Below, in pieces: positions 1 through 52,371 of a stretch of 52,371 bases of DNA. Where the stretch lies: positions 1 through 52,371 of the forward strand of contig JABHWJ010000012.1 in the NCBI GenBank assembly GCA_018657845.1. Direction: 5' to 3'. The notes under the pieces were generated by a model, which did not search any database, had not been told where the DNA came from, and saw only the letters and a list, made by a program, of their open reading frames with translations. Source of the stretch: Candidatus Woesearchaeota archaeon (GTDB taxonomy: Archaea; Nanobdellota; Nanobdellia; Woesearchaeales; GW2011-AR9). How positions within the stretch are numbered: the first letter of the stretch is position 1; each line of letters starts with the position of its first letter. Both the position numbers and the translations under genes were made by a program.

Positions 1-3000
1 ATCAACTTACAGAAGAAATTTTATGGAATTTATTTGTACAACAGCATTAACAATTCCATTACTCAAAATACCATGTTCAATAATTATCATGGAGTTTACT
101 CTATTAATTCAGACAACACCACTATTTTAAACAACAACATCTCCCTCAGTGATGTCTATGGAGTTTTCCTTCATAACGGCACTTCTGGATCTACGGTCAA
201 AAGCAATAGTCTTTACAGTAACCAATATGGAACTTACTTAAAACAGAACTCTAATTCCAACTCTATCAACAACAACACCATTTACAGAAACAGTCAATAT
301 GGAGTTTATTCTACTGGAACAACAGATAATTTAATCCAGAACAACACAATTTACAACAACACCCAAGGAAACATTTACTTAACGTCTTCCAACAACTTTG
401 ATCTACTCACTAACATCCTTTATCAAGGACCAATTGGGATCGAATTATACTCTTCAGACACTGCCGAAATTTATTACAACAACATTTCCATAAATGGGAC
501 TGCATTACAATTAGAAGATAGTGATGACGCAATTATTCAATATAATAATTTCTCAGAATTTGTTTATTTAAACAACAGTCAGAGCGCCACCATTAGATAC
601 CATGATAACATTAGTCATTTATATTTATACAACACCGCATCCTCTTTAATCCATGACAATACTTTTGACAACAGAATTACCAACTTCCCTTTCCAATTAG
701 ATGCTAGTACTAGCAACACTATCAGAGACAACACTATTCAAGGAGTGACCATTGGTCTCTGGCTTGTCTCTTCCTCTAACACCAACCAGATTTATGATAA
801 CTGGGTAAAATCAAACAATTTAGGGATTAATTTATCATCATCGAGCTCCAACATCATTTACAATAATTACTTTAGTAACACAGATAACACAGAAGACGAT
901 TCTTCTAACACTTGGCAAACCACCTATGGTTGCACATCAACCAATATCGTTGGTGGACCTTGTCGTGGGGGAAACTTTTATTCGGATTACTATGGCCTAG
1001 ACGACGGCTCTGGATCTGGAGATCATTCTATCCAAGGAGATGGTATTGGAGATAATCCTACTTTTTACCAAATCTCTACCTCAACTCAAGACACCCTTCC
1101 AATTGTACTTTATGTAGCTCGTCAGTACTTCGCCCCTAACTCCCCATACAATGCTCTCTTCAATGCTGAAGGGAACATTTCCGGAAACCTATCAGATGGG
1201 GAGGTTGTTTCCAATGATGTTCAACTTATTCAATACAATGACTCAACCGGAAACAAAGCTTACTTAGAAATCACTGGACTATTTAATCAGTCAGATGTCC
1301 ATGCTGAAACTCTAAAATTAAACATCACTACCAACAAGACTGCCGTCAACAAAACAGGAGTTACCGGGATAGAAGACGATTACTCATTATATTTGTATCA
1401 CGGAAAATCTTTCGACGCAGGAATTTACATTTGTGAAGAGCAATACAATCTTTCCTTAAATGAAACTTGTACTCCTAAAACAGAAATATCTTCGATTGGA
1501 ACCACTTCCAAAGGACTCACCTTTTCTCATTTTGGAGAATACTATCAACTGGATAACATCACTAACCAAAGCGTTACAATTGGGATAAACAGTACATCTC
1601 CTTGTGGATCAACTTTATTGCACGATGTAATCCTAACTGAAAATCTAGCTTGTAGTGGAAATGCATTCTTCGTCGGCGCAAACAACACCACTATTGATTT
1701 TAATGGTTACACCTTAACCGGAACTGGAACTGGAGTTGGAATAAACATCACTGATAAAACCGATGTAACAATCTTAAATGCCACTATCCTAAACTTCAGT
1801 ACCGCAATCTATGTAGATCCTTCATATGACATTAACATAACTAATAACAACATTACAAACAATACTGTAGGAATAACTTTCATCGACACTAACGACAGCT
1901 ACATAACTACAAACTACTTAACTAACAATACACTTGGATTTAATATCTCTTCATCATTCAATAATTATATTTACAACAACTATTTCAACAACACCAATAA
2001 TACTAATGAACAAGCTAGCAGCAATAACTGGAACACCACTTACAACTGTTCCCTTTCTGGATACACAAACATCTTCGGAGGAAATTGTACTGGAGGAAAC
2101 TTCTGGCATGACTTTGATGGTTGGGACACAAACCTAGAAGGTCTTGGCGACGCTTTTACCCCTTACAACAATTCAGGAAACACAACCGGAGGAGACTTCC
2201 ACCCCCTAACAGAAATAGGAAAAATTGCTTGCGGGGGAACAACCAAGAATGTAACTAAGAATGTTACCTTGAACAGAGACCTACGTTCTTCAGGAAAATG
2301 TTTTAATGTGGTCACTACAGGGATCACTTTTGATTGTGGGGGGAATTCCTTAACTCTTAATGGTTTTGGTTCGTCCCAAGGAATAACCTTAACTAATGTT
2401 CTGGGGGTAACGATAAAAAATTGTTTTATTAATAATTTCTCTTCGGGAATAGATTTGGATAATTCTAACAATTCTATCATCTCAAATAACTCTCTTTTTG
2501 AAAATCAACGAGGGATAATAATTTCCAGTTCTAAAAATAACACTTTGTCTGGCAATACTTTTTATAACAATATCTTAGATGGGGTTTTCTTAACTAGTGC
2601 GAATAATAACACTTTATGGAATAACACTATTAGGGGCAATATTAATGGTATTTTTTCACAAAGTTCTTCAGAGAATAATACTATTTACACAAATTCAATC
2701 ACTAACAATAGTGTGGGAATAAACTTTAGTACAGGAAATAACACAATATATAACAACTACTTTAGCAATACTGATAATGCCAATGATGGTGGGAAGGTAA
2801 ATTTCTGGAACACCACGTACAACTGTTCCATCCCCAGTTACACTAACATAGCTGGAGGATCCTGTCAGGGAGGAAACTATTGGTCAGATTATTCTGGATC
2901 AGATAATGGGTTAGGAAATCTTACTGGTATCCCTAATGTTTCTAGTGATAATATTGGAGACACCTTGCTACCTTACAATAACTCTAATAACATCTCTGCT

Positions 3001-3834
3001 GCAAACACTGGAGATTTCCTACCTTTAATCGCTGTAGCTTCATCATCTGGAAGTGGAAGTACACCTGCTTCTCCTAGCACCGATGGAACTACTGGTGGGA
3101 CTGGAGGCGGCGGAGGAGGAGGCGGAGGCGGTGGAGGAACCACTACCAAAGTAACTTGCACCCCTTCCTGGACTTGTACTGCTTGGTCAGAATGTTTTAA
3201 TGGCAAACAAACTAGAACTTGTGCTGATGAAAAAGATTGCGAATCAAAATTATCTTCAAGTGAAGCAGAAAAAATTTCAACAACAAAACCTAGCACTTCC
3301 AAAACCTGTGAAGTAGAAGTAGTTGTAATTTCAGAAAAAGTTCTCCCAGAACCTACCCCTCCAAAAGAAGAACCAACCACTCCTGTAAAAACCTTAGCAC
3401 TTGGTTCAGCAGCAATCTTAGTAATATTTTCTAGCATTTTCGTTTACTTTGAATTAGTCTACACACCGAGTAGATTAAAGAGACGCCTGAAGAAGATTAG
3501 CAAAGTCTTCTCCGAAGAATCAACTGAAGCTCTCAAGGACCACTATCATTACATTTACAACCTTTACTTGAGACTATCAGAAAACAAGAAACAAAATTAT
3601 TACAACAAGGTCATCAAATTAAGGGAGAACATCGAGGAACAACTTAAAACCGAAAAAGAAATAGAGAAAATGTTAGCTGAAACTCCAAAATTAAAGGATC
3701 TCAAAAAACAAAAAGTAAACTACCTCAAAATAAACGAACTTTACCGAAAGATTCCACCTAAAACACAACAGAAGTTCTACAAAAACATCATCCATTTAAG
3801 AGATCAATTAGAGAGACGTCCACCGAGTTATTAG
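1..3834 (+). CDS. Giant cell-surface protein, 5'-truncated by the window edge. It has three parallel beta-helix (NosD/PbH1-like) blocks, a Gly12 linker, a Cys/Trp-rich stalk module, one C-terminal TM helix and a K/E-rich coiled-coil tail.
   Basis: Frame 1 is open from base 1 (INLQKKFYGIYLYN continues the repeat), so the TTG at 34 is not the real start. Recurrent N-x-(I/L)-x-x-N rungs. Thrice-repeated module IYNNYF(S/N)NT.N...W(N/Q)TTY(N/G)C...GG.C.GGN(F/Y)(W/Y). GGGGGGGGGGGG at 3103-3138. CTPSWTCTAWSEC motif. Hydrophobic LALGSAAILVIFSSIFVYFELVY followed by a charged tail. Confidence 0.8.
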   Translation: MNLQKKFYGIYLYNSINNSITQNTMFNNYHGVYSINSDNTTILNNNISLSDVYGVFLHNGTSGSTVKSNSLYSNQYGTYLKQNSNSNSINNNTIYRNSQYGVYSTGTTDNLIQNNTIYNNTQGNIYLTSSNNFDLLTNILYQGPIGIELYSSDTAEIYYNNISINGTALQLEDSDDAIIQYNNFSEFVYLNNSQSATIRYHDNISHLYLYNTASSLIHDNTFDNRITNFPFQLDASTSNTIRDNTIQGVTIGLWLVSSSNTNQIYDNWVKSNNLGINLSSSSSNIIYNNYFSNTDNTEDDSSNTWQTTYGCTSTNIVGGPCRGGNFYSDYYGLDDGSGSGDHSIQGDGIGDNPTFYQISTSTQDTLPIVLYVARQYFAPNSPYNALFNAEGNISGNLSDGEVVSNDVQLIQYNDSTGNKAYLEITGLFNQSDVHAETLKLNITTNKTAVNKTGVTGIEDDYSLYLYHGKSFDAGIYICEEQYNLSLNETCTPKTEISSIGTTSKGLTFSHFGEYYQLDNITNQSVTIGINSTSPCGSTLLHDVILTENLACSGNAFFVGANNTTIDFNGYTLTGTGTGVGINITDKTDVTILNATILNFSTAIYVDPSYDINITNNNITNNTVGITFIDTNDSYITTNYLTNNTLGFNISSSFNNYIYNNYFNNTNNTNEQASSNNWNTTYNCSLSGYTNIFGGNCTGGNFWHDFDGWDTNLEGLGDAFTPYNNSGNTTGGDFHPLTEIGKIACGGTTKNVTKNVTLNRDLRSSGKCFNVVTTGITFDCGGNSLTLNGFGSSQGITLTNVLGVTIKNCFINNFSSGIDLDNSNNSIISNNSLFENQRGIIISSSKNNTLSGNTFYNNILDGVFLTSANNNTLWNNTIRGNINGIFSQSSSENNTIYTNSITNNSVGINFSTGNNTIYNNYFSNTDNANDGGKVNFWNTTYNCSIPSYTNIAGGSCQGGNYWSDYSGSDNGLGNLTGIPNVSSDNIGDTLLPYNNSNNISAANTGDFLPLIAVASSSGSGSTPASPSTDGTTGGTGGGGGGGGGGGGTTTKVTCTPSWTCTAWSECFNGKQTRTCADEKDCESKLSSSEAEKISTTKPSTSKTCEVEVVVISEKVLPEPTPPKEEPTTPVKTLALGSAAILVIFSSIFVYFELVYTPSRLKRRLKKISKVFSEESTEALKDHYHYIYNLYLRLSENKKQNYYNKVIKLRENIEEQLKTEKEIEKMLAETPKLKDLKKQKVNYLKINELYRKIPPKTQQKFYKNIIHLRDQLERRPPSY

Positions 3835-3899
3835 TCTTTTCTTAAGAAAGATATATAAATTTCCTATATTTTGATAGTGTAAATTAGGGGGAATAAAAA

Positions 3900-4352
3900 A
3901 TGAAAATTGAAGAAATACAACCAAATCAAGGAAATATAGATGTAGTTTTTGATGTAGTAGAAAAAGGAGACGAAAGAACCTTTGAAAAATTCGGCAAACA
4001 AGGAAGAGTTTGTAATTGTAATGTGAAAGATGAAACTGGCACTATCAAATTAACTTTATGGAATGAAGATGTGGACAAAGTTAAGGAAGGAGATAAAATT
4101 CATCTAAAGAATGGATGGTGCTCAGAATTTAAAGGAGAACGACAACTTTCTGCAGGTAAATTTGGTGAGCTTGAAGTACTTGAAAACTCTTCCGCACAAG
4201 AAACACAGGAAGAACCTAAGGCTCCTGAACCAGAACAAGTTCCAGAAGAAAAACCAACTGAAGAAACAAAAGAAGATACTCCAGAAGAATCAACAGATAC
4301 TGAAGGATCAGAATCTTCAGAATCTCTTGTCGAAGAAGAAGTTGTAGGATAG
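3900..4352 (+). CDS. ssb: Single-OB-fold single-stranded DNA-binding protein (crenarchaeal-type SSB) with an acidic flexible C-terminal tail
   Basis: KDETGTIKLTLWNEDVDKVKEGDKIHLKNGWCSEFKGERQLSAG closely parallels the Sulfolobus SSB OB core. E/P/T-rich tail. AGGGGGA SD-like element 9 nt upstream of the ATG. Confidence 0.8.
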   Translation: MKIEEIQPNQGNIDVVFDVVEKGDERTFEKFGKQGRVCNCNVKDETGTIKLTLWNEDVDKVKEGDKIHLKNGWCSEFKGERQLSAGKFGELEVLENSSAQETQEEPKAPEPEQVPEEKPTEETKEDTPEESTDTEGSESSESLVEEEVVG

Positions 4353-4367
4353 AAATTCTATCCAAAC

Positions 4368-4376
4368 TTTTATAAA
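4368..4376 (+). promoter_or_regulatory. TATA box (TTTTATAAA) for the leaderless pop5-psmA-SBDS transcript
   Basis: AAACTTTTATAAA lies 23-31 nt upstream of the ATG at 4399. The same motif recurs upstream of most genes in the window. Confidence 0.5.
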
Positions 4377-4398
4377 TTCCATCAACAACTTAAAAATC

Positions 4399-4737
4399 AT
4401 GCGCTTGTTACCATCACTTAGACAAAAAAAAAGATATCTTGTTTTTGAAGTAGATTCTTCTCAAGAATTTTCTCTCAAAGAAATTAAAGATGCAGTTCAA
4501 CAAGCCCTCGATCTTTTCTTGGGGCAGTTAGGAAGAGCAAAATCATCTCCGTTATTCCTTTCTGAAAAATTCAATCTCCAAAAACAGAGATTTTTAATGA
4601 AAGTTAACCATAAATATGTGGATGAAATTAAATCTGCCCTTATCTTAATCAAAACAATTAAAAATAAACCTGTACTTTTAAAATCAATAATCACTGCAGG
4701 TACAATTAAAAAAGCGAATGAGGTGCTTAAAAAATGA
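4399..4737 (+). CDS. rnp2: RNase P protein component 2 (Pop5/Rpp14 family)
   Basis: LRQKKRYLVFEV N-terminus and size match archaeal Pop5. Sits immediately upstream of psmA, as in the archaeal exosome superoperon. ATGA overlap with the next gene. Confidence 0.75.
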   Translation: MRLLPSLRQKKRYLVFEVDSSQEFSLKEIKDAVQQALDLFLGQLGRAKSSPLFLSEKFNLQKQRFLMKVNHKYVDEIKSALILIKTIKNKPVLLKSIITAGTIKKANEVLKK

Positions 4738-5465
4738 AAATGCAACAACAACAACCAGTTGATAAAATGGGTTACGACAGATCAATAACTATGTTCTCCC
4801 CAGATGGAAGATTATTACAAGTAGAATACGCTAAAAAAACAGTTAAACAAGGATCGACTGCGATTGGAATGGTCTGTAAGGACGGAGTAATTCTTGTAGC
4901 AGACAAACGAATTACCGATAAATTAATGGTCCCTGAAGCAGTAGAGAAAATGTTTAAAATTGATGATCATGTTGGTGCTACTGCCGCAGGAATTATTCCT
5001 GATGCCAGAGTTCTAATTGATCGAGTTCAGTTGAAAGCACAACAACATTCAATAACTTATGACTCTAAGATTGACATAATCTCCATCGTCAAGGACATTT
5101 GTGATCTTAAACAAATATGTACTCAATCCGCAGGATTAAGACCATTTGGTGTTTCCTTGTTAATCGCAGGGGTTGAAGAAGATGGCACGCCAAAACTTTT
5201 CTTAACAGAACCATATGGCCTCTATTTCCAATACCAAGCAGTAGTCATTGGTGAAGGAGAAGGAGAAGTTCACCCCATCCTTCAAAAGAAATACAAACCA
5301 AATCTAACTATGGAAACTGGGCTTCAACTTGCAGTTGATGCTCTAAGAGAAGCTTTAGAAAAGGAATTCAACCTAGAACGGATTGACGCAGCATTTATTC
5401 CTCTTAATAGTAAGAAGTACAAAAAATTAAGTAGGGAAGAAATTAAGAATATTCTTAAACAATGA
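4734..5465 (+). CDS. psmA: Proteasome subunit alpha
   Basis: YDRSITMFSPDGRLLQVEYA signature; typical length of 243 aa. Confidence 0.95.
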   Translation: MKMQQQQPVDKMGYDRSITMFSPDGRLLQVEYAKKTVKQGSTAIGMVCKDGVILVADKRITDKLMVPEAVEKMFKIDDHVGATAAGIIPDARVLIDRVQLKAQQHSITYDSKIDIISIVKDICDLKQICTQSAGLRPFGVSLLIAGVEEDGTPKLFLTEPYGLYFQYQAVVIGEGEGEVHPILQKKYKPNLTMETGLQLAVDALREALEKEFNLERIDAAFIPLNSKKYKKLSREEIKNILKQ

Positions 5466-6148
5466 GTGAAGATAAATTAAATCTGGCTCGCTTAAAAAAA
5501 GCGGGCCATACTTTTGAACTTTCTATTGATCCAGAACTTGCTCTCCAGTTTAGAAAAAATCCTAATGAAGATTTAAGGGATATAATCAAGGCAGAAGGAG
5601 TTTACACCGATGCCAAAAAAGGAACTCTTGCCTCAGAATCTCTGCTCATGGACATATTTCAAACAGCAGATTTTAACAAAGTAGCAAAGATTATTCTCTT
5701 AGAAGGAGAAATTCAATTAACTTCTGAACAACGAGCTAAAAAAAGAGAGCAAAAGAAACTCCAAATAATCAACTTTATCCATAAAAATGCCATTGATCCC
5801 CAAACTGGGTATCCTCATCCGCCTCAGAGAATAGAAGCAGCAATGGAACAAGCAAAAATCCATGTCGAGGAACACAAATCAATAGATGAACAGGTAGAAC
5901 AAATAATTTCTAAACTTAGGCCCATAATTCCACTTAAAATTGAACAAAAAAAACTGGAGATCACTATTCCTCCAGCCTATGCTGCTAAAAGTTATTCTCT
6001 AGTAAAAAAATATGGCAAGTTTTTACAGGAAAATTGGAATTCTGATGGGAGTTGGTCTGTAAAATTAGAAATTCCTGCTGGACTTCAACATGAACTTATT
6101 GACAAACTAAACTCTTTCACTCACGGGGAAGTTATTATTAATCTTTAG
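5462..6148 (+). CDS. sbds: SBDS-family ribosome maturation protein
   Basis: ARLKKAGHTFELSIDP...DAKKGTLAS...GEIQLTSEQR pattern typical of archaeal SBDS. ATGA overlap with psmA. Confidence 0.85.
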   Translation: MSEDKLNLARLKKAGHTFELSIDPELALQFRKNPNEDLRDIIKAEGVYTDAKKGTLASESLLMDIFQTADFNKVAKIILLEGEIQLTSEQRAKKREQKKLQIINFIHKNAIDPQTGYPHPPQRIEAAMEQAKIHVEEHKSIDEQVEQIISKLRPIIPLKIEQKKLEITIPPAYAAKSYSLVKKYGKFLQENWNSDGSWSVKLEIPAGLQHELIDKLNSFTHGEVIINL

Positions 6149-6297
6149 TGAACATTTTTCTTCTATTCTAGAATTTATAAAACAACCAACAGCTTTATAA
6201 AAAAGGACTATATTTTGAGAGAAAGTGAGAGAAAAATATGAAGAGAGGATATCCGTGTGAATTCTCACAATTATCGAAAAACGGATAAGAATATAAA

Positions 6298-6990
6298 ATG
6301 AGCGAATTAATTGCAAAAGAAAGAAGTATAGTTATTCCTGGAGAAGCTTTGGCTGAAGGTATGGATTACCTACCTGGACAAAACACTTATCGGGAAGAAG
6401 AAAAAATTTATTCCAACGTCGTTGGCCTTTTATCTTTATCTGGCCGAGCAATAAAAATAACTCCTTTATCTGGACCCTATGTTCCAAAAGATGGAGATAA
6501 GATTATTGGTAGAATCACAGATATAACCATGACTAGTTGGAGAGTGAACACTGGCACTGCTTATTCAGCAATGCTTAATGTTAGGGATGCAACTACCCGT
6601 TTTGTCAAAAACGGAGAAGACCTTAGTAAAATATTTTCCATTGGAGAATTTATCGTGACTAAAATAACTAAAGTGACTTCACAAAAACTAATTGATTTGA
6701 CTATGAAAAGCCCAGATCTTTACAAAGTCAGTGGCGGAAGAGTAATCAAAATAAATTCTCAAAAAGTACCTAGAGTTATTGGTAAACAAGGGAGCATGGT
6801 TTCTTTAATCAAGAATAAAACTGGATGCAACATCACTGTTGGTCAAAATGGTTTTATCTGGCTTAAGGGAGAACCAAAAGGAGAACTCATTGCTGAAAGA
6901 GCAATCAAATTAATTGAACAGAAATCACACCAAGAAGGTTTAACAAGTAAAATTGAAACCTTCCTTGAAGAAGAATCAAAAAATAACTAA
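6298..6990 (+). CDS. rrp4: Exosome complex RNA-binding subunit Rrp4 (S1 + KH domains)
   Basis: GDKIIGRITDITMTSWRVN (S1) and RVIGKQGSMVSLIKNKTGCNITVGQNGFIWL (KH); followed by rrp41/rrp42. Confidence 0.9.
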   Translation: MSELIAKERSIVIPGEALAEGMDYLPGQNTYREEEKIYSNVVGLLSLSGRAIKITPLSGPYVPKDGDKIIGRITDITMTSWRVNTGTAYSAMLNVRDATTRFVKNGEDLSKIFSIGEFIVTKITKVTSQKLIDLTMKSPDLYKVSGGRVIKINSQKVPRVIGKQGSMVSLIKNKTGCNITVGQNGFIWLKGEPKGELIAERAIKLIEQKSHQEGLTSKIETFLEEESKNN

Positions 6991-6995
6991 TTAAA

Positions 6996-7697
6996 ATGAC
7001 ATATACAAAAAGAATAGACGGAAGAAAACTAGATGAATTACGGCCAATGGAAGCTAAGGCCGGAGTAATTCCTAATGCTGATGGTTCAGCTTACTTTAAA
7101 ATAGGTAAAACTACTGCTTATGTTGCAGTTTATGGTCCCCGGGAATTATTCCCTAGATTCAAACAAGACCCTACAAAAGGATTACTTAGATGCCATTATG
7201 GTATGATGCCTTTTTCTGGTTCCGGAGAAAGAATTCGTCCAGGAACAAGCAGAAGAGCTCAAGAAATCTCAATGGTTATGGAAAAATCCCTTAATCCAGT
7301 CTTAGATTTAAGCGCTTTTCCTAATGCAGTAGTTGATGTGTTTATTGCCCTACCTCAAACAGATGCAGGGACAAGATGCGCAGCAATTTCTGCCGCCGCT
7401 ATCGCTTTAGCAGATGCAGGAATTCCTATGACTGATATGGTAAGTTCAGTTGCAGTGGGACAAGTCGATGGAACAGTTCTTGCAGACTTAGATTACAGCG
7501 AAGAAGCTTATGATGCTATAGTCTCAGATGTTCCGGTTGCTATAACTCATAACAAAAAAGAAGTAACACTTCTTCAAATGGATGGAGAGATTTCTAAAGA
7601 AGATCTCATCAAAGCCTTAGAATTAGCTAAAGGCGCCACAGAAAAAGTTTATGAATTACAACGAAAAGCTCTAACAGAGAAATTTGCTGATAAATAA
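6996..7697 (+). CDS. rrp41: Exosome complex exonuclease Rrp41 (RNase PH fold)
   Basis: RIDGRKLDELRPMEAKAGVIPNADGSAYFKIGKTTAYVAVYGPRE. Confidence 0.92.
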   Translation: MTYTKRIDGRKLDELRPMEAKAGVIPNADGSAYFKIGKTTAYVAVYGPRELFPRFKQDPTKGLLRCHYGMMPFSGSGERIRPGTSRRAQEISMVMEKSLNPVLDLSAFPNAVVDVFIALPQTDAGTRCAAISAAAIALADAGIPMTDMVSSVAVGQVDGTVLADLDYSEEAYDAIVSDVPVAITHNKKEVTLLQMDGEISKEDLIKALELAKGATEKVYELQRKALTEKFADK

Positions 7698-7710
7698 ACG
7701 GAGAATCAAA

Positions 7711-8505
7711 ATGATTATTAATAAAGAAACAATCGTGGAATTGGCCGGTAAAGATCAACGTATCGATGGCCGTAAATTAACTGAGTATCGTCAACCTATT
7801 AAAATAGAAACCAATATCTCTTGGACTGCAGAAGGATCTGCTAGAGTTCAAATCGGTGAAACAGTAGTTATGGCTGGAGTAAAGTTAAGTCTCGAAAAGC
7901 CATACAATGATACTCCAGATCAAGGAGGAATCATGATCAATGCTGAACTTTTACCATTATCTAGTCCAGAGTATGAACCTGGGCCACCACAAATAAAAGC
8001 AATAGAACTTGCTAGGGTTACTGATAGGGGAATTAGAGAAGCCAAAGCTATTGATATGAAAAAGTTATGTGTTTTACCTGGAGAAAAAGCTTGGTTTGTT
8101 ATCATTGATATTGTTACTATCAATGACGCAGGAAACCTTTTCGATGCTGCCAATCTAGCTGCACTTACTGCTTTAAAAGCAGCTCGTTTTCCAGTTGTGG
8201 ATCCTAAAACTGGAGCGATTGACTACAAAAAGAAAACTGAAGAACCTCTTCCTCTCTTAAAAGAACCTTTAGGAGTAACTGTTTATAAAATCAATGGAAA
8301 GCTTCTTGTTGATCCAAATATTGAAGAAGAACATTCTTACGATGCGCGTCTAACTGTTGCTGCCGACGAAAAAGGAACTATTTCTGCAATGCAAAAAGGA
8401 GGAACTCAACCTTTGACTGTTGAAGAAATATCTCAGATGGTTGAATTAGCCTTAGAAAAAGCAGACTTTTTAAGAAAACAATTAGATGAATCTCTTAAAA
8501 AATGA
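7711..8505 (+). CDS. rrp42: Exosome complex subunit Rrp42 (RNase PH-like)
   Basis: RIDGRKLTEYRQPIKIE...EGSARVQIGETVVMAGVK. I prefer the ATG at 7711 (GGAG 8-12 nt upstream) over the track's TTG at 7684, which overlaps rrp41. Confidence 0.9.
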   Translation: MIINKETIVELAGKDQRIDGRKLTEYRQPIKIETNISWTAEGSARVQIGETVVMAGVKLSLEKPYNDTPDQGGIMINAELLPLSSPEYEPGPPQIKAIELARVTDRGIREAKAIDMKKLCVLPGEKAWFVIIDIVTINDAGNLFDAANLAALTALKAARFPVVDPKTGAIDYKKKTEEPLPLLKEPLGVTVYKINGKLLVDPNIEEEHSYDARLTVAADEKGTISAMQKGGTQPLTVEEISQMVELALEKADFLRKQLDESLKK

Positions 8506-8729
8506 ACACCGCAAAACATACCAAATATGAAAAGGCCCGAATGGTTGGGTCTCGTGCTTTGCAACTGTCTATGGGGGCTCCAATCCTCCTTAAGATGAGC
8601 AAGAAAGAAATGGAATCTCTTAAGTACAATCCAATCAAAATTGCCCTTAAGGAATATGAATCTGGAGTATTACCAATTACTGTAAAACGGCCACTTCCTA
8701 GGACAAAGAAGACTAAGAAAAAAGAATAA
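8502..8729 (+). CDS. rpoK: DNA-directed RNA polymerase subunit K (Rpb6 homologue)
   Basis: KYEKARMVGSRALQLSMGAPILL signature; ATGA overlap with rrp42. Confidence 0.9.
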   Translation: MNTAKHTKYEKARMVGSRALQLSMGAPILLKMSKKEMESLKYNPIKIALKEYESGVLPITVKRPLPRTKKTKKKE

Positions 8730-8746
8730 TTTTTTTTCTTTCTAAA

Positions 8747-9031
8747 ATGCAAAACACCGTAACTAAAGAAAAGCTAGAAAAATATTTCTCTATTACTCAA
8801 GAAGCTCTTGAAAAAGCCAAAGTTGCCCTTGACCAAGAAAGAATAAAAGAAGCCGAAGATTTCTATGATATGGCTTCTCGTTACTTCTCGGATGCCAAAC
8901 ATTTCTTTGAACAAGAAGACTGGGTCACAGCCTTTGCTGCCATTAATTATGCCCATGGATGGTTAGATGCCGGTGCAAGAATAGGTTTGTTCAAAGTTAA
9001 TGATTCTCGTCTATTTACTGTAGATGATTAA
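8747..9031 (+). CDS. DUF357-family archaeal protein
   Basis: ASRYFSDAKHFFEQEDWVTAFAAINYAHGWLDAGARIG resembles the conserved DUF357 core. This is from memory of the family, not a search. Confidence 0.55.
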   Translation: MQNTVTKEKLEKYFSITQEALEKAKVALDQERIKEAEDFYDMASRYFSDAKHFFEQEDWVTAFAAINYAHGWLDAGARIGLFKVNDSRLFTVDD

Positions 9032-9189
9032 GCATACCTTTATATTACTACTCTAAAGTACTAAAAGTAACGAAACATTTATAAATAGCTTCCAATTGTA
9101 ACAACCAAACACATGTTCAAAAGAGGTTCTTGGGTTGTTAAAGGTAAAACCAACTAAATATAACTATTACACACGAGGTTAAAAACAAA

Positions 9190-9960
9190 ATGATTGTACA
9201 AAAAGATTTCCTAAACAAACTTAAGGACTTTGGTCTAAACTCTTACGAAAGTAAATTATGGATTGCCCTCTTATCTCGAGGAGTTTCCACAGCTGGAGAA
9301 CTCTCTGATATTTCTAATGTTCCTAGGTCTAGGGCATATGATGTCTTAGAATCTCTTGAGAAAAAAGGATTTATTGTAGTAAAAATTGGCAAACCAATAA
9401 AATACCTTGCTGTACCTCCTCCAGAAGTAGTTGAACGTGTTAAAAAGAAAGTTACTGAAGAAGCAGACCAACAAACAGGAATCCTTAATAAATTGAAGAA
9501 ATCTGAACTTTTAGAAGAACTTAATACCTTACATACCCAAGGAGTACAAATGATTGATCCCACTGATAAAAGTGGAGCTTTCCGAGGAAGAAATAAGATC
9601 TATGAACACCTTGGAACTATGATCAAAAATGCTCAAAAAACTATTGTTATTTCTACTACTAAAGCTGGTTTAGAAAGAAAACATGATTCTCTTCACGCCG
9701 CTTTGAAAAAAGCTTCTCAGAGAGGAGTTCAAATTAAAATCTCTGCCCCAGGTAATATCAACAAAGAAGTTTTGGATAAGTTTTCCAAAATTGCTACACT
9801 TACTGGTAATGCTAAAAACCCAGCAAGATTTTGCCTTGTAGATAATAATCAGATGCTAGTCTTCTTAACTGATGATAAAAACATTCATAAAAGCTATGAT
9901 TCAGCTATCTGGGTAGAAGCACCACACTTTGTTGCCCACATCAATGAGTTATTTAGATAA
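9190..9960 (+). CDS. TrmB-family transcriptional regulator
   Basis: N-terminal wHTH LNSYESKLWIALLSRGVSTAGELSDISNVPRSRAYDVLESLEKKGFI; TrmB-like length with a C-terminal domain. Confidence 0.8.
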   Translation: MIVQKDFLNKLKDFGLNSYESKLWIALLSRGVSTAGELSDISNVPRSRAYDVLESLEKKGFIVVKIGKPIKYLAVPPPEVVERVKKKVTEEADQQTGILNKLKKSELLEELNTLHTQGVQMIDPTDKSGAFRGRNKIYEHLGTMIKNAQKTIVISTTKAGLERKHDSLHAALKKASQRGVQIKISAPGNINKEVLDKFSKIATLTGNAKNPARFCLVDNNQMLVFLTDDKNIHKSYDSAIWVEAPHFVAHINELFR

Positions 9961-10039
9961 CTTTGGAAGTTATATTCCTTTATTTTTTTGATTTATTTAA
10001 ACCAAAACCATTTTAAACCCCCTTTCTTTCTTTTCAATT

Positions 10040-10387
10040 ATGGCTACATACAAACAAGTAATCTTGGTAAGACAAGACCTTAAGCTTCCCAAGGGAAAAT
10101 TAGCTGCCCAGGCAGCACATGCTTCTGTAGAAGCAGTTCTTAAATCTCCTTCAGAAACAGTCAAAGCTTGGCGGGCAGAAGGTATGGCTAAAATCGTCGT
10201 AAAAGTAAAAAATGAAAAAGAACTCATCAAATTCTTTCAGCAAGCTAAAGATACCAACATCACCACATCTTTAATCACAGATGCCGGAAGGACAGTGATT
10301 GCCCCTGGAACCAAAACCTGCGTCGCCATCGGCCCAGACAAAGAAGAAAAGATAGACCAAATAACTGAAGAACTATCTTTACTATAA
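10040..10387 (+). CDS. pth2: Peptidyl-tRNA hydrolase, archaeal type (Pth2)
   Basis: KQVILVRQDLKLPKGKLAAQAAHASV and TDAGRTVIAPGTKTCVAIGP. Confidence 0.9.
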   Translation: MATYKQVILVRQDLKLPKGKLAAQAAHASVEAVLKSPSETVKAWRAEGMAKIVVKVKNEKELIKFFQQAKDTNITTSLITDAGRTVIAPGTKTCVAIGPDKEEKIDQITEELSLL

Positions 10388-10433
10388 TTACAGAAATCTT
10401 TATAAAGGAAGTCAATTCTAAAACCACAATCAA

Positions 10434-10751
10434 ATGAAAATTCCAAAAATCATTAAAAGATTATGTAGAACTTGTAAAACTCATACAGCTCACAAAGTTA
10501 TTAATCAAAAGTTCAAAGGCTTAAACAAAGTCCACACTCAAACCAAAGGTTCTAAAACTAGAGCTAAGAAAAGAGGAAGTAGGACTGGTGTTGGAAACCT
10601 TGGACGTTTCTCCAGACCAGCTATCGCTAAATGGAAACGGTCTGGTGCAAAAACTTCAAAAAAAACAGATCTTCGTTACACTTGTGAAACATGCAAAAAA
10701 ACTTCTGTTCAAAAAGCAGGAATTAGAACCAAACGGGTAGAATTAATATGA
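10434..10751 (+). CDS. rpl44e: 50S ribosomal protein L44e
   Basis: CRTCKTHTAHKV ... DLRYTCETCKK zinc-ribbon pattern of L44e. Confidence 0.9.
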   Translation: MKIPKIIKRLCRTCKTHTAHKVINQKFKGLNKVHTQTKGSKTRAKKRGSRTGVGNLGRFSRPAIAKWKRSGAKTSKKTDLRYTCETCKKTSVQKAGIRTKRVELI

Positions 10752-10927
10752 ACTCTCAAACTAAAAGTAAATTCATTAAGGTCAGATGTCCTAAATGTAA
10801 GAACGAACAAATCATTTTTGGTAATTCTAGTAATGTTGTTAAGTGCTTAGTCTGCGATAAGGAATTGGCTTACCCGACTGGTGGAAAAGCAAGAATCGCA
10901 GCTCGCGTCTTAGAAGTTTTAGAATAA
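10748..10927 (+). CDS. rps27e: 30S ribosomal protein S27e (59 aa; below the ORF-track cutoff)
   Basis: My own translation: MNSQTKSKFIKVRCPKCKNEQIIFGNSSNVVKCLVCDKELAYPTGGKARIAARVLEVLE. C4 zinc ribbon, ATGA overlap with rpl44e, canonical rpl44e-rps27e-aIF2alpha-nop10 order. Confidence 0.85.
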   Translation: MNSQTKSKFIKVRCPKCKNEQIIFGNSSNVVKCLVCDKELAYPTGGKARIAARVLEVLE

Positions 10928-10973
10928 GTCCATACCTAACATTTATAAAGTATATCTTTTCTTAATAATTAAA

Positions 10974-11744
10974 ATGATCTATAAACGACAAGGGTTACCC
11001 GACATTGACGAAGTAGTTTTATGTAAAGTTACTAAGATATTTCCTAATTCGGTTTTCGTTGATTTTTTGGAATATAATGATTCAGGGATGGTCCACATTT
11101 CTGAAATCTCTCCTGGAAGAATAAGAAATCTAAGAGATTATGTCACTGTTGGTAGACAGATTGTTTGTAAGGTTCTAAGAATAGATCGTGAACGAGGCCA
11201 CATCGATCTCTCTCTTCGAAGAGTAAATTCTAATCAAAAAAGAGAAAAACTCGATGAAGTAAAACAAGAACAAAAAGCAGAAAACTTAGTTTCTAATGTA
11301 GCCAAAAGACTAGATATTCCTTTTAAAGATCTTTACAACCAAGTTACAGAAAAAATATTTCAAGAATACTCCTATTTACACCAATGCTTCAAAGATATTG
11401 TAGATAATGCTGTAAGTTTAGAAAAATTAGGCTTAGACAAAAAAGTTTCTCAAGAGATTGAAGAATCAGTCCTTGATAAATTCAAACCTGTTAAGATAAC
11501 TATCTCTGGGACAATAAATTTAGAAACCTACATTCCAGAAGGGGTAGAAAAAATAAGAACCATTTTGTTAGAGATTGGAAAGATTTCCAAAACTATCAAT
11601 GTAAATTATCTTGGGGCTGGAGCGTACAAACTTATAATTGAAGATTTAGATTATAAACCTGCAGAAAAAAATCTTAAGAAAATTCAAGAACTCTTAGAAA
11701 AATTTGAAGATAAACTTTCTAAGGCTTCTTTTAAAAGAGAATGA
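10974..11744 (+). CDS. eif2a: Translation initiation factor aIF2 alpha subunit
   Basis: N-terminal S1 domain (VLCKVTKIFPNSVFVDFLEY...GMVHISEIS...RNLRDYV...GRQIVCKVLRIDRERGHIDLSLRRV). Confidence 0.9.
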   Translation: MIYKRQGLPDIDEVVLCKVTKIFPNSVFVDFLEYNDSGMVHISEISPGRIRNLRDYVTVGRQIVCKVLRIDRERGHIDLSLRRVNSNQKREKLDEVKQEQKAENLVSNVAKRLDIPFKDLYNQVTEKIFQEYSYLHQCFKDIVDNAVSLEKLGLDKKVSQEIEESVLDKFKPVKITISGTINLETYIPEGVEKIRTILLEIGKISKTINVNYLGAGAYKLIIEDLDYKPAEKNLKKIQELLEKFEDKLSKASFKRE

Positions 11745-11917
11745 AACGAATTTTGAAGTGCCCTTCTTGTAATACTTATACTTTAGAAGAGACTTGTCCC
11801 AAATGTAACAAAAAAACCATTTCTTCTCAACCCCCTAAACTTCCCGAACAGGACAAATACGGCCATCTCAGAAGAGAGGCCAAAAAAAAGGACTGGAAGA
11901 AACAAGGATTATATTAA
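11741..11917 (+). CDS. nop10: H/ACA RNP protein Nop10 (58 aa; below the ORF-track cutoff)
   Basis: My own translation: MKRILKCPSCNTYTLEETCPKCNKKTISSQPPKLPEQDKYGHLRREAKKKDWKKQGLY. Zinc ribbon plus the P-x-(K/R)-(F/L)-x-P-x-D-KY motif. ATGA overlap with aIF2alpha. Confidence 0.85.
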   Translation: MKRILKCPSCNTYTLEETCPKCNKKTISSQPPKLPEQDKYGHLRREAKKKDWKKQGLY

Positions 11918-11973
11918 ACAATCTCCCATAACTTTTATTAACACTAATCCCTTTCTTCAAATTGGTGATAAAC

Positions 11974-12234
11974 ATGTCCCTAAAAGAAGAACTTTCTAAG
12001 AAAATTCCAACTTACTTGCAATCCGAACCAGAATTTAAAACCCTGTTGGAATTGGTTCAGGTAAAAAATATTTCTGAAATGGAACACTTGTTAGATTATT
12101 TAAAAAAAGAAATTGAAGTTGTAGGAAATCTTCTTCAAGAAAGCAAAGGTGCAACAGCTGTTAAATCATTAAGAGATAAAACCATCCATTTAGAAGTTCT
12201 AAAGAAATGTCAGGATCTCGCCCAGAATTTATAA
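11974..12234 (+). CDS. Hypothetical small helical protein
   Basis: Open frame only. ATG at 11974 preferred over the track's TTG at 11962. No recognisable motif. Confidence 0.4.
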   Translation: MSLKEELSKKIPTYLQSEPEFKTLLELVQVKNISEMEHLLDYLKKEIEVVGNLLQESKGATAVKSLRDKTIHLEVLKKCQDLAQNL

Positions 12235-12256
12235 AAAATTAATAAAATAAAATAAG

Positions 12257-12979
12257 TTAATTAACACTCATAGTTAAGCGTCCAGTAACTGAAAATCCAT
12301 CAACTTCTCCTTCCAGTGAGGAATCAGTCCCATTAATAAATAATCCTCCTTGGAAACCAGAGATCAATAATTCTTCATCATTTAACTTATAATCTAATTT
12401 GTCCTGGATATTTAAGCTTCCACTACCTTCGTTAACATTCAAAGATTCAAATTTGGTATTTACAATCTCTAAACTATCATAACTCAATTCTTTAAAAGAA
12501 ACTTCTAATGTCCCTTTGGTGGAAAAGCTGATTCCATTGACTACTAACCTATCTGCTTCTCCAGTAGCACTTGTTCCAAAGTAATCAAATTCGAGTTCTC
12601 CATCAAAGCCTTCCAACAACATATCTACTTCCTCTAAATTCTGTAATTCTAATTCTTCCTCATTAACCTTAATTTTAGCACTTAAATCTCTAAATTTTAA
12701 CTCGATTGTTTCTGCCTTAACGTTCCCTTCGGAAACTTTTGGAACAGTATCTAACTCCACTTTCAAACTAATCCTTTCTCCTTTAGGAACAATTCCCTCA
12801 ACATCAATTTCTTTTTCTTGAACGCTAAGAATACTTCCATCTTCCCCCACTACTGCGTTAGTTAAAAAATTATTATCTTCATTAATTAGCATAATAACTA
12901 GAATAGCTCCGATCACAATTGTAGTTAATAACACATAATATTTATTTTTGTGGCGATGTGAAGTAGGATTTCCAATCAT
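12257..12979 (-). CDS. Hypothetical membrane-anchored protein (N-terminal TM helix, beta-rich extracytoplasmic part)
   Basis: YYVLLTTIVIGAILVIMLI TM segment. The remainder is rich in E/G/S/V/L with no known motif. Confidence 0.5.
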   Translation of the reverse strand: MIGNPTSHRHKNKYYVLLTTIVIGAILVIMLINEDNNFLTNAVVGEDGSILSVQEKEIDVEGIVPKGERISLKVELDTVPKVSEGNVKAETIELKFRDLSAKIKVNEEELELQNLEEVDMLLEGFDGELEFDYFGTSATGEADRLVVNGISFSTKGTLEVSFKELSYDSLEIVNTKFESLNVNEGSGSLNIQDKLDYKLNDEELLISGFQGGLFINGTDSSLEGEVDGFSVTGRLTMSVN

Positions 12980-13020
12980 TTTTTTATAACCTCTTTATTA
13001 TTATATTTAGATTAAAGATA

Positions 13021-13485
13021 TTAACCATTTTTATACTTTTCTATTAAATCCTCAATCTGATTCATTAGCTTTGCTGGTTGATTGACATCTTTGATATGCA
13101 ATTCTCCTTCTCCAGAAGCAGACCTCACGTGAATATTTCCATAATTTAACAATCGTTGGACTACTCCTTGCTTGGAATTAATATCTGATATCAACCCTAC
13201 ATAAATGTGCTTTTTACTTTGTCTAATTAAACCATCTACTATTAAAATCTTAGATGAAGTTAATTGTACTTTATGCATTAATCTTGATAATTCTGCAGTT
13301 CCTATAGAAACCATTGCCACGCCTACAACCAAAAGGGATAATTTTCCTAAAACTACTCCTTTAGAATATAACGCGGCCATTAAAATTATTAAGAAGGCAG
13401 CACATCCATATTCTACTAAAAATGACTTTCTAGTCTTCCTTACAGTGGTTAACACTTCAAGTTTAGAATCCTCTTTTTTTCCCAT
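13021..13485 (-). CDS. Membrane protein with a bacterial-type PH domain (bPH_2/YdbS-like)
   Basis: Two TM helices, then LTSSKILIVDGLIRQSKKHIYVGLISDINSKQGVVQRLLNYGNIHV, typical of bPH_2/DUF304. ATG at 13485 preferred over the TTG at 13494. Confidence 0.55.
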   Translation of the reverse strand: MGKKEDSKLEVLTTVRKTRKSFLVEYGCAAFLIILMAALYSKGVVLGKLSLLVVGVAMVSIGTAELSRLMHKVQLTSSKILIVDGLIRQSKKHIYVGLISDINSKQGVVQRLLNYGNIHVRSASGEGELHIKDVNQPAKLMNQIEDLIEKYKNG

Positions 13486-13511
13486 AAGTAACAATAACTA
13501 AAGAACAAACG

Positions 13512-13519
13512 TTTATATA
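13512..13519. promoter_or_regulatory. Shared TATA element (TTTATATA) between divergent leaderless genes (PH-domain protein and fpg)
   Basis: Centre lies about 27 nt from the fpg ATG (13543) and about 30 nt from the minus-strand ATG (13485). Confidence 0.5.
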
Positions 13520-13542
13520 TTTTGTTGTCCTCTTAACTAATC

Positions 13543-14352
13543 ATGCCAGAATTACCAGAAGTGGAAACTCTCGTCCAACAGCTGAAAAAAAGAGTTCTTG
13601 GGAAAAAAATCACCCAAATTGAAATCATTGATCCAAAAGTAGTTGATCCCAAAATAAAGAAAATTTCTCCATTCAAAATAACCAAAATTTATCGGAGAGC
13701 AAAATCAATAATTATAGAAACCAACAACAATTATTTTCTTCACGTTCATCTGAGAATGACTGGCCACTTTCATTTTGCTCCCAAAACAAAACTTTCTTCC
13801 CTAGACCCATACAAAAAATTTATTGTTGCCAAGTTTCATATTTCTGATGATTCTTTACTCACTCACAATTCTATCCGTAAGTTTGGACACATCAACCTTC
13901 TTAATAAACAGCAACTCCAGAAAGAACTTTCTAAGTTAGGTCCAGAGCCCCTTGATAAAAAATTCACATTAAAAAAATTCAAAGAAATCATCACTAAAAA
14001 ATATAGGGCAAATGTTAAAACTACTTTGATGGACCAAAATTTCATTGCAGGGGTGGGAAATATTTATGCCCAAGAAGCCCTCTATCACGCTCACATTGAT
14101 CCCAGAAGAAAGATTTCTTCTCTTGAAGAGAAAGAGATCTCTTTATTATACCAACAAATTCGCAAGGTCCTTCACAAGGCCATCCAACATCACGGAACGA
14201 CAGTAGAAAATTATGTTCATATTGAAGGCACAGGTGGATTTCAAAAATACCTTGCTGTATACCAAAAAAATAGTTGTCCCAAAAAACATCCAACTAAAAA
14301 AACAACTCTGGGAGGCAGGGGAACCTTTTATTGTCCCCAATGCCAAAAATAA
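13543..14352 (+). CDS. fpg: Formamidopyrimidine-DNA glycosylase / endonuclease VIII family (Fpg/Nei)
   Basis: MPELPEVE N-terminus (catalytic Pro2/Glu3), H2TH region (GVGNIYAQEALYHAHI), C-terminal zinc finger ...CPKKH...YCPQC. Confidence 0.85.
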   Translation: MPELPEVETLVQQLKKRVLGKKITQIEIIDPKVVDPKIKKISPFKITKIYRRAKSIIIETNNNYFLHVHLRMTGHFHFAPKTKLSSLDPYKKFIVAKFHISDDSLLTHNSIRKFGHINLLNKQQLQKELSKLGPEPLDKKFTLKKFKEIITKKYRANVKTTLMDQNFIAGVGNIYAQEALYHAHIDPRRKISSLEEKEISLLYQQIRKVLHKAIQHHGTTVENYVHIEGTGGFQKYLAVYQKNSCPKKHPTKKTTLGGRGTFYCPQCQK

Positions 14353-14374
14353 ATAAATAAATAAATAAATAAAT
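14347..14374. repeat. (AAAT)7 microsatellite spanning the fpg stop codon and ending 3 nt before the next ATG
   Basis: Direct reading: aaat x7 at 14347-14374. Confidence 0.9.
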
Positions 14375-14377
14375 AAA

Positions 14378-14620
14378 ATGATTAAAAAATTCCTTAAAAA
14401 ACTAACTGGTGGAAAAAAATACAAAGACCGGTTCCAGAAATTCTACCATTCTAATAAAGAAAGAATCCAAGAAGAACGAAAGTTAACTTATCAGGAAAAA
14501 AAGAATAAAGGCATCTGCGTTCGATGTAAAAGGAAAGCTCTTTTGGGAATAATCTTCTGCAATTACCATAAACAGAAACAAAAACAATACAATTTCTCAT
14601 CTAGATACAAACCAAAATGA
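14378..14620 (+). CDS. Hypothetical small basic Cys-containing protein
   Basis: 80-aa K/R-rich ORF with CVRCKRK...FCNYH (possible zinc ribbon). No homology recognised. Confidence 0.4.
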   Translation: MIKKFLKKLTGGKKYKDRFQKFYHSNKERIQEERKLTYQEKKNKGICVRCKRKALLGIIFCNYHKQKQKQYNFSSRYKPK

Positions 14621-14739
14621 TTCCACCAAAGAAAGATAAGAAAAAAAAGAAAAGAAAAGGCGATGAATGGGAGATAACTGAAGACTCAGATCACCCAGTT
14701 CATGAGAAATATACTAAAGAAGAACCAATCAAAAAATAA
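14617..14739 (+). CDS. Possible 40-aa ORF translationally coupled (ATGA) to the preceding gene
   Basis: My own translation: MIPPKKDKKKKKRKGDEWEITEDSDHPVHEKYTKEEPIKK. The only support is the ATGA overlap. Confidence 0.25.
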   Translation: MIPPKKDKKKKKRKGDEWEITEDSDHPVHEKYTKEEPIKK

Positions 14740-14795
14740 CCTCTTAGAAATAACCCCAACTTCCCACCTGAATAATATTAGAATAATTAATGGAA

Positions 14796-14820
14796 GATGG
14801 GGGAATAAAATTCCCCCATC
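14796..14820. terminator. Perfect 11-bp hairpin (GATGGGGGAAT-AAA-ATTCCCCCATC) between convergent transcription units, 4 nt beyond the tRNA 3' end
   Basis: Inverted repeat read directly. The most GC-rich short element in this neighbourhood. Confidence 0.5.
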
Positions 14821-14824
14821 CGAG

Positions 14825-14911
14825 CGCCTCCGGCCAGGATCGAACTGGCGACCGCACGGTGACTGTTTTAATAATTAACAGCCGTGTGCTCTACCGCTAA
14901 GCTACAGAGGC
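14825..14911 (-). tRNA. tRNA-Asn (anticodon GTT) with a 15-nt intron at the canonical 37/38 position; no encoded CCA
   Basis: Manual cloverleaf on the reverse complement: acceptor GCCTCTG/CGGAGGC, D arm GCTT-AGCGGTA-GAGC, anticodon stem CACGG/CCGTG, loop CT-GTT-A[ATTATTAAAACAGTC]A, variable loop CGGTC, T arm GCCAG-TTCGATC-CTGGC, discriminator G. Intron is 14861-14875; CTGTT pairs with intron AACAG (BHB-like). Confidence 0.85.
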
Positions 14912-14936
14912 ATAACTTCCCTTAGAATCTACTTAC

Positions 14937-14944
14937 TTTATAAA
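14937..14944 (-). promoter_or_regulatory. TATA box (TTTATAAA) for the tRNA-Asn gene
   Basis: Located 26-33 nt upstream of the tRNA 5' end (14911). Confidence 0.5.
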
Positions 14945-14951
14945 TATTTCT

Positions 14952-15215
14952 CTACCTTAAACCACTAGAATAAATCTCTTCTGCAATCTTCTCCATCAAA
15001 GAAACATCTTCACAGTTCTTGAACAACAACTCTCCATGTCGATGCACCACAATCTCAATCCCTTCAATTTTCAAAACCAACAGAATAGAAGTTTCCATCA
15101 CCACCTCAAACTTTTCCTTTAATTTGCCCAAATCTAACTTTCCATTCTTATTCAACTTAGCAGAAAATGCTGCCTTAGTTTTACACTTACTCAAAATAAA
15201 ATCAACCATTCTCAT
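14952..15215 (-). CDS. Hypothetical 87-aa protein
   Basis: Clean ORF with coding-like composition. No motif recognised. Confidence 0.45.
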   Translation of the reverse strand: MRMVDFILSKCKTKAAFSAKLNKNGKLDLGKLKEKFEVVMETSILLVLKIEGIEIVVHRHGELLFKNCEDVSLMEKIAEEIYSSGLR

Positions 15216-15439
15216 TTATTGCAATTATTTTTATATAAATTTACCGTTACTTGGCCACAGTATTTTATTTTTAATATATTTAGAAAAAGCCAAGTTAGGT
15301 GAATTTTTTTTCAAACTACCCAGAAAACACAAGAGTTCACCGTTATATTTATATACCCTACACTCTTTATCAACTCATTAATAAAGAGGTACACGAGAAA
15401 AGTTCTCGAAACCTTGAGTACAAAAAAGAGGTGAAGATC

Positions 15440-15874
15440 ATGGCTAAAAAAAGAAAAGTTACTCGAAAGAAGGCTGCCCAACCAGTTAGACAAATTTCTC
15501 GAGCAGTTAAGAAAGAAGTTAAGATTTACCATATCGCCCATTATGCATTTTTTGCAGGATTGATTATTGCCATTTTGGTAGGAATCTTCTGGAAGTTGTT
15601 CGAAAAATGGTTAGGAATTAATACGCCTACTGTAATTGTTACAACTTTAATGGTTCTTGGTTTAATTGTGGGATTGTTTAACATTACAGCTAAAGAAACA
15701 ATGCCGCTCTTAGTAGCTTCCATTGCAATCTTAGTTGCGGGCTTTGTAAACATTTCTTTCTTTGCTTGGATTGGTTTGACCTTAAGGCACATCTTAACAA
15801 ACTTAGTTTATTTTGTTGTACCTGGGACAATTATCATGGCAATGAAAGTAATTTGGAATCTTGCTTCAGAATAA
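15440..15874 (+). CDS. Hypothetical integral membrane protein (basic N-terminus, about 4 TM helices)
   Basis: ATG at 15440 is preceded by GAGGTGA 5 nt upstream. The upstream part of the track ORF (from 15299) is promoter-like AT-rich sequence. Confidence 0.6.
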   Translation: MAKKRKVTRKKAAQPVRQISRAVKKEVKIYHIAHYAFFAGLIIAILVGIFWKLFEKWLGINTPTVIVTTLMVLGLIVGLFNITAKETMPLLVASIAILVAGFVNISFFAWIGLTLRHILTNLVYFVVPGTIIMAMKVIWNLASE

Positions 15875-15889
15875 GTGATTTCCAAATAA

Positions 15890-15912
15890 TTTTTTTCTTT
15901 TTCTTCTTTTTT
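15890..15912 (+). terminator. T-rich tract (archaeal-type terminator candidate)
   Basis: TTTTTTTCTTTTTCTTCTTTTTT 16 nt after the stop codon. Confidence 0.4.
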
Positions 15913-16084
15913 AGTAATCAACAAAGTTTAAAAACCTCAGTTTTCTCTATGGTTAAAAGGTGATTTGAATTAGAAAAAAAGCTATAGACTGTCCTCATTG
16001 CAAAAGAAAAGTAATGATCTTTCAGTTTTCTGGACTAACTGCTTTATTCTGTTATTATTGCCACAACAAAATAAAACTATAAAA

Positions 16085-16561
16085 ATGCAAGAACTCATTT
16101 ACCTTATTGGTCTCACATTAACGCCTTTCTTAGAATTAAGAGCATCAATCCCTTATGGGGTTTTTGCCACTAATTTCTCTCTACTCTCTATTTTCTTAAT
16201 TTGTGTAATCACTAATATCTTACTTGCCCCCATAATCTATTTCTTCTATGATAAAATAATCCATATTTTCCTCAAAATAAATGTCATCAATAAGTGTTAT
16301 CAAAAAATTGTCACCAGAACTCAAAAGAAAGTTCACAAATATGTAGAAAAATATGGGATTCTTGGTCTAGCAGTTTTCATTGGCATCCCTCTTCCAGGAT
16401 CGGGAGTTTACTCTGGGGCATTAGCTGCACATCTTCTTGGCTTCAGAAAACGTGACTTCTTCCTCGCCGCAACCATCGGAGTTCTCATCGCTGGAGTTAT
16501 TGTCCTCCTTGTTTCCACAGCAGGCAATGGTGCCTGGAACATTTTAATCAAGAAAATCTAA
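16085..16561 (+). CDS. Small multidrug-export-like membrane protein (COG2426 / Sm_multidrug_ex family)
   Basis: TPFLELRASIPYGV ... GIPLPGSGVYSGALAAHLLG motifs. ATG at 16085 (MQELIYLIG) preferred over the track start. Confidence 0.6.
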   Translation: MQELIYLIGLTLTPFLELRASIPYGVFATNFSLLSIFLICVITNILLAPIIYFFYDKIIHIFLKINVINKCYQKIVTRTQKKVHKYVEKYGILGLAVFIGIPLPGSGVYSGALAAHLLGFRKRDFFLAATIGVLIAGVIVLLVSTAGNGAWNILIKKI

Positions 16562-16953
16562 CCTAACTTCTCATCAACTTCTCTAGCCACTTCATTAAGT
16601 TCGGTAAACATCCCTTCCATATCTCTTTGTAAATCTCTAACCAAATTTTGCAGATTACTTTCCCGGAGAATATATCCTTCTCTTTCACGTAAAACGATTC
16701 CAGAATCCATTAATTTTGTTAAGTGATGAACTACAGTTCCCCGACTTAAACTCAACTTCTCAGCAATATCGTCTGAAGAAACATGTTTATTCTGCCGAGC
16801 CCGACGAACTAATGTAATAAATACTCTAAAACAACTACTATCCTTATCTCTCAGGTTAAATAACCCCAATGAATTTCCTAACCATTGTAATTCCTGATTA
16901 ACATTGGGGGAATGAATTTTCCTTATTTTGATAATAGTTAGTTTTTTCCCCAT
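16558..16953 (-). CDS. Winged-helix (ArsR/GbsR-like) transcriptional regulator, divergent from grpE-dnaK
   Basis: VSSDDIAEKLSLSRGTVVHHLTKLMDSGIVLRE HTH. The ATG at 16953 fits the TTTATAAA box at 16976-16983 (leaderless). Confidence 0.65.
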   Translation of the reverse strand: MGKKLTIIKIRKIHSPNVNQELQWLGNSLGLFNLRDKDSSCFRVFITLVRRARQNKHVSSDDIAEKLSLSRGTVVHHLTKLMDSGIVLREREGYILRESNLQNLVRDLQRDMEGMFTELNEVAREVDEKLG

Positions 16954-17076
16954 CAAAACCATGATTCTTTCTCGATTTATAAACTTTTTCCAAAAACTTT
17001 ATATACAAGTTACACTTTACATCACCCACGTTGAGTTTAAATCAACAAGAAATGTGTTTGAGGTCCAATATAAAAA

Positions 17077-17559
17077 ATGGCTAAAAAAGAAAAACAAGAG
17101 AAAAAAGATGAATCACTAGAGATCAAAGAACTTTTACAAAGAAAACAAGCCGAATTAGAGAATTACAGAAAACAAGTCGAGAAACGTTTTATCGAAGCAA
17201 AAGAATTTGCCACCAAAGATATTATTTTACAATTACTACCAATCTTAGATAATTTAGACCTTGCCTTAAAATCTAATACTCACACCTCCGAGTTTGTTAA
17301 GGGGGTAGAATTAATCTACTCCCAATTTTTTTCAGTCTTAGAAAATAATGGTGTAAGACCCATAGACTCACTAAAAAATGAATTTGACCCCTACCTTCAT
17401 GAGGCGTTAATGAAAGTTGATTCAGAAGAACCAGAAAACACAATTGTAGAAGAACTTCAGAAAGGATTCATGCTCAATGACAAAGTTATCCGTCATACCA
17501 AAGTAAAAGTAAGTTCTGGTAAGAAACCAGAAAATAAAAACAAAGATCAGGAGGAATAA
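17077..17559 (+). CDS. grpE: Nucleotide exchange factor GrpE
   Basis: Coiled-coil N-terminus, LQLLPILDNLDLAL, FDPYLHEAL motifs; upstream of dnaK. Confidence 0.9.
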   Translation: MAKKEKQEKKDESLEIKELLQRKQAELENYRKQVEKRFIEAKEFATKDIILQLLPILDNLDLALKSNTHTSEFVKGVELIYSQFFSVLENNGVRPIDSLKNEFDPYLHEALMKVDSEEPENTIVEELQKGFMLNDKVIRHTKVKVSSGKKPENKNKDQEE

Positions 17560-17565
17560 ATTAAA

Positions 17566-19473
17566 ATGACAAATGAAAATAAAGATAAACCAAATGTTTC
17601 CGGTGCAACCATTGGAATTGATTTAGGTACTACTTTCTCTGCAGTAGCAGTTATGGAAGCAGGAAAACCAATTATTGTTTCCAATTCCGAAGGAACAAGA
17701 ACTACGCCCAGTGTAATTCACATTAAAGATGGCGAGACCACGGTTGGACAAATAGCAAGAAACCAAGCCATTATTGATCCCACAAATACAATTCGTTCTA
17801 TTAAAAGAAAGATGGGAACTAATGAAAAGATTGAAGTTGATGGAAAAGAGTATACTCCCGAACAGCTTTCTGCCATGGTTTTACAAAAACTAAAAAAAGA
17901 TGCAGAAGCTTATTTAGGACAACCAGTAAAAAACGCAATCATTACTGTTCCTGCATATTTTAATGATTCTCAAAGACAAGCAACCAAAAATGCTGGAGAA
18001 ATTGCCGGTTTAAATGTTCTTAGGATAATTAACGAACCTACTGCCGCTGCCCTCTCTTATGGGTTAGACAAACAAGATAAAACTCACACCATTTTAGTAT
18101 TTGATTTTGGTGGGGGAACTTTTGATGTTTCTATTCTTGAATTAGGAGACGGAATCTTCGAGGTTAAGTCTACTAATGGAGATAACTTGCTTGGTGGAGA
18201 TGACATTGATGAAATTATCATGGAGCACATTATGGATATTTTCAAGAAATCTACTGGGATAGATATTCATGGAGATCCTACCGCTATGCAGAGATTAAAA
18301 GAAGCTGCAGAAAAAGCAAAAATAGAATTATCCACAAAAACAAAAGCGGAAATTAGTATTCCTTTCATCACTGCAGATCAAAACGGACCTAAACACATTA
18401 AGGAAGAACTAACTAGAGCCCAATTCGAAGAATTAATATCTGATGTCCTCAAACGTTTAGAAACCCCAACTAAGAATGCCCTTAAGGACGCAGATCTTAG
18501 CATAGATCAAATTGATAAAGTTATCTTTGTTGGTGGATCAACTAGAATTCCTTCAGTTCAAGAGTTAATCAAAAGAATAACTGGCAAGGATGGAGATAAA
18601 TCCGTTAACCCCGATGAAGCAGTAGCTTTAGGTGCTGCTATTCAAGCAGGAGTTATCTCTGGTGATGTTAAAGATGTTCTTTTACTGGACGTCACTCCCT
18701 TAAGTTTAGGAATTGAAACCTTGGGAGGAGTATTCACTCAGTTAATTGAAAGGAACACCACCATTCCAACAAAAAAATCTCAGATCTTTTCTACTGCCGC
18801 AGACAATCAGACTGCTGTAACAATTAGAGTTGGACAAGGAGAAAGACCGATGTTTAATGACAACAAAGTCTTGGGCCAATTTGATTTGTTGGGAATTCCA
18901 CCTGCACCAAGAGGAGTCCCTCAAGTGGAAGTAACTTTTGACATTGACACTAATGGAATCGTTAACGTCTCTGCTAAAGATCTTGGTACTGGGAAACAAC
19001 AAGAAATTAAGATTACTGGTTCTGGTAACTTAAACAAAGACGAAGTTGAAAAGATGCGTCAAGAAGCCGAAAAAAATGCTGCCGAAGATGAGAAAAAGAG
19101 AGCGAAAGTAGACGCAGACAACAACGCCGATGCCGTAATCTTCCAAACTAAAAAAGCTCTAGAAGAATTCAAAGACAAAATTGAAGAAAAAACTAAAAAA
19201 GATATTGAAGGAAAGATCAAAGATCTCGAAGAAGCTAAAGTCTCTGGCAACCCTGAAGAGATCAACAAAAAGATTGAAGAACTCAATAAAGTTGTCCAAG
19301 AAATCGGAGCTAAGATGTACCAAGAAGCAGCAGCTCAACAGCAAGCAGAACAAGCTAAATCTGGAGACGCCAAAACTGAAAAGAATCCAGAAGATAAAGG
19401 AGCAAATGGCGAGAAAGTAGTTGATGCTGAGTTTACTGAGAAAAAGGAAGAAAAGAAAGAAAAGAAAGATTAA
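17566..19473 (+). CDS. dnaK: Molecular chaperone DnaK (Hsp70)
   Basis: [39 protein letters not shown] signatures. AGGAGG SD lies inside the grpE 3' end. Confidence 0.97.
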
Positions 19474-19500
19474 ATAATCTTTCTCTTTTTTATTTTTAAT

Positions 19501-20151
19501 ATGGACCTACCAACAGAAGAAGAGGTTGTACAATTACAGGAGTATTATCGTTTTCCTAATCATCTTTTAAACCATGTTAGGACTGTAAGGAAAGTTGTTC
19601 TATTCTTAGCTAAAGAGTTAAATAAAAAAGGAGAAAATTATAATTTAGAATTATTAAATGCCGCAGCAGAACTTCATGATATTGCTAAGCCTTTAACTTT
19701 TTCCAGGAGAAAACCAGGAGAAGCAGAAAAGTTTGGTTGGGACCCCATTCCTGAAGAAAGTTTCGATTTTTGGAAGGAAGAAAAGAATAAATTTCCCACA
19801 GATTATTCACACACTGATATGGGTGCCGAGATTCTAAAAGATTATCCCGAATTGGCTGAAGTTGTTGGTAATCATGCCATCAAGAATATACTTTATTCAG
19901 ATTTGAGTAAGGAAGCAATTCTATTAAACTATGCGGATAAAATTGCAATGAGAAAAGTTGTAACCTTAGAACAGAGATTTGCTTATCTTAAAGAAAGATA
20001 TGGCATACGTGAAGTCGAAAAAAAATATTTTGACAAATACAAAGACATTGAAAGAGAAATCTTTAATAAGCTTGACTTTCCCGCAGAAGAACTTGCTGAG
20101 AAAATAGAAAAAGAAAATCAAATAAAAAATCAAACAGAAAATGACCAATAA
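19501..20151 (+). CDS. HD-domain metal-dependent phosphohydrolase inserted between dnaK and dnaJ
   Basis: H...ELHDIAKP ... NHA pattern of the HD superfamily. Its 3' end overlaps dnaJ by 11 nt. Confidence 0.75.
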   Translation: MDLPTEEEVVQLQEYYRFPNHLLNHVRTVRKVVLFLAKELNKKGENYNLELLNAAAELHDIAKPLTFSRRKPGEAEKFGWDPIPEESFDFWKEEKNKFPTDYSHTDMGAEILKDYPELAEVVGNHAIKNILYSDLSKEAILLNYADKIAMRKVVTLEQRFAYLKERYGIREVEKKYFDKYKDIEREIFNKLDFPAEELAEKIEKENQIKNQTENDQ

Positions 20152-21262
20152 AGATTATTACCAAATTTTAGGTGTAGAGAAAAGTGCAACTAAAGAGGAA
20201 ATCAAAAAAGCCTTTAAGAAGCTTGCCCTAAAATATCATCCAGATCGAGCTCCTGAAGAAAAAAAGAAAGAGTATGAAGAAAAATTTAAGGAGTTCAACG
20301 AAGCCGTCTCTGTATTGGGAGATGAAAAGAAAAGACAACAGTATGATCAATTCGGGTCTGAATCATTCCAAGGTGGAATGGGGGGCGCTGGCCATCAAGG
20401 TTTTGACTTCTCAGATGTTATGTCTCAATTTCGTTCTGGGGCTTTCGGAAACTTCGATGATGTCTTTGACCAACTTTTTGGTGGAGGAGGAAATCGAAGG
20501 AGATCTCGAGCAACAAGAGGAGCAGATTTACTTTACGAACTAGAAATAACTCTGGAAGATGCTGCCCAAGGAATAGAGAAAACAATTCAATTAAATAAAC
20601 TTGAACACTGTTCTGAGTGCCATGGAAAAGGAGCTAAAACCTTTACTTCTTGCCACCATTGTCAAGGTTCTGGTTATGTAAAAAGAACTCAGAGAACCCC
20701 GTTCGGATTATTTCAACAAACTGGGCCCTGTCCTTATTGTCATAGCAAGGGAGAACTTCCCGAAGACTCTTGTAAAGATTGTGGAGGGGAAGGACTCGTC
20801 AGAAAAAGGAAAAAGTTAGAAGTTAACATCCCTGCAGGAGTAGATAATAATATGCGTCTTCGTGTCCAAGGAGAGGGAGAGGTTGGAACTAACAACGGCC
20901 CTGCCGGAGACTTATTTGTAGAAATTCACATCCCCACCCACAAATATTTTGAAAGAAGAGATAATGATCTTCACATCACTATTCCTATCTCGTTTACTCA
21001 AGCAGTTTTAGGTGATGAAATCGAAGTCCCCACAATTACTGGAAAAGCTACTTTGAAAATTCCTGAAGGAACGGATTCAGAAACCTTATTCAGGATGAAA
21101 AACCAAGGCCTTCCTTACCTCAATCATGTAGGTAATGGAGATCAATTTGTTAAGGTTCAAATTGAAGTTCCTAAGAAGATCACCAAGAAAATCAAAGACA
21201 CTCTGAAACAACTCAAAGAAAGTAAACCCAATAAGAGTTTTCTTAAGAAAATCTTTAGTTAG
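20141..21262 (+). CDS. dnaJ: Co-chaperone DnaJ (Hsp40, type I)
   Basis: J domain DYYQILGV...YHPDR, G/F region, four CxxCxGxG-like repeats (CSECHGKG, CHHCQGSG, CPYCHSKG, CKDCGGEG). Confidence 0.95.
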   Translation: MTNKDYYQILGVEKSATKEEIKKAFKKLALKYHPDRAPEEKKKEYEEKFKEFNEAVSVLGDEKKRQQYDQFGSESFQGGMGGAGHQGFDFSDVMSQFRSGAFGNFDDVFDQLFGGGGNRRRSRATRGADLLYELEITLEDAAQGIEKTIQLNKLEHCSECHGKGAKTFTSCHHCQGSGYVKRTQRTPFGLFQQTGPCPYCHSKGELPEDSCKDCGGEGLVRKRKKLEVNIPAGVDNNMRLRVQGEGEVGTNNGPAGDLFVEIHIPTHKYFERRDNDLHITIPISFTQAVLGDEIEVPTITGKATLKIPEGTDSETLFRMKNQGLPYLNHVGNGDQFVKVQIEVPKKITKKIKDTLKQLKESKPNKSFLKKIFS

Positions 21263-21347
21263 TAAATCACCAAAACTTTAATAAACATAAACAATCCATT
21301 AAACCAACAGAGAACAAAAGTCTATCACCAATCTGGTATGGCACTAA

Positions 21348-21404
21348 GCTTACGAAGTAAGCGCATGTGGCATCTCTTTGGATGGTAGCCTTTGTAAAGG
21401 CTAC
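21348..21404 (+). promoter_or_regulatory. Two stem-loops in a long (about 95 nt) 5' leader; the second abuts the start codon
   Basis: GCTTAC-GAA-GTAAGC (21348-21362) and GTAGCCTT-TGTA-AAGGCTAC (21385-21404). The putative TATA CTTTAATAAA is at 21276-21285. Confidence 0.35.
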
Positions 21405-21752
21405 ATGGCAAAACCAAAATTCAAACAACGTTGTGCACTTTGTAAAAAAAATATGGTGGTTATTTATTCATTCCGCCAATTCCCAATTTGTACAGAATGC
21501 CAGATGAAAAGAATAGACAAACCAATTAAAGATCCAAAATACAAGAAACTTTTAGATATTCCTCAAAAATTATACGAAGAATCTCAGTTTTTAAGAAATA
21601 TTAAAGAAGCATACCTAAGATTTGACAACTTAACCGCGAATCAAGTTGCCGCTTTCAAAAAAGTTGTTAAAGAATTAAAAGAAAAACCCAAAGAAACAGT
21701 AGAACCAGCAGAAACAGAGAAAAAAGAGAAAAAAGAAAAATCCACTTCTTAA
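21405..21752 (+). CDS. Hypothetical zinc-ribbon protein with a K/E-rich tail
   Basis: CALCKK...CTECQ. ATG at 21405 preferred over the track's TTG at 21378. Confidence 0.5.
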   Translation: MAKPKFKQRCALCKKNMVVIYSFRQFPICTECQMKRIDKPIKDPKYKKLLDIPQKLYEESQFLRNIKEAYLRFDNLTANQVAAFKKVVKELKEKPKETVEPAETEKKEKKEKSTS

Positions 21753-21854
21753 AAATTTCAAAATCAACTATTTCTAATATATTATTAATATATACTCAAA
21801 ACCCTGTTTTCAAGTTCCCAAAAGAATATTAATCTCCCTTACCTTCCATTAACC

Positions 21855-22553
21855 ATGCCTATCAAAGCAAAAGATTATTTTGTTCAAGAAAGAGTTTTAT
21901 CAATGCCTGCAAAGGAATATCTCCCAAAACACAAAAAAACAGAAATTAAACAAGCAGAACTTAGGCAAGTAGAAATCTATCAAAACATTTCAGATGGGAT
22001 TTGGAACTTACCTGTAAGTATATTGAGGGCAACTAAAGGATTTCAAGGAAAAGGATTTCACCTAGAATTGTTAAGTATTGGCCCAAAACAAAGTTTAAAC
22101 CCAATATCTAGATTTTATGATTCTTTAAAAGAAGAAGGATTTTTCGAACCCACCTCAACACCTAGTTATGCTGCAGGATTTTCAGATTATTATAATCCTG
22201 GTTTTCAATTAAATTTAATGTGTTCTTCTTCCAGCGAACATAGTCAAGAAAGCCATAATTTATTTTTAGATAAGGGTATGGGGAAGACATTATCTGAGCC
22301 CAGTTTAAGTGAAAAACTTGATAATTTGGTTGGATTTGACCTAAAATCTGAAGATTTTCCTCGTTTTTCATTGATGTTTTCACCAGAAAACAAAAAACCA
22401 GTTCTTGAATTAATTGTTCCCAATTCAATGATTTCTCAGCACAAGTCTTTATTTCTGGATAAAACAAGCATCCTGATTGAACAAACCATTTTACCTCTTG
22501 CCCAGGTGGATTATGCGGGTTACAGGAACGCTTTAGAAAGAATTCTTTCATGA
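21855..22553 (+). CDS. Hypothetical protein (232 aa)
   Basis: Clean ORF; no recognisable motif. Confidence 0.5.
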   Translation: MPIKAKDYFVQERVLSMPAKEYLPKHKKTEIKQAELRQVEIYQNISDGIWNLPVSILRATKGFQGKGFHLELLSIGPKQSLNPISRFYDSLKEEGFFEPTSTPSYAAGFSDYYNPGFQLNLMCSSSSEHSQESHNLFLDKGMGKTLSEPSLSEKLDNLVGFDLKSEDFPRFSLMFSPENKKPVLELIVPNSMISQHKSLFLDKTSILIEQTILPLAQVDYAGYRNALERILS

Positions 22554-22583
22554 TTATTCCACAATTCTCTATTTTTAGAAACC

Positions 22584-22646
22584 TTTATAAACAACCCCCG
22601 CTCCCAAGCACTAAACCGTCAAGACTACCTAAGGTAGGAGGTCAAT
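22584..22646 (+). promoter_or_regulatory. rpl1 operon promoter (TTTATAAA at 22584-22591) and short GC-enriched leader with a hairpin touching the SD
   Basis: CTACC-TAA-GGTAG (22625-22637) runs into GGAGGT (22637-22642), 5 nt before the ATG. Confidence 0.4.
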
Positions 22647-23285
22647 ATGATTACCAAAGAACAAGTTCAAAAAGCAATCGAACAACTGAAACAAAATCCT
22701 AAGCGCAAGTTTTCTCAGTCTTATGATCTTATTATTAACTTAAAGAACATTTCCATTAAACAAAATCCTCTTGATTTCTTTACAACCATTCCTTATCCTA
22801 AGAAGCAGGTTAAAATCGCTGCTTTTGTTGGTATAGAACTTTCTTCTCAGGCAGAAAAATCTTGTGATTTAGTAATTCAAGAAACAGATTTTTCAAAATA
22901 TCAAGATAAAAAAGTTTCTAAAAAGTTAGCAGAAGAATACGATTATTTTATTGCTCAAGCAAATCTTATGCCTAAGGTAGCACAAAATTTTGGTAAATCT
23001 CTAGGAATAAAAGGAAAAATGCCTAACCCTAAATTGGGATGTGTTATTCCTCCAAATGCAAATATAAGTGATTTAGCCAAAAGGCTCCATTCTACTATTC
23101 GTTTAGTAGCTAAGAAAGCAACCAATCTTCAATGTCTTGTGGGAAAAGAAGACCAACCAGATGAAGAAGTCATTGACAATATAATTGCGGCATACAATGC
23201 TACTCTCAAACAAGTACCAAATGAAATTCAAAATATCAAAAACGTTCAATTAAAACTTACTATGAGTAAACCTGTAAATTTATAA
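22647..23285 (+). CDS. rpl1: 50S ribosomal protein L1
   Basis: RKFSQSYDLIINLK ... and the conserved rpl1-P0-rpl12 order. Confidence 0.92.
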   Translation: MITKEQVQKAIEQLKQNPKRKFSQSYDLIINLKNISIKQNPLDFFTTIPYPKKQVKIAAFVGIELSSQAEKSCDLVIQETDFSKYQDKKVSKKLAEEYDYFIAQANLMPKVAQNFGKSLGIKGKMPNPKLGCVIPPNANISDLAKRLHSTIRLVAKKATNLQCLVGKEDQPDEEVIDNIIAAYNATLKQVPNEIQNIKNVQLKLTMSKPVNL

Positions 23286-23286
23286 A

Positions 23287-24756
23287 ATGGTCTCTGAAGT
23301 AAAGAAAAAACTTGTACAAGAAATTACCAAGAAGATTAAAGAATATCCAGTAGTTGGTCTTGTCAACATGGAAAATCTTCCAGCTAAACAGCTTCAGATT
23401 ATGAGGGCTATTTTAGGCAAAAAAAATATTCTTATTGACATGGCTAGAAAGAAGCTACTTCAACTAGCTCTTAAAGAATCCAAACAAGAAAATATGGACC
23501 AGTTAACTGAGAAAATTAAAGGCATGCCTGCATTATTGTTTTCTAAAGAAAATCCATTTACTCTTTATTCTATCCTTCAAAAAAATAAATCTCCCGCACC
23601 AGCAAAAGCTAATCAAGAAGCTCCAAAGGACATTGTAGTTTCTGCTGGACCTACTACTTTTGCTCCAGGACCAATTATTTCGGAATTAGCTGAAGTAGGA
23701 ATTAAAACAAAAGTAGATAATGGAAAATTAGCTATCATTGATGATACTACTGTCGCTAAAGAAGGAGATCTTATTTCCACCAAACTTGCTGGAATTTTAA
23801 CCAGACTTAATATCCAACCAATGGAAATCGGTTTAAATATTGTTGCAGTTTGGGAAGGGGGATCAATTTTCACTCCTAAACATCTTCATATTGATAAAGA
23901 AGAATATCTTAATAATATTACTCAGGCTGCTCAGTGGGCTTTCAATCTATCTGTTGAATCAGCTTACCCAACTAAAGATAACATTGGACCACTATTACAA
24001 AAAGTATTCCAAGAATCTAAATCACTTTCATTAGAACATAATATCTTAACTGATTTAACTGCTGAAGAAATTTTGGAAAAAATAGAAAGAGAAGCTATTT
24101 CCCTAAAAGAAACTGCTAACGTCGAAGTAACAGAGAAACCAAAAGAAAAGCCAGCAGAAGAGAAACCAGAAGAAAAAGAACAACCTAAGGCAGAAGAACC
24201 TGTAGAAGAACCTAAGGTTGAAGAAAAACCTCAAGAAGAGCCTGCCGAAGAGAAACCAGCAGAAGAAAAAGAAGAACCCAAGGAAGAAAAGCAGGAAGAG
24301 AAAACTGAAGAACAACCTGAAGAAGCTGAAACTCCTGCTGAAGAAGAGAAACCAGCTGAAGAAAAACCAGCAGAAGAACCTAAGGTTGAAGAAAAACCTC
24401 AAGAAGAGCCTGTTGAAGAACCAGTTGAAGAAGAACCAGTAGAAGAGAAGAAAGAGCAACCAGAAGAAGCCCCTGCTGAAGAGAAACCAGAAGAAAAACC
24501 AGCAGAGAAAGAAGAACCTAAAGAAGCAATCCCTTCTGCGGAAGAAATGATCAAGGCTACTCAGGAAAAGTTTGCTCCTAAGGAAGAACCCAAAGAAGAA
24601 AGAAAAGAAGAGCCACAAGAAGTCCCTTCTGCAGCTGACCTTATAGCCGAAGAAAAAGAAACTGCAGAAAAAGAAAAGCCATCTCAAGAAATAGAAGAAG
24701 CCGAACAGCTTTTTGATAAGTTAAAAAAAGAAGGAACCTTGAGAAAGGAAAACTAA
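23287..24756 (+). CDS. rplP0: Ribosomal stalk protein P0 (L10), with an unusually long P/E/K-rich C-terminal extension
   Basis: The N-terminal ~275 aa are typical archaeal P0. From about 24110 onward, more than 200 aa are EEKPAEE / [11 protein letters not shown]-type low complexity. Confidence 0.9.
24205..24412 (+). repeat. Exact 40-nt direct repeat, 168 nt (56 codons) apart, inside the P0 extension
   Basis: gaagaacctaaggttgaagaaaaacctcaagaagagcctg occurs at 24205-24244 and again at 24373-24412. Confidence 0.85.
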
Positions 24757-24787
24757 TAACACTCACAAATTCAATGGAGGAATCAAA

Positions 24788-25105
24788 ATGGAATATATAT
24801 ATGCTGCAATGCTTTTACACAAAGCAGGAAAAGAAATAAACGAAGATACTGTTAAAAAAGTATTAATCGGAGCTGGTGTCGAAGTTGACGAAGCCCGTGT
24901 TAAAGCTTTAATAGCTGCCCTTGAAGGTGTTGATATTGAAGAAGCCATCAAGAAAGCTGCTGTTGCTGCTCCAGTTGCTGCTGCACCCGCTGCTGCAGAA
25001 GGTGGAGATTCTAAAGCCGAAGAGAAGAAAGAAGAAAAATCTGCAGAAGAAGAAAAGAAAGCTGAAGAGTCAGCTGCTGCTGGTTTAGGCGCTTTATTCG
25101 GCTAA
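24788..25105 (+). CDS. rpl12: Ribosomal stalk protein P1 (L12)
   Basis: [20 protein letters not shown]-terminus, Ala/Glu hinge, canonical tail ...[17 protein letters not shown]. Confidence 0.9.
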
Positions 25106-25160
25106 ATAGTTTAAAATTTTTTGCCTTTTTTTATATTTATATTGGCAACACCACATTCCT

Positions 25161-26018
25161 ATGGAAGAAAATATTAATGAATTGCGAAAAGAATTTCAGC
25201 AAACGAAAAGAGACGTTTCTAGGTTGAGGTCTAACCTCAGCAAACTTAGTCAAGATAACAGAAAGATTTCTCTAGAATCTAAAGAGATCCGTTCTAAACT
25301 TTCTTCTAACAATCAACAGATTAAAAGATTAAAGAAAGAACGTGATGATTTCACTAAAAAAGTAAAAGAAACAAAAGAAAAAAGAGATAAATTAAACAAA
25401 GAAGTAAGGGAAAAGTCTTCAGATAAGAAAGAAATTGACCAAAAAAAGAAAGATCTTTTCGATAAGCTCGACGTCAAAGAAGATCCACGCCAGCTTAAAT
25501 CCCAAATAGAAAAATTAGAAACAAAAATAGAAACTGAACCTATGGGTTTTGAAAAAGAGAAACAAATAACTAAGCAAATCAAAGAATTAAAGAAAACTTA
25601 CAAGAAAATAGAAGCCGTGGGGGACGCATGGAAAGAAATAAATAATGCTTCCAAATTACTTTCTTCTTCTAGGAAGGCAGCAGAATCTGTTCATAAAGAA
25701 GTCCAAGATTTTGCTCGCCAATCCCAAGAAAAACACGAAGAGATGAAAGTCTTACTAAAAGAAAACAAATCTCTTAAAGAAAAAGAACAACCTTTTGCAG
25801 AAAAACTTCTTGAAATAAAAATAGAATTTGAGAAAGTAAAAAAAGAGTTAGATAAAAGTATTGAAAGATTCACTGAGTTAGGTAAGCATTTCACGAATGA
25901 AGAAGAAAAATCTTTCAAAGATAAAGTTAGAGAAAAAACCAAAGAAGTAAAAGAAAAAATGAAGAAAGGAAAAAAATTAAGCACAGAGGATATTCTTGCC
26001 TTTCAAGCTTCTAAATAA
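25161..26018 (+). CDS. Archaeal coiled-coil protein (COG1340-like)
   Basis: 285 aa, almost entirely K/E heptad-like sequence. Leaderless ATG about 24 nt from the TTATATTTATATT box. Confidence 0.55.
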   Translation: MEENINELRKEFQQTKRDVSRLRSNLSKLSQDNRKISLESKEIRSKLSSNNQQIKRLKKERDDFTKKVKETKEKRDKLNKEVREKSSDKKEIDQKKKDLFDKLDVKEDPRQLKSQIEKLETKIETEPMGFEKEKQITKQIKELKKTYKKIEAVGDAWKEINNASKLLSSSRKAAESVHKEVQDFARQSQEKHEEMKVLLKENKSLKEKEQPFAEKLLEIKIEFEKVKKELDKSIERFTELGKHFTNEEEKSFKDKVREKTKEVKEKMKKGKKLSTEDILAFQASK

Positions 26019-26040
26019 TTATCATCTTTTTAACTAAGTT

Positions 26041-26577
26041 CTAAATATTTTCTAACAAGTCACTTTTACTTATTAATCCTTTAATCTCTCCTTTCTTCCC
26101 TACTAAGACCAATGGAAAAACCCGTAGAAGATCCATCACAACTTTTTTAGGAGTTTCTAATGAAACAATGGGCGGAACTTCTTTCATAATTTCTTTAACC
26201 TCTTTTCTCGCCAAATTTTCACTCCAATTATTTAAAATCACACTTTCAGAGATTAAACCCACTACTTGGTTCTTATTCCCAATAGGGATTTGTGAGATGC
26301 CATATTTTTTCATTTTCTTAATCACTAATAATATTTTTTCTTCTTCACCAATATAAATAATTTTTTTATTCATTAAATCCTTGGCTTGTAATTCTTCTTT
26401 CTCTTCTGCCTTATTCAAAACTTCCAGGATCCTTTTTGCCTTGCTATATGTGGGTTCTATTTTTCCAGACTCTAACTTGGCTATAAAACTCTGTGAAACC
26501 TCGGCCCGTTCTGCCAACTCTTTTTGGCCCCATCCCAATTTCTTTCTCAATAGTTTAATTTGTTTTAATTCTTCCAT
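26041..26577 (-). CDS. Transcriptional regulator with an N-terminal XRE/Cro-type HTH and a C-terminal CBS pair
   Basis: LRKKLGWGQKELAERAEVSQSFIAKLESGK (HTH_3), then two CBS-like repeats (...GISQIPIGNKNQVVGLISES..., ...VFPLVLVGKKGEIKGLISKSDLL). Confidence 0.8.
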   Translation of the reverse strand: MEELKQIKLLRKKLGWGQKELAERAEVSQSFIAKLESGKIEPTYSKAKRILEVLNKAEEKEELQAKDLMNKKIIYIGEEEKILLVIKKMKKYGISQIPIGNKNQVVGLISESVILNNWSENLARKEVKEIMKEVPPIVSLETPKKVVMDLLRVFPLVLVGKKGEIKGLISKSDLLENI

Positions 26578-26609
26578 GTTACTACTCTAATAATATAACT
26601 ATTATATAA

Positions 26610-26627
26610 ATATTCCTATAGGAATAT
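26610..26627. promoter_or_regulatory. Perfect 18-bp palindrome ATATTCCTATAGGAATAT between divergent promoters (candidate operator)
   Basis: Read directly. It abuts the regulator's TATA (26601-26610) and lies about 15 nt upstream of the TTTATATTA box (26642-26650) of the metK operon. Confidence 0.5.
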
Positions 26628-26709
26628 ATCTTTCAAAAGAATTTATATTAAACTATTCCAAACTAAGCAGAATCTAACAAAATAAATAATCACTTGAGGT
26701 GTTAAAAAA

Positions 26710-26970
26710 ATGAGTAATACATATTTAAAACAAGCATTGGCCGAACCAAATATTGCCAAGAGAGTAAATCCTGGACTAAGTGGTGCAACTTTCATTGATA
26801 ATGTAATTGGTGCCGTCGAAAGAGAGATCTTCCACCAAGGAACAAGAAGTGAACTGGGAGCATTATATGATGGATTAAAATTAGAATACCCTGCCCACTT
26901 TAGTAATGATAAAAGAGTTCAATCAACAAAAGAAAAAAAACATGGCTATAAAGCAAGAAATGGTTTTTAA
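26710..26970 (+). CDS. Hypothetical 86-aa protein, first gene of the metK operon
   Basis: GAGGTG SD 10 nt upstream. Its stop is 15 nt before metK, which has its own GGAGG. Confidence 0.45.
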   Translation: MSNTYLKQALAEPNIAKRVNPGLSGATFIDNVIGAVEREIFHQGTRSELGALYDGLKLEYPAHFSNDKRVQSTKEKKHGYKARNGF

Positions 26971-26985
26971 TGGAGGAAAAATAAA

Positions 26986-28194
26986 ATGGCAAACAGATAT
27001 TTATTTACTAGTGAAAGTGTAACTGAAGGACATCCAGATAAAATGTGTGACCAAATTAGTGATGCAATTCTAGATGCAATTTACAAAGAAGATCCGCAAG
27101 CAAGGGTGGCAGTTGAATGTTTAACAAAAACAGGTTTTGTTGTTGTTGCTGGAGAGGTTACTACTAAAACATACATCGACGTACAAAAAGTTGTTAGAGA
27201 TACAGTCTTAGACATTGGTTATGATAAACCAGAATTTGGTTTTGAAGGATCAACCTGCGGAGTTTTAGCAGCAATTTCTGAACAATCTCCAGACATCTCT
27301 CAAGGAGTATCTGAAGGAGAAGGATTATATGATGAACAAGGCGCAGGTGACCAAGGTTTAATGTTTGGTTATGCTTCTAATGAAACTCCCGAGTTTATGC
27401 CCTTACCTATCATTCTTGCCCATAAATTAACTAAACGACTTGCCAGCTCAAGAAAAAGAGGAGAAGTTTGGTATCTTCGTCCCGATGGAAAATCTCAAGT
27501 TACGGTCGAATATGAAAATGGTGTTCCTAAAAGAGTAGATACCGTAGTCATATCTACCCAACACCACCCAGATGTTGACTTAGAAACTATTCGTAGAGAT
27601 ATGGTCGAAAAAATAATCAAACCAATCTGTGCTGACTGGATTGATGAGGACACAAAATATTTTGTCAACCCCACTGGAAGATTTGTTATTGGTGGCCCAG
27701 TAGGAGATGCTGGAGTTACTGGAAGAAAAATCATTGTAGATACATATGGAGGACATGGTTCTCATGGGGGAGGAGCATTTTCAGGAAAAGATCCTAGTAA
27801 GGTAGATCGGTCTGCTTCATATTATACAAGATACGTAGCAAAGAATGTTGTTGCTGCAGGATTAGCAGATAAATGTGAAGTACAAGTCGCTTACGCCATT
27901 GGCGTATCCAAACCAGTTTCCATTTTAGTTAATACCTTCAACACTAACAAAATTCCAGAAGAAAAAATAATTCAAGCAGTGGAACAAACCTTTGATTTCC
28001 GACCGAAAGCAATTATTGATCATCTGAACTTAAGAAGGCCAATTTACCGGAAAACCGCTGCGTATGGACATTTTGGTAGAGACGATCCGGATTTCACTTG
28101 GGAAAAAATAGACAAGGTCGAAGCCCTAAAACAAGCAGTTGGAAACAATCCATCTCTCCAACCAGAAACCTCCGGAGAACACCCAACTTTTTAA
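26986..28194 (+). CDS. metK: S-adenosylmethionine synthetase, bacterial/eukaryotic type (MetK)
   Basis: [54 protein letters not shown] signatures. Confidence 0.95.
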
Positions 28195-28198
28195 TTTT

Positions 28199-28591
28199 TT
28201 ATTTTCTTTCTAATTCTTTTAACCAGATTAAACCAACTTTAATCATTAACTTATTAAACCGATCAGAAAGTTTGTATGTTTTTTTATATAAATCATAATC
28301 AATCAAACCCATTCCCCTCATAGGGGTAAGGATTCGATCATAAAATTGTCTTTTATTATAAGAAATTTTAACTTCTCTATTTAATATGGGAGATTTTCCT
28401 TCCGGTTTAATAATGATTTCTCCATCATGTAATTTTTGCGCAAAAATTCCCATTTCTGTTTTTCCTATTTCTCCACCATTGCCTTTGATGTGACTAAACA
28501 ATAATCTTCCAACTAGTTCTTGTTGTTCCGTTGCGAAGACAATCTTAAATATATCCTCTGGAAGATTTTGTTGATCAAATAAGATAACCAT
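28199..28591 (-). CDS. Hypothetical 130-aa protein
   Basis: Clean ORF with a leaderless ATG about 24 nt from the TATATAAAT box. No motif recognised. Confidence 0.45.
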   Translation of the reverse strand: MVILFDQQNLPEDIFKIVFATEQQELVGRLLFSHIKGNGGEIGKTEMGIFAQKLHDGEIIIKPEGKSPILNREVKISYNKRQFYDRILTPMRGMGLIDYDLYKKTYKLSDRFNKLMIKVGLIWLKELERK

Positions 28592-28801
28592 TAAAAATAA
28601 AATTCTATCTTAATATATAAATGTTACTAAAATGTATACTGGATAATGACAAATAAATCAATGAAAAAAAATAAAACAAAAAAAGCAAATAAAATCCGAC
28701 AAAGAAATAACTATCCAATTCTTCACCAAAAAGAGCAAAATTGAGATTATAACCCTAATTAGAGAAAACTTTATAAAAAGAACACAATACAAAGCAGTTA
28801 T

Positions 28802-28990
28802 ATGGGACGTATTAAGACTAAGTATATAAAGAGAAAAACCAAGGAACTTTGGAAGCTACATGGAGATAAATTTACCACAGATTACACTGCTAATAAAGAA
28901 GTTGCTAGGACGTTAGTTAAGACACCTAGTAAAAAACTAAGAAATATTGTTTCTGGTTACATCACCAGACTCAAGAAGACAGAAGATTAG
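28802..28990 (+). CDS. rps17e: 30S ribosomal protein S17e
   Basis: MGRIKTKYIKRKTKEL... N-terminus and 62-aa size. Confidence 0.9.
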   Translation: MGRIKTKYIKRKTKELWKLHGDKFTTDYTANKEVARTLVKTPSKKLRNIVSGYITRLKKTED

Positions 28991-29039
28991 TTGAGGGTGG
29001 AGACTAAGTCTCTGGCCTAGTAGAATTGGGGTAGACCAA

Positions 29040-29324
29040 ATGACGAACGACAACTCTATATTTATTGGAAACAAACCTTTTATGAATTATGTGACTGGGG
29101 TAGTAATGCAGTTCACCACCAAGGGTGCCAACGAAGTGATTGTTAAGGCAAGAGGAAAATTCATCTCTCGTGCTGTAGATGTATCCGAAGTGGCCAGAAA
29201 AAGATTCTTAGATAATGCCATAGATGTAAAAGACATTCAAATTGACAGCGAAGAATTTGAAAACAAAGAAGGCAAACAAGTAAGAGTGAGTAACATTGAG
29301 ATCACTTTAATCAAAAAAGATTAA
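29040..29324 (+). CDS. albA: DNA/RNA-binding protein Alba
   Basis: NSIFIGNKPFMNYVTGVVMQF...VIVKARGKFISRAVDVSEV. Confidence 0.9.
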   Translation: MTNDNSIFIGNKPFMNYVTGVVMQFTTKGANEVIVKARGKFISRAVDVSEVARKRFLDNAIDVKDIQIDSEEFENKEGKQVRVSNIEITLIKKD

Positions 29325-29543
29325 TTCTTTATCTTTTACCATAACTATGGCCTTAATTCAATTAAAGATAATCCTTATCAAATCCAAAAATCTTCACCAA
29401 TAACTTCTCTATAATCATCTCTCCAGAATAAACACTACCAATATATACATTCTGATCTAATTTAGAATCAGAAGAATAAACATCCCTAAAATAATTATCA
29501 AGTGACATCTCCTAAAGAAATCACCTTTACTTATTAAAAATTA

Positions 29544-30476
29544 TTATTCTAGAGTCTTCATTACTTTCTCGATCTCTTCAAAGCTTTTAGCTCTTCCAAT
29601 CTTGTCACGGACTCTACTGGCCCCAATAAAACCTTTAGTAAAACTTTGCGCATGGAATTTAACATGCAAAAAACCTACCTTATATTTCTCTGCCGATTCT
29701 AAATACTCAAAGAAATCTTCTATTTGTTGTTTTCTATCTCTCTCAGAATAACTTCCTTTTTTATTAAACTGCTCGATTTGTTTAAACAAATAAGGATTCC
29801 CCACAACACCTCTCCCAATCATTACAAAATCACATCCAGTCTCCTTCTTCATCCGCACATAATCTTCCACAGAACAAACATCTCCATTTCCAGCAACCGG
29901 AACACCTAAACTATCTTTAACATTCTTAATCCAACTCCAATCTGCCTTGCCAGTATATCCTTGTTTCTGAGTTCTAGCATGAATCGCAATCATCGCTGCC
30001 CCAGCTTCTTCACAAACTTTAGCAACTTCAACAATATTAATATTATTCTTACGAATCCCTAGTCTCAACTTACAAGTAACCGGAATTTTAATGGCAGAAC
30101 TAACCGCCTTAACAATCTCTCCAATTTTATTGGGCCTTTCCAACAATGCAGATCCAGCACCTTGCTTTATTATCTTAGTAGCAGGACAACCAAAGTTAAG
30201 ATCTAATACTTCACATTTATCTTCACAGTACTTAGCTGCCTTAACTAACATCTCCACATTTTGCCCAAACAATTGAATTACTCTTGGCTTCTCAGCAGCC
30301 ACAATATCAATCATGCCCAAGGTTCGTTTATTCCTCCTAGCAAGAGCATTTGCAGAAATCATTTCTGTCACTGCCATCCCTGCCCCATACTTCCTACATA
30401 GGACTCTAAAGGCTACATCAGTAACTCCGGCCATGGGGGCAAGTATCGTATCCGATTTTAACTTCGGAAATTTCAT
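29544..30476 (-). CDS. dus: tRNA-dihydrouridine synthase
   Basis: LAPMAGVTDVAFRVLCRKYG...DLNFGCP...IHARTQKQGYTGKADW motifs. Confidence 0.9.
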   Translation of the reverse strand: MKFPKLKSDTILAPMAGVTDVAFRVLCRKYGAGMAVTEMISANALARRNKRTLGMIDIVAAEKPRVIQLFGQNVEMLVKAAKYCEDKCEVLDLNFGCPATKIIKQGAGSALLERPNKIGEIVKAVSSAIKIPVTCKLRLGIRKNNINIVEVAKVCEEAGAAMIAIHARTQKQGYTGKADWSWIKNVKDSLGVPVAGNGDVCSVEDYVRMKKETGCDFVMIGRGVVGNPYLFKQIEQFNKKGSYSERDRKQQIEDFFEYLESAEKYKVGFLHVKFHAQSFTKGFIGASRVRDKIGRAKSFEEIEKVMKTLE

Positions 30477-30497
30477 ACCTCTATTAAGCCCCCAAAT

Positions 30498-30507
30498 CTT
30501 TATAAAG
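30498..30507. promoter_or_regulatory. Single palindromic TATA element CTTTATAAAG serving divergent leaderless genes (dus and aIF2gamma)
   Basis: Centre is 26.5 nt from the dus ATG (30476) and 27.5 nt from the aIF2gamma ATG (30530). The whole intergenic region is only 53 nt. Confidence 0.55.
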
Positions 30508-30529
30508 TAACCCTTTTTCTAACAACTCA

Positions 30530-31774
30530 ATGGCCAAAAAAACAGCAAAGAAATCTGAAGTAATTCAACCAGAACTAAACATCGCTTTAGTTGGTCATGT
30601 AGATCATGGTAAAACAACTTTAACAGAACGGCTCAGTGGAAAATGGACTGACACTCATTCTGAAGAATTAAAGAAAGGCATCACTATTAGGTTAGGTTAC
30701 GCTGACTTCTCCATCTATAAATGCGAGAAATGTGATTCCTACACCACAAAGGAAAAATGCATCAAATGTAATTCGGATACAAAATTTATTAGAAAAATAT
30801 CTCTTGTCGACTCTCCTGGCCACGAAAGTTTAATGGCCACTATGTTGTCAGGAGCAAGTATTGTTGACGGAGCTATCTTACTGGTTGCCGCAAATGAGAA
30901 ATGTCCTCAACCACAAACTAAAGAACACCTCATGGCCCTTCAGATTTCTGGAATCAAAAATGTCTTGATTGTACAAAACAAAATTGATCTGGTTACTCAT
31001 GAAGAAGCCCTTAAGAATTATCAACAAATTAAAGAATTCCTTTCCACTACAGATTACAAAGATGTTTCTATTCTCCCACTTTCTGCTCGAGCTAATGTTA
31101 ATGTAGATATTTTAGTTAAAGCCATCCAAGAGTTTTTTCCTACTCCCGAAAGAGATCTTAAAAAGGACCCCATCATGTTAGTTGCCAGATCATTTGACAT
31201 CAATAAACCCGGAACTAAACCAGAAAAAATAATTGGTGGTGTTCTCGGTGGAACTGTCAAAGAAGGTAAACTAACAGTAGGAGACGAAATTGAAATCCTC
31301 CCTGGAAGAATGGTTGAAGAAAAGAACCGAAAAATCTGGAAACCACTCAAAACCAAAATCACTCAAATTTTTTCTGGAGGAGCACCCGTAGAAGAAATCC
31401 TCCCCGGAGGAAGTATGGCTATCTCCACAACCTTAGATCCATCTATCATAAAATCCGATTCATTGGGTGGGTCATTAGTTGGACTTCCAGGTAAACTTCC
31501 CATTGTTCATTATCAAATAACCTTAGAAACTCATCTTCTTGAAAGAGTAGTTGGAACCAAAGAAGAAACTGAAGTTAAACCTCTAGCTAGGAATGAACCC
31601 TTAATGCTTAATGCCAATTCTGCAGTAACTGTCGGAGTAGTCATTGACCCTTCAAAGAAAAAAACTGTTTGTGTTCTCAAGAGACCAATCGTAGCCAACC
31701 CTGGAGACAGAGTTACCATTTCTAGAAGGGTAGGAGACCGGTTCAGATTAATTGGTTATGGTATCTTAAAATAA
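30530..31774 (+). CDS. eif2g: Translation initiation factor aIF2 gamma subunit
   Basis: GHVDHGKTTL G1 motif, zinc knuckle CEKCDS...CIKC, DSPGHE, NKIDL. Confidence 0.95.
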   Translation: MAKKTAKKSEVIQPELNIALVGHVDHGKTTLTERLSGKWTDTHSEELKKGITIRLGYADFSIYKCEKCDSYTTKEKCIKCNSDTKFIRKISLVDSPGHESLMATMLSGASIVDGAILLVAANEKCPQPQTKEHLMALQISGIKNVLIVQNKIDLVTHEEALKNYQQIKEFLSTTDYKDVSILPLSARANVNVDILVKAIQEFFPTPERDLKKDPIMLVARSFDINKPGTKPEKIIGGVLGGTVKEGKLTVGDEIEILPGRMVEEKNRKIWKPLKTKITQIFSGGAPVEEILPGGSMAISTTLDPSIIKSDSLGGSLVGLPGKLPIVHYQITLETHLLERVVGTKEETEVKPLARNEPLMLNANSAVTVGVVIDPSKKKTVCVLKRPIVANPGDRVTISRRVGDRFRLIGYGILK

Positions 31775-31817
31775 TTCTCAAATAATTCCCTCAAAAGAAT
31801 TCAAAAATCTATTTTAT

Positions 31818-32522
31818 TTATCTTCTTTTACTTAAAATTTCTTTGACCCTTTCTGGATGATTACTGATTATCCCTGCAACATTATAACTCAAAAGCCCCT
31901 TAATCTTTTCATATTCATTTACTGTCCAAACATAGATCGGAACTCCTAATTTCATCACCAACCTAATCATCCAAATTTTATTAAAGAATTCATAACTCAC
32001 TGAAAAGAAATCCACTTTCTTTTTAATAAATAAATATGCAAACAACAATCTCCAAAAAGAAAATTCCAATACATAACCACTTTTCACTCCATCATTTAAT
32101 CTCTTGAAGTTTTTTAATATTTTCCAATTACCTGAATGTATCCAAACCTTTCTCTCCAACCCCTTAAGCTCATTAAGAACCAAGGCCTCATTTCCTTTAA
32201 GAGAATCTTTTAACTCCACAATCACCCCGCACCTGTTGTTAATAACTTTCAATGCCTCTTCCAAAGTAAGAATTTTCTCTCCAGAACCAAAATCATGCTT
32301 TTTCAACTCCGCCCAACTCATCTCCTCAATTTTTCCAGAACCATTCGAAGTTCTACCCATTTCACTATCATGAATCGCCACAACTACATTGTCTTTTGTT
32401 TTTTGAACATCCAACTCAATCATATCTACTCCTAATTTCACCGCTTCTAAGAAAGATTTCTTAGTATTTTCTGGAGCAACAGAACTATAACCTCTGTGAG
32501 CAATGTTCAAAATTTTTCCCAT
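31818..32522 (-). CDS. glpQ: Glycerophosphodiester phosphodiesterase
   Basis: IAHRGYSSVAPENT...MIELDVQKTKDNVVVAIHD. Its start abuts the stop of the upstream ABC gene. Confidence 0.85.
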   Translation of the reverse strand: MGKILNIAHRGYSSVAPENTKKSFLEAVKLGVDMIELDVQKTKDNVVVAIHDSEMGRTSNGSGKIEEMSWAELKKHDFGSGEKILTLEEALKVINNRCGVIVELKDSLKGNEALVLNELKGLERKVWIHSGNWKILKNFKRLNDGVKSGYVLEFSFWRLLFAYLFIKKKVDFFSVSYEFFNKIWMIRLVMKLGVPIYVWTVNEYEKIKGLLSYNVAGIISNHPERVKEILSKRR

Positions 32523-34328
32523 TTACAACATCCCCCCTTTTTGTAAATCCCACAATCGCCTATACAACCCTCCTCGTTTATTAGCCAGTTCCTGATGAGT
32601 TCCAATTTCTACAATCCTGCCTTCATTTAATACTACTATTTTATTGGCTTTCATTATTGTTGAAAGTCTATGGGCAATCATAATTGTAGTTCTACCTTTC
32701 ATCAACTTCTCTAAATCTTTTTGTATCTCTAATTCTGTCTCAGAGTCTAGGGCAGAAGTAGCTTCGTCTAACACCAATATTTTCTTATCTGCTAATATTG
32801 CTCGGGCAATAGAAACTCTTTGTTTCTCCCCACCAGATAATTTAACCCCTCTTTCTCCCACAATTGTTTTTTCTCCCCGGGGCAATCTCTTAATAAACTT
32901 GTCCAGTTGCGCAAATTTTATCGCCCTCCACACTTCTGGTATACTTGCTTTAGGATTAGCGTAAGAAATATTAAACCAAATAGTATTATCAAAAAGTATT
33001 GGTTCTTGTGGAACTATACTCATACTATTTCTCAAGCTTTCTTGGGTAATTTCAGCAATATCTTGTCCATCTATTAACACCCTACCTTTATTGAGATCAA
33101 ACAACCGATATAATACTTTAATAATTGTTGTTTTTCCAGATCCTGAGGGTCCCACTAAAGCAATCTTAGTTTTTGGTTTAATCTTTAAATCAAAATTCTT
33201 TAATACTGATACATCTTTAAACCTCCCTGGATAAGCGAAGTCAACTTTATCAAATTCGACCTCTCCTTTAGTTACTTTTATTTTTTTTGCATCAGGAATA
33301 TCCTTAACTTCATTTTCTTCTTTAAACATAGAAAACAATGCTGTAACGTCTACATTACTTCTTATTAGGGATCTATATCCATGCATAAAACTAAACAACA
33401 TTGGAATCAGTTTCCAGACGGCCGCATAAATCAAAGTTATACTTCCTAAAGTCATCTGACCATCTAAAAAACTTCCAAAACTTAGATAAAATATTGCTGA
33501 AACCCCCAATCCCAAGATCATTGTTTGCACTGCTGATGCCCAAGTAAAATAATTCCAAAAATCATATCTCGCATCTCTTAACCGATGAGACAAGCCACCA
33601 AAATAACCAATCGTCCTTTTTTCTTTACCAAAATATTTTACTGTTTCGATATTTGCAAACACATCCGCTAAATTTTGTTTCAATATATCTTCCCTATAAT
33701 TAGCTTCATTTTGAGGAATCTTTTGTTTATGAGTAAATAAAATTCCTGCTGTAACAAAAGTAATAGTCATTACCAACAAAGCAATTGCAGTAGAAAAATC
33801 AAAATAAAAAATTACTCCCGCCGAAATAATAAACCTAAATAACACTGGAACAAAATGGAAAATAATTGCATCCATCACAGATTCAACTTTACTTACCCCT
33901 CTAGTGAACTGAGAGATTATCGAACCAGTTTTCTTGTTGAGATGAAAACGATAGGAGAGATTTAAAATATGTGAAAAAGATTTCTTTTCTAAATCACTCA
34001 TGGTTTTAACTTCCAATGAATTAATTAGTCTCATCTCTATCCACCACATCACTGAGGCAAAGAACCTGACTCCTAAGTAAACTAACACTGCCAATAATAA
34101 TAAAGATCCAAAAGTTTCTGCAGTGATAACACCTTCAACAAATAAGGTGGATTTATCTACTAAATATTTAAACACAAAATTATCAAAAAAAGCAGCCGAT
34201 TCAATCAAGAAAGAAACTAATATTGTTCCAAAAAACAACCCCTTATACCTACCGAGAAATTTCCACAGTATCTTGAAGTTGTATTTCATATCTACTTCTT
34301 TCTTATAATAATTTTCGTGGACTGCCAT
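32523..34328 (-). CDS. ABC exporter, fused permease/ATPase (ABCB/MdlB-like)
   Basis: Six-TM N-terminal half. GPSGSGKTT, LSGGEKQRVSIARA, LVLDEATSALD. AAGGAG SD before the ATG at 34328. Confidence 0.9.
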   Translation of the reverse strand: MAVHENYYKKEVDMKYNFKILWKFLGRYKGLFFGTILVSFLIESAAFFDNFVFKYLVDKSTLFVEGVITAETFGSLLLLAVLVYLGVRFFASVMWWIEMRLINSLEVKTMSDLEKKSFSHILNLSYRFHLNKKTGSIISQFTRGVSKVESVMDAIIFHFVPVLFRFIISAGVIFYFDFSTAIALLVMTITFVTAGILFTHKQKIPQNEANYREDILKQNLADVFANIETVKYFGKEKRTIGYFGGLSHRLRDARYDFWNYFTWASAVQTMILGLGVSAIFYLSFGSFLDGQMTLGSITLIYAAVWKLIPMLFSFMHGYRSLIRSNVDVTALFSMFKEENEVKDIPDAKKIKVTKGEVEFDKVDFAYPGRFKDVSVLKNFDLKIKPKTKIALVGPSGSGKTTIIKVLYRLFDLNKGRVLIDGQDIAEITQESLRNSMSIVPQEPILFDNTIWFNISYANPKASIPEVWRAIKFAQLDKFIKRLPRGEKTIVGERGVKLSGGEKQRVSIARAILADKKILVLDEATSALDSETELEIQKDLEKLMKGRTTIMIAHRLSTIMKANKIVVLNEGRIVEIGTHQELANKRGGLYRRLWDLQKGGML

Positions 34329-34364
34329 CTAAATCTTCTCCTTTTTCACAAAAACTCCAGAAAG

Positions 34365-34372
34365 TTTATAAA
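34365..34372. promoter_or_regulatory. Palindromic TTTATAAA between the divergent ABC exporter and nnrE genes
   Basis: About 26 nt from the nnrE ATG (34395, leaderless) and about 40 nt from the ABC ATG (short SD leader). Confidence 0.45.
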
Positions 34373-34394
34373 ATTTCCTTGTACCTCGACAATA

Positions 34395-35030
34395 ATGATC
34401 ACTGCAAAGGACATGCGCGAATTAGAGGACTTAGCTGTAGAGCAAGGAATTTCTAAGTTTAAACTCATGGAGAATGCAGGAAAACAACTCTATTTTAAAA
34501 TAAAAGAAAAATATGACCTTAATAACAAAAAGATAGTCATTTTTGCTGGATCCGGAAATAATGGTGGTGATGGATTTGCTGCTGCTCGTCTCCTTGCCAT
34601 TCATTGTCCAATTCTCATTTTTTTCTTTGGTGATAAAGAAAAACTTTCTGTTGAAGCAGAGGAACATTATAAAAAAATTAAAGCCCCAATTAACATTATC
34701 CAAATAAAAAATAAATTCAACCTTAACCAATTCCACTTCCAACCAGACCAAGAACTTCTTCTCATCGATGCCCTTCTTGGCACCGGAATAAAAGGCCCAC
34801 TTAGAGAGCCCCTCCCTTTAGCGATAGATTACTTCAACTCTTTAGAAGGAATCAAAGTGGCAGTAGATCTTCCTTCCGGTTTAGATCCAGATACCGGAGA
34901 AGCCCAAGATAAATATTGTCAAGTAGATTTAATTATCACTTTTCATGATCTCAAAGTGGGATTAGAAAAATACAAAGAAAAAACAATCATTGTTGACATT
35001 GGAATACCCAAACAAAAAATTACTGAGTAA
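34395..35030 (+). CDS. nnrE: NAD(P)H-hydrate epimerase (YjeF N-terminal domain only)
   Basis: MRELEDLAVEQGIS...LMENAG...FAGSGNNGGDGF...DALLGTG. ATG at 34395 preferred over the track start. Confidence 0.8.
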   Translation: MITAKDMRELEDLAVEQGISKFKLMENAGKQLYFKIKEKYDLNNKKIVIFAGSGNNGGDGFAAARLLAIHCPILIFFFGDKEKLSVEAEEHYKKIKAPINIIQIKNKFNLNQFHFQPDQELLLIDALLGTGIKGPLREPLPLAIDYFNSLEGIKVAVDLPSGLDPDTGEAQDKYCQVDLIITFHDLKVGLEKYKEKTIIVDIGIPKQKITE

Positions 35031-35586
35031 AATAACCTTCTTGGGTTACATATATTAATATTCTTTCAAAAGCTTCTTTAATCACAAAAAAATCTTTAAT
35101 CTCTTTTTCATAGAATTCCCTAACCATCTTTTCAGTCCACCCTTTCCAATCTTCTTTATAATCCATCTCATGGATCAAGGCATCCATTTTATCTATTGCT
35201 TTAGCAAACTTAGCGTCTTTAGTTTCTGCTGCCTCAAATTCGTTGAACAATATTTCAAACTTACTGGTAACAGATTTAGGAAACTCTTCCTTTAATTTCA
35301 ACATCGCTTTTCTTTCATTTTCTTTTTTATCTTTTCTTTTCTCTGTTTCTAATAAACCAATGTCACCTGCTTCAATCTCAACAACATCATGGTACAACAA
35401 TAATTCATATACTTTTAATCTATCGATGTCTCTATCTTTCATCAAATTCAAAAAATAGTCTGCAAGAATCAAACAACTCCATGAATGCTCAGCAGAACTT
35501 TCTTTTCTCTTCAATACTGAGTTAAATCTATCCACATGTTTTAAATGATATAATCTTCTCAACTTATTAATTTCTTCCACTTTCAA
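35020..35586 (-). CDS. HD-domain phosphohydrolase, YfbR-like 5'-deoxynucleotidase family
   Basis: ESSAEHSWSCLILADYF ... LLYHDVVEIEAGDI ... AKAIDKMDA pattern. 4-nt overlap with orc1/cdc6. Confidence 0.75.
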   Translation of the reverse strand: MKVEEINKLRRLYHLKHVDRFNSVLKRKESSAEHSWSCLILADYFLNLMKDRDIDRLKVYELLLYHDVVEIEAGDIGLLETEKRKDKKENERKAMLKLKEEFPKSVTSKFEILFNEFEAAETKDAKFAKAIDKMDALIHEMDYKEDWKGWTEKMVREFYEKEIKDFFVIKEAFERILIYVTQEGYFTQ

Positions 35587-36650
35587 AACTCAGTTAACTT
35601 CTTCTCTGAACCATAACTAATCAAAGTTGTCAACCCCCCTCCATCAGTTACCTTCTTTGTAGAAATAAATCTTCCTTCCTTCAATTTATCAACTTTTCTA
35701 GTAAATGTCTTGTAACTAATTTCTCCACCCTTAACTTTATAATTTTCATACAGACTCCCAATCTTCTCACCAGAATTATCTTTAATAATATCCAAGATTA
35801 AAATTAAATCTTCATCTAATCCTTCTTTAGATTTTATTTGAAATTCATCAGCTTTTCTAATTGCATCATTAACTTGATTCATTCCAATTTTCCTTAAACT
35901 CCGCTCTTCCGTCAAGTTTCCAGATTCTTTCATCAAGTACAAACCAACCCTTAAATCCTTAACAGAAAAACATTTCTCCACAATTTTAGAAAAAGCCTCT
36001 TCGTCCCAGGCCCCGAGAACAAACCCGTACTCTTTTCTTTGTTCCAGGATCCCCCTAACTTCTTCTTTATTATAAGATCTAAAAAACAAAAATTCTGGAT
36101 TTAGTCTCGACCGAATCCGTTCATCCATTTCATTATAACTTTCTCTATAGTTAGTAATCAAAAAAATACTCTTTCGATAAATATCTTCTAATAAAGTATA
36201 CAAAAAATCATAATCTTCTAATTTATCAATTTCATCAAAAATAAATACTGCACTTTTCTTATTCAACTTCCCCCTAATTAAATCAAACAACTCCATGGTT
36301 TTTTTATTAACTAAAAATTTAAACCCCAACTCCTCACACATTTTGTAAAATATCTTAAATGTAGTATTCTCTTTCCAACAATTAACATATATTGGCACTA
36401 CTTCTTCAGTTTCTTCTCCCAATTCTCTCATTACATGCTTACAAGCAGTAGTTTTTCCAATTCCTGGTGCCCCATACACAAATAAATTTCTACCATTATG
36501 TCCTTGTAGTAATGGTCGCACTGCCACAGCAAACCTCATCTGCTCGTTTTCTCTATACTTCATCACTTTTGGCTGGAAATCATAACCTAAAACAATGGTG
36601 TCTCTAAAAACAGTCTCTCCACCCTTTAACATATCCTTAAATAATGACAT
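35583..36650 (-). CDS. cdc6: Orc1/Cdc6 replication initiator (AAA+ plus C-terminal winged helix)
   Basis: VYGAPGIGKTT (Walker A), FIFDEIDKL (Walker B), C-terminal wH. Leaderless ATG about 27 nt from the CATTTATATTA box. Confidence 0.9.
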   Translation of the reverse strand: MSLFKDMLKGGETVFRDTIVLGYDFQPKVMKYRENEQMRFAVAVRPLLQGHNGRNLFVYGAPGIGKTTACKHVMRELGEETEEVVPIYVNCWKENTTFKIFYKMCEELGFKFLVNKKTMELFDLIRGKLNKKSAVFIFDEIDKLEDYDFLYTLLEDIYRKSIFLITNYRESYNEMDERIRSRLNPEFLFFRSYNKEEVRGILEQRKEYGFVLGAWDEEAFSKIVEKCFSVKDLRVGLYLMKESGNLTEERSLRKIGMNQVNDAIRKADEFQIKSKEGLDEDLILILDIIKDNSGEKIGSLYENYKVKGGEISYKTFTRKVDKLKEGRFISTKKVTDGGGLTTLISYGSEKKLTEF

Positions 36651-36703
36651 ACCTTAATTAAAAAAGAAGACATTTATATTAATTATGTAAATTGAGAAGT
36701 TCT

Positions 36704-38116
36704 TTATCCACGTAACTCAAAATTTATTTCTTTTTTGCTTCTTGAATCTTCAGCCATAAAATGCCTTGTGTGACGTTTAAGGACATATAACGGAGAAATA
36801 AATCTGTGCTGTTCTTCTTCACAACTAAAATTAGCGTATCTACTCATTACATCATGCCCCAATTCATTAGCAAGAATAGCATCTGCCCACAACCCTGCAA
36901 GTCTTAATACTGTGGAGGTCTCTTTTAATTTGTAATATTGATGATCTCCCACATAGGGCCGAGTATTGGTAGTTAAAAATTCCTGGGGGCCAATGTTATT
37001 CACAATTCTTCTTTGAATGGCATCATAACTTTTTCCAGCAAGCCAGGGATGAGTGCAATAAATTATTCTGCCTTCTGGCACTCCATAAAATTTTCCAGTT
37101 TTTGAACAAAGATTTCCTTTATCAGACCAAGCAGCAGTTTTACGCAAAGTTCCTAAGGTGTCACCACCATCATCTCCTAGTAACTCCATCATTCCATCAA
37201 AAGAAGTAAACTCTCCGATTACTTCTTCGATACCAACCTCAACTTTATTAGGATCATTTTTTGCATCTCTTGCTTTTCCACAGTAAACCTTAATTAGGTT
37301 CGGAAGCCACAAAGCGTCAGTTAACGGATCAATAAAAACACGATTGCCTTTATCTACTGATTTAACCAGAAGTCTCGCCCCACCATTTTCTAAATAATCA
37401 GTTCCCACTAGAGAACTCTGGTGTAACAAATAATCTGCAAGAATAGTATGGGGACTAATAGATTTGAAAACTTTTCTGCCCAATGCCTGAACTTCTGGAT
37501 CATCTATATCCACATGTTCTGGGACCTTAACATATTTTGGATCAATACTTCTTGCTTCTTTCTCTAACAAATCCGGCCTCTCTCGATGAATTAACCCAGA
37601 CTCCAAAGCAAAATAACCAGAAATTCGCGAAGAATGTTCATGTGTAGTAATTACTTGATCACATCCGGCTCCCAATAAGGTTCGGGCGTGTAGACGAACA
37701 GTAGTTAGTTCTCCTTTGGCTTTATCATCATCACCCGGACCACGGTCCTGTCTTCCATGGGGGAAGTCTGTTGCTAAGATTACGACTTTGTCTGCCCCAT
37801 TCTCTTTTGCAGCTTGTGAAGCCATTGCTGCTCGATAAAAAATTCCTTCTTGGTCTTCATCCGGACTTGGGATCATGACCAAATAAACATGTTTTCCATT
37901 TAGATCTCTTCCGTTTTCCCCCAGTGCAAACCTTGGACAAAATTCTCCTACTGAAAAAGTTCTAGGATCTAATGAAGAATGAGTCAAATCTAATCCTTGC
38001 AATCCTAATGATCTTTCCGCTATCTTTGTTGCCAATCCCATGTGGGTCAAAGAAGAAGTACCAACAACTAACTTACTAACAACATCATCAATAACAGAAT
38101 TATTTTCATTAACCAT
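36704..38116 (-). CDS. Ribose-phosphate pyrophosphokinase (Prs/PRPP synthetase) family protein, atypically long (about 470 aa)
   Basis: FSVGEF..., VVILATDFPHGRQDRG (compare canonical PY.gYARQDRK), DQVITTHEHSSRISGYF (compare DLH..QIQGFF), LLGDDGGDTLGTL (PRPP loop), YCTHPWLAG. ATG at 38116 preferred over the TTG at 38155 and fits the TTTAAATA box at 38143-38150. Confidence 0.75.
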   Translation of the reverse strand: MVNENNSVIDDVVSKLVVGTSSLTHMGLATKIAERSLGLQGLDLTHSSLDPRTFSVGEFCPRFALGENGRDLNGKHVYLVMIPSPDEDQEGIFYRAAMASQAAKENGADKVVILATDFPHGRQDRGPGDDDKAKGELTTVRLHARTLLGAGCDQVITTHEHSSRISGYFALESGLIHRERPDLLEKEARSIDPKYVKVPEHVDIDDPEVQALGRKVFKSISPHTILADYLLHQSSLVGTDYLENGGARLLVKSVDKGNRVFIDPLTDALWLPNLIKVYCGKARDAKNDPNKVEVGIEEVIGEFTSFDGMMELLGDDGGDTLGTLRKTAAWSDKGNLCSKTGKFYGVPEGRIIYCTHPWLAGKSYDAIQRRIVNNIGPQEFLTTNTRPYVGDHQYYKLKETSTVLRLAGLWADAILANELGHDVMSRYANFSCEEEQHRFISPLYVLKRHTRHFMAEDSRSKKEINFELRG

Positions 38117-38198
38117 AGCTAATAAAAAAAGAAAACAAAAAGGATATTTAAACAATTATATTCTGGATTGAGTATATTAAAGAACCTCAAAATAAAGA

Positions 38199-39587
38199 TT
38201 ATACTGCTAATTGCATCGAATAATTAATTTTACGATGTATGATCTCTTTAAGAGCCTTTAAACGAGCCTCAATGGCAGCTATGCTTTCTTCAAATTTATC
38301 AATCTTCAATTCTAGTTGATTAACATTCCCTTCATTAATCAAGCCAATCATCTCTTTAGAGCCACGCGAAAGTCCACGAGCTAAAATTGCTTGTTGCACT
38401 TCCATCGCTTCTTCAATACTATCCAAGTCCACAATTAAGTTCTTATTTTTCTTAGTAGATTCTAACATTCCTTTTAGTTCTTGATAAACTGAGTAAACTC
38501 TTCTTTCACGTGTAGATAATCTTCTTAATATTTTTTTAGCTGATTTGAATTTATCTTTCTCAATTTTAGATTTAAATTTTTCAAGAAGATGGTATTCACT
38601 TAACAACCATTCTTTCTCTTCTTCACTCAACTCGTCAATTTTTTTTATTGTCGAAACTTTCATCTTCAACAATTCATATTCATATGGCAACTCTTTCAGA
38701 AGATTTAATATTCTTTCAAAAGCTTGTTCTTCATTAATGGATTTCATGGGTTTGTACTTGTTTTTTTCAATAATCTCTTCAAGTCTAATTCTAAGATCTT
38801 TACAAACCCGAACCATATCTTCTAATTGGCTTTTAGAAAATATCTTATGTTTGCCACCCAATATTAAAATTGCCCCCTTAACATGACCTTCTATTTCTCC
38901 AAACAAATGGGCTTGATGTGTAAGGGAAGACTTCCCCTCTTTCTCAATCATTTCATAAAACGGTTTATGATAAAGGGTTGGTGCAATCTCTTGTAATGCT
39001 TCTGCTTCAGAACGAAAACTCCATGACCACATCCCAATTTCAGCAAGCACATACCCTCTTTCTTTAATTCTTCTCTTGGCTGCTTGATGGGCATCCTCTC
39101 CTTCTAGAAAAGGAACCAAGGTTGCGTTTCCTGGGTTCTTCCCAGTTAAGTTTTTTTCTTCACCTATTATTTCTGAACCCTTGGGTAAATTTAATTGGCC
39201 CATAATGAATGTATCTTCCGGCCGTAATGCATAAACACGTTCAAATATAAGATTTAATGGCACAAGAATCACATATTTCTTACCTTCCCAAGAACCATAC
39301 ATATGGGACCCCACGGGACCATTCAAAGAAAAATGAATCGTTTCACGAGGAAAATAAATCTTTTTACCATCTATATTTAATCCAACCTCGCCCGTAGTTT
39401 GGAGTATTCCATGGTCTGGAAAAAAATCAGTTAAATGAATCGCAACTAAAGCCTTACGATTAATTCGTTTCCCAACAGATTTCTCTTTTTTTAATAACGC
39501 ATCAATCCGTAACTTCTTTGCTTCAGAATACTCCAATTCTCTTTCTATTGCGTCTTGCGCATCTTTTAATTCTGCGGCAGTTAACAT
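38199..39587 (-). CDS. Uncharacterised protein: short N-terminal helix, novel globular domain, long C-terminal coiled coil
   Basis: 462-aa ORF, leaderless ATG about 28 nt from the CTTAAATAT box. Its domain is shared with the ORF at 40409-41650 (see findings). No known family recognised. Confidence 0.6.
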   Translation of the reverse strand: MLTAAELKDAQDAIERELEYSEAKKLRIDALLKKEKSVGKRINRKALVAIHLTDFFPDHGILQTTGEVGLNIDGKKIYFPRETIHFSLNGPVGSHMYGSWEGKKYVILVPLNLIFERVYALRPEDTFIMGQLNLPKGSEIIGEEKNLTGKNPGNATLVPFLEGEDAHQAAKRRIKERGYVLAEIGMWSWSFRSEAEALQEIAPTLYHKPFYEMIEKEGKSSLTHQAHLFGEIEGHVKGAILILGGKHKIFSKSQLEDMVRVCKDLRIRLEEIIEKNKYKPMKSINEEQAFERILNLLKELPYEYELLKMKVSTIKKIDELSEEEKEWLLSEYHLLEKFKSKIEKDKFKSAKKILRRLSTRERRVYSVYQELKGMLESTKKNKNLIVDLDSIEEAMEVQQAILARGLSRGSKEMIGLINEGNVNQLELKIDKFEESIAAIEARLKALKEIIHRKINYSMQLAV

Positions 39588-39620
39588 CTAAGAAAAAGAA
39601 AACAAAAAAGATATTTAAGA

Positions 39621-40331
39621 TTATCCTTTTACAATCGTTCCTTTCAACCCATGATAATCACCAGAAAGAACCTTCTCTAGCTGGGATTCTTGACAAATGT
39701 ATAAATTAATTCCCGAATGTTCTAATCCTAACTTTGCCGCTAACGGATCCAAAGGCGTATTCAATCTTGGCACCCATTTGGTACCAACTAAATCAACCAT
39801 CTTTTGCCAAGTTGCTTCGGGAAGATCTTCCGCTTCAGCCAACCTTTTACTTTTCTCTTCTTTAGCCAGATCTTTAATCTCTAAAGGAGATAAATCTTTA
39901 ACAACTTCAAAATCACTGATCTTAATAACTTTCTCAGCACTATAAGTAACAGCAAGAGTCATTGTTACATAATCAGTACTATTACCTGGTTTCCAACCAC
40001 CAGCGAAATAAATTCTGTAACCAGAAACTTTATGGGTGGGATCTTTAACAACTTCAGGACAAACTTTTTCTACCCCCGAACTTTGAAACCGATCAATAAC
40101 ATACTGGGCATTTTCCCAAGTTGCTTCTATCCCTAACCAATCTTTTCTATCATTATCTGCATTTGGTTCTTCACTTTGTTTCTTACCAGCAAGAGCACCT
40201 CCACCAATAATTATCATAAATTCTTGACTAGAATATTTCTTTGTCAAATCAATCAAACTGTCAATAAATCCATCATCATGAGTTTCTGGGGTAGGACTAA
40301 CTCTTGATCCACCGTATTTAATTATATTCAT
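39621..40331 (-). CDS. Amino-acid-kinase-fold protein closest to archaeal UMP kinase (PyrH-like, divergent)
   Basis: IKYGGS..., IIIGGGALAGK, FAGGWKPGNSTDYV, PLDPLAAK, GDYHGLKGTIV all parallel archaeal PyrH. The usual NVDGVY segment reads KISDFEVV. Confidence 0.7.
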   Translation of the reverse strand: MNIIKYGGSRVSPTPETHDDGFIDSLIDLTKKYSSQEFMIIIGGGALAGKKQSEEPNADNDRKDWLGIEATWENAQYVIDRFQSSGVEKVCPEVVKDPTHKVSGYRIYFAGGWKPGNSTDYVTMTLAVTYSAEKVIKISDFEVVKDLSPLEIKDLAKEEKSKRLAEAEDLPEATWQKMVDLVGTKWVPRLNTPLDPLAAKLGLEHSGINLYICQESQLEKVLSGDYHGLKGTIVKG

Positions 40332-40408
40332 TTTATTAATTGAGAAACAAAGTTGTTTATTAAAGTTTTGGAAAATTATTTATAAGGGATATACAGTTAT
40401 TTCAACCA

Positions 40409-41650
40409 ATGGAAAAAGAGATGAACTTATTAATTGAAAATAAAAAACTGTTAAAAGAGATCCATCAAATCTGGGCAGATTTTGCAGAAACAATTTATCT
40501 TTTCGAAGGAGTAGAACAGATAATATCCTACCGATCCGAACTTTACCGTTTAAATAGGCGCCTAAAAAGCTTTGAAAAGTCTGTGATAAAAGGAGATTAT
40601 AATAATCTTGCAAATCATCAAGATTATGATAAATATTTCAAACAACCATTCCTCCGAACCAAAAAATTTCTTAATGACCATAATAGGGAAAACATTAATC
40701 TGTATAATCTAATAAGGTCCAAAGCAGATCTAAAAAAATTTAAGAAATGCATAACTGATTTTGAAAAGCTTATTGATCATGATAAATACAAAGAATTTAA
40801 TGACAAATTTTTGAAAGAAAAAGAACAAGACCTTAAAGAATTTATAGATTGGTATAAACCAGAGATTAACAAAATAAAAAAATTAATTGATTATTTATTA
40901 TACTTATCAAATAAAAATAAAATAACCAATGTAACCAAAGAACTCAAAAAATTAGGAAATATCGAGATGAATATATTTCCTAAAATAGAGATATTTCATA
41001 GAATGCCAGATAATATTAAAGAAACGAGAACTTTTGTTTATGAACTTAACGCAATGATTAAAATCGCAAATTCAGATATTTTAAATTATGAAATCGCAAA
41101 AAAAATATGCGCAAAAAAAAAGTTAAATGTTTTTCGTAAAGGATTATTGATGCATGACGTAACAAGGTCTTTTTGGAATCCAACACAATTAAAAAATCTT
41201 GTCAAAAATGGGTTAATTTTCCCTAGAAAATTAGATACCAATAGCATGTTTCAAAACCATATTTCATTTTATTTAACCGAAGAAAAATTAAAAATAACAG
41301 ATTTGGATTGGAGCGGAATTTTTACAATTATCTTAGATCCCATTTTTGTAAAAAAGAACCACAATCATTTTTTTTATACCCTAGAAACACAATGGGGTGA
41401 ACATTCAGAACAATACTTACAAATTTGCGAAAAAAATAAATTCATACTTCAACCAACATATTCTCATGAATTGGGTAATGAAATAAAATCAGACACGGAA
41501 ATTCCTTTTAGTGCAATTATTGGAGTTTTTATTAAAAATAAAAAATATACTTACAGAATAATACATTTTATGCATTCTCTAATGTTAAAAAAACCAGAAT
41601 TGGTATTTCCAATATATAATAAAAAAGGAAAAATGATTTGGCCAAATTAA
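40409..41650 (+). CDS. Uncharacterised K/N/I-rich protein: N-terminal coiled coil, with a C-terminal domain paralogous to that of 38199-39587
   Basis: 413-aa ORF, leaderless ATG about 27 nt from the TTATTTATAAG box. Visibly more AT-rich than its neighbours. Confidence 0.6.
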   Translation: MEKEMNLLIENKKLLKEIHQIWADFAETIYLFEGVEQIISYRSELYRLNRRLKSFEKSVIKGDYNNLANHQDYDKYFKQPFLRTKKFLNDHNRENINLYNLIRSKADLKKFKKCITDFEKLIDHDKYKEFNDKFLKEKEQDLKEFIDWYKPEINKIKKLIDYLLYLSNKNKITNVTKELKKLGNIEMNIFPKIEIFHRMPDNIKETRTFVYELNAMIKIANSDILNYEIAKKICAKKKLNVFRKGLLMHDVTRSFWNPTQLKNLVKNGLIFPRKLDTNSMFQNHISFYLTEEKLKITDLDWSGIFTIILDPIFVKKNHNHFFYTLETQWGEHSEQYLQICEKNKFILQPTYSHELGNEIKSDTEIPFSAIIGVFIKNKKYTYRIIHFMHSLMLKKPELVFPIYNKKGKMIWPN

Positions 41651-41655
41651 CTTTC

Positions 41656-42954
41656 TTATTTAGATTTTTTCTTAATCTCCTTAATCCCACTCATGTATGG
41701 CCAAAGTGCTTTAGGAATCTTTACAGTTCCTTTAGCAGTTTGAAAATTCTCCAATATTGCCGCAATCGGACGAGTATCTGTCAAAGCAGTATTATTCAAA
41801 AGGTGAACATAACGTTTAACTCCATCCTTCCCCTTAACCCTGGTGTTCAAAGTTACCGCTTGATAATCTAAACAGTTGCTGCAAGAAGTTACTTCTCGAT
41901 ATGCACCTTTCTTATCTTTCTGACCAGGGAACCAAGCTTCAATATCATACTGTAAAGATTGTTTGTTTCCAATGTCTCCGGTGCAAATATTAACCACCCT
42001 AAATGGAAGTTCTAATTCTTTAAACAAATCTTCTGCATTGGCCTGCAACATATCAAAATACATTGGCGATTCTTCAGGAAGACAATAAATAATTTGTTCA
42101 ACCTTATTAAACTGATGAACCCTAAAAATTCCTTTGTCATCCCTTCCATGAGTTCCCAATTCTTTCCTAAAACAAGCACTCACCCCACACAATTGAATTG
42201 GCAAATCACTTTCATTAATCAATTCATCTTTCTTTAACGCAATCAATGGATGCTCAGAGGTGGCAATCAAATACAAATCCTCATTTTCAATTTTATAAAT
42301 TGTATCTTCAAACTCAGACAAATTTACACCACCTTCTAAGGCTGCGCGATTTAACATGAACGGTGTCTGCACCAAAGTATAGCCTTTCTCTCTTATTTTG
42401 TCCATCGCAAATCTCTGTAAGGCCTGACTTAACAACACCGCTTCATTTTTAAGATAATAAAATCTTGCCCCCGAATTCTTAGCAGCGGTATCTAAATCTA
42501 TTAAATCCAATTCCAACCCCAATTCAATGTGGTCTTTAATTGGAAAATCAAATTTAGGAATCTTTCCCCATTTACGTAATTCAACATTCTCACTATCATC
42601 TTTTCCTTTAGGAACAGATTCATGTAACACATTGCCAACCTGCTTTAACACAGTATTCCTTTCTGTTAACAACGCTGCCACTTTATCTTCTTGAGCTTTA
42701 ATCGTATCAATGACTTCTCGCATCTCTTTTATTTTTTTATTCGCGAGAGAAGACTGGCTAGACTTTTTTGCTTTGTTGATCTCTTCAGAAACTAAATTTC
42801 GTTTATGATTTAATTCCTGCATTGTTTTAAGTTCCTTCTTCCACTGTGTATCCAATTTTAACACAGTATCTACTAATTTGGGGTCGTGACCCCTTTTCTC
42901 TTCTGATGCCTTTATAACATCAGGATTTTCCCTTACAAAGTTTATGTCTAGCAT
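41656..42954 (-). CDS. serS: Seryl-tRNA synthetase
   Basis: N-terminal coiled-coil arm and class II motifs (FRKE...G..RVHQF.KVE, ...REVTSCSNC.DYQA). Confidence 0.95.
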   Translation of the reverse strand: MLDINFVRENPDVIKASEEKRGHDPKLVDTVLKLDTQWKKELKTMQELNHKRNLVSEEINKAKKSSQSSLANKKIKEMREVIDTIKAQEDKVAALLTERNTVLKQVGNVLHESVPKGKDDSENVELRKWGKIPKFDFPIKDHIELGLELDLIDLDTAAKNSGARFYYLKNEAVLLSQALQRFAMDKIREKGYTLVQTPFMLNRAALEGGVNLSEFEDTIYKIENEDLYLIATSEHPLIALKKDELINESDLPIQLCGVSACFRKELGTHGRDDKGIFRVHQFNKVEQIIYCLPEESPMYFDMLQANAEDLFKELELPFRVVNICTGDIGNKQSLQYDIEAWFPGQKDKKGAYREVTSCSNCLDYQAVTLNTRVKGKDGVKRYVHLLNNTALTDTRPIAAILENFQTAKGTVKIPKALWPYMSGIKEIKKKSK

Positions 42955-43051
42955 AGTTCTTCATTTGCTTCAAATTTATATAAAACTTACTATTACAAAA
43001 CCAAAAATATATAAACCCAAAAACAACTTCCTATATATTAAAAGAGGAAAG

Positions 43052-44533
43052 ATGAAAAAGTATTTATTATTTATAGCTCTCTGTACATTTCTATTAATTT
43101 TACCTCTATCTTTGGCCCAATTTGAATGTGTCTCAGATGAAGACTGCTCATTTTATTATGGCGAAGGTTATAACTGCGCAAATGGAGAATGCACTCTTTC
43201 AACAGCTCAAGGGACTTCAACTATTCCAACCATCTCAGCAACTGCAACTGAAGAATGCCTAACTAACTTTGATTGTCCTGAAGGATACACTTGCGACTTT
43301 GGAGAATGTATTATAACCGAAGCAGGATCAATAACTGAATTAGAAACCAAAGTAGAACAAGCCACCAAAGAAGTAATAGAAACTAAAACTGACGTTTCTT
43401 CTATTAACACTGAAGTCAAGATCATTAATCAAGAGATTAAAGAAGTAAAATCTTCACTTCAAAATTTAAACACTCAACAAAAATCTACTGAACAAAATAT
43501 CAAACAAGACATTTCTACAGTATCCTCAGGACTCGCTATTTTACAAACTGAAGTAAACACAGATTTAGAAGACCTTTCCGCTAAATTAGAAGAATCTTCA
43601 AATTTCACCAAGAAAGTCATGTGGTGGGTAATCGTCGTTGCTATTTTCTCGGTAATAACTTTTTTTATCGTCCACTATAAAAATTTCTTATTCAAGGTCC
43701 CTCACGAATTAAAAGAATATATCAACGCTCACTTAAAGCAAGGATTTGATTACGAATACATTAAGGCAAACCTAATTCATTCTGGCTGGAAAGAAGACTC
43801 TGTTCGGAAAGCTTATGAAAAAATCACTGAACAAAACTATCAAGATTATTTGGAAAAACAAAAAAAACCAACCAAAACAAAGAAAATAACTGCTCTCCAT
43901 AAATCAACTAAAACCGCACCAAAAAAAGAACTTCCTCACCACATCATCCACAAACAAAAAGAACAAAATTTCAAAAAAGTATCTCTTATTGGAGGGATTG
44001 CAGTTATCGTTTTAATTGCCCTCTTTTTCGGATTATACAAAGGCGGAGTTCTTTCTGGTCAAGCCATTTACTCAGATTTTGACACCCTTCAACCACTTGG
44101 ACAAAATGTAATCGAACGAGTCCTTCAGATTCATCAACCACTAAAAGATATCTCACAAGCAAGAGTTTGCATTCAAGTAGAATCTCAAGCTGGATCATTA
44201 TCTTATCTAATAGTCAAAACACCAGATTCTCAAACAGTCATCCCTTCTAAAATAACTTGCGATCATGTCAATATCTTTGACTTCTCTCTTAAATTTAATA
44301 GTTGGGCTAGCTTTGAGGGCCTTGCCGCCAAACCTTCTTGTCAGGACATTATTTCCCTCCATAAAAACAAAGAATATTATATTCTTCCCTCTAAAACTGT
44401 TCTTCAAGGATTTAAATTAAACTCCAGAACAGATTATGCTCCTTATTGTAAACTTCTCTCTAATTGTCTCTCTGCTTCTGAAATCTCTGCATTAGGAATC
44501 AGTTGCACTTCCAGAAATTCTCTAGAACCTTAA
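43052..44533 (+). CDS. Secreted/membrane protein: signal peptide, two Cys-rich knots, coiled coil, two TM helices, C-terminal Cys-containing domain
   Basis: MKKYLLFIALCTFLLILPLSLA; ECVSDEDCSFYYGEGYNCANGEC and ECLTNFDCPEGYTCDFGEC. ATG at 43052 is preceded by AGAGGA. Confidence 0.65.
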   Translation: MKKYLLFIALCTFLLILPLSLAQFECVSDEDCSFYYGEGYNCANGECTLSTAQGTSTIPTISATATEECLTNFDCPEGYTCDFGECIITEAGSITELETKVEQATKEVIETKTDVSSINTEVKIINQEIKEVKSSLQNLNTQQKSTEQNIKQDISTVSSGLAILQTEVNTDLEDLSAKLEESSNFTKKVMWWVIVVAIFSVITFFIVHYKNFLFKVPHELKEYINAHLKQGFDYEYIKANLIHSGWKEDSVRKAYEKITEQNYQDYLEKQKKPTKTKKITALHKSTKTAPKKELPHHIIHKQKEQNFKKVSLIGGIAVIVLIALFFGLYKGGVLSGQAIYSDFDTLQPLGQNVIERVLQIHQPLKDISQARVCIQVESQAGSLSYLIVKTPDSQTVIPSKITCDHVNIFDFSLKFNSWASFEGLAAKPSCQDIISLHKNKEYYILPSKTVLQGFKLNSRTDYAPYCKLLSNCLSASEISALGISCTSRNSLEP

Positions 44534-44554
44534 ACAAAATAAAGATAATAAAAA

Positions 44555-44863
44555 TTAAATAAATACTCTTCTCAGATCAAAATCAAATCTGCTCAAAAAT
44601 TCTTTAGCAATTTTGATATTTTTCTCAGCCAAATATTCATATATATCTTTACTGAAGCAGTGCGCACATAAGCCCATCCCCTCTCCACAGAATATACATT
44701 TAGTCTCTCCCTCTACGTTTAGCCCAGCAATATCTTTAGCAAGTTTTGTATCATATTCACCAACCATATTCTTCATCCTTACAGCTAAACACTCTCCACA
44801 GATAGGTTGCGTTATTGTTTCTTCACATTCTACACATCTATTGAAAGGAGATCTTTCTCTCAT
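44555..44863 (-). CDS. Hypothetical Cys-rich (multi-CxxC) zinc-binding protein
   Basis: CVECEE...CGEC...CIFCGEGMGLCAHC. ATG at 44863 is preceded by GAGGTG at 6 nt, so preferred over the GTG at 44872. Confidence 0.55.
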   Translation of the reverse strand: MRERSPFNRCVECEETITQPICGECLAVRMKNMVGEYDTKLAKDIAGLNVEGETKCIFCGEGMGLCAHCFSKDIYEYLAEKNIKIAKEFLSRFDFDLRRVFI

Positions 44864-45017
44864 TTTTTCCACCTCTTATTTTTTTGGTTTCCAATCTGCC
44901 ATTCTTCTTTCCAACATCAAAACAAAACCGAGAAAAATAGCAACCAGTTATTAATGGGACTGGATTTTTGTATAACCCAATCTAAACATACTCCATTTAA
45001 TTCTTTTTCCGAAATAT

Positions 45018-45035
45018 ATTTGTGGGTGCACAAAT
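45018..45035. promoter_or_regulatory. Inverted repeat ATTTGTG-GGTG-CACAAAT just upstream of a TATA box (candidate operator)
   Basis: 7-bp arms read directly. The TATA ACTTATATATA follows at about 45049-45059. Confidence 0.3.
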
Positions 45036-45080
45036 TTAGAAAAGTAAAACTTATATATAACTGTTATGGTTTTAATCCAT

Positions 45081-45578
45081 ATGTCTTATATACGTACTAA
45101 GAAAATAGATAACAAGTTTTACTGTTATCTAGTAGAGAACAAATGGACTAAGAAAGGACCTCGACAAAAAGTTAAAAAATATCTCGGCCGCCTCCATAAT
45201 CTCCCCAAATTATTGGATCATGATTTCTATTCTCTCTTCCCAGATACAGATTATTCACGAATGACTAAGTCTGAAATCCTTTCCACTCTTGCAGTTATTG
45301 AATTAACCAATCATGGTTTCAATAAAGAAAAAAATCTTTTCATCCACCAAGATCTTACTTTCTGTCCCAAAACTCTTAAGTTCCAAAAGACTAAACGTTC
45401 CATCCTCCTAAACTTAAATGAAGGCCACCTTTCTACATTTACTCTAAAAAGAATTCTTCAGTTCAAAAAAACTGGTGATTTCAACAAAGACGCCCACACT
45501 CTCGCCAAGAACTTCGTAGAAGCCGGAATTAACATTCCCCAAGAATTATTCATTGAATTCTATAAAAAGAGAAAGTAA
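45081..45578 (+). CDS. Hypothetical protein (165 aa)
   Basis: The ATG at 45081 fits a leaderless start about 27 nt from the TATA. N-terminus is YIRTKKIDNKFYCYLVENKWTKKGPRQKVKKYLG. Confidence 0.5.
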   Translation: MSYIRTKKIDNKFYCYLVENKWTKKGPRQKVKKYLGRLHNLPKLLDHDFYSLFPDTDYSRMTKSEILSTLAVIELTNHGFNKEKNLFIHQDLTFCPKTLKFQKTKRSILLNLNEGHLSTFTLKRILQFKKTGDFNKDAHTLAKNFVEAGINIPQELFIEFYKKRK

Positions 45579-45606
45579 TTAATACTCTTTATCCTTCTTT
45601 CCATAT

Positions 45607-46251
45607 ATGTCTCAAGAACACCAAGAACACTTAGAACCAGATCATGAACCTTGGTACAAAGGCCCAATGAAAATAATCATGGGAGTCTTCCTCCTTCTAT
45701 TAATAGTCCTCTGGGTCTTTCCCCATTATGGTTTGAAACAAAATCCTGAACCACAATATACTCCTACTTTAGAAGAACTCCAACTCAACAAACTTTCCAT
45801 CCCAGAAATAAACTCCAACAATATGAACTCCTACGTTCAACTCACACCAGAAATAAAACAAATCGCCGACAAGATCGTAACTCTCTCTTGCCCCCAAACA
45901 CACAAAGTCTGCAACGCTAAAGCTATCTTTTATTTCATCCAAAAGAATTTCAACTACCTCAACGACCCCTTAGCCTTCGAATATTACAAAACTCCCCAAG
46001 AATCCTTACAATCAAACAGCGGAGATTGTGATGATGCATCCATCCTTCTCTCTTCACTCTTGCAATCTATTGGTCTCCAAACCAGATTTGTCTTTGTACC
46101 TCGGCATGTCTTTGTACAAGTTAAAATAAAAGAAGCCGTCTCCAGTTACAAAGATCAAAATGATTGGATAAATTTAGACCCAACGTGTAATGGCTGCAAC
46201 TTCGGAGAAATTCACTACAGTTACTCTAATTCTAAGAAAACATATTCATAA
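45607..46251 (+). CDS. Membrane-anchored transglutaminase-like cysteine protease domain protein
   Basis: One TM helix, then SGDCDDASILLSSLLQSIGL (transglutaminase-core Cys motif) with downstream H and D residues. Confidence 0.7.
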   Translation: MSQEHQEHLEPDHEPWYKGPMKIIMGVFLLLLIVLWVFPHYGLKQNPEPQYTPTLEELQLNKLSIPEINSNNMNSYVQLTPEIKQIADKIVTLSCPQTHKVCNAKAIFYFIQKNFNYLNDPLAFEYYKTPQESLQSNSGDCDDASILLSSLLQSIGLQTRFVFVPRHVFVQVKIKEAVSSYKDQNDWINLDPTCNGCNFGEIHYSYSNSKKTYS

Positions 46252-46265
46252 TTAATAAAAAAAAG

Positions 46266-46332
46266 ATGGTAGGGCTCCCAGATTTCAGAGGGGGTGAGGG
46301 TGGTAGAAATGAGCAGGGAGCCCGATCACCAT
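46266..46332 (-). ncRNA. Candidate ~67-nt structured small RNA of unknown class
   Basis: The most GC-rich stretch of an AT-rich intergenic region. Stem ATGGT/ACCAT plus an 8-bp GGGCTCCC/GGGAGCCC stem plus inner ATTTC/GAAAT. On the minus strand it has TTTATATA (46358-46365) about 29 nt upstream and a T8 run (46257-46264) immediately downstream. Confidence 0.45.
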
Positions 46333-46430
46333 AATATTTCTAACAAAGCACAACAGGTATATAAATGTTACGTTTTTGTATACTGGTAGTTTAAAAACAA
46401 CAATAACTACACTAAGGTGGGAAAAACACA

Positions 46431-48293
46431 TCAGGCGAAAAATTCTTCTAACAACTGTTCATATTCCTTAGAAACAATCAAACCTTCTTTGGGAAAACTA
46501 CCAAAATACATTGGCCAAGTAAATCTCTCCTCTAAATAAATCACTGCCCCTTTATCATGTTCAGAACGAATACATCTTCCCGCACTCTGAAAACATTTAT
46601 TCATGGCTGGATAAATATATCCATACTCCCAGCCCTTGCCAAATTTATTTTCAAAATACTTCATTACTTCCTTTGTCTTCAAATCTGGCCGAGCTAACGG
46701 CAATCCAACTACTACTACACAATTTAATAAATCACCAGGGAAATCTACCCCTTCAGCAAAACTCCCCCCTAACACCCCCAATAACACTCCCCCTTCTCTC
46801 TTTGCCATTTTAAAATCAGCCAAAAACGCCTCTTTATTCTCTTTACCCATCTCTTGTTTCTCCCAAAATAATTTTTTCTCACTTTTCAAATAACTACATA
46901 CAGAATTCCTCAACTTATACGAAGGAAAAAATAAAGCTACGTTCCCTGGGACTAACTCTGCTATTCTAGAACAATGCCCAGCAATCCGTTGATACATTCC
47001 CTCGCCTCGCAAATTAAATTTTGTGGAGGTTTCTGGAACAATTAAATTTAATTTATTCTCTACCGGGAATGGACTTCCATATTCTTTTTCTTCTCCTTCC
47101 ACTCCCAAAATATCATTATACATAAATGTTGGTCGCAAGGTTCCAGACATTAATACTGCACTATGAACCCGCTCAAAAACAGTTCGAGTAATCAAAGAAG
47201 GATCTAAACAAGAATAACTTATCATAACAACCTTCCCATATTTTCCTTCTTTCTCAGATACATATCTAACAAACCCTTCATCTTCACCTTGCCAAGATTC
47301 CAAAAAGTAAGCTACTCCTCCAATAAAACTCTTTCTCTGCTTTTTCCTTATCTCATTGGCCACTTCTTCTAATTCTTCAACCAGTAAATCATAATCTCTA
47401 AATTTATTCACTCTATCGAAAAAACTTTTCTTATCTACTTTCTCTTCGCCTTCTCTTCCAAGCCCATCACTCAATTCTAACAATACTTTTTGTATCTCCT
47501 GCAACCAATCAATTTCTTTATCAAAACCAAATTTCTTCGCTTCCAATATGGCATTCTTTAACATATTGTTAGTTAAATTATGGCTCATCATATCCACTAC
47601 TCTTCCCGGAAGATTATGGGCCTCATCAACAATTAAAATAACATCTTCCATTTCCTTTTCTATTTTTCTAAACAAATTACTTTGTACAAATGGATCAAAA
47701 CAATAATTATAATCTCCAATAATCACTTTAGCTTTTTTCGCCAAACCCATTGCGATCTCATAACTACACATATGTTTACTTTCACAAATTCTTTTCAGTT
47801 CTTCATTATGTAATGGCCCTCTCCTTCCCAACTCTTCAATTAACCCTTTGGCCTCTACTGTAAAATTTGTTTTATCTTTAACATTATTATAAAATTCGCA
47901 TTCTCTTTTCTCAACCACTGCCTTGCAGAATTCATTAAACTCACTTCCAAACAATCCAGCAACTTCTTGGTTACACATCCATCGTTTTCCGATTATGTCT
48001 GCGACTCCAAATTCTCCACCCCATTTTTCTTTAATTTTTTTCAAAGTTTCAATCGCGATTTGGTGTTGAGTGTGCCGATTAGTCAGAAAAAAAACAACCT
48101 TATCTTTATTCATGGCATGCCTTAATGCTGGCCCTAATACTGAGGCTGTTTTTCCCAATCCTGTGGGGGCATGAGTAATAATCTTCTTCCCCTCTCCCAG
48201 GGCCTTAGAAATGTCCTCAATTAATTTTTCCTGGATTTTCCTCACCTCTTCATGAGGAAAAAACCACTCTTTTTTTTTCTCGTCGGAAAACAT
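46431..48293 (-). CDS. xpd: XPD/Rad3-family 5'-3' DNA helicase with an FeS-cluster domain
   Basis: HAPTGLGKT, four Cys (MCNQ..FCKA..ECEF..MCSY), DEAHNL, C-terminal motifs. ATG at 48293 (leaderless, TATTTAAAA at 48318-48327) preferred over the TTG at 48305. Confidence 0.9.
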   Translation of the reverse strand: MFSDEKKKEWFFPHEEVRKIQEKLIEDISKALGEGKKIITHAPTGLGKTASVLGPALRHAMNKDKVVFFLTNRHTQHQIAIETLKKIKEKWGGEFGVADIIGKRWMCNQEVAGLFGSEFNEFCKAVVEKRECEFYNNVKDKTNFTVEAKGLIEELGRRGPLHNEELKRICESKHMCSYEIAMGLAKKAKVIIGDYNYCFDPFVQSNLFRKIEKEMEDVILIVDEAHNLPGRVVDMMSHNLTNNMLKNAILEAKKFGFDKEIDWLQEIQKVLLELSDGLGREGEEKVDKKSFFDRVNKFRDYDLLVEELEEVANEIRKKQRKSFIGGVAYFLESWQGEDEGFVRYVSEKEGKYGKVVMISYSCLDPSLITRTVFERVHSAVLMSGTLRPTFMYNDILGVEGEEKEYGSPFPVENKLNLIVPETSTKFNLRGEGMYQRIAGHCSRIAELVPGNVALFFPSYKLRNSVCSYLKSEKKLFWEKQEMGKENKEAFLADFKMAKREGGVLLGVLGGSFAEGVDFPGDLLNCVVVVGLPLARPDLKTKEVMKYFENKFGKGWEYGYIYPAMNKCFQSAGRCIRSEHDKGAVIYLEERFTWPMYFGSFPKEGLIVSKEYEQLLEEFFA

Positions 48294-48423
48294 AGATATT
48301 GACAAAACTATACAAAACTTTTAAATACAGGTGGCCTCTAACCTATATAATCTAAACTATAAATGTTTAAATATATAGCTCATCCCAATGGTTACAGAGG
48401 GGTGAAGAAGAAACCACTGGGGG

Positions 48424-48705
48424 GTGTCCAATTTGAACAAAGATAAAGAAATATTTGATGTGTTTTTTCGTGAAAAACCCGCAATGATGTTAGTTGAATT
48501 AAAAAATGCTAACTCTCAAGTTTATGCGTCAGTCCTTGCTAAGCAGATAGATTGCACTTATTCGCATGTTGTTAAAATTCTACAAGAGATGCAGAAATCA
48601 AACCTTATTAATTTCAAAAAAGAAGGCAGATTAAAACTTTTAGAACTTACCAAAAAAGGTTATGAAATTGCTAGTAACATTGAAAGCATTAGAACAATGT
48701 TATAA
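48424..48705 (+). CDS. Small winged-helix DNA-binding protein (start codon uncertain; the track start is GTG)
   Basis: YASVLAKQIDCTYSHVVKILQEMQKSNLINFKKEGRLKLLELTKKG is a wHTH pattern. Confidence 0.55.
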   Translation: MSNLNKDKEIFDVFFREKPAMMLVELKNANSQVYASVLAKQIDCTYSHVVKILQEMQKSNLINFKKEGRLKLLELTKKGYEIASNIESIRTML

Positions 48706-48749
48706 TTTTTTTATTTATTTTTTCTAATTTTTTATTTTTAACTAAACAA
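48706..48749. terminator. Extended T-rich tract between convergent genes
   Basis: TTTTTTTATTTATTTTTTCTAATTTTTTATTTTT immediately after the stop at 48705. Confidence 0.35.
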
Positions 48750-48818
48750 GAATTTTAAGATTATTTCTCACTCTCAAAAGAAATCAAAAATAAAAAGAAA
48801 TAAAAAACAAGAAAAAAA

Positions 48819-49271
48819 TTAATGTAGATACATCTTAACTTTTTCTTCATCAAACTTCCAGTCTTGTGGCAGTTTGTTTGTTTTCTTATAATATTTCATT
48901 AATCTTCTAATCTTGGAACTAGTCAACTGTAATCCTCTCTTAGCAGTCATATCTTGTCTATTTTTTTCCAAGTGTTTTTTTACATCTACAAACTTCACAA
49001 TTAAAGCCATCAAGTCTTCAGGCAACTCTTTAGTCAGCTTGTTTTCTTTCAAAATTTGAGTAATAGTTTTTTCAGTAAGAGCTTTTACACTATTAATCCC
49101 ATAGTTATCTCTTAAGATCATTCCCATTTCACTGGTAGTAGTATCAACCTTAGCTAATTTAATAATTAATTTCTCAACTTCTGGACCTTTATATCTTGCC
49201 CAAGAAGGAATCTTTGGTATTGGTTTTTTACTTCCACTTTTTCCTTTATCCCTACTATGCATTCTTGCCAT
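48819..49271 (-). CDS. rps15: 30S ribosomal protein S15 (S13e)
   Basis: MARMHSRDKGKSGSKKP N-terminus; 150 aa. Confidence 0.92.
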   Translation of the reverse strand: MARMHSRDKGKSGSKKPIPKIPSWARYKGPEVEKLIIKLAKVDTTTSEMGMILRDNYGINSVKALTEKTITQILKENKLTKELPEDLMALIVKFVDVKKHLEKNRQDMTAKRGLQLTSSKIRRLMKYYKKTNKLPQDWKFDEEKVKMYLH

Positions 49272-49465
49272 TTTGTTTTACCTTTTGTTATTATATTTTT
49301 CAAGGAGAATAAGCATTAGCTACTTTCTCCAGTGTACATAAGCTTTCACCGATGTACCTCTCGATTTATACTCTAATTCCCTGGATTCTTTAAAAAGGTT
49401 ACTGAAAACTTTTATAAAACAAAACTAATTAACTATTCCAATAAAAAATAAAAAAGAGGCCAAAA

Positions 49466-50038
49466 ATGAAACTAACAAAATTTCTACTTTTAATTTTAGG
49501 TATTTCCCTAATCCTTCTTGTCGGATGTTCCTGTACAACATTCATTGCAGAAGAACCAATCATTGATCAAGAAACAACAGACACCACAGAAACTCCCGAA
49601 CAAACCCCAGAAGAACCAGAACCAGTAATTCTTGCCTGTCAAAATAGTGCCGATTGCGAACAAGGAGAATTGTGCATAGACAACAATTGTGGAACTGTAG
49701 AAAAACTCTACAAAACAGAAGGCTGTGATGTAAAATGTAATTTCAACAGTATCCAAGTAACAACTAGTGATCAACAAACCCTTAATTTAAACAGAGGAAA
49801 GGGAGATTATACTTCTGCTGGGGCAGTAGAATGGGTCCTCTCTCCAGGACCAGATTATTGCCAAGGGGAAGAAATCATTGTCCCAGTAAAACTCCTCAAA
49901 AAGAACCTCGGAAAAGTTCTCAGTGAAGAATACATAACCCTAAGCCCTAGCGAAACATCTCCCACTATAACCCACCCCAATGTAAAGAGTGTCCAGTTTA
50001 CTTTCACTATTGATAGTGTTAATGAAGAATGCAATTAA
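49466..50038 (+). CDS. Putative lipoprotein/secreted protein with a Cys-rich knot
   Basis: MKLTKFLLLILGISLILLVGCS (lipobox-like), T/E/P linker, CQNSADCEQGELCIDNNCG. Confidence 0.6.
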   Translation: MKLTKFLLLILGISLILLVGCSCTTFIAEEPIIDQETTDTTETPEQTPEEPEPVILACQNSADCEQGELCIDNNCGTVEKLYKTEGCDVKCNFNSIQVTTSDQQTLNLNRGKGDYTSAGAVEWVLSPGPDYCQGEEIIVPVKLLKKNLGKVLSEEYITLSPSETSPTITHPNVKSVQFTFTIDSVNEECN

Positions 50039-50085
50039 TTTTTCCTAGAGGAAAAGATTAAAAACAACCCCCCATTCAACAAAGA

Positions 50086-51156
50086 ATGAACTTTATTTAT
50101 GTTGAAAATCAAACTTTATTAGCCACTGCTTGTAATGAATTAAAACAAGCTTCAGTAATTGGGGTAGATTTAGAATGCGAGAACAATCTCCATCATTATG
50201 GGACCAAGATTTCTTTAATCCAGTTATCCACCACAACACAACATTGGATTGTTGATGTTATTAAATTAAAAACTATTGATCCCTTATTAGAAATATTCTC
50301 CGCCCCTAAAGTTCAAAAAATATTTCATGATGTTAGTTTTGATTTAAGAATCCTCCACCATCAATTTGGTTGCCGACCAAAAAATATTTTTGATACTCAA
50401 TTGGCCGCCCTCTTTATCGGAAAAAAAGAAATTGGTCTTGGCCCGCTTCTTCAAGAATACTTCAAAATAAAAAAAGAACAAAAGTTTCAAATGGCCGATT
50501 GGACCAAAAGGCCATTAACAAAAGAAATGCTTCTTTACGCTATCAAAGATACAGCATATTTAATTCCCTTAAGGAATCTCATAAAAGAAGAACTAATAAA
50601 AAAGAATCGTCTCTCTTGGGTTGAAGAAGAATTTTCTTTAATCGAAAAGAATAACTGGGAACATAAGGAAATGTCTTACTCTGATGTAAAGGGTTTCAGA
50701 AACCTTCTCCCCCAAGAACGAGCTATTCTCAAACGCCTATTCCTTCTTCGGGAAAAATTAGCTAAGCAAGTAGATCGCCCACCACATTACATTATGTCTA
50801 CAAAACCACTATTGGCCATTTCCCAAGACCCACCCAAATCATTAACTGAATGGAATTCTCTTAAATCAGTTCATCCGGTTGTTAAACGTAGTATCCCTCT
50901 CTTCCAAGAAGCAATTTCTAAAGGAAAAACAGAACAGATTATCTTACCAGAATTAAAAGCAAAAAGATATGCTCCAGAGCAAAGAGAACAACTTAACGAA
51001 TTAATGATATTACGAGAAAAAATTTCTAAAAAAATTGGCATAGATGGCTATCTCGTCTTAAACCAAGATCAGATGCAAGACCTTGTTCTTAGTAAAACTC
51101 ATCGGTCTTTGCACAACTGGCAGGAAAAGTTACTCCAAGAATTTAAAAAATCCTAG
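50086..51156 (+). CDS. rnd: RNase D-like 3'-5' exonuclease (DEDD domain + HRDC)
   Basis: VIGVDLECEN...ISLIQLST, KIFHDVSFDL, YAIKDTAYL, then an HRDC-like region (ILKRLFLLREKLAKQVDRPPHYIMS). Confidence 0.8.
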   Translation: MNFIYVENQTLLATACNELKQASVIGVDLECENNLHHYGTKISLIQLSTTTQHWIVDVIKLKTIDPLLEIFSAPKVQKIFHDVSFDLRILHHQFGCRPKNIFDTQLAALFIGKKEIGLGPLLQEYFKIKKEQKFQMADWTKRPLTKEMLLYAIKDTAYLIPLRNLIKEELIKKNRLSWVEEEFSLIEKNNWEHKEMSYSDVKGFRNLLPQERAILKRLFLLREKLAKQVDRPPHYIMSTKPLLAISQDPPKSLTEWNSLKSVHPVVKRSIPLFQEAISKGKTEQIILPELKAKRYAPEQREQLNELMILREKISKKIGIDGYLVLNQDQMQDLVLSKTHRSLHNWQEKLLQEFKKS

Positions 51157-51204
51157 GAAACATTTTTATAAAATATTGCCTCTCATGTGAGAAGGTGATA
51201 GAAA

Positions 51205-52371
51205 TGAGAAAAATACTAATTTTAACTTTATTTATAATCCTCTGCTCTACCTTAGCAGTAGCAGGAGAATTAACAGAACACACAGTTAACGTAGAAGGAA
51301 AACAAAGAAACTTTTATGTTTACTTGCCAGACAACTACAACCCAGAATACCAATATCCTTTATTATTCATGTTTCATGGGTTAGGAGGAAATTACAATGA
51401 TGTTTCCAGCGAATCTTATGGAATCAAAGAATTGGCTGATCAAAACCAATTCATTGCCGTCTTTCCAGATTCCCTCAGTAACATTCCTCCTAAAGATATA
51501 ACTTGGAATAATTTTGTTCTGTTTCCAGGATATGACACCTTTGCTCTTCCAGGATCGTCTCAAACCAAACGGTGGGATATTTCTCATGTTCAATCTTCAG
51601 ATCGTTACAACAGCCAAGATGTTAAATTTGTAGATGCCATTAAAGATTATCTTGGTCCAAGCGTCCTTGACACCCATGTCTTCTCTACTGGACATTCTTA
51701 CGGAGCTATTTTCAGTTATTACTTAGCCATGTCTCGTCCAGAATTAATAACTTCCTTTGGTTCTCATTCTGGAGGATTACTTAAATTCTTAGAAGATCAA
51801 GAATTAATTGATTCCGTGAAAAACAATCTCCCCATACAGCAAAAATTTTGGTTTAATTTTTACATCAATTATCTTAATGGCCTTCCCGAAGAACAAGTAG
51901 AATGGACAATTTTTCCAATTCCCGTAAGAAAAGGTGTCCAAGTTCCTGGAATTTTAATCTCTTCAACCAAAGATTCTGTGGTTCCATACAAATGGAGTCA
52001 AGTTCTTCAAGCTGATTTAACTAAACATAACCATCCAAACCAATTAATTACTTTAAACAACGCAGAATTGTATGGTCATGGTTGGGACAAATCAAAAAAC
52101 CAAGTTCAATGGGATTTTTTCATTGAACATGCCCCTGCAATAGTTGAATTCGTAACTACAGAAAACAGCGGAGTAGAAAGTGATTCTCCGAAACAAATCT
52201 CCCTAAGATTAAACTCTGCAAGAGAACAATCAGTAGTTATAGCTCTTCAGAAAAGCGGAACAGCAAACGCAGAAGATTTCACAGTTCCTTTAACAGTAAC
52301 CTTCCTGCCAGGAGAAGTAGAAAAAACCATCAACTTGGAAATCATCAGTGATGACTTAATTGAAGAAGACG
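51205..52371 (+). CDS. Secreted alpha/beta-hydrolase esterase (PHB-depolymerase/LpqC-like) with a C-terminal Calx-beta-like domain; 3'-truncated by the window edge
   Basis: Not in the ORF track because no stop is reached. My own translation: MRKILILTLFIILCSTLAVAGE (signal), ...LLFMFHGLGGN..., GHSYGA nucleophile elbow, end ...SGTANAEDFTVPLTVTFLPGEVEKTINLEIISDDLIEED (Calx-beta pattern). AAGGTGAT SD. Confidence 0.7.

What the first reader, a model, noticed from the sequence alone, without database searches (positions are those of the whole stretch)
24110..24756. Stalk protein P0 carries a >200-aa P/E/K repeat extension and lacks the canonical C-terminal factor-binding tail
After a normal P0 body, the protein continues with [42 protein letters not shown]... 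This stretch includes an exact 40-nt duplication 168 nt apart, which suggests recent slippage or duplication. The protein ends ...[22 protein letters not shown]. The adjacent P1/L12 ends with the canonical ...[10 protein letters not shown]. In archaea, P0 and P1 normally share that C-terminal peptide, which recruits aEF1A, aEF2 and aIF5B. This P0 seems to have replaced it, with only an LF dipeptide remaining, and has added a very long acidic spacer.
Basis: partly seen in the sequence, partly recalled or inferred. Interest (0 to 1): 0.55.

Follow-up and report, generated by a model that had tools for sequence, protein, structure and literature searches.

The report
Stalk protein P0 with swapped tail
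In this tiny-genome (DPANN-type) archaeon the ribosomal stalk anchor P0 has lost the usual factor-recruiting end peptide and instead carries a long floppy acidic arm tipped with a conserved short peptide module. In related species the same module sits on other ribosomal proteins and on the SRP receptor FtsY, so it looks like an undescribed ribosome-tethered docking peptide whose partner is unknown.

Summary
P0 (window 23287-24756, 489 aa) has a normal body (1-275), a 135-aa linker (E 44%, P 17%, K 16%) and a 79-aa end module. No canonical tail exists in any frame. P1 alone ends in [10 protein letters not shown].

It is not an artefact and not unique to this genome. Relatives' P0 is tail-less (about 280 aa), carries a variable arm ending in E.L[FYL]..L[KQ]K.G[TS]LR, or, in a few families, keeps the canonical tail.

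New here:
- The end motif also terminates uL22. In 114 family genomes it sits on P0 in 28, on uL22 in 45, and on both in none.
- The upstream motifs (IPSAE.LI.ATKEKF; PSAE.L) also occur in the N-terminal region of FtsY (hhalign 97%, E 3e-11) and on eL14 and uS3 tails.
- A 48-nt stretch is shared almost exactly with the uS3 gene tail.

AlphaFold gives isolated helices and no fold.

Best reading: a lineage-specific, flexibly tethered docking peptide for an unknown partner, with GTPase recruitment left to the six P1 tails.

This scan has reported swapped or missing P0 tails before, on other Woesearchaeota genomes. Five literature searches found no description of them.

The parts
22647..23285 (+). 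uL1 gene. Its stop lies 1 nt before the P0 start, so this is the L1-P0-P1 operon.
   Evidence: Pfam Ribosomal_L1, E 9e-34; ORF list.
23287..24111 (+). P0 body, aa 1-275: rRNA-binding L10 domain, insertion domain and the helical spine that holds the P1 dimers.
   Evidence: PF00466 and PF17777. Aligns to 3A1Y chain G residues 4-276. 50-68% identical to relatives.
24112..24516 (+). Acidic E/P/K low-complexity linker, aa 276-410. Predicted disordered; its length is not conserved among relatives (0 to about 290 aa).
   Evidence: Composition and charge-hydropathy; degenerate 12/15/90-nt periodicities; relatives' tails.
24204..24244 (+). Copy 1 of the exact 41-nt direct repeat.
   Evidence: Exhaustive exact-match scan.
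24372..24412 (+). Copy 2 of the exact 41-nt repeat. The stretch 24359-24406 is 98% identical over 48 nt to the uS3 gene tail (G000:C31:29268-29315).
24529..24576 (+). Motif A ([16 protein letters not shown], aa 415-430), predicted helix. Shared with FtsY N-terminal regions and with eL14 and uS3 tails of relatives.
   Evidence: BLASTP to own FtsY 50% over 84 aa, E 4e-10; hhalign A1 vs A4 97.2%, E 3e-11; eL14 L056; uS3 L133; AF2 helix 6-17 of the module.
24625..24657 (+). Motif B ([11 protein letters not shown], aa 447-457), predicted helix. Shared with FtsY regions and with uL22 tails.
   Evidence: Alignments A1, A2 and A4; AF2 helix 37-50.
24703..24744 (+). Motif C ([14 protein letters not shown], aa 473-486), the conserved terminal peptide. 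It is a helix ending at a Gly cap, and it also ends uL22 in 45 family genomes.
   Evidence: Invariant L..L.K.G.L(R) columns; family and global searches; AF2.
24788..25105 (+). P1 (aP1) gene with the canonical tail [10 protein letters not shown].
   Evidence: PF00428, E 1.8e-15. It is the only canonical tail in the assembly. It is conserved in all 30 relatives.
25161..26018 (+). Coiled-coil protein (DUF7121), conserved directly downstream of P1. Context only; no link to the tail is shown.
   Evidence: PF23435. tblastn finds it in 25 of 29 relatives' P0 loci whatever the tail state.

Best explanation
P0 of this archaeon is a functional stalk anchor: the rRNA-binding domain, insertion domain and P1-binding spine are all intact. 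Its own copy of the factor-binding tail has been replaced. The replacement is a disordered acidic E/P/K linker of about 135 aa, followed by three short helical motifs (A: IPSAE.LI.ATKEKF; B: PSAE.L[IV]; C: E.L[FYL]..L[KQ]K.G[TS]LR at the very end). Inferred mechanism: the motifs are tethered docking peptides (SLiM/MoRF type) that hold an as yet unidentified partner near the ribosome. The architecture is the same as the canonical stalk tail, a floppy acidic arm plus a short amphipathic helix, but the specificity differs. Recruitment of aEF1A, aEF2 and aIF5B is left to the six canonical P1 tails. Three observations suggest the module works at the level of the whole ribosome and the co-translational targeting machinery, not specifically at the GTPase centre. 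Motif C sits on P0 or on uL22 but never on both. Motifs A and B also sit on eL14, on uS3 and in the N-terminal region of the SRP receptor FtsY. The linker length is free to vary. The low-complexity tails evolve quickly by duplication and by exchange between ribosomal-protein genes. Shown: the anatomy, the conservation, the distribution and the absence of a canonical tail. Inferred: that the module binds a partner, and that this partner is not a translational GTPase.
For: The body is intact and the tail is absent. Motif C is conserved at the C-terminus of P0 across genera and families while the linkers vary from 75 to 290 aa. In the family (114 genomes), 72 of the 73 genomes with a hit have exactly one. 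The module is on P0 in 27 genomes, plus 1 where a frameshift separates it from the body, on uL22 in 45 and on both in 0. This covers 17 versus 23 genera, and no genus is mixed. A search of 1.84 billion representatives found only 60 hits. By Pfam these are 33 uL22, 8 P0, and otherwise fragments or marginal matches, and the uL22 and P0 matches are C-terminal. Motifs A+B are homologous to FtsY N-terminal regions and also occur on eL14 and uS3 tails. AF2 predicts isolated helices at pLDDT 75-76 with pTM 0.30-0.38, which means no autonomous fold, as expected for binding motifs. All 30 relatives keep the P1 tail AAAGLG[AS]LFG, so canonical factor recruitment is still provided. A canonical archaeal stalk has seven equivalent tails (PMC7768734). 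Some P0s of the order carry 2-3 copies of motif C, as expected for a multivalent docking peptide.
Against: No partner has been identified and nothing was tested biochemically. 36 of the 103 family genomes with a complete P0 hit have a short P0 and no detectable module on any protein, so the module is dispensable. Conservation of a helix plus cap could have a purely structural reason. Related genomes are not independent, and the P0 tree is too poorly resolved to count switches. The assignment of the genome to Woesearchaeota comes from earlier scan notes only.
Confidence: 0.55

Rival explanations
1. Motif C is an alternative factor-binding tail. On this reading it is an amphipathic helix that still recruits one or more translational GTPases, or ABCE1, and so acts as a specialised seventh stalk tail.
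For: It has the same architecture as the canonical tail: an acidic flexible arm plus a short helix with L/F/L hydrophobics. It sits on the stalk anchor in this genome. Some P0s carry several copies.
Against: In 45 family genomes the same motif is on uL22, which established ribosome structure places near the tunnel exit and far from the GTPase centre, while P0 there is tail-less. There is no sequence similarity to the P1 tail, and PF00428 does not match P0. Six canonical tails remain.
Confidence: 0.13
2. Motif C is a membrane-binding amphipathic helix, like the FtsY or MinD membrane-targeting sequence, that tethers ribosomes to the cytoplasmic membrane of a very small cell.
For: In this genome the BLASTP alignment runs on into FtsY's own 'GLFGKLK' helix. 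Motifs A and B are shared with the FtsY N-terminal region, which carries MTS-like KKLFGLFKRKEK segments.
Against: The profile-profile alignment covers motifs A+B only, not C. A Heliquest-type discriminant for motif C is 0.2-1.3, and 0.2-0.6 for most uL22 versions. The FtsY segments score 1.55-1.71, against a lipid-binding threshold of about 1.34 that I recall from Heliquest. Net charge of the motif is about 0 to +3, and the arm it sits on is strongly acidic.
Confidence: 0.1
3. The terminal helix self-associates or pairs with a coiled-coil partner, linking ribosomes into dimers or clusters (hibernation or storage). One module per ribosome would then avoid network formation.
For: There is exactly one carrier per genome in 72 of 73 cases. 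The uL22 version is predicted as a single 37-residue helix. There is a weak, non-significant resemblance to the VASP tetramerisation helix (E 0.15). A conserved coiled-coil gene lies next to P1.
Against: The middle of the helix is purely charged, with no heptad core. The P0 version is broken by Pro. Some P0s carry 2-3 copies. The PDB match is not significant.
Confidence: 0.08
4. The extension has no specific function. On this reading it is one of many neutral or generic acidic low-complexity tails on ribosomal proteins of this lineage (a solubility or 'entropic bristle' effect), and the end motif is merely a helix cap.
For: Acidic tails also occur on uS3, uL22, eL14, eL31, a 153-aa protein that looks like eS24 by eye (no NCBIfam match) and FtsY of this genome. 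About a third of family genomes lack the module. Tails exchange DNA.
Against: Motif C has invariant L, L, G and L and near-invariant K and R across two different carrier proteins and many genera, whereas the linkers keep only their composition. The either/or distribution on P0 and uL22 is hard to explain by drift.
Confidence: 0.1
5. The extension is an assembly or frameshift artefact, and a canonical tail is hidden in another frame.
For: Low-complexity repeats are prone to misassembly. One relative (G014) does show a frameshift in an A-run between the body and the tail.
Against: There is a single open frame of 214 codons, while both other frames are full of stops and lack a tail. The frame ends in a motif conserved in many relatives. 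The identical protein is recorded on 8 contigs from three sources.
Confidence: 0.02

Closest known systems
Archaeal stalk anchor aP0 (uL10) of the heptameric aP0(aP1)2(aP1)2(aP1)2 stalk, e.g. Pyrococcus horikoshii (PDB 3A1Y) and P. furiosus (4V6U); PMC7768734
   Same: The L10 domain, the insertion domain and the spine region align over residues 2-270 (E 1e-64). The L1-P0-P1 operon is present. A flexible acidic region follows the spine.
   Different: It lacks the C-terminal peptide shared with P1, so the stalk has six canonical tails, not seven. The arm is about 214 aa, against roughly 55-60 aa after the spine in the 339-aa P. furiosus protein, and it ends in three unrelated conserved motifs.
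Bacterial uL10, and the tail-less P0 of most relatives (about 280 aa, ending ...EANL)
   Same: The anchor protein has no factor-binding tail of its own. Factor recruitment is left to the dimeric partners (bL12 in bacteria, P1 here).
   Different: This P0 is not simply truncated. It carries a long arm with a conserved terminal module.
FtsY A-domain / SR-alpha linker (disordered acidic N-terminal region of the SRP receptor with short recognition and membrane-targeting elements; my own knowledge, not tested)
   Same: It is an acidic disordered region with embedded short helical motifs. Motifs A and B of the P0 tail are homologous to a segment of the FtsY N-terminal region in this genome and in relatives.
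   Different: The P0 tail has no NG GTPase domain. Motif C is not part of the profile-level match. FtsY's own MTS-like helices score much higher for lipid binding.
uL22 with a C-terminal extension in the same family (e.g. L052, L058, L060)
   Same: The terminal module is the same: PSSAELL...VENLYEELQKKG[ST]LR (alignment A2; Pfam Ribosomal_L22).
   Different: The carrier protein and its place on the 50S differ. The uL22 version lacks motif A and is predicted as one continuous helix.

Membership tests
Archaeal P0 / uL10 (stalk anchor) | N-terminal L10 rRNA-binding domain (PF00466) | tested here: met
   E 1.4e-20, residues 2-100. It is the only copy in the assembly.
Archaeal P0 / uL10 (stalk anchor) | Archaeal/eukaryotic insertion domain (PF17777) | tested here: met
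   E 1.2e-15, residues 106-176.
Archaeal P0 / uL10 (stalk anchor) | C-terminal helical spine that binds three P1 dimers | tested here: inconclusive
   The sequence aligns through residue 276 of the 3A1Y construct, which contains the spine. Binding of P1 itself cannot be tested here.
Archaeal P0 / uL10 (stalk anchor) | C-terminal factor-binding peptide shared with P1 (G[LF]..LF[GD] end; PF00428-type) | tested here: not met
   There is no such motif in any frame and no PF00428 match on P0. The control P0s of Methanomethylicota and Nitrososphaerota do share it with P1.
Archaeal P0 / uL10 (stalk anchor) | Gene order L1-P0-P1 | tested here: met
   the same order is seen in the relatives.
NCBIfam archaeal 50S L10 equivalogs (PRK04019 set) | Score above the curated cut-off | tested here: not met
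   The best score is 265.8 bits against a cut-off of 331. The protein is a divergent member, but all top hits are archaeal L10.
Membrane-targeting amphipathic helix (FtsY/MinD type) | High hydrophobic moment with net positive charge (Heliquest-type D above about 1.34) | tested here: not met
   Motif C has D 0.6 in this P0 and 0.2-1.3 in relatives. FtsY segments score 1.55-1.71. This is a heuristic only.
SAP / HeH motif (considered because V..L.EEL.KKG.L resembles its first helix) | Match to the Pfam SAP model and presence of a second helix | tested here: not met
   No SAP or related family appears even at E up to 10. The protein ends right after the Gly cap.

The most novel reading that the evidence does not exclude
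These DPANN archaea have a second, previously unknown ribosome-tethered recruitment system, separate from the P-stalk tail. It consists of a small set of docking peptides on long acidic arms. The peptides can sit on P0, uL22, eL14 or uS3 and are shared with the SRP receptor FtsY. They would bring one common partner, for example a component of co-translational targeting or a lineage-specific hub protein, to the ribosome and to FtsY.
Probability: 0.35. Interest if true: 0.8.

Novelty: new variant of a known kind. Interest (0 to 1): 0.6.

Why it matters
The archaeal and eukaryotic stalk is defined by multiple identical C-terminal peptides on P0 and P1/P2. Here a large uncultured lineage has given up the P0 copy and repeatedly replaced it with a different conserved peptide. 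That peptide appears on either of two ribosomal proteins that lie far apart on the 50S, and its companion motifs are shared with the SRP receptor. If the peptide recruits a partner, it shows how ribosomes of minimal cells acquire new tethered functions, and it gives a concrete peptide to use as bait. It is also a natural experiment showing that the seventh stalk tail is dispensable. For annotation, P0 lengths of 280-570 aa in these genomes are real and are not gene-calling errors.

Tried and rejected
- Word-indexed search of the 5.8-billion protein set with the module alone found only the protein itself. The module is too short for that database.
- The genome-contig scan gave only three distant P0 loci. 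They were useful as canonical-tail controls.
- The ESM Atlas gave no usable feature hit, and its structure hits had TM below 0.4.
- Pfam at E up to 10 on the module gave only noise (DUF1015, TMA7 at 0.008, PPR).
- A PDB profile search gave only non-significant helices: a designed protein at E 0.018 and the VASP tetramerisation domain at E 0.15.
- Two weak global hits were proteins that carry the HNH_repeat domain (E about 1e-4). I judged these to be helical-pattern noise.
- I considered a small in-frame hairpin mobile element (lead from e1-1887845) for the 41-nt repeat. Folds of -6.8 and -10.6 kcal/mol over 61 nt are unremarkable, and the third copy lies in another acidic tail. Tail-to-tail exchange is the simpler reading.
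- The P0 tree meant to count P0-to-uL22 switches has only 1 well-supported inner branch out of 27, so no count is given.
- The A2 profile does not detect the 'A[QA]D[IL]L[KR][KQ]L.D.KI[KR]' tails on P0 in other orders of the class, so a relationship to motif C is only a visual impression.
Independent assemblies could only be inferred from the contig count.
- Structure searches of the AF2 models were not run, because single helices give meaningless matches.

Full report
OBSERVATION. The + strand ORF at 23287-24756 encodes 489 aa. Pfam finds the L10 domain (residues 2-100) and the archaeal/eukaryotic insertion domain (106-176) and nothing beyond them. The first 270-275 residues align to P. horikoshii P0 (3A1Y, residues 4-276) and P. 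furiosus P0 (4V6U), so they include the spine that carries the P1 dimers. After residue 275 comes a 135-aa linker (E 44%, P 17%, K 16%, net charge -37, on the disordered side of the charge-hydropathy boundary) and then a 79-aa end region. The longest exact direct repeat is 41 nt, at 24204 and 24372, 168 nt apart. It lies inside a 147-nt pair at 72% identity and among degenerate 12/15/90-nt periodicities. The other two frames of the extension are full of stops. No G[LF]..LF[GD] end exists in any frame, and in the whole 0.86-Mb assembly (89% complete) only P1 (24788-25105) has that tail. The identical protein is recorded on 8 contigs from NCBI, JGI and ENA.

LINEAGE CONTEXT. Earlier notes of this scan call the genome a Woesearchaeota-type DPANN archaeon. 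I did not verify the name. In 30 relatives of the same family and order, every P1 ends AAAGLG[AS]LFG and no P0 does. Seventeen of those P0s stop within 4-14 residues of the spine. The others carry arms of 75-290 aa. Control P0s of Methanomethylicota and Nitrososphaerota share the tail with P1 as expected, and the canonical seven-tail stalk is described in PMC7768734. A wider sample corrects the impression of an order-wide loss. Eight of 40 further P0s do end in the canonical peptide: families f128, f68 and f47 of the same order, and one genome of another order. Loss or replacement of the P0 tail is therefore frequent but patchy in this class.

THE END MODULE. Long P0 tails of the window, of G013, G008 and G001, and of a genome from another family (G033) align over about 75 columns, giving three motifs:
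- A: [DE][IL]PSAE.[LM]I.ATKEKF.
- B: P[ST]AE.L[IV].
- C: E.L[FYL]..L[KQ]K.G[TS]LR, at the very C-terminus.
Shorter P0 tails (G004, G024, G003) keep only motif C. Some P0s elsewhere in the order carry two or three copies of C. AlphaFold2 on the P0 module predicts three separate helices (6-17, 37-50, 55-70) with pLDDT 76 and pTM 0.30, and the final GTLRKEN is non-helical. The uL22 version is predicted as one 37-residue helix ending at the Gly (pLDDT 75, pTM 0.38). Neither is a compact domain.

THE SAME MODULE ON OTHER PROTEINS. A profile of P0 tails found hits in proteins of about 270 aa. These are uL22 (Pfam Ribosomal_L22) with a C-terminal arm ending EPSSAELL.RAQQKAAEL...VENLYEELQKKG[ST]LR, that is motifs B and C. 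I crossed three searches over the 114 genomes of the family: the tail profile A2, the P0 body and the uL22 body. Of the 73 genomes with a hit, 72 have exactly one.
- The hit is in P0 in 27 genomes, plus G014, where an A-run frameshift separates body and tail.
- The hit is in uL22 in 45 genomes; all 45 co-locate with the uL22 body.
- The hit is in both proteins in none.
- 36 genomes with a short P0 have no detectable module.
This amounts to 17 genera against 23, with no mixed genus. Related genomes are not independent, and a P0 tree is too poorly resolved to count switches. In a library of 1.84 billion representative proteins the profile finds only 60 sequences at E <= 1e-3. By Pfam these are 33 uL22, 8 P0, and otherwise short fragments or marginal matches, and the uL22 and P0 matches lie at the C-terminus. 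In a 301-genome sample of the order, 40 genomes have a hit. That count includes five unpublished genomes (G233, G244, G317, G319, G321); without them it is 35 of 296. No sequence from those five was used.

LINK TO FtsY AND FURTHER CARRIERS. The last 84 residues of this P0 are 50% identical (composition-adjusted E 4e-10) to residues 278-354 of the genome's own FtsY (G000:C5:5822-7720; TIGR00064 above cut-off), just upstream of its N domain. FtsY proteins of other genera carry the same segment. Profile-profile comparison of the P0 and FtsY segments gives 97.2% probability and E 3e-11 over 48 columns, covering motifs A and B but not C. Motif A also sits at the end of an extended eL14 in G056. Motifs A and B sit at the end of uS3 in G013. 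In this genome, acidic tails without these motifs are present on uS3, uL22, eL14, eL31 and a 153-aa protein that looks like eS24 by eye but has no NCBIfam match. A 48-nt stretch of the P0 arm (24359-24406) is 98% identical to part of the uS3 tail on another contig. The tails therefore exchange sequence.

MECHANISM. What is shown: an intact stalk anchor, loss of its own factor-binding peptide, six canonical P1 tails retained, and a conserved terminal peptide module on an arm whose length is unconstrained. The module is carried by P0 or by uL22 but not by both, and parts of it are shared with eL14, uS3 and FtsY. What I infer (confidence about 0.55): the motifs are tethered docking peptides for a partner that is not one of the translational GTPases, acting at the level of the whole ribosome and possibly of co-translational targeting.

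I considered five rivals:
- An alternative GTPase-binding tail. This is weakened by the uL22 location and by the lack of any similarity to the P1 tail.
- A membrane anchor. A Heliquest-type score for motif C is 0.2-1.3, against 1.55-1.71 for FtsY's own MTS-like helices.
- Self-association that links ribosomes. The only support is a non-significant VASP-like match.
- A functionless acidic tail. This is contradicted by invariant L, L, G and L and near-invariant K and R positions across two carrier proteins.
- An artefact.

COMPARISON AND NOVELTY. The protein is a member of the aP0 family by domains, spine and operon. It fails one defining feature, the shared C-terminal peptide, and it scores below the NCBIfam equivalog cut-offs. 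Five full-text literature searches found no description of tail-less or tail-swapped P0 in DPANN archaea, nor of this motif. This scan has reported the phenomenon before on other Woesearchaeota genomes (e1-1883601, e1-906811, e1-937971, e1-4828637). I re-tested their core claims here and they hold. As far as those short notes show, three points add to them: the either/or distribution of motif C on P0 and uL22, the homology of motifs A and B with the FtsY N-terminal region, and the retention of the canonical tail in some families of the order.

VERDICT. It is an ordinary lineage trait for this genome, but the trait itself is undescribed and mechanistically open. I class it as a new variant of a known kind, with interest 0.6.

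Noticed in passing
G000:C5:5822-7720 (own genome, other contig; L032:1023-2918): The FtsY protein (632 aa) has a histidine-phosphatase domain (PF00300, 95 bits, residues 100-234) inserted in its acidic N-terminal region. It also has two copies of the 'FGKLK' N-terminal helix. G010's FtsY has the same phosphatase insert. G008's has an alpha/beta-hydrolase-like insert (GHSMGG) instead. Other relatives have acidic 'DISEEELERADKLIEETNKE' repeats.
   Followed up: partly
window 24359-24406 and G000:C31:29268-29315: 48 nt are 98% identical between the P0 arm and the acidic tail of the uS3 gene on another contig. This points to ectopic exchange between low-complexity tails of ribosomal-protein genes.
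   Followed up: partly
window 25161-26018: A 285-aa coiled-coil protein (DUF7121, PF23435) lies directly after P1. It is conserved at that position in 25 of 29 relatives whatever their P0 tail type. Its function is unknown.
   Followed up: partly
G000:C33:5562-5765 (L136): uL11 of this genome lies in a 239-aa frame. It has an extra helical, charged C-terminal arm of about 75 aa (…LSAEELKELDEEKQRLQEELKEKR…), and its gene is not next to L1-P0-P1. This agrees with earlier scan notes on Woesearchaeota uL11.
   Followed up: no
L011 (G014:C36), about 2360-2570: P0 of this relative ends at 288 aa in an A-run, and the conserved tail (…AQELWEKLQKEGTLREKK) continues in another frame. This is either a homopolymer sequencing error or a genuine frameshift.
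   Followed up: no
L110, L113, L115, L118, L122 (other orders of the same class): P0 tails in these genomes end in a different recurring peptide, A[QA]D[IL]L[KR][KQ]L[QT]D[EK]KI[KR]G... It looks like motif C by eye but is not detected by the motif C profile.
   Followed up: partly
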